Shown: positions 1 through 20,000 of the stretch, piece after piece
Position numbering within the stretch: position 1 is the stretch's first letter
Layout: each line of letters opens with the position of its first letter
DNA from: Deltaproteobacteria bacterium
Lineage (GTDB): Bacteria; JAGRBM01; JAHCIT01
Reading direction: 5' to 3'
Length of the DNA stretch: 20,000 bases
Assembly (NCBI GenBank): GCA_026129095.1
Contig: JAHCIT010000006.1
Span: forward strand, 239,611-259,610
The notes under the pieces: model-generated
Databases searched by the model: none
Seen by the model: the letters and a program-made list of their open reading frames with translations, nothing else
Told to the model about the DNA's origin: nothing
Program-made: the position numbers and the translations under genes

Positions 1-1506
1 CCTGGGCGGTTGAGGCTTCTGCGCCGGTCTCGGAGGCGGCAGCGGCTGTTTCGGCCTTGGTCGTGGACGCGGCAGTGTATCGAGCTTCTCGATGGCGGCC
101 TTCAGGCGATTCACCGCATCGGGAACCTCTTCAGGCGCCAGATCCATCATGGACACGGCAAAATAGGGCGATTCGCCAAACTCCGGATCAAAAAGTTCAC
201 CCGGCCAGATGCCGATCCTGTGTTCGAGTGCCACATCGGCAAGCTGGTGCGTGGGTCGCCCGCTTCTCAGTTTCAGCCACAGGAAGTGCCCTCCACGCGG
301 GGCATGGTACTCGACCAGTTCCTTCAGCCAGCCTTCGATCCCCTGGAGCCAGGCTTCGCGGCGCTTGCGCAGCATCACCCGGAGCCGGTCAAGGTAGACG
401 TTCCATCCGGCATGGTTCAGCAGCCTCGCGGCAATCTCCTGCGGAATCCGCCCAGCACTGGCGCCGACCGTCTCCATGTACCGGACCAGCCGCTCCTTGA
501 TGGGCCCGGGCAGCGCCATTCCCGCCACCGGAAGCGTTGGCGAAACGAGCATTTCCAGATCGACCAGGTGGATCTTCATCAGGCCCGGCGGTGGCGGGAT
601 GGGCCGAGGTGGCGGAGCGCCATAGAACACCAGACGGTACGGGTCATCCTCTACCAGGATTACCCCGCGCCGGGCGCAAACCTCGGCGATCTCCTGCCGG
701 CGGCGGTCAAACAGCACCGCGTCATCAGGCTCGCGGTAGGTCGGATTGAGATAGACGAACCGGATGTCACCGGCCTGAAGTCGCCTGTCGAGTCCTCCCG
801 GCGCAATACCATCGGCATCCGATCGGGCGACCTCAACCCGGGCGCCAGCCGACTTGAATGCATGAATGGCACGGGCGCGTGTGAGTGGCTCCACCAGAAC
901 CGTTGAACCGGGGTCGATCAGCGCTAGTGCCAGGAGTTTCAGCGAGTGCCCGACACCCTGTGTCACGAACATCTCGTTATCCGTGACCGGCAGCCCTTCA
1001 CGGGTAAGGAGCCGTGCAAACCCCTCGCGAAGGGAAACGATACCGTCAACGGGAGCCTGCTCCATGAGCTGAACAGCCTTGGGGAGTCCCGCGATGGCCT
1101 CGACCCAGACGGGGTCGCGCTCGACTTCCTTCACACCATGCACGCCGAGCGGCACCAGTACACCTTCCGCCCCTTTTACCTTGCTGATCCATTCCTTCAG
1201 CGGATCGCGGCGCGGCATCCCGGTGTTGAGCGTCCGGGCAAACTGAACCTGCGGTCCGCGTGGCGCATCCGGCAACTGGCGCCGGGGATCACCCCGTTCC
1301 TCACGCTGCACCTCCGGCCGGGGCCCACCCTTGCGATCGCGGCCGCGGCGGCGATTGCGGTTTCGGCCCTCACGCGAAGGCCGGTCGCCGCGGGGCGAAC
1401 CGGTTGCCAGTGTTCCTTCAGCTCGCACTCCGGGTTGCACGGCAGGAGTTGCTACCGGAGGAGTCGCTGGAGCTGGCGGCGTGTTGTTCTGCTGTTCGTC
1501 ACTCAT
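1..1506 (-). CDS. Aminotransferase class I/II (MocR/ARO8-like) fold protein with degenerate active site, Arg/Pro-rich N-terminal extension and Pro-rich C-tail; 3' end outside the window
   Basis: Manual translation: open frame from ATG 1506 (MSDEQQNNTPPAPATPP...) to the window edge, 502 codons with no stop. It is absent from the ORF track, presumably because the stop is off-window. Family motifs: FVTQGVGHSLKLLALALIDPGSTVLVEP, RFVYLNPTYREP, ILVEDDPY, PRGGHFLWL, WPGELF. Confidence 0.85.
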   Translation of the reverse strand, partial: MSDEQQNNTPPAPATPPVATPAVQPGVRAEGTLATGSPRGDRPSREGRNRNRRRGRDRKGGPRPEVQREERGDPRRQLPDAPRGPQVQFARTLNTGMPRRDPLKEWISKVKGAEGVLVPLGVHGVKEVERDPVWVEAIAGLPKAVQLMEQAPVDGIVSLREGFARLLTREGLPVTDNEMFVTQGVGHSLKLLALALIDPGSTVLVEPLTRARAIHAFKSAGARVEVARSDADGIAPGGLDRRLQAGDIRFVYLNPTYREPDDAVLFDRRRQEIAEVCARRGVILVEDDPYRLVFYGAPPPRPIPPPPGLMKIHLVDLEMLVSPTLPVAGMALPGPIKERLVRYMETVGASAGRIPQEIAARLLNHAGWNVYLDRLRVMLRKRREAWLQGIEGWLKELVEYHAPRGGHFLWLKLRSGRPTHQLADVALEHRIGIWPGELFDPEFGESPYFAVSMMDLAPEEVPDAVNRLKAAIEKLDTLPRPRPRPKQPLPPPRPAQKPQPPR

Positions 1507-1570
1507 TCGTTATTACCTGGGCCACTGCCTGGCTTTCTCATGCCACTTCGTTGCGTCATGGAGCAAGTTC

Positions 1571-2059
1571 TCATTTGCTCCACGGGGAGGGGGGATACGG
1601 ATCAGCGATGGTCTGGGGCCGCCGGGGCAGCAGCACACGTCTCCGGAGGACCAGCACCTTTTCGGATTTCTGGTTCCATGCACGGGTCTCCACGTAAATG
1701 ATTCCCCGGTCGCTCTTGGTCGTGGAGGGGATCACGTCCAGCACCTCGGTTTCGGCATACAGCGTGTCGCCGTGGAAAGTGGGGCCCATATGCTTCACGG
1801 TTTCATATTCGAGATTTGCAATACAGATTTCCGACACGTCCTTCACGCTCATCCCGACGACGATTGAAAAGACGAGGGTGCCGTTGACCAGCCGTTGCCC
1901 ATGCTGCGACTTCGAGCCCCAGTAGGCATCAAAATGCAGGGGATTCGTGTTCATCGTCAGCAGCGTGAACCAGGTGTCGTCCGCCTCGGTGACAGTCCGC
2001 CCCGGCCAGTGCCGGATCACTTCACCCCTGGCGAAATCCTCGAAGTATTTCTGGGCCAT
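1571..2059 (-). CDS. MaoC-family (hot-dog fold) dehydratase / (R)-enoyl-CoA hydratase
   Basis: Motifs YFEDF..GE.I.H..GRTVTEAD..WF..LTMN.NPLHFD and P.FHGDTLYAETEVL. GGAT-type SD; 13 nt downstream of the acyl-CoA dehydrogenase stop. Confidence 0.92.
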   Translation of the reverse strand: MAQKYFEDFARGEVIRHWPGRTVTEADDTWFTLLTMNTNPLHFDAYWGSKSQHGQRLVNGTLVFSIVVGMSVKDVSEICIANLEYETVKHMGPTFHGDTLYAETEVLDVIPSTTKSDRGIIYVETRAWNQKSEKVLVLRRRVLLPRRPQTIADPYPPSPWSK

Positions 2060-2072
2060 GCCGGAGCATCCT

Positions 2073-3248
2073 CTAGTCGATCGAATACCGTTTCCTGATC
2101 TGCCGGGCGATTACCGTCTGGAGAATCTCGTTCGTCCCTTCGCCGACGGTCATCAATGGTGCATCCCGGTAGTACCGCTCAACATCGAACTCGCTGGTAT
2201 ACCCGTAACCGCCGTGGAGCTGGATGCCCTCGAACGAGTGCCGTGCACAGGCCGATGATGCAAACAGCTTGGCCATGCCGCTTTCCAGATCACATCTCTG
2301 GCCCCGGTCTTTCTTCCGGGCGGCGTCGAGCGTCAAAAGCCGCGCCGCCTGCAGATCCGTCTGCATGAACGCCAGTTTCTGCTGGACGAGCTGGTGCTCG
2401 ATGAGAGGCTTTCCGAATGTCACGCGCTCCTGCGCATATCTGGCCGAATCCTCGAAGATGGCCCGCAACACACCCACGGCCCGGGCAGCCACGTTGATAC
2501 GGCCTGTCTCCAGGCCGTCCATCACCTGATAGAAGCCCTTGCCTTCCGACCCGCCTACGAGGTTTGCCGCCGGGACGCGGACATTCTCGAAGGTGAGCTC
2601 GCAGGTTTCTATCCCCTTGTAACCCAGCTTCTTGATATTCCTGCTCACGGTAAAGCCGGGGTCACCCTTTTCGAATATGAACGCGCTGATTCCCTTGTAG
2701 GCCGGATCAGTGTTCATGTCGGTTTTCACAACAAGCAGATAGGTGTTTCCGTACGAGCCGTTCGTGATCCACATCTTCGAGCCGTTCACGATGTAGTGGT
2801 CACCAGCTTTAACGGCCCGGCAGCGGATTCCTGCGACGTCGGATCCTCCTTGCGCCTCTGAAAGCGCCAATCCGCCACGCATCTCGCCGGTGGCAAACCG
2901 GGGCAGGTATTTCCTTTTCTGGTCCTCGGTCCCGTAGTTTTTCACCACATAGGCCATGATGAGATGCGTGTTGATAAACCCCGACAGCGACATCCAGACA
3001 CGCGATAGTTCCTCATTAATGAGGGCATAAGTGTAGTAGTCGAGACCCAGGCCCCCGTATTCGGCCGGTATCGTCGCCCCGAACAGACCGAGCCTTTTCA
3101 GTCCATCCACGAACTCCGCGGGATACTCGTCGGCGTGCTCGTAGTGCTGGACCTTGGGCTTCACATCCTTTTCCAGCCAGCGGCGGATGGCATCCAGCAG
3201 CGCCCGCTGGTCCTCGTTCATCAGCGTTTCGTCAATCGCACGTTGCAT
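2073..3248 (-). CDS. Acyl-CoA dehydrogenase
   Basis: LALSEAQGGSD, NGSKMWITNG, KKLGYKG, QLHGGYGY, ERYYRDA and catalytic-position GEGTNEI; 391 aa. An alternative start at 3221 is possible. Confidence 0.96.
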   Translation of the reverse strand: MQRAIDETLMNEDQRALLDAIRRWLEKDVKPKVQHYEHADEYPAEFVDGLKRLGLFGATIPAEYGGLGLDYYTYALINEELSRVWMSLSGFINTHLIMAYVVKNYGTEDQKRKYLPRFATGEMRGGLALSEAQGGSDVAGIRCRAVKAGDHYIVNGSKMWITNGSYGNTYLLVVKTDMNTDPAYKGISAFIFEKGDPGFTVSRNIKKLGYKGIETCELTFENVRVPAANLVGGSEGKGFYQVMDGLETGRINVAARAVGVLRAIFEDSARYAQERVTFGKPLIEHQLVQQKLAFMQTDLQAARLLTLDAARKKDRGQRCDLESGMAKLFASSACARHSFEGIQLHGGYGYTSEFDVERYYRDAPLMTVGEGTNEILQTVIARQIRKRYSID

Positions 3249-3324
3249 GGGATTCCGGGAGACTCCTCGCCCCTTGCAGGGGCCGGAGAACTTAGGGGAA
3301 CCGGGGGCCGGAGGGCAAACTCCC

Positions 3325-4647
3325 TCAGCCGAATACCAGATCCACCTTGATGCCGAACTCGTCGGCCTTTTTCTTGAACCGGGGCGCCTGGGAGATCAGG
3401 AAGGCAAACACGTCAAAATGAGGATCAAACATCTTCGACATGCCCTCGAAGGTCGCGTAGGCGACCGAGATCATCGTAGCGTCGGAATCGAACGGCATGC
3501 GGTACTTGAAGGCGAGCTGGAAGGTTCGCATCATCATCTCGCCGAACTCGATCTCGCTGTGCTTGCGGCCGCGCATCATGTCCAGCACTCCATCGATATC
3601 ACGGGTAAAGGCCCTGAACTCCTCCGGTGTGCCAGGAAAGCCGTAGGCCTCGTCGAGCGCAGCAGCCATCTTCTCGGCGCTCAGCCCCCAGAGGGCAAAA
3701 TTCACCTTGTAATGGCTCAGGAGGTATGTGGGCTTGATCTGGGTGATCAGCCCCAGATCGATCATCACGACACCGCCATCCGGCTGGAACCACAGGTTGC
3801 CGGGGTGCATGTCGGAGTGGATGAAAAGGTCTTCGAAGGCCATCTTGATATAAACCTCGAAGAGCCGCTTGGCCATTTCAGTGGGTGACAGCGCCAGCTT
3901 GCCCGGCGCGGTTACCTCCTCGATCCGCGCCCCGCGGACGAACTCCATCGTGAGGACTTCCTCGGAGCAGAACTCCGCATAGAGCTTCGGAATCTTCATC
4001 CACTGAACACCGGCGAAGTTCTTCTGGAACCGGCGGTTGTTTTCGGCCTCGACCCGGAGGTCGGTCTGGGCACGAATCGCCGCGCCGAACTCGGCGACCT
4101 GCTTGCCTGCCTGCGCCAGCGTAATGACCGGCAGCCGGTCCAGTATCCAGGCGAAAAATCCGGCAATGGCGAGATCACGGTCCACCTGCTCGCGGATATT
4201 CGGCCGGAGGACCTTGACTGCCACCTCCTCGCCGGACTTGAGATGCGCATGATGTACCTGTGCCACGCTGGCGGCAGCAACCGGCACATTGTCGAAGTCA
4301 GCATAGATATCCGCGATCGGGCGTCCGAAGTTGCGCCGAACTGCTTCCTCAACCTTCCGGAACGGAAACGGGGGGACCCGGTCCTGCAAGTGCTTCAGCT
4401 CCCCAACCAGATCGGGGGGCAGGAGATCGGGCCGGGATGATAAAATCTGCCCCAGCTTGATGAAGGTTGCTCCCATCCGCTGAAGCAGCATGCGCAGCGA
4501 ACGGTATATTTTCCGGTTCCGCCACTCGATGCGCTTTTCGCGTGTCGGACCACCCACGAACCATCCGGCAACCCGGTAAAACAGGAATTGAAACAGGAAA
4601 ACGGTGACCTGCAGATAAAGCCGCACCGCATTGAGCAGCGTCTTCAT
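3325..4647 (-). CDS. UbiB/AarF/ABC1 atypical protein-kinase-like protein
   Basis: KxGQ motif (FIKLGQILS), Ala-rich loop VAAASVAQVH, VAVKV, HSDMHPGN, DLG. Start moved to ATG 4647 (MKTLLNAVRL...; 440 aa) because the longer 4758 start overlaps the divergent promoter. Confidence 0.92.
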   Translation of the reverse strand: MKTLLNAVRLYLQVTVFLFQFLFYRVAGWFVGGPTREKRIEWRNRKIYRSLRMLLQRMGATFIKLGQILSSRPDLLPPDLVGELKHLQDRVPPFPFRKVEEAVRRNFGRPIADIYADFDNVPVAAASVAQVHHAHLKSGEEVAVKVLRPNIREQVDRDLAIAGFFAWILDRLPVITLAQAGKQVAEFGAAIRAQTDLRVEAENNRRFQKNFAGVQWMKIPKLYAEFCSEEVLTMEFVRGARIEEVTAPGKLALSPTEMAKRLFEVYIKMAFEDLFIHSDMHPGNLWFQPDGGVVMIDLGLITQIKPTYLLSHYKVNFALWGLSAEKMAAALDEAYGFPGTPEEFRAFTRDIDGVLDMMRGRKHSEIEFGEMMMRTFQLAFKYRMPFDSDATMISVAYATFEGMSKMFDPHFDVFAFLISQAPRFKKKADEFGIKVDLVFG

Positions 4648-4720
4648 AGGAACCACAAAACTCCGGACCGGCCTTATTAAGGGTTCCCTGTATATTAGGC
4701 AAATGAAGCAGCCCCGTGCA

Positions 4721-4749
4721 TTTCTTCCGGCGGGAAGCCCCTCTATCCT
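4721..4749 (+). promoter_or_regulatory. Putative sigma70-type promoter of GT-C paralog 1 (TTTCTT-N17-TATCCT)
   Basis: The same architecture is conserved upstream of paralog 2 (6262-6290). The -10-like hexamer ends 11 nt before ATG 4761. Confidence 0.5.
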
Positions 4750-4760
4750 TGTCCCCACAC

Positions 4761-6236
4761 ATGAGGAAGTGGCTTCAACGGGTAGTGGATTTCCTTGAGG
4801 AACTGCTCGACATCCCCTCTTCCGCCTGGAAGTGGCTGGCGCCCACCCTGCTCGTCTCCATCATTGCCCTCGGATGGCTGCTCTACCCGCTGGGGATACA
4901 CGCCGACGACTATCTGGAGGCCCTCACGGCCCGCCGTTCCGGCTGGAAGCAGTTGCTGACCTTCCAGGGAGCCCCAGTTCCGCTGCTGCTGTCGGTGTGG
5001 AAACTGGCCCTCCCATTCAGTGACGGACCGCCGTCAGGCATCCTGAGAGTTGCAGCGGCTACCGTGCACATAATCAATTCGGTCCTGGTTTATGCAGCTC
5101 TGTGTGGCATCTTCTCCAGGTATACGCGGCTCGCGGCGGCTATGACTTTTTTCGCCTATCGCGGCGGCAACTGGGTGCTGCTCTGGGCAGCGACTTTCAA
5201 GGACGCACTAATGACCCTGTTTGTCCTGCTGGCGGTCATCCTGTGGCGGCGCGGGATGGAACACCCACGCTGCCGGCTCTGGGCCAGCCTGCCCGCTGCC
5301 GCCGCCATGATGTGCAAACCCACTGCCATCGTGCTCGCGCCGCTGCTGCTACTCCACCAGCTCTGGATGGAGGACCGCGATAGCTGGACCCTTCGCTTGC
5401 AAAAGGCTGCCGGCGGGCTGCTACTCGTTTCCTCCGTTCTGGGCGCCCTCCTGGCCAATGCGCTTCTCAACCCCGGTATCTGGTCCGGTTACACACCGGG
5501 CCGCGGCCTGCCGGACATCGAATACGCCCCGCTCTATCTGGCCGGAATGTATAGCTACCTGGCGGCTTGGTCCCTGCTGCCGGTCAGTCCAGATCTGGAT
5601 ATCCAGAGCCAATCGTGGCTCGCGGCCTCAGGCTTCATCATCATCTGCGGAATCGCTGCCGCGTTTTTCCGTTTCGACAGGATGGTGAAATGGGGAATTG
5701 CCTGGCATGCCGCCTTCACCGCCCTTCCCCTTTATGCCAACGGAGGCATGCCCTCGCCGCACTATTCCTACGCAGCGGCATTCGGGCTAACGCTGGCAGT
5801 ATTCCGCGCTGGTGGTCTCGTTTACAGGCGGAGCTCAGGTGCCCGGCCGGCCATTCTGGTGGTGGGAATACTCTGGCTGGCGGGCACACTGGTCCATTGG
5901 CCGTCCGATCTGAGGCTTTTTCACCGCATGGGCAAGGCAGGCCAGGATGCACGCCATGTGATCCTGGCTCATAAAGATGACGTGCTGGCATCCGGCAGGG
6001 TATATGCGACGAGCCCACATCCACGCCTGCTCCCGCTTATGACAGTTAACAGCCACCTTTTCGAGTTTGAGCTGGGCAATCCAGTCAGAGTCGTCCACCC
6101 GCAATCGCCCGCCTGTCCGGCAACCGATGGCATTCCCTGCCTGTACCTGGCACATTCAAAAGCCGAGTTAGCCGCCTGCACCAGTAACGCTGCCGATAGC
6201 TGCATGATATGGACGCCCGCCACCCGTAATCCTTAA
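4761..6236 (+). CDS. Multi-pass membrane protein, GT-C-like glycosyltransferase (PMT/ArnT-like architecture), paralog 1
   Basis: About 10 hydrophobic segments, a di-acidic HADDY motif after the first TM, and a soluble C-terminal domain with 4 Cys. Start 4761 gives 491 aa, the same length and register as paralog 2. Confidence 0.7.
   Translation: MRKWLQRVVDFLEELLDIPSSAWKWLAPTLLVSIIALGWLLYPLGIHADDYLEALTARRSGWKQLLTFQGAPVPLLLSVWKLALPFSDGPPSGILRVAAATVHIINSVLVYAALCGIFSRYTRLAAAMTFFAYRGGNWVLLWAATFKDALMTLFVLLAVILWRRGMEHPRCRLWASLPAAAAMMCKPTAIVLAPLLLLHQLWMEDRDSWTLRLQKAAGGLLLVSSVLGALLANALLNPGIWSGYTPGRGLPDIEYAPLYLAGMYSYLAAWSLLPVSPDLDIQSQSWLAASGFIIICGIAAAFFRFDRMVKWGIAWHAAFTALPLYANGGMPSPHYSYAAAFGLTLAVFRAGGLVYRRSSGARPAILVVGILWLAGTLVHWPSDLRLFHRMGKAGQDARHVILAHKDDVLASGRVYATSPHPRLLPLMTVNSHLFEFELGNPVRVVHPQSPACPATDGIPCLYLAHSKAELAACTSNAADSCMIWTPATRNP
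5211..5481 (+). repeat. 271-bp perfect direct repeat, copy 1 (copy 2 at 6756-7026)
   Basis: Base-by-base comparison from atgaccctgtttgtc... to ...aaccccggtatct shows no mismatch; offset 1545 bp. Confidence 0.95.
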
Positions 6237-6261
6237 AAGCGCAAGCCGGGAAACCAAACGG

Positions 6262-6290
6262 TTTCTTCCGGCGGAAGTCCACACTATTCT
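6262..6290 (+). promoter_or_regulatory. Putative sigma70-type promoter of GT-C paralog 2 (TTTCTT-N17-TATTCT)
   Basis: Homologous to 4721-4749; contains the CTTCC-GGC-GGAAG dyad. Confidence 0.5.
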
Positions 6291-6305
6291 TTTCCAACCA
6301 GACAG

Positions 6306-7781
6306 ATGGCGAACCACTCCCTCCATGCAGGAGCTTCCCTGAAAGAGTTCCTCGATATACCTGCTTCCGCGTGGAAATGGCTGGCACCAATGGCCCTTAT
6401 CGCTGGCATCCTGCTGGCGTGGCTGGTCTATCCTTTGGGCCTCCACTGCGACGATTACTGGGAGGCCCTCGTTGCCCGCCAGATCTCCTGGCTGGAGTTG
6501 CTGACTTTCCAAGGCGCACCCATTCCCATTCATCTTGGTATCTGGAAGCTGGCATTGCCTTTCAGCGAGGGCCCCCCGTCCGGGATACTCCGGGCCGTAT
6601 CGGTATTCGTGCATGTGGCGAATTCGATCCTTGTGTATTCCGCCCTTCGCGACCTGTTTTCCCGGCAAACCAGGGTTGCTGCCGCGTTTGCATTTTTGGC
6701 CTACCGGTGTGGCAACACGGTCCTGTTCTGGGCTCCGACCCTGAAGGATTCCCTGATGACCCTGTTTGTCCTGCTGGCGGTCATCCTGTGGCGGCGCGGG
6801 ATGGAACACCCACGCTGCCGGCTCTGGGCCAGCCTGCCCGCTGCCGCCGCCATGATGTGCAAACCCACTGCCATCGTGCTCGCGCCGCTGCTGCTACTCC
6901 ACCAGCTCTGGATGGAGGACCGCGATAGCTGGACCCTTCGCTTGCAAAAGGCTGCCGGCGGGCTGCTACTCGTTTCCTCCGTTCTGGGCGCCCTCCTGGC
7001 CAATGCGCTTCTCAACCCCGGTATCTACTCCGATCATTCGGCTGGAGTAACGATGCCTGCCGTTGAATCTGTCCCGCTGTATCTTCTCGGCCATTTCAAC
7101 AACTACGCGGCCTGGTCGCTACTGCCCGTCATTCCAGACCTGGGGATTCTCAGCCACGCGTGGATTTCGGTTGCCGGTACCCTGCTCTTTTTCGGAGCGG
7201 CCGCCGGGTTTTTCTGGTTTGACCGGAAAGTGAAATGGGGAATCGCCTGGTACACGGCTTTTGTGCTGCTTCCTCTATACGCCAACGGCGGCTCGCCCGC
7301 ACCCCACTATTCCTATGCCGCTGCATTTGGCCTGCTGCTCGCCATATTTCGGTCAGGACAAATCCTGCTGGCCCATATACCGCAGATGCAGCCGGTAGTT
7401 CTGGCTGCCGGACTTATCTGGCTTACCGCAACGACATTCCACTGGCCCAGCGACCTGCGCCATTTTCGCGTCGCCGGAAAGGTGGGACTGGATACCCGGC
7501 ACCAGCTTATCCTTCACCAGAACGAACTGCTGGATGCTGGGTCATACTACCTCACCGGTGCCAAACTCCCCCTGCCGCCGCTACTTGTGGCTGAAACCCG
7601 CATGATCGAGTTCGATCTGGGTCAGACGCTCCAGACCCGGCGTCCCCCGAACGGCGAGTGTCCCCATGAGAATGCATACCCCTGTATCAGCATGATCTCG
7701 AAAATATCGGATGCTTATGCCTGCGCCGATACACCTCCGGGCGGGTGCATTACCTATGTATCCGCACGTCGATCTCCTTAA
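6306..7781 (+). CDS. Multi-pass membrane protein, GT-C-like glycosyltransferase, paralog 2
   Basis: Collinear paralog of 4761-6236, with HCDDY motif, the same TM pattern and the same C-x7-C-x12-C-x7-C tail; 491 aa. Confidence 0.7.
   Translation: MANHSLHAGASLKEFLDIPASAWKWLAPMALIAGILLAWLVYPLGLHCDDYWEALVARQISWLELLTFQGAPIPIHLGIWKLALPFSEGPPSGILRAVSVFVHVANSILVYSALRDLFSRQTRVAAAFAFLAYRCGNTVLFWAPTLKDSLMTLFVLLAVILWRRGMEHPRCRLWASLPAAAAMMCKPTAIVLAPLLLLHQLWMEDRDSWTLRLQKAAGGLLLVSSVLGALLANALLNPGIYSDHSAGVTMPAVESVPLYLLGHFNNYAAWSLLPVIPDLGILSHAWISVAGTLLFFGAAAGFFWFDRKVKWGIAWYTAFVLLPLYANGGSPAPHYSYAAAFGLLLAIFRSGQILLAHIPQMQPVVLAAGLIWLTATTFHWPSDLRHFRVAGKVGLDTRHQLILHQNELLDAGSYYLTGAKLPLPPLLVAETRMIEFDLGQTLQTRRPPNGECPHENAYPCISMISKISDAYACADTPPGGCITYVSARRSP
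6756..7026 (+). repeat. 271-bp perfect direct repeat, copy 2
   Basis: Identical to 5211-5481. Confidence 0.95.
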
Positions 7782-7896
7782 AACACATCGAATTGCCTGA
7801 TACGGGCCATTATACGTGTGACACGTCCTGACATATGCCCGTGTCATGATCTCCTCGTGGCCGCCGCAAACGGTCGCAGGAAGGCAGGGCAAAGAA

Positions 7897-8061
7897 ATGG
7901 GACTGTTTCCGGTGTGGGTCTCCGAGGGTATTACGGTGGGGCTTTTGACGCTCGGGGCGAGTGCCGCGCTGCATGCCATAGCGGGGACTGTTCTGTGGAC
8001 CGCCAGATGGCTTGGGCATCACATCTGGCAGGCGACAGCGCGCAAGGCTCAGAACGGATAA
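7897..8061 (+). CDS. Possible small (54 aa) membrane protein
   Basis: MGLFPVWVSEGITVGLLTLGASAALHAIAGTVLWTARWLG... has a hydrophobic core and basic tail. Purine-rich upstream sequence (AGGAAGGCAGGG). It fills an otherwise empty gap and overlaps the convergent barrel gene by 13 nt. Confidence 0.35.
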   Translation: MGLFPVWVSEGITVGLLTLGASAALHAIAGTVLWTARWLGHHIWQATARKAQNG

Positions 8062-9416
8062 CCCATCTTGACGAATGCCACCATGCCGTCACGGGAGAAG
8101 CCAAAATCCACGCGGACAAGGATGTCGGGGCGGACCTCGAGCCGCCAGCCCACTCCGCCCGTGTATTCCATGTCCTTGAAGCCCAGATCGCCGCTGCTGT
8201 GGAATACTCGTCCCATCTCGAAGAACGGGTCCAGCCGCACCTCTGATTCCACATCGAACCAGTTCAGCCGGACCAGCGCCACGCGAACCTCTGCCTGAAA
8301 CAGAAGGCGGCCATTGTCGTAGAAACGCCCGCCACCAAACCCCCGGAGCGCGGAGTCTCCACCCAGTGCGGGAAGCCGCATGAAAGGAATTGCGCTGGAG
8401 CCGTATACGTGATCGACCAGGCCGCGGACGACGCCATAAACCCGTTCGGAAAACGGACGCAGATGAAGCGCCTCTCCGCCCCACCCCCAGTAGCCCACGT
8501 CACTTCCAAACGATTCGGAACTCCGGTACCCATACATCCGCATGAATGTTCCCACCCGGGAAAACTCCCCGTCCGGCCGGGTATCCATCTCCACAGCTGT
8601 CCGGTGGACTACTGTCAATGACTTAGGAGTGCCGGGAAGACCGGGATAGACCGCCAGTGTCGAAGGCACGCCGGGAATCACATCCGGCTTGATACGTGTG
8701 CGGTAAACCTCGCCTTCATAGACGAGGTTAAACGCCCCCAGCACCTTAACCCCCACACGCCCTCCGGCATGGTAATCCTCCATCGTGAAGGCACTCTGCC
8801 CCGACGCCGGGGTTCCGGCGCCGGTGCCGTAGAACCGTCGGTAGGGATCATTGATGTATGAGGCCCGCAGCGAGGCAAAAAACGGCGTGCCAAAGATGGG
8901 ATTCTGATCCAGCTCGAACATCGCCTCCCGGTAGACCCTCTCGGCGATCGAACCATACAGGCGAACCTTGGAACCCGGCCGGAAGTAACCCTGGTAGTCG
9001 AGCGTGCCGGTGTGTCCAATGATCCCGTTCCACGTGTACTGTGGGGAGATGATCCCGATGATCGCGTTCGTCGTCCGCCGCTGGACAAGGAATATGCCCA
9101 TCGCTCCGGCTGTGGGCCCCTCGTTCGGATCCAGATCGAACACGGGCACCGGCACAAACTGCACCCGGTTCCCGCCAGCCTCAAACGTCCGCTGCGGATT
9201 CATCCGCTCCAGCAGTTCCATGACCCGCGGATCGATAAACGGCGTTTCGTCCGTCTTTCCCTTTCCGGATTTTTCAGCCTCGACGGGTGCTGACGATTCC
9301 GGGGCGGCATTTGCCACACCCGCCTCCATAACCAGCACCGCCAGCAACCATGCGGCCCGGAAAACCCGGGCAGGAAAGAGGCGGCGTATGCCAGAAGGGA
9401 AAGCGGAAATGATCAC
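8049..9416 (-). CDS. Omp85/BamA-TamA family outer-membrane beta-barrel protein with no recognisable POTRA domain
   Basis: Amphipathic beta-strands, loop-6 motif ALRGFGGGRFYD, C-terminal aromatic beta-signal ...FVKMGYPF, signal-like RAAWLLAVLVMEAGVANA. The start is uncertain: the ORF track gives 9524, while GTG 9416 follows a TAGACT -10-like box. Confidence 0.8.
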   Translation of the reverse strand: MIISAFPSGIRRLFPARVFRAAWLLAVLVMEAGVANAAPESSAPVEAEKSGKGKTDETPFIDPRVMELLERMNPQRTFEAGGNRVQFVPVPVFDLDPNEGPTAGAMGIFLVQRRTTNAIIGIISPQYTWNGIIGHTGTLDYQGYFRPGSKVRLYGSIAERVYREAMFELDQNPIFGTPFFASLRASYINDPYRRFYGTGAGTPASGQSAFTMEDYHAGGRVGVKVLGAFNLVYEGEVYRTRIKPDVIPGVPSTLAVYPGLPGTPKSLTVVHRTAVEMDTRPDGEFSRVGTFMRMYGYRSSESFGSDVGYWGWGGEALHLRPFSERVYGVVRGLVDHVYGSSAIPFMRLPALGGDSALRGFGGGRFYDNGRLLFQAEVRVALVRLNWFDVESEVRLDPFFEMGRVFHSSGDLGFKDMEYTGGVGWRLEVRPDILVRVDFGFSRDGMVAFVKMGYPF

Positions 9417-9545
9417 TGGTGCTGAGTCTACCCCGCTGGCAGCGACCGGTGTAAATGCCCGCTTGGTGACGAGGCGCATATCCACCGGGAAAGCGGCGCC
9501 CGCTGCGCTTATGGAAGTACTCAATCATTCCGCTGCGTTATCTGG

Positions 9546-9575
9546 TTGACAGCGGTTCCATAACTGCCCTATATT
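9546..9575 (+). promoter_or_regulatory. Sigma70 promoter of the parA-like operon
   Basis: Perfect -35 TTGACA (9546-9551), 18-nt spacer, -10 TATATT (9570-9575), 52 nt upstream of ATG 9628. Confidence 0.7.
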
Positions 9576-9627
9576 GCCTGTGTATCGAGTTCCTTAAGGT
9601 GAGGGCTGCACCGATTCCGGGCGGCCC

Positions 9628-10767
9628 ATGAAATCCGGCACAGCAATCAAGCCATCTCTCCGGACCTGCAGCGTCTGCGGTAAGCCCTTTGAACTCCAGT
9701 TCAGCTTCCAGCATCGAACCGAAGACGGCGCCGAACATTACTACTGCAGTTCGGCGTGCCTGCTCGAAGAATCTTCCACTGGTCCGAAACTGATCGATGT
9801 CGACACCGGAGAGCCGGTTTCCACCCGCGACGACAGCTCCGTGCAGTGCGATCACTGCAAGCGCCAGTTCAAGATTGCCTACCTTGGCCAGCTGGTCGTG
9901 GCGGGTTCCAGAACTCGCCGCGTGTGCAGCCCTGAATGTCGCGCCGCCATAGTGAAAACCGTCACGTCGAAACACCGGGTCCACCGGATCGCGGTGATGA
10001 ACCAGAAGGGCGGCACCGGAAAAACGACAACCTCGGTCACCTTGGCAGCGGGCCTTGCCGCGAAAGGTCACCGCGTGCTCCTCGTTGATATGGATTCGCA
10101 GGGGAATGTGGGTGCCTCGCTAGGCGTCCGGGGCGAAAAGTCGATCTATCATGTCCTGATCGACTCCATTCCCCCGCAGGAAGCTTCCGTCCCCGTCCGT
10201 CCCGGCCTTGATGTCATTACATCGGACGAGACAGTCGCCGCTGCCGAGATCCGCCTCGTGAACATGAAGCGCCGCGAGCGTCTCCTCCGCCAACGTCTCG
10301 AAGGTCTGGGCGACTATGACTATGTGGTACTGGACTGCGCACCGAGCCTTTCCATCGTCAACCAGAACGCGCTCACTTTCGCCGAAAGCGTGCTGATCCC
10401 GGTGTCGTGCGACTTCCTCGCCATGTATGGCGTAAAGCAGATACTCCGGACCATCCGCTACGTGCGGGAACAGCTTATGCACCCGATCGAGATACTCGGC
10501 GTCCTGCCCACCTTCTACGATCCGCGCGCACGGATCACCCATGACGTCGTGGCCAGCCTGAAGGACTACTTCAAGGACCAGATGTTCCAGCCAATCCGCG
10601 CAAACTCGAAGCTGAAGGAAGCCCCGTCCTACCGGAAAACCATCTTTGAATACGACCCGAAGTGCCCCTCGGCGCTCGACTACCAGGCCCTGGTAGACAG
10701 CGTGGTGGAGCGCCTCCGGTCCAGAAACGAAAACCCACGCCCGCAAGCTGCGGGCGCTACCGCCTGA
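9628..10767 (+). CDS. ParA/Soj-family ATPase with two N-terminal Cys4 TRASH/MYM-like metal-binding repeats
   Basis: Deviant Walker A NQKGGTGKTT, A' VLLVDMDSQGN, Walker B YVVLDCAPS, LKEAPS. N-terminal C14-x2-C17-x22-C40-x3-C44 and C74-x2-C77-x22-C100-x3-C104. Confidence 0.92.
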   Translation: MKSGTAIKPSLRTCSVCGKPFELQFSFQHRTEDGAEHYYCSSACLLEESSTGPKLIDVDTGEPVSTRDDSSVQCDHCKRQFKIAYLGQLVVAGSRTRRVCSPECRAAIVKTVTSKHRVHRIAVMNQKGGTGKTTTSVTLAAGLAAKGHRVLLVDMDSQGNVGASLGVRGEKSIYHVLIDSIPPQEASVPVRPGLDVITSDETVAAAEIRLVNMKRRERLLRQRLEGLGDYDYVVLDCAPSLSIVNQNALTFAESVLIPVSCDFLAMYGVKQILRTIRYVREQLMHPIEILGVLPTFYDPRARITHDVVASLKDYFKDQMFQPIRANSKLKEAPSYRKTIFEYDPKCPSALDYQALVDSVVERLRSRNENPRPQAAGATA

Positions 10768-10808
10768 GGGCGGCACAACCCCAACCCCCAACGGAGACCC
10801 GAACGCAC

Positions 10809-11099
10809 ATGGAACACAAGAAGCACGAAGCCCTCGCGATGGCGCCCGCCCTGGGACGCAACCCGCTGACCGAAGACGTCATGGAGCGGACCTTTTACCG
10901 GCCTGCGCGTGACGACGGCGAGGACAAGCCCACCCATTACAAGATCGTGTCAATCTCCTTGTACCTTGAGGACATCGATCTGCTGAACCGGATGGTCGCC
11001 GATCTCAAGGCCAAGGGGCATACCAAGGCGAACAAAAGCGCGCTCATTCGCGCCGCCCTGCGCCAGTGCGATCTGGACAAGGTGCCGAAGAACATCTGA
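10809..11099 (+). CDS. Small ParA-associated protein (96 aa), predicted ribbon-helix-helix C-terminal domain
   Basis: GGAG upstream of ATG 10809. Pattern YKIVSISLY (strand)-LEDIDLLNRMVADLK (helix)-NKSALIRAAL (helix). Lies 41 nt downstream of parA on the same strand. Confidence 0.75.
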   Translation: MEHKKHEALAMAPALGRNPLTEDVMERTFYRPARDDGEDKPTHYKIVSISLYLEDIDLLNRMVADLKAKGHTKANKSALIRAALRQCDLDKVPKNI

Positions 11100-11141
11100 A
11101 CCGCGGTTCTGTCAGCGCCCACTGGGCCTGAAATAACCGGA

Positions 11142-11173
11142 AATGCCCGGTTCCCGAACGGGGGCCGGGCATT
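11142..11173. terminator. Stem-loop between convergent genes, likely bidirectional terminator
   Basis: AATGCCCGGTTCCC-GAAC-GGGGGCCGGGCATT, a 14-bp stem including two G-U pairs on the + strand. Confidence 0.7.
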
Positions 11174-11190
11174 CGGCTGGAAAAACAGGC

Positions 11191-11511
11191 TTACTGCTTG
11201 ATGGCCGCGTCAACGAGCTTCTTCAGCTCGCCGCTGGAATACAGTTCACGGGTAATATCACAACCGCCAACGAACTGGCCGTCGATGTAAAGCTGCGGGA
11301 TAGTCGGCCAGTTTGAATACCGCTTGATGCCTTCACGGATATCCATGTCCTCAAGAACGTCCACTGTCTCGAACGGGATTTCCATGCGGCGGAGAATATC
11401 CACCACCGTCGCTGAAAAACCGCACATCGGCATCAGCTTGTTCCCTTTCATGAACAGGACCACCTTGTTGTTCTTGACCATCGCGTCAATCTTCTGCTGT
11501 GCGTCTGACAT
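11191..11511 (-). CDS. grxD: Monothiol glutaredoxin Grx4
   Basis: VVLFMKG...PMCGFS, IK.YSNWPTIPQLYI.G.FVGGCDI; AGGA SD. Confidence 0.97.
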   Translation of the reverse strand: MSDAQQKIDAMVKNNKVVLFMKGNKLMPMCGFSATVVDILRRMEIPFETVDVLEDMDIREGIKRYSNWPTIPQLYIDGQFVGGCDITRELYSSGELKKLVDAAIKQ

Positions 11512-11577
11512 CTTTCCTGCTCCCTAGAGCGCGCCCGCCGGGGCGCGGTCATCATCGTGAGAATTCGCCTGTGCTTT

Positions 11578-11817
11578 TCAGGCCGGGGCCTGCGTTTTCA
11601 GCGCCAGAGCATGCAACGGCGCCCCCGGTCCAGCCATCAGGTCCGAAAGGGACTTGTACACCCGTTGATGCTGCTGGACCATCGACAAGCTTCGAAACTG
11701 CTCGGCGGTCACATGGACACTGAAATGATCACCACCTCCGGTGGTATCCTCCACTATGACACTGGCACCGGGCAGTTCCGCCTCGATCCGCCGCCTGATT
11801 TCTGCAGGGTTCACCAT
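11578..11817 (-). CDS. bolA: BolA/IbaG family protein
   Basis: VEDTTGGGDHFSVHV.AEQF..LSMVQQHQRVY..L...LHALALKT. Start at ATG 11817 (79 aa) downstream of GGAGG; canonical synteny with grxD. Confidence 0.93.
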   Translation of the reverse strand: MVNPAEIRRRIEAELPGASVIVEDTTGGGDHFSVHVTAEQFRSLSMVQQHQRVYKSLSDLMAGPGAPLHALALKTQAPA

Positions 11818-12023
11818 AATACTGCCACCGGCCTCCAATTTAACCGATCGTCGGCAGAAGTGATATCCAGTCGGACAGGAATAATGGCTGCCGGATGCCC
11901 ATTTGAATAAATCCCTGGCAGGCCGGGGAAAAGGGGTATCATGCAAATCACAGACACAGGGAGCCGGGGAGCTTATGTTCGGAACACTGGAAACCCCGGT
12001 CAGCCAAGTCTAAAGGAGCGCCC

Positions 12024-12638
12024 TTGAAAGCATACCACCTGCTGTTCGCCGCCATCGCTTTTCTCGCCATTCTCGTCATCCCCGCCGCTTCCCAGCCAAA
12101 ACGGGCCGGGACCATTGCCCTTGTTAATGGCCGGGTGATCGTGACGTCCAGGGGCGTCACTTTCCCGGCGGAACCCGGTTCGCCCGTCTATGAGGGCGAC
12201 AGGATACGGTCGTTCAATCCGGGCAAGGCGAAAATCGTCTTTACCGATGATACGATCATCAACATTGGCCGTGATACGGAGTTCGAGATCAAAACGGCCA
12301 GTTTCAGCCTTTTCCGGCGGGATTCGTCTTTCGATGTATTTCGGGGCCGCTTCAAGGTGGCCGTCGGCAAGCTCTTCACCGGCACCAGCCAGTTCGAACT
12401 GCGCACTCCCACCGTCGTCACTGGCGTCCGGGGGACCGTATTCTGGGGCGACACGGAACTGGATGCCATGTGCGCGCTGCAGGGGGAGATAGAGGTGACG
12501 CCGGTCTCGAACCCCTCCGCCCGGCAGTATCTCAAGGATGGCCAGTGTGCCGCTGGCTACAAGGGCGGGAACCCTGCCGCCATTTCGCCGACCGCCGAAG
12601 CAGTCCGCGGATATATTGACGAGGTAACGCCGGAGTAA
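12024..12638 (+). CDS. Secreted/membrane-anchored FecR-domain protein
   Basis: TTG start after AAGGAG; N-terminal signal peptide; GD.I.S....A.I.F.D.T.I.IG..T and FELRTPTVVTGVRGTVF; 204 aa. Confidence 0.85.
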   Translation: MKAYHLLFAAIAFLAILVIPAASQPKRAGTIALVNGRVIVTSRGVTFPAEPGSPVYEGDRIRSFNPGKAKIVFTDDTIINIGRDTEFEIKTASFSLFRRDSSFDVFRGRFKVAVGKLFTGTSQFELRTPTVVTGVRGTVFWGDTELDAMCALQGEIEVTPVSNPSARQYLKDGQCAAGYKGGNPAAISPTAEAVRGYIDEVTPE

Positions 12639-12644
12639 GCGGCC

Positions 12645-13277
12645 CTACTCTCCTCCAATTCCGAAAGCAGCCTGGATGCCGGTCATTACAAACTGCACGC
12701 CGATGCAGATGATGATGAACCCCATGAGGCGGCTGACGACCTCCTGACCGACCTTGCCAATGTATTCTGCCACAATGGGTGCTGCACGGAGCGTGAGGTA
12801 ACTGACCAGGGCAGAGAGTACGATGGATGCCGACAGGGCCAGATATTCGACGACCCCCGTCGTGCTGACGGCGAGCGACATGGTAACGGCGATGGAACCC
12901 GGCCCTGACAGCATCGGCATGGCAAGCGGGGTGAACGAGATGTCCTCCTTCCGCATGGCGGCCTCAGCCGTCTTCTCGGCGATCGGGGCCTGGCTATTCA
13001 ACTGGTTCCAGCCGGCTTTCAGCACCAGCAGGCCACCCGCGATCCGCATGGCATGGATCGACAGGCCGAACAGCTTGAAGATATAGACGCCACCATAAAG
13101 GAACAGGCCCAGGATAAACACCATGTAGAAGGCCGCCCGCCGCGCCTGTCCGGCCCGGTGCTCATCGGTATCGCCGGCCGTCATGGCAAGAAACACTGGC
13201 ACTGCCGACACCGGATTGATGATCGGCAGCAATGCCAGAAGCCCGACGCCCATTACCTGGAAAAACGACTGTATCAT
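12645..13277 (-). CDS. MarC-family integral membrane protein
   Basis: IINP....P.F, RIAGGLL, PLAMPMLSGPGSI, SRLMGFI; about 6 TMs. Confidence 0.95.
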   Translation of the reverse strand: MIQSFFQVMGVGLLALLPIINPVSAVPVFLAMTAGDTDEHRAGQARRAAFYMVFILGLFLYGGVYIFKLFGLSIHAMRIAGGLLVLKAGWNQLNSQAPIAEKTAEAAMRKEDISFTPLAMPMLSGPGSIAVTMSLAVSTTGVVEYLALSASIVLSALVSYLTLRAAPIVAEYIGKVGQEVVSRLMGFIIICIGVQFVMTGIQAAFGIGGE

Positions 13278-13301
13278 TCTTCTGGAAAATCCGGCGGCCT
13301 C

Positions 13302-13649
13302 TCAGGCCATCCCCTGCGCCTTGTAGAGCCGGGGGAAATCCATGCGGTATTTTTCCACCGGCCTGCCATTTTTCAGGTGCGACTCGACGATCTCTGGCAC
13401 CTGCCCCGCCGTCAGGCGGCCGTACCAGACCCCTTCCGGGTAAATCACGGCCGAGACACCCTCCTCGCAGGTCTCCAGGCATCCGGACTTCTGGGCCCGG
13501 ACCATGGCCACGAGACCGGCTTTTGCCACCTCTTCCTTGAACCTCGCCAGCACCTCGGCCGCCCCGCGCGAGGCACAGCACCCACGGCGGTGTCCTGCCT
13601 CCCGTTCGTTCATACAGACAAACACGTGATACTGGTAAGGGGCTGGCAT
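13302..13649 (-). CDS. Thioredoxin-like [2Fe-2S] ferredoxin
   Basis: HVFVC.N.R..GH.RGCC, SGCL..C..G...VIYPEGVWY, EIVESHL..GRPV. Start ATG 13649 with GGGAG SD (115 aa). Confidence 0.92.
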   Translation of the reverse strand: MPAPYQYHVFVCMNEREAGHRRGCCASRGAAEVLARFKEEVAKAGLVAMVRAQKSGCLETCEEGVSAVIYPEGVWYGRLTAGQVPEIVESHLKNGRPVEKYRMDFPRLYKAQGMA

Positions 13650-13751
13650 GCCTGGACTCCCGTTCCGCTTCATTGCGTTTGCATCGCCCCGGGTCAAGGC
13701 CAATGCCTTGACCTCCTGCAGCCCCTCTGGCGATGATAACGCCGTCAGGCA

Positions 13752-15533
13752 ATGGAACCTTCACCGGACACCACCCGGCTGGAAGCGGAACTCCGCCGCA
13801 AGCAGCATGTCATCGATTCGATGCGCGAGATCGGCCGTGCCCTTTCGTCCACGCTCTCCACCAACACACTGCTTGCCCTCATCATGGACCGGACAATCAG
13901 CCTCATGGACGCCGATCGCTCGACCCTGTTCGTCGTTGACCATGCGAAGAAGGAACTCTGGTCGCTCATCGCCCAGGGCGAGAACGTAAAGGAAATCCGC
14001 CTTCCCATCGGGAAAGGGATCGCCGGTTACGTTGCCGCCACGGGCGAGACGATCAACATCCCCGATGCCTACCAGGATGCCCGTTTCAATCCCGAAGTAG
14101 ACCGGCAGACCGGCTATCGCACACGCAACATCCTGTGCATGCCGCTCAGGGACCACAACGAAAACGTGATGGCGGTGCTCCAGGTGCTGAACAAGCGTAC
14201 AGGCCCCTTCACTCGTGAGGACGAGGAGCTTCTCGACGCCCTTGGATTTCAGGCATCCATAAGCCTCCAGAACTCCCGGCTCTATGCGGATCTCGAAGTC
14301 CGGAACGCGGAACTCAGGCAGACCCACGCCGGCCTCCAGCAGAAGATGGCCGAGCTGGACATGCTGTTTGAGCTGGAACGGATGATTTCCAGCGCCGCCA
14401 GTCTCGAAACCCTGCTCGACTCGGTGATGGAACGCACCACCCGGTTTGTCGGAGGTCAGGCAGGAAGCATCCTGCTGATCGAGGAAGACACCAACAACCT
14501 GTTCTTCAAGACGGCCCTGGGAGACAAGGCAGCCGAGGTAAAGAAGTTCAAGGTCCCGGTCGGTGAAGGCATCGCCGGCTGGGTCGCCAAGAACGGGGAG
14601 CCGCTCCTCGTTTCGGATGCCTATCTTGACGACCGGTTCCGCCGGGATATTGCCGATGCCATCGGCTTTCCCACACACAGCATTATCTGCGTGCCCCTGA
14701 AGGCCGAAGGGAGAACCATCGGCGCGCTAGAGATCATCAACAAGAATACGGATGTTTCGGCCGGCGGAACGCGGGCCTTCGACAAGGAGGATGTGAAGCT
14801 CCTCACGCTGATCTCCGGACAGGTGGCCAAGGCCATACATCTTACCCAGTTGCGCGAGCGGGAGGCCAAGTCCCAGCGGCTTGCCACCGTTGGCCGTGCC
14901 GTCTCCGGCCTGATCCACGACATGCAGACACCCATGACCTCCATCGTCGGGTTTGTCGAGCTCATGGCCCTCCAGGATACCTCGGACAAGGACCGCGAGG
15001 AGTTCGCCGGAATCGTCCGCCGCGAGGTCGAGCGGCTGACCCAGATGATCCGTGCCCAGCTCGATTTCGTGAAGGGCAAGTCTGACGTGCTCCTGAAACG
15101 GGTGGGGCTCGGAACGCTGATCAACGAGATCGTCTATTTTCTGGAGAAGGAGTTTGGCGAAGCCGGCATCCGCATCGAAACGGATCTCGCCTACAAGGGC
15201 AACATCCACATAGACGAGTCAAAGATCAAGAGAGCCATCTTCAATCTGGCCAAGAACGCCAAGGAAGCGATGCCCGGCGGCGGGAAGTTCATGATACGCA
15301 GCCGCGACGACGGCAGCCATATCATCATCGAGTTTGCCGACACCGGCTCCGGGATTCCGGCCGATATCCGCGACAAGGTGTTCGGTGAATTCGTCACCCA
15401 CGGCAAGGAACACGGCACCGGTCTTGGCCTTGCCCAGGTCAAGCGCACCATCGACGAGCACAAAGGCGAAATCGGTTTCAGCAGCGAGATGGGCAAAGGG
15501 ACCACGTTTACCATCAGGCTGCCGAAGGGCTGA
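13752..15533 (+). CDS. Cytoplasmic sensor histidine kinase, GAF-GAF-HisKA-HATPase
   Basis: Two GAF domains (GIAG.VA..GE...., L....NK....F...D); H-box LIHDMQTPM; N-box NLAKNAKEAM; G1 DTGSGI; G2 GTGLGL; G3 GKGTTF. No TM segment. Confidence 0.95.
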   Translation: MEPSPDTTRLEAELRRKQHVIDSMREIGRALSSTLSTNTLLALIMDRTISLMDADRSTLFVVDHAKKELWSLIAQGENVKEIRLPIGKGIAGYVAATGETINIPDAYQDARFNPEVDRQTGYRTRNILCMPLRDHNENVMAVLQVLNKRTGPFTREDEELLDALGFQASISLQNSRLYADLEVRNAELRQTHAGLQQKMAELDMLFELERMISSAASLETLLDSVMERTTRFVGGQAGSILLIEEDTNNLFFKTALGDKAAEVKKFKVPVGEGIAGWVAKNGEPLLVSDAYLDDRFRRDIADAIGFPTHSIICVPLKAEGRTIGALEIINKNTDVSAGGTRAFDKEDVKLLTLISGQVAKAIHLTQLREREAKSQRLATVGRAVSGLIHDMQTPMTSIVGFVELMALQDTSDKDREEFAGIVRREVERLTQMIRAQLDFVKGKSDVLLKRVGLGTLINEIVYFLEKEFGEAGIRIETDLAYKGNIHIDESKIKRAIFNLAKNAKEAMPGGGKFMIRSRDDGSHIIIEFADTGSGIPADIRDKVFGEFVTHGKEHGTGLGLAQVKRTIDEHKGEIGFSSEMGKGTTFTIRLPKG

Positions 15534-15539
15534 GGCTTT

Positions 15540-16328
15540 TCATCCCGCCGCTTCCAGCGGAACGATCTGAAGCCCGGCACCGGCGGAATCCCTGTCCACG
15601 CGGGCCCGGACGCCAAAATACCGGGAGAGATTTTCCGGTGTGATGACTTCCACCGGGCTGCCGCTGGCGGCGATCTTTCCACCAGAGACGAGCAGCAACC
15701 GGTCGCAATACCTCGAAGCCAGTGCCAGATCATGGACGGCAAGCAGGACCCCGCGCCCTTCCCCGGCCAGTCCCCGGACTATTCGCATGGCCTCAAGCTG
15801 GTGCACCAGGTCCAGGTTCGACGTGGGTTCATCAAGCACCAGAAGCCGGGGGTTCTGGGCGATGGCACGGGCGATGAATACCCTCTGGCGCTCGCCGCCG
15901 GACAGCTCGTTTACCGGCCGGTGGGCGAGATGCTCCGTCTCCGTCACCTTCATCGCCAGATTGATCCTGTCAATATCCTCCGGTCCTTCCACGGCAAAAC
16001 GGCCGAGGTAGGGAAAGCGGCCCATTCCGACCACTTCGCGGACCGTGAAGGCAAAGGCAACGGCTGCCTCCTGCGGAACAAAGGCGGCGCGGCGGGCGAT
16101 CTCCCGACGGGACAGGGTTTCGAGGCTGTCGCCACAGAGGCTGATTCCCCCTTTCCAAGGAACCAGCGCGCCCACTGCCAGTTGCAGGACCGTCGATTTG
16201 CCGCTCCCATTCGGCCCGATCAGGGCAACGGTCTCGGACGGTCTGACGGAAAGGGACACTTCTTCCACGACCGGACTGTCGTGGTAGCCGAACGACACTT
16301 TATTCAGCTCAAGCAGATGGGCAGTCAT
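15540..16328 (-). CDS. Cobalamin/heme/Fe-siderophore ABC transporter ATPase (BtuD/FecE/HmuV-like)
   Basis: Walker A GPNGSGKS, signature LSGGERQR, LVLDEPTSNLD, H-loop VHDL. Confidence 0.95.
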   Translation of the reverse strand: MTAHLLELNKVSFGYHDSPVVEEVSLSVRPSETVALIGPNGSGKSTVLQLAVGALVPWKGGISLCGDSLETLSRREIARRAAFVPQEAAVAFAFTVREVVGMGRFPYLGRFAVEGPEDIDRINLAMKVTETEHLAHRPVNELSGGERQRVFIARAIAQNPRLLVLDEPTSNLDLVHQLEAMRIVRGLAGEGRGVLLAVHDLALASRYCDRLLLVSGGKIAASGSPVEVITPENLSRYFGVRARVDRDSAGAGLQIVPLEAAG

Positions 16329-16332
16329 GCGG

Positions 16333-17361
16333 CTATATCCCCAGCCCTCTCCGCTTCCGGATCAGGAGCCAGATGAACACCGGACCGCCGATCACTGCCG
16401 TCAGGATGCCGAGCTGGAGTTCTTCGGGCGGCATGACTAGGCGGCAGCCGATATCGGCCATGGCGAGAAACGCTCCGCCCCAAAGGGCGGCGGCCGGGAG
16501 CAGGTACCGGTGAGCGGGGCCAAGGCTCAGGCGGAGCATGTGAGGTACCACAAGCCCTACGAAGCCGATCGGCCCGGCGACAGCCACCGTGGCCCCCGTG
16601 ACCGCAGCCGTGGCGGCGATGAGGTACAGGCGGACACGGGGCACGTCCACCCCGACCGCCCAGGCCTGCGTCTCGCCCAGGACCAGTGCATCGAGATCCC
16701 GGGCGAAGACGAGGATCACGGCCACGCCCGCCAGCGCCGGGGGGAGCATCATGCGGAGATGATCCCAGTTCCGGCCGGAGAGGCCGCCCATCGTCCAGCT
16801 CAGTATCTGTGATGCCACCTGCCAGTTGGCGAGCGACACCGAGATGATGAACGACGTCGCCGCCACGCAGATGACCCCGATGGCAACACCCGCCAGCAGC
16901 AGGATGCCGGTATCCACCCGCCCGCGGCGGGCCGTCAGCGCATAGACGGTCCAGATTGCGCCCATCCCCCCCACGAAGCTCATGAAGGGCAGCATCCACA
17001 CTGACCAGGCGGCAAGGCCGCTATAGATCGCCACGACACCGCCCAGCGCCGACCCTGACGAGACGCCCAGGATGCCGGGTTCGGCCAGCGGGTTGCGGAA
17101 AAAACCCTGCATGGCGGCACCCGCCACCGCGAGTCCGCCGCCCACGGCGAGCGCCAGCAGCGTCCGTGGCAGCCGCACCGACAGGACGACCGTCTCCTGC
17201 CACGGCTTCCAGAACGGCTCCACCGGCAGGCCCATCCCCCGGCCCAGAATCGCCGCCACCGAACCGAGGCCGATATCCGCGGCCCCGAACAGGAGACCCA
17301 GGAGGAGCGCCCCCACCGCGGCGGCCCCGCCGGCCAGCAGATACCCCGTGCCCCGGTTCAT
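16333..17361 (-). CDS. FecCD/BtuC-family ABC permease
   Basis: RLPR, Q.FFRNPLAEPGILGVS.G, LGE..A..VGV, GPIGFVGLVVPH; ATGA overlap with the upstream binding-protein gene. Confidence 0.96.
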   Translation of the reverse strand: MNRGTGYLLAGGAAAVGALLLGLLFGAADIGLGSVAAILGRGMGLPVEPFWKPWQETVVLSVRLPRTLLALAVGGGLAVAGAAMQGFFRNPLAEPGILGVSSGSALGGVVAIYSGLAAWSVWMLPFMSFVGGMGAIWTVYALTARRGRVDTGILLLAGVAIGVICVAATSFIISVSLANWQVASQILSWTMGGLSGRNWDHLRMMLPPALAGVAVILVFARDLDALVLGETQAWAVGVDVPRVRLYLIAATAAVTGATVAVAGPIGFVGLVVPHMLRLSLGPAHRYLLPAAALWGGAFLAMADIGCRLVMPPEELQLGILTAVIGGPVFIWLLIRKRRGLGI

Positions 17362-18326
17362 TCGGTGAATGCTTCCGGGTGCAGGACGCGGGCCACGCCT
17401 TCGACACCGGACGCCACGTGGTGCGAGAGGTTGATGAGTTCCCTGTCCAGGATTGTGTAAACGCGGCCCGTCCGGACGGCGCCCACCTCCCGCCAGTCCG
17501 GGTTCTTCAGGTACCGGTCCCGGACCACCGCATCGTCTCCGTCACCGTAGCGGGAGAGCAGGATCACATCGGGATCGAGGGCGATAGCGGCCTCGTGCGC
17601 GAGCCGCCGGACCCCGTTAATACCCGCCTCGGTGGCGGCGACGTTGGTTCCGCCCGAACGGTTAATAATGTCATCGATGGTGGTTCCCCGGCCATGCGTG
17701 GTGCTGTCTCCCATGAAGTAGAGAACCCGCGGGCGCGGAAGGCCGGCGACCCGCCGGGCGACGTCTTCCAGCCGGCTGTCGAATGTGGAAACCAGCGCTT
17801 CGCCCCTATCTACATCTCCCGTCGCCAGGGCGATGAGCCGGAGGTTCCTTCGCACGTCATCGATGGCGTTGTAGCCGCTCAAGTACAGCACCGGGATCCC
17901 GGACTGGGCCATGAACCGCACGAAGCTGGTTTCCGTGTAGGCGGATGCCAGCAGGAGGTCCGGCTCCAGAGAGAGGATCTGCTCAGGGTCGTCGTCCACC
18001 AGCGTCACCCCCGGCGGCACACGGTCCACACAGTTCGACGATACCGGATCGGTGGAAAAATAGGTCAGCCCCGCGAGCCGCCCCGGAGCGGCGATTTCGG
18101 TCAGGATTTCATCCCCCAAAAGGACCATGGACACGATCCGCTGCGGCATGGCCGGAATGACCTGCATGTCCCCCGCAGGGCCGGTGAGCGCGAGGGGATA
18201 GCCGCTGCCTTCGATACGGCTCCCCTCCAGCGGGCTTGCACCCACCATCGGCGCCCGGACCGAACGGGCCCATGAAACGCCTGTTCCGAATGCCGCCGCG
18301 AGCAGCAGGATCACCGCAAACCGCAC
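17358..18326 (-). CDS. Periplasmic binding protein, BtuF/HmuT/FecB-like (Peripla_BP_2)
   Basis: GTG start with GAGGT SD; signal peptide; PQRIVS, EQILSLEPDLLL, GGTNVA, LDPDVILL, AVRTGRVY. Confidence 0.92.
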   Translation of the reverse strand: MRFAVILLLAAAFGTGVSWARSVRAPMVGASPLEGSRIEGSGYPLALTGPAGDMQVIPAMPQRIVSMVLLGDEILTEIAAPGRLAGLTYFSTDPVSSNCVDRVPPGVTLVDDDPEQILSLEPDLLLASAYTETSFVRFMAQSGIPVLYLSGYNAIDDVRRNLRLIALATGDVDRGEALVSTFDSRLEDVARRVAGLPRPRVLYFMGDSTTHGRGTTIDDIINRSGGTNVAATEAGINGVRRLAHEAAIALDPDVILLSRYGDGDDAVVRDRYLKNPDWREVGAVRTGRVYTILDRELINLSHHVASGVEGVARVLHPEAFTE

Positions 18327-18453
18327 CGCATTACCTCGCTAGCACCTGCCCCGGCCTCGCGGGGCGATGCCCAAGGCTATACCGGCCACCGGAAGGCGCG
18401 GGCAAGTGGACGGACGACGGCCACATTCGACTATCCCTCCCTGCCGGAATGGC

Positions 18454-18459
18454 TATAAT
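18454..18459 (+). promoter_or_regulatory. Consensus -10 box of the GT2 gene
   Basis: Perfect TATAAT ending 9 nt before ATG 18469; no SD between them. Confidence 0.55.
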
Positions 18460-18468
18460 GCCTGACGC

Positions 18469-19431
18469 ATGATGCCCCCCTCTACCATAAAGGTGGCGCC
18501 GCCGACCGTGTCGGTGGTGATACCGGTTTACAACAGCTCACGCACGATCCCGATCCTGGTGCCGCGGCTGAATACCGTGCTGATGCAGGCGGCCAGCCAG
18601 TTCGAGATCATCCTCGTCAATGACGGAAGCAAGGACGGGAGCTGGAACGAGATCGTCAAGTGCTGCGGCTATCTCCACTCCGTCCGGGGGATCAACCTGT
18701 CCCGGCACTACGGCCAGCACAACGCGCTCCTGTGCGGGATCCGGGCGGCGGCATTCGATGTCATCATCACCGTTGATGACGACCTGATGTTCCAGCCGGA
18801 GGACATTCCCAGGCTGCTCGGGAAGCTGGATCTGGACAAGGACGTCGTTTACGGGACGCCGGATACCGTTCCGCAGGGATGGCGCCGCCGCCTTGCCGAA
18901 AAGTTCAACGGGACCGTTCTCCGGCTCGCCATGAACTCCGAGCATGCCAGCAAGGCGAGCATGTTCCGGCTATTCCGGACGCGCCTGCGCGATGCGTTCG
19001 CGGACTACCAGTCGCCCTTTGTGTCCCTCGATGTGCTCCTGTCCTGGGCGACCACCCGGTTCACGCACGTCGCCGTCACGCCGAACGTGCGCACCACCAC
19101 CGCGCCTCAGGTTCCGCTCGGAAAACTGCTGGTTGACGCCTTGACGCTGGCTACCAGTTTCAATCCGCTGCTCCTCCGCCTGGTGAGCCTGAAAGGATTT
19201 GCCGTTACCGGTTTCGGCCTTGTCCTGTTTGCATGCGCGCTGGCGGGACTGATCTTTTCCGGACACGGCCTGGCGGGCATCGCCCTTCTCGCCGGCGTCG
19301 TCGTGACAGCCCTGGGGATGCAACTGGTCGCCACCGGAATCGTCGGCGAATACATCGCCCGCGTGCATCTCCGGAGCATGGGCAAGCCGTCCTACCTGAT
19401 CCGCGAGGAAGCCGAGCGGCTGGCGCAGTAG
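18469..19431 (+). CDS. GT2 polyprenol-phosphate glycosyltransferase (GtrB/ArnC/DPM-synthase-like)
   Basis: SVVIPVYN, EIILVNDGSKD, LSRHYGQHNAL..G, DxD motif (VDDD), two C-terminal TMs and GIVGEYIAR....KP.Y.I. Confidence 0.93.
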   Translation: MMPPSTIKVAPPTVSVVIPVYNSSRTIPILVPRLNTVLMQAASQFEIILVNDGSKDGSWNEIVKCCGYLHSVRGINLSRHYGQHNALLCGIRAAAFDVIITVDDDLMFQPEDIPRLLGKLDLDKDVVYGTPDTVPQGWRRRLAEKFNGTVLRLAMNSEHASKASMFRLFRTRLRDAFADYQSPFVSLDVLLSWATTRFTHVAVTPNVRTTTAPQVPLGKLLVDALTLATSFNPLLLRLVSLKGFAVTGFGLVLFACALAGLIFSGHGLAGIALLAGVVVTALGMQLVATGIVGEYIARVHLRSMGKPSYLIREEAERLAQ

Positions 19432-19448
19432 CGGAAGCACCGCTTCCG
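19432..19448. terminator. Short hairpin between convergent genes
   Basis: CGGAAGC-ACC-GCTTCCG immediately after the GT2 stop; no U-tract. Confidence 0.35.
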
Positions 19449-19457
19449 GCGTCGCGA

Positions 19458-20000
19458 CTACTCCGCGGCCGGGACCGGTGCGTGAGCGTTCCTGGCCGCG
19501 ACGGCCTGGTCCCACGCCTCCTGGAAATAGAACTGGTACAAGGCCTCCCGGTTCAGGTCGTAGATGATCCGCTCGGCGACGCGGCCCGCGCTGAACAGGT
19601 CGATCCGGAGCGGCCCGGTGAAGGTGGAAACCCTCGGGAACGTCCGCACATGGACGGGTCTTTCCTCCCGGATGTCGTGAAAGACGATTGTTCCCGATGA
19701 ATCCTTGATCGTCGTTTCCACCTGGAAAATCTCGCCGGAAAAGCTGGGCAGGATTCCCAGCGTGTAGCGGGAAACGGCCGTGTAGTAGCCGTAATCCCCT
19801 ACGGACGAAATCCGCACGTCGGCAACGAGGTCGGGGTCCTGAATGTCAGCACCCACGCTTTCAAACATCCGGGACCCGGCATAGGCCAAGTGCGTGGCCC
19901 GCCCGGCCATTTCCGGCACGCCAAAGCGCCGGACGTAGAAGTGATCGACGGGGGATCCGTTGACGGTTCGTTCCGACGAAACGGCCAGCCTCATCGTTAA
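19458..20000 (-). CDS. Hypothetical protein, probably 5'-truncated by the window edge
   Basis: 178-aa ORF from ATG 19994. The frame stays open (TTA ACG) to the edge, the composition is protein-like, and I recognise no motif. Confidence 0.65.
   Translation of the reverse strand, partial: LTMRLAVSSERTVNGSPVDHFYVRRFGVPEMAGRATHLAYAGSRMFESVGADIQDPDLVADVRISSVGDYGYYTAVSRYTLGILPSFSGEIFQVETTIKDSSGTIVFHDIREERPVHVRTFPRVSTFTGPLRIDLFSAGRVAERIIYDLNREALYQFYFQEAWDQAVAARNAHAPVPAAE

Follow-up and report, generated by a model that had tools for sequence, protein, structure and literature searches.

The window (the whole stretch of 20,000 nucleotides that was analysed) carries two consecutive open reading frames (ORFs) on the plus strand, which the first-pass annotation had described as a two-gene module. 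The first (positions 9628 to 10767) encodes a ParA-family ATPase of 379 amino acids with an N-terminal domain of twin Cys4 fingers and was delimited from the ORF, Pfam and PDB matches and a family alignment; the second (positions 10809 to 11099) encodes a partner of 96 amino acids, counted from its ATG, and was delimited from the ORF, a family alignment and a structural model. We put the probability at about 0.5 that the pair forms a two-gene unit composed of a ParA-type positioning ATPase with two N-terminal zinc-finger modules and a small DNA-binding partner. A described member of a family combining a finger-bearing ParA with such a partner was not found in the literature; the cassette is regarded as a variant of the ParA-plus-partner arrangement.

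Pfam annotation of 18 large ORFs of the window, five of which gave no match, showed that the genes around the cassette represent a housekeeping context and confirmed that the window contains no ParB, replication or transposase gene. The classification of the ATPase as an orphan ParA also proved correct, as the canonical parA-parB pair of the genome sits on another contig, C12, where the only ParB_N match above the cut-off (C12:41930-42205) adjoins a second parA gene (C12:42292-43095). The arrangement of canonical chromosomal ParABS loci, a parB gene with a ParB_N domain adjoining parA, is thus not that of the cassette. Genes for a monothiol-type glutaredoxin and for BolA are located next to the cassette in the window.

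A Soj-like ATPase with twin Cys4 fingers

The Soj-type ATPase domain covers residues 116-365 (positions 9973 to 10722, plus strand), as delimited by PDB sequence matches and invariant residues, and includes the deviant Walker A motif KGGTGKTT, read from the sequence at positions 10006-10029 of the plus strand. The Pfam model AAA_31 matched residues 120-288 with an E value of 3e-50 (171 bits versus a cut-off of 27), and the NCBIfam model ParA_partition gave 97 bits, which is under its cut-off of 180. When the PDB was searched with the sequence, structures of chromosomal ParA/Soj proteins matched residues 116-370 only, with E values from 8e-53 to 1e-41. Soj of Thermus thermophilus (1wcv), Soj of Helicobacter pylori (6iub) and a ParA (8ray) gave E values from 8e-53 to 4e-43; McdA (3e-11), ParF (4e-9) and MinD (about 1e-7) matched more weakly, and the antiactivator FleN was named among the solved structures listed. 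As judged by sequence, namely by this ranking of E values against solved structures only, the ATPase belongs to the Soj-like branch of the ParA/MinD deviant-Walker-A ATPases.

In an alignment of 41 family members, residues K127, K132, D154, D156, D236, R300 and R324 were invariant, which include the signature lysine and the aspartates of Walker A′ and B. The DNA-binding residues of Soj were mapped with the help of a published study (PMC6393308): R300, K312 and K328 align with R182, R194 and R211 of T. thermophilus Soj (TtSoj), R300 also being the position of R189 in BsSoj and hence the arginine required by Soj to bind DNA non-specifically, and the fourth position (TtSoj R208) is occupied by A325, next to the invariant R324. 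The earlier suggestion that the basic residues at these positions are retained therefore holds for three of the four sites, one of them invariant, but not for the fourth, which is alanine. As R300, K312 and K328 align with DNA-binding residues of TtSoj, it is plausible that the ATP-bound ATPase is located on the nucleoid. The cassette ATPase thus resembles chromosomal ParA/Soj proteins in its deviant Walker A motif with the signature lysine and in the basic residues at three of four DNA-binding positions. It differs from them by an N-terminus of 115 residues with twin fingers, which is matched by no solved ParA sequence, and the cassette is not located beside parB, its partner being an RHH-like protein of 96 amino acids without ParB_N.

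Finger 1 comprises C14, C17, C40 and C44 (positions 9667 to 9759, plus strand) and was assigned from the best zf-FCS stretch (residues 12-46), the invariant cysteines and a structural model; finger 2 comprises C74, C77, C100 and C104 (positions 9847 to 9939, plus strand) and was assigned from the second zf-FCS stretch, the invariant cysteines and a model topology like that of finger 1. The fingers sit on a variable, basic linker at the N-terminus of the ATPase. Both of the C-x2-C-x22-C-x3-C repeats that had been reported for this region, with an exact period of 60 residues, can be read from the sequence. The 60-residue period is specific to the genus of the window and its sister genus, the finger starts being about 43 to 160 residues apart elsewhere, and the x22 stretch between the cysteine pairs measures 22-29 residues in other members.

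To assess the conservation of the fingers, the best 120 homologues were inspected; seven without the searched Walker-A pattern were left out, and 106 of the 113 counted contained two Cys4 motifs, which argues that the twin-finger pattern is not due to chance. All eight cysteines were invariant in alignments of 17 and of 41 members. This excludes that the true start of the protein lies downstream of the fingers, a possibility raised by the first-pass annotation, and the ATG at position 9628 is the sole ATG, GTG or TTG between the upstream stop codon and the first cysteine. The net charge of the N-terminal region was positive in 110 of the 113 members, with a median of +6.

The Cys4 pattern of TRASH and zf-FCS domains is C-x2-C-x(19-22)-C-x3-C. 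The Pfam model zf-FCS matched the finger region in two stretches with an E value of 6.5e-7 (29.5 bits versus a cut-off of 22.4) and recognized 20 of 41 family members at an E value of at most 0.01, and the Pfam models TRASH and YHS gave no match to the finger protein at an E value of up to 1. The designation of the domains as TRASH-like consequently stands with respect to the Cys4 pattern, which is present twice, and to a zf-FCS match above the threshold, but not with respect to TRASH or YHS themselves. The model of the finger domain (mean pLDDT 73.7) predicted four short strands followed by a helix for each finger. In a fold search the top PDB match was the TRASH domain of ZMYM5 (2das, E value 0.064), followed by archaeal L24e chains, none of the matches being significant. 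The ESM Atlas contained no usable match to the finger region, and a word-based search for short stand-alone finger-like proteins yielded no candidates and was uninformative. Sequence and model together point to treble-clef-like Cys4 modules of the zf-FCS/TRASH type that are predicted to bind metal. With zf-FCS/MYM-type and TRASH modules such as those of ZMYM5 and L24e they share the Cys4 pattern, an [FY]-C-S motif preceding the last cysteine pair, and the best, though non-significant, fold matches; in contrast to these modules, two copies are fused here to a bacterial ParA ATPase, and the fingers have residues of their own, an invariant glutamine (Q28, Q88) as well as conserved aromatics (F21, F25, F81).

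The partner protein and its candidate operator

The partner belongs to an unnamed family with 697 cluster representatives. The assigned ATG is consistent with the sister genus, in which the ORF does not extend further upstream. According to the family alignment, residues 1-32 form a flexible tail with an N-terminal lysine and the motif [DN]P[LF]..[IL][LM]E..FY, and residues 42-88 form a highly conserved, RHH-like strand-helix-helix region, whose strand contains H43, Y44 and K45, three residues that do not vary between phyla. A lysine or arginine is present within the first eight residues in 26 of 26 aligned members. In the structural model, residues 1-15 had a pLDDT below 50, residues 22-28 formed a helix, and two further helices (residues 53-68 and 76-86) had a pLDDT above 90. 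The Pfam model RHH_1 matched the partner with an E value of 0.008 and 16.5 bits, below the cut-off of 20.5, and gave a weak match in 13 of 26 members, the cut-off never being reached. Neither a fold search nor a PDB profile search yielded a significant match for the partner, the top fold match being the N-terminal domain of TraM (E value 3.9). The earlier description of the partner as RHH-like is thus in agreement with the strand-helix-helix arrangement of the model, but the RHH character itself is only weakly supported by the Pfam scores. A comparison of the tail with the N-terminus of the organism's own ParB (KPLGRGLGSLI) was discarded, as only LGR is common to both, in this genus alone and not conserved in the family. 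A complex prediction with full-length ATPase and partner supplied as alignments gave a score of 0.00; it was run without controls and says nothing either way.

Upstream of the ATPase gene, a sigma-70-type promoter on the plus strand (positions 9546 to 9575) consists of TTGACA (9546-9551), an 18-nt spacer, and TATATT (9570-9575) and matches 11 of 12 consensus positions. Conservation across four genomes of two genera covers both hexamers and the spacer but not the sequence further upstream; the pair thus has its own promoter, as previously proposed. Of the 18 spacer bases, 16 are taken up by an operator-like inverted repeat, GCGGTT-CCAT-AACTGC (GCGGTTCCATAACTGC; positions 9552 to 9567, recognized by consensus match), which is a candidate binding site of the partner. 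At least 11 of the 12 arm positions of the consensus GCRSTT-N4-AASYGC, which was derived from the same upstream regions in which matches were then counted, were matched upstream of 27 of 51 operons with a partner gene, compared with 28 of 924 control windows taken from these loci. In a clade of ATPases lacking the partner, none of 18 upstream regions contained such a repeat. Given this difference between operons with and without the partner, the 16-bp repeat is probably the operator of the partner. It was absent or degenerate in 24 of the 51 partner-bearing upstream regions, including the sister family of the window, and in five further genomes no site within one mismatch was found at the operon. 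Only one tested complete genome had an exact match at its operon, and this match was unique in its 9.07 Mb. At Polyangia loci with both elements, the repeat begins 33-37 nt past TTGAC, near the expected transcription start.

No centromere-like repeat array was found around the cassette, which has a single 16-bp inverted repeat. Sites with perfect arms occurred seven times in the whole genome versus about five times in shuffled sequences, showing no enrichment. The sole other copy of GTTCCATAAC, at C23:24778, falls within a coding region and was attributed to chance. In a first set of five genomes, 9 of 45 operator-like sites were located less than 300 kb from the cassette (mainly in genomes G274 and G403), about 3.7 being expected; in a pre-set test with five other genomes, 3 of 40 sites were found within 300 kb versus 4.1 expected, and a clustering of sites near the cassette was rejected.

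Downstream, a 14-bp GC-rich hairpin (positions 11142 to 11173), identified by folding and by a terminator scan, separates the partner gene from the glutaredoxin gene that converges on it. With a folding energy of -40 kcal/mol within a 71-nt stretch and a z score of -5.98, it is the strong hairpin that had been noticed as the boundary of the pair. It is not followed by a U-run on the plus strand, and the terminator scan flagged the minus strand only.

Distribution and inheritance of the cassette

The cassette is widespread among uncultured relatives of myxobacteria. The ATPase was present in all six genomes of the small phylum to which the window belongs, each time with the partner directly 3′ of the ATPase gene, and in 148 of 401 sampled Myxococcota genomes. 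A comparison of two genome listings by hand placed the partner 0-550 nt downstream of the ATPase, with contig and strand in common, in 91 of the 98 Myxococcota genomes that have it, and among 105 fetched loci, which included some duplicates, it was seen at 83. No partner was seen in 55 of the 148 ATPase-bearing Myxococcota genomes, which indicates that it is not obligatory. One ATPase clade has kept both fingers and has no partner gene, so the supposed co-conservation of the two genes applies across two phyla with the exception of this clade. Named loci belong to Polyangiales, Sandaracinaceae, Polyangiaceae or are unclassified.

In other genomes, the cassette is located on chromosome-sized contigs. 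As the family tree groups by taxon and tblastn against 72,556 plasmids gave no match to the partner or to the finger region, inheritance of the cassette is, on this sequence evidence, vertical. A neighbour survey across the family revealed nothing conserved beyond the partner, no cargo gene, and clade-local synteny only. Hut-like genes, recognized by sequence appearance only, are found nearby at Sandaracinaceae loci, and a SpoU/TrmL-like gene occurs nearby in the partner-less clade.

Neither MinE nor MinC was detected in the genome of the window, which is 96.65% complete. Among the 401 sampled Myxococcota, the ATPase occurred in 3 of 61 MinE-bearing genomes versus 145 of 340 others, counts that are strongly clade-structured and reflect very few independent events. 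That ATPase and MinE are rarely found together is a hint at a cell-cycle role.

Possible functions of the cassette

ParA/MinD ATPases are a general bacterial device for placing chromosomes, plasmids, division rings, carboxysomes and chemoreceptor arrays, and to our knowledge each characterised subfamily has been understood by finding out how cargo and ATPase are linked. The reading that we prefer, with the even chance stated above, is that of an autoregulated two-gene cassette of a ParA-type positioning system. The ATP-bound ATPase dimer would sit on the nucleoid, a partner dimer would bind to the 16-bp promoter repeat and thereby repress the operon, and the lysine-bearing tail of the partner would activate the ATPase in the manner of the ParG, ParB, MinE and PomX tails. 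The fingers would hold zinc structurally and would link the ATPase to another regulator or possibly, as the first-pass annotation also proposed, to its cargo. As the clade that lost the partner has retained them, they may act independently of it. No cargo, conserved neighbour or site array was found, so the argument for positioning comes only from family resemblance.

Orphan ParA-like ATPases with a partner are also found in PomXYZ of Myxococcus xanthus, McdAB, ParC, PpfA and PldP, and PomXYZ occurs in the same phylum as the carriers of the cassette. For orphan ParA systems, the accessible parts of two studies describe an activation of the ATPase by an N-terminal peptide of the partner (PMC13170346, PMC11407121). 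In contrast to the cassette ATPase, no zinc, cysteine or N-terminal extension is mentioned for PomZ in the available portion of its description, and the source, as far as accessible, reports PomXYZ for Cystobacterineae only. A far-reaching version of the positioning reading, to which we assign a low probability, would add the cassette to MinCDE and PomXYZ as a third means of positioning a structure of the cell cycle, for example the division site; the fingers of a nucleoid-bound ATPase would hold the cargo without an adaptor, and the RHH protein would set expression and trigger the ATPase. The grounds for this version are the distribution only, the hosts being Polyangia-type myxobacteria and a small sister phylum.

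In partition systems of type Ib, a gene for a Walker-type ATPase is followed by one for a small, flexible-tailed RHH protein, and the binding site is located upstream of parA. The cassette shares with pairs such as ParF-ParG of TP228 and delta-omega of pSM19035 the gene order, the tailed RHH-like partner and a candidate site at the operon's own promoter. It might accordingly be a chromosomal DNA-partition cassette of this kind acting beside parABS, in which the partner-bound promoter repeat marks a chromosomal region that the ATPase moves on the nucleoid or holds there. The invariance of H43, Y44 and K45 of the partner is as expected for a conserved DNA target, and the location of the cassette in three genomes, at 0.69-0.81 of the distance from dnaA to the opposite chromosome pole, would also fit. 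We nevertheless consider partition of DNA unlikely: a single inverted repeat is found instead of an iterated centromere, sites are not enriched genome-wide and failed the pre-set clustering test, and one clade works without the partner. The cassette also differs from type Ib pairs in being chromosomal, vertically inherited and without plasmid relatives, and in an ATPase that is Soj-like rather than ParF-like (ParF E value 4e-9) and carries an additional N-terminal domain.

Similarly improbable is a purely regulatory pair, in which an RHH repressor is assisted by the ATPase as a nucleotide-dependent co-regulator, with the fingers reading an input and nothing being positioned. Soj acts on other proteins, and FleN offers a parallel among the solved structures. 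The overlap of the candidate operator with the promoter, the single site and the absence of a cargo gene nearby would agree with such a function, but the ATPase retains the non-specific DNA-binding arginine and the full catalytic set, and ATPase and fingers are intact in the partner-less clade, which argues for a role of the ATPase beyond helping a repressor. The least probable proposal, made by the first-pass annotation, regards the fingers as TRASH-type domains that sense metal or redox state and turn a positioning ATPase on or off; it draws on the closeness of C-x2-C-x22-C-x3-C to the TRASH pattern and on the glutaredoxin and BolA genes next door, but nothing beyond the cysteines speaks for it, as zf-FCS was the only finger model matched, the solved relatives among the fold matches (ZMYM5, L24e) are structural zinc modules, glutaredoxin and BolA recur in one of three sister-genus genomes (ORF translations) and not among family-wide neighbours, and no metal-homeostasis gene travels with the cassette.

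In the preferred positioning system, the two zinc fingers represent a putative attachment module, for which a description in ParA proteins was not found in the literature. The subfamily is large and conserved, occurring in about a third of the sampled Myxococcota species and in every genome of the small sister phylum, and the compact partner and the defined candidate DNA site make it experimentally tractable. Most sampled carriers are without MinE, and PomXYZ is reported from a group to which the named carriers do not belong; knowledge of the cargo could therefore reveal how these developmentally complex bacteria with large genomes organise division or a different process of the cell cycle. 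Contigs from RNA libraries of four studies match portions of both genes with 95-100% identity, which we count as presence only.

Setting of the ATPase gene

The two-gene module proposed in the first-pass annotation was confirmed as two adjoining ORFs on the plus strand, encoding the ATPase (9628-10767, 379 aa) and its partner (10809-11099, 96 aa). The window lies at G000:C20:239611-259610, that is, on contig C20 of the genome G000 (3.67 Mb, 23 contigs, 96.65% complete). The upstream neighbour of this cassette is a divergent Omp85-family gene; downstream and convergent with it lie a glutaredoxin-family gene (11191-11511, minus strand) and, paired with the latter, a BolA gene (11578-11946, minus strand). 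As judged from ORF translations, a glutaredoxin gene is found beside the cassette again in one of three sister-genus genomes (G003); the neighbour families obtained for the ATPase family as a whole did not include the glutaredoxin/BolA pair. The genes for a FecR-domain protein (12024-12638, plus strand), a double-GAF histidine kinase (13752-15533, plus strand) and a FecCD/ABC/periplasmic-binding-protein importer (15540-18326, minus strand) look like an iron-uptake neighbourhood with no apparent connection to the cassette. Apart from the cassette, the window has a housekeeping character; genes more distant from the cassette include those for an acyl-CoA dehydrogenase, an ABC1 kinase and an ABC importer. 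Pfam returned nothing at E<=0.001 for two large plus-strand ORFs (946-1701, 251 aa; 4716-6236, 506 aa). In agreement with the first-pass annotation, the window yielded no gene for ParB, for replication or for a transposase; the canonical parA-parB pair of this genome sits on contig C12. Further orphan ParA-like ORFs of G000 are located on contigs C17 (109184-110188 and 247060-247857, both minus strand) and C23 (131399-132244, plus strand), one of them with an 80-residue N-terminal extension. The finger motif is unique to the window's protein among the ORFs of the genome.

The ATPase contains a Soj-type domain (Pfam AAA_31, E 3e-50), and chromosomal ParA/Soj structures matched it at E values of 8e-53 to 1e-41, covering residues 116-370 only. 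No NCBIfam model claimed it, the best being ParA_partition with 97 bits versus the 180 required. The catalytic residues were invariant in an alignment of 41 full proteins. R300, K312 and K328 align with R182, R194 and R211 of Thermus thermophilus Soj, and the position of R208 is taken by A325, which adjoins the invariant R324; these four Soj residues are listed as DNA-binding in PMC6393308, where R182 is equated with R189 of Bacillus subtilis Soj. Judged by its sequence, the window's ATPase is an orphan, catalytically complete, Soj-like protein.

The twin Cys4 fingers

Two Cys4 motifs precede the ATPase domain and were matched in two stretches by Pfam zf-FCS (29.5 bits versus a cut-off of 22.4). 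The TRASH and YHS models of Pfam gave no match to the protein, although the Cys4 repeats originally described as TRASH-like are present. A homologue search yielded 5777 matches from 8000 scored candidates, of which the best 120 were considered and 7 set aside for not fitting the Walker-A pattern. Among the remaining 113, two Cys4 motifs were present in 106 and one in 7, and the net charge of the N-terminal region was positive in 110. Neither the alignment of 17 N-terminal regions nor that of 41 full proteins showed any variation at the eight cysteines or at Q28, F81 and Q88. Among homologues, the linker separating the two fingers ranges from about 10 to more than 100 residues, so the exact 60-residue period, although present in the window, is a local trait. 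In some Sandaracinaceae loci and one other locus (L186, L214, L215 and L014 in all), the longest ORF places Walker A 410-650 residues from the start, reflecting either very long linkers or overcalled ORF starts. Since a precomputed zf-FCS label was attached to only 9 of the best 120 homologues and the model matched only 20 of the 41 aligned members at E<=0.01, the sources name the homologues just 'ParA family protein', as had been anticipated.

When the N-terminal 119 residues were modelled with AlphaFold (mean pLDDT 73.7), each finger showed four short strands and a helix. In the PDB this model came closest to the ZMYM5 TRASH domain (E 0.064), followed by archaeal L24e, without significance in either case. 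Regarding the role of the fingers, the first-pass annotation had suggested gating by metal or redox state. A putative tether that would bind cargo or nucleic acid fits better than such a sensor, because the N-terminal region is basic and because the fingers are kept in the ATPase lineage that has no partner gene.

Conservation and distribution of the pair

The ATPase was detected at E<=1e-120 in all six species genomes of the window's GTDB phylum, with the partner gene 30-45 nt 3′ of it in each (6/6). At E<=1e-60 none of 25 unrelated genomes gave a match and G000 itself gave only one, so canonical ParA proteins fall short of this threshold. Among 401 Myxococcota genomes, sampled evenly, the ATPase was matched at E<=1e-75 in 148 and the partner found in 98. 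Comparison of the two tables by hand placed the partner on the contig and strand of the ATPase, 0-550 nt downstream of the match, in 91 of these 98; in one genome the two span the ends of one record, in another they lie on separate contigs, and for five the ATPase search yielded nothing at its threshold. No partner was found in 55 of the 148 ATPase-bearing genomes. Among 105 fetched loci, several of them duplicates, 83 carried the partner immediately 3′ of the ATPase gene. Two of the other 22 end within 300 nt of this gene, and in 13 of the 20 uncut ones the partner's place just downstream is occupied by a SpoU/TrmL-like methyltransferase gene, assigned by sequence appearance.

A quick maximum-likelihood tree of 99 ATPase domains, with the three other ParA-like proteins of G000 as outgroup, set the family apart by a long branch (support 98). 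It contained a clade of the window's phylum (6 members, partner in all), a Polyangia clade (74 members, partner in all but two cut loci) and a clade of 19 in which the partner is absent in 18. The pair is therefore probably ancestral, the partner having been lost or replaced in one lineage; we infer the direction of this change, since the tree does not settle the basal order of the three groups. Neighbour-ORF clustering recovered nothing conserved besides the partner, except for clade-local synteny, and neither partner nor finger region had a tblastn match in 72,556 plasmid records. The named in-family loci all stem from metagenome-assembled genomes, labelled Myxococcota, Polyangiales, Sandaracinaceae, Polyangiaceae, 'Deltaproteobacteria' or unclassified; a pattern-based search, which may have overlooked some, found no cultured carrier. 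In three large-contig genomes (G274, G403 and G047), too few and too closely related for interpretation, the cassette is found at about 0.69-0.81 of the distance when counted from dnaA towards the opposite side of the chromosome.

Partner, promoter repeat and proposed mechanism

An exhaustive profile search collected 697 cluster representatives of the partner family at E<=0.001, 347 of them with E<=1e-10; the family has no Pfam label. Each of the 150 matches listed is 61-198 aa long and has its conserved domain at the C-terminal end. An alignment of 26 members revealed an N-terminal motif with invariant P19 and Y30, a variable Pro/Ala/Arg-rich linker in the middle and a nearly invariant C-terminal half, PTHYKIVSISLY.EDI..L...V..LK..GHTKANKS.LIR.AL; lysine or arginine occurs within the first 8 residues in all 26. 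In the structure model, residues 1-15 have pLDDT <50, a short helix (22-28) leads into an extended stretch, and helices 53-68 and 76-86 exceed a pLDDT of 90. The predicted helices and extended stretch correspond to a ribbon-helix-helix (RHH) topology. Pfam RHH_1 matched the window's partner below cut-off (E 0.008) and 13 of the 26 members weakly, and the Atlas lists a CopG-family cluster for it (score 0.91); a fold search and a PDB profile search gave no significant match.

Four genomes, belonging to two genera, share a conserved promoter including its spacer, but not its flanks. Within the spacer lies the inverted repeat GCGGTT-CCAT-AACTGC (9552-9567), and a longer form, GAAGCACTT-CGAT-AAGTGCTTC, occurs upstream of Polyangia operons, beginning 33-37 nt after a TTTTTTGAC element in loci having both. 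When the twelve arm positions of GCRSTT-N4-AASYGC were scored, 27 of 51 partner-bearing upstream windows reached 11 or 12, one of them (L185) by a false match on a T-tract, versus 28 of the 924 control windows drawn from those loci, a contrast that is overstated since the consensus was taken from the scored sequences. The match of the repeat across phyla was not built into this derivation. The two cut loci scored 10, and none of 18 upstream windows of the partner-less clade scored 11 or 12. The arms-only motif was not enriched in G000 (7 sites versus about 5 in shuffles), where the sole other GTTCCATAAC falls within a gene; in a complete 9.07-Mb genome the operon carries the only exact match. 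Near-matches seemed to cluster around the cassette, but this failed a pre-specified test. Judging by its position and symmetry, and by its occurrence together with the partner, the repeat is probably the partner's operator. In 6 of 18 inspected loci of the partner-less clade (L011, L012, L013, L014, L088 and L096), another perfect palindrome, unlike this repeat, (T)GCCATATATGGC(A), lies upstream of the ATPase gene, about 35-60 nt after TTGACA.

The sequences themselves show a Soj-like ATPase, invariant twin fingers, a co-conserved small protein combining a tail with an RHH-like domain, and a conserved inverted repeat in the promoter. By analogy with ParA/MinD systems, as reviewed in PMC11407121, the ATP dimer of the ATPase would bind the nucleoid, the N-terminal tail of the partner would activate the ATPase, as suggested by the PomX peptide (PMC13170346), and the RHH domain would bind the inverted repeat and autoregulate the operon. 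The cassette would then work like a ParA-plus-activator pair. It shares its layout with type Ib partition, but differs in having no plasmid location, no iterated centromere and an ATPase that is not bare; unlike in ParABS, a ParB neighbour is absent beside the ATPase. In agreement with the earlier statement that no characterised member is known, full-text literature searches turned up no description of a ParA with fused zf-FCS/TRASH fingers, nor one of such a partner. A paper on the Bdellovibrio ParA proteins mentions two orphan parA genes whose neighbours have no known function; neither 'zinc' nor 'cysteine' appears in it.

For work on how bacteria are organised in space the cassette is of solid interest, which would rise should its cargo prove to be a cell-cycle structure. 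Rare co-occurrence with MinE hints at such a role, as a lead and not as evidence. Neither MinE nor MinC turned up in G000, which is 96.65% complete. MinE was present in 61 of the 401 Myxococcota genomes, and the ATPase in 3 of these 61 versus 145 of the 340 others (compared by hand); this near-exclusion is clade-structured, and since the sample seems to interleave a few large taxa, the figures reflect very few independent events. As an indication of presence only, parts of both cassette genes were contained in contigs of four RNA libraries.
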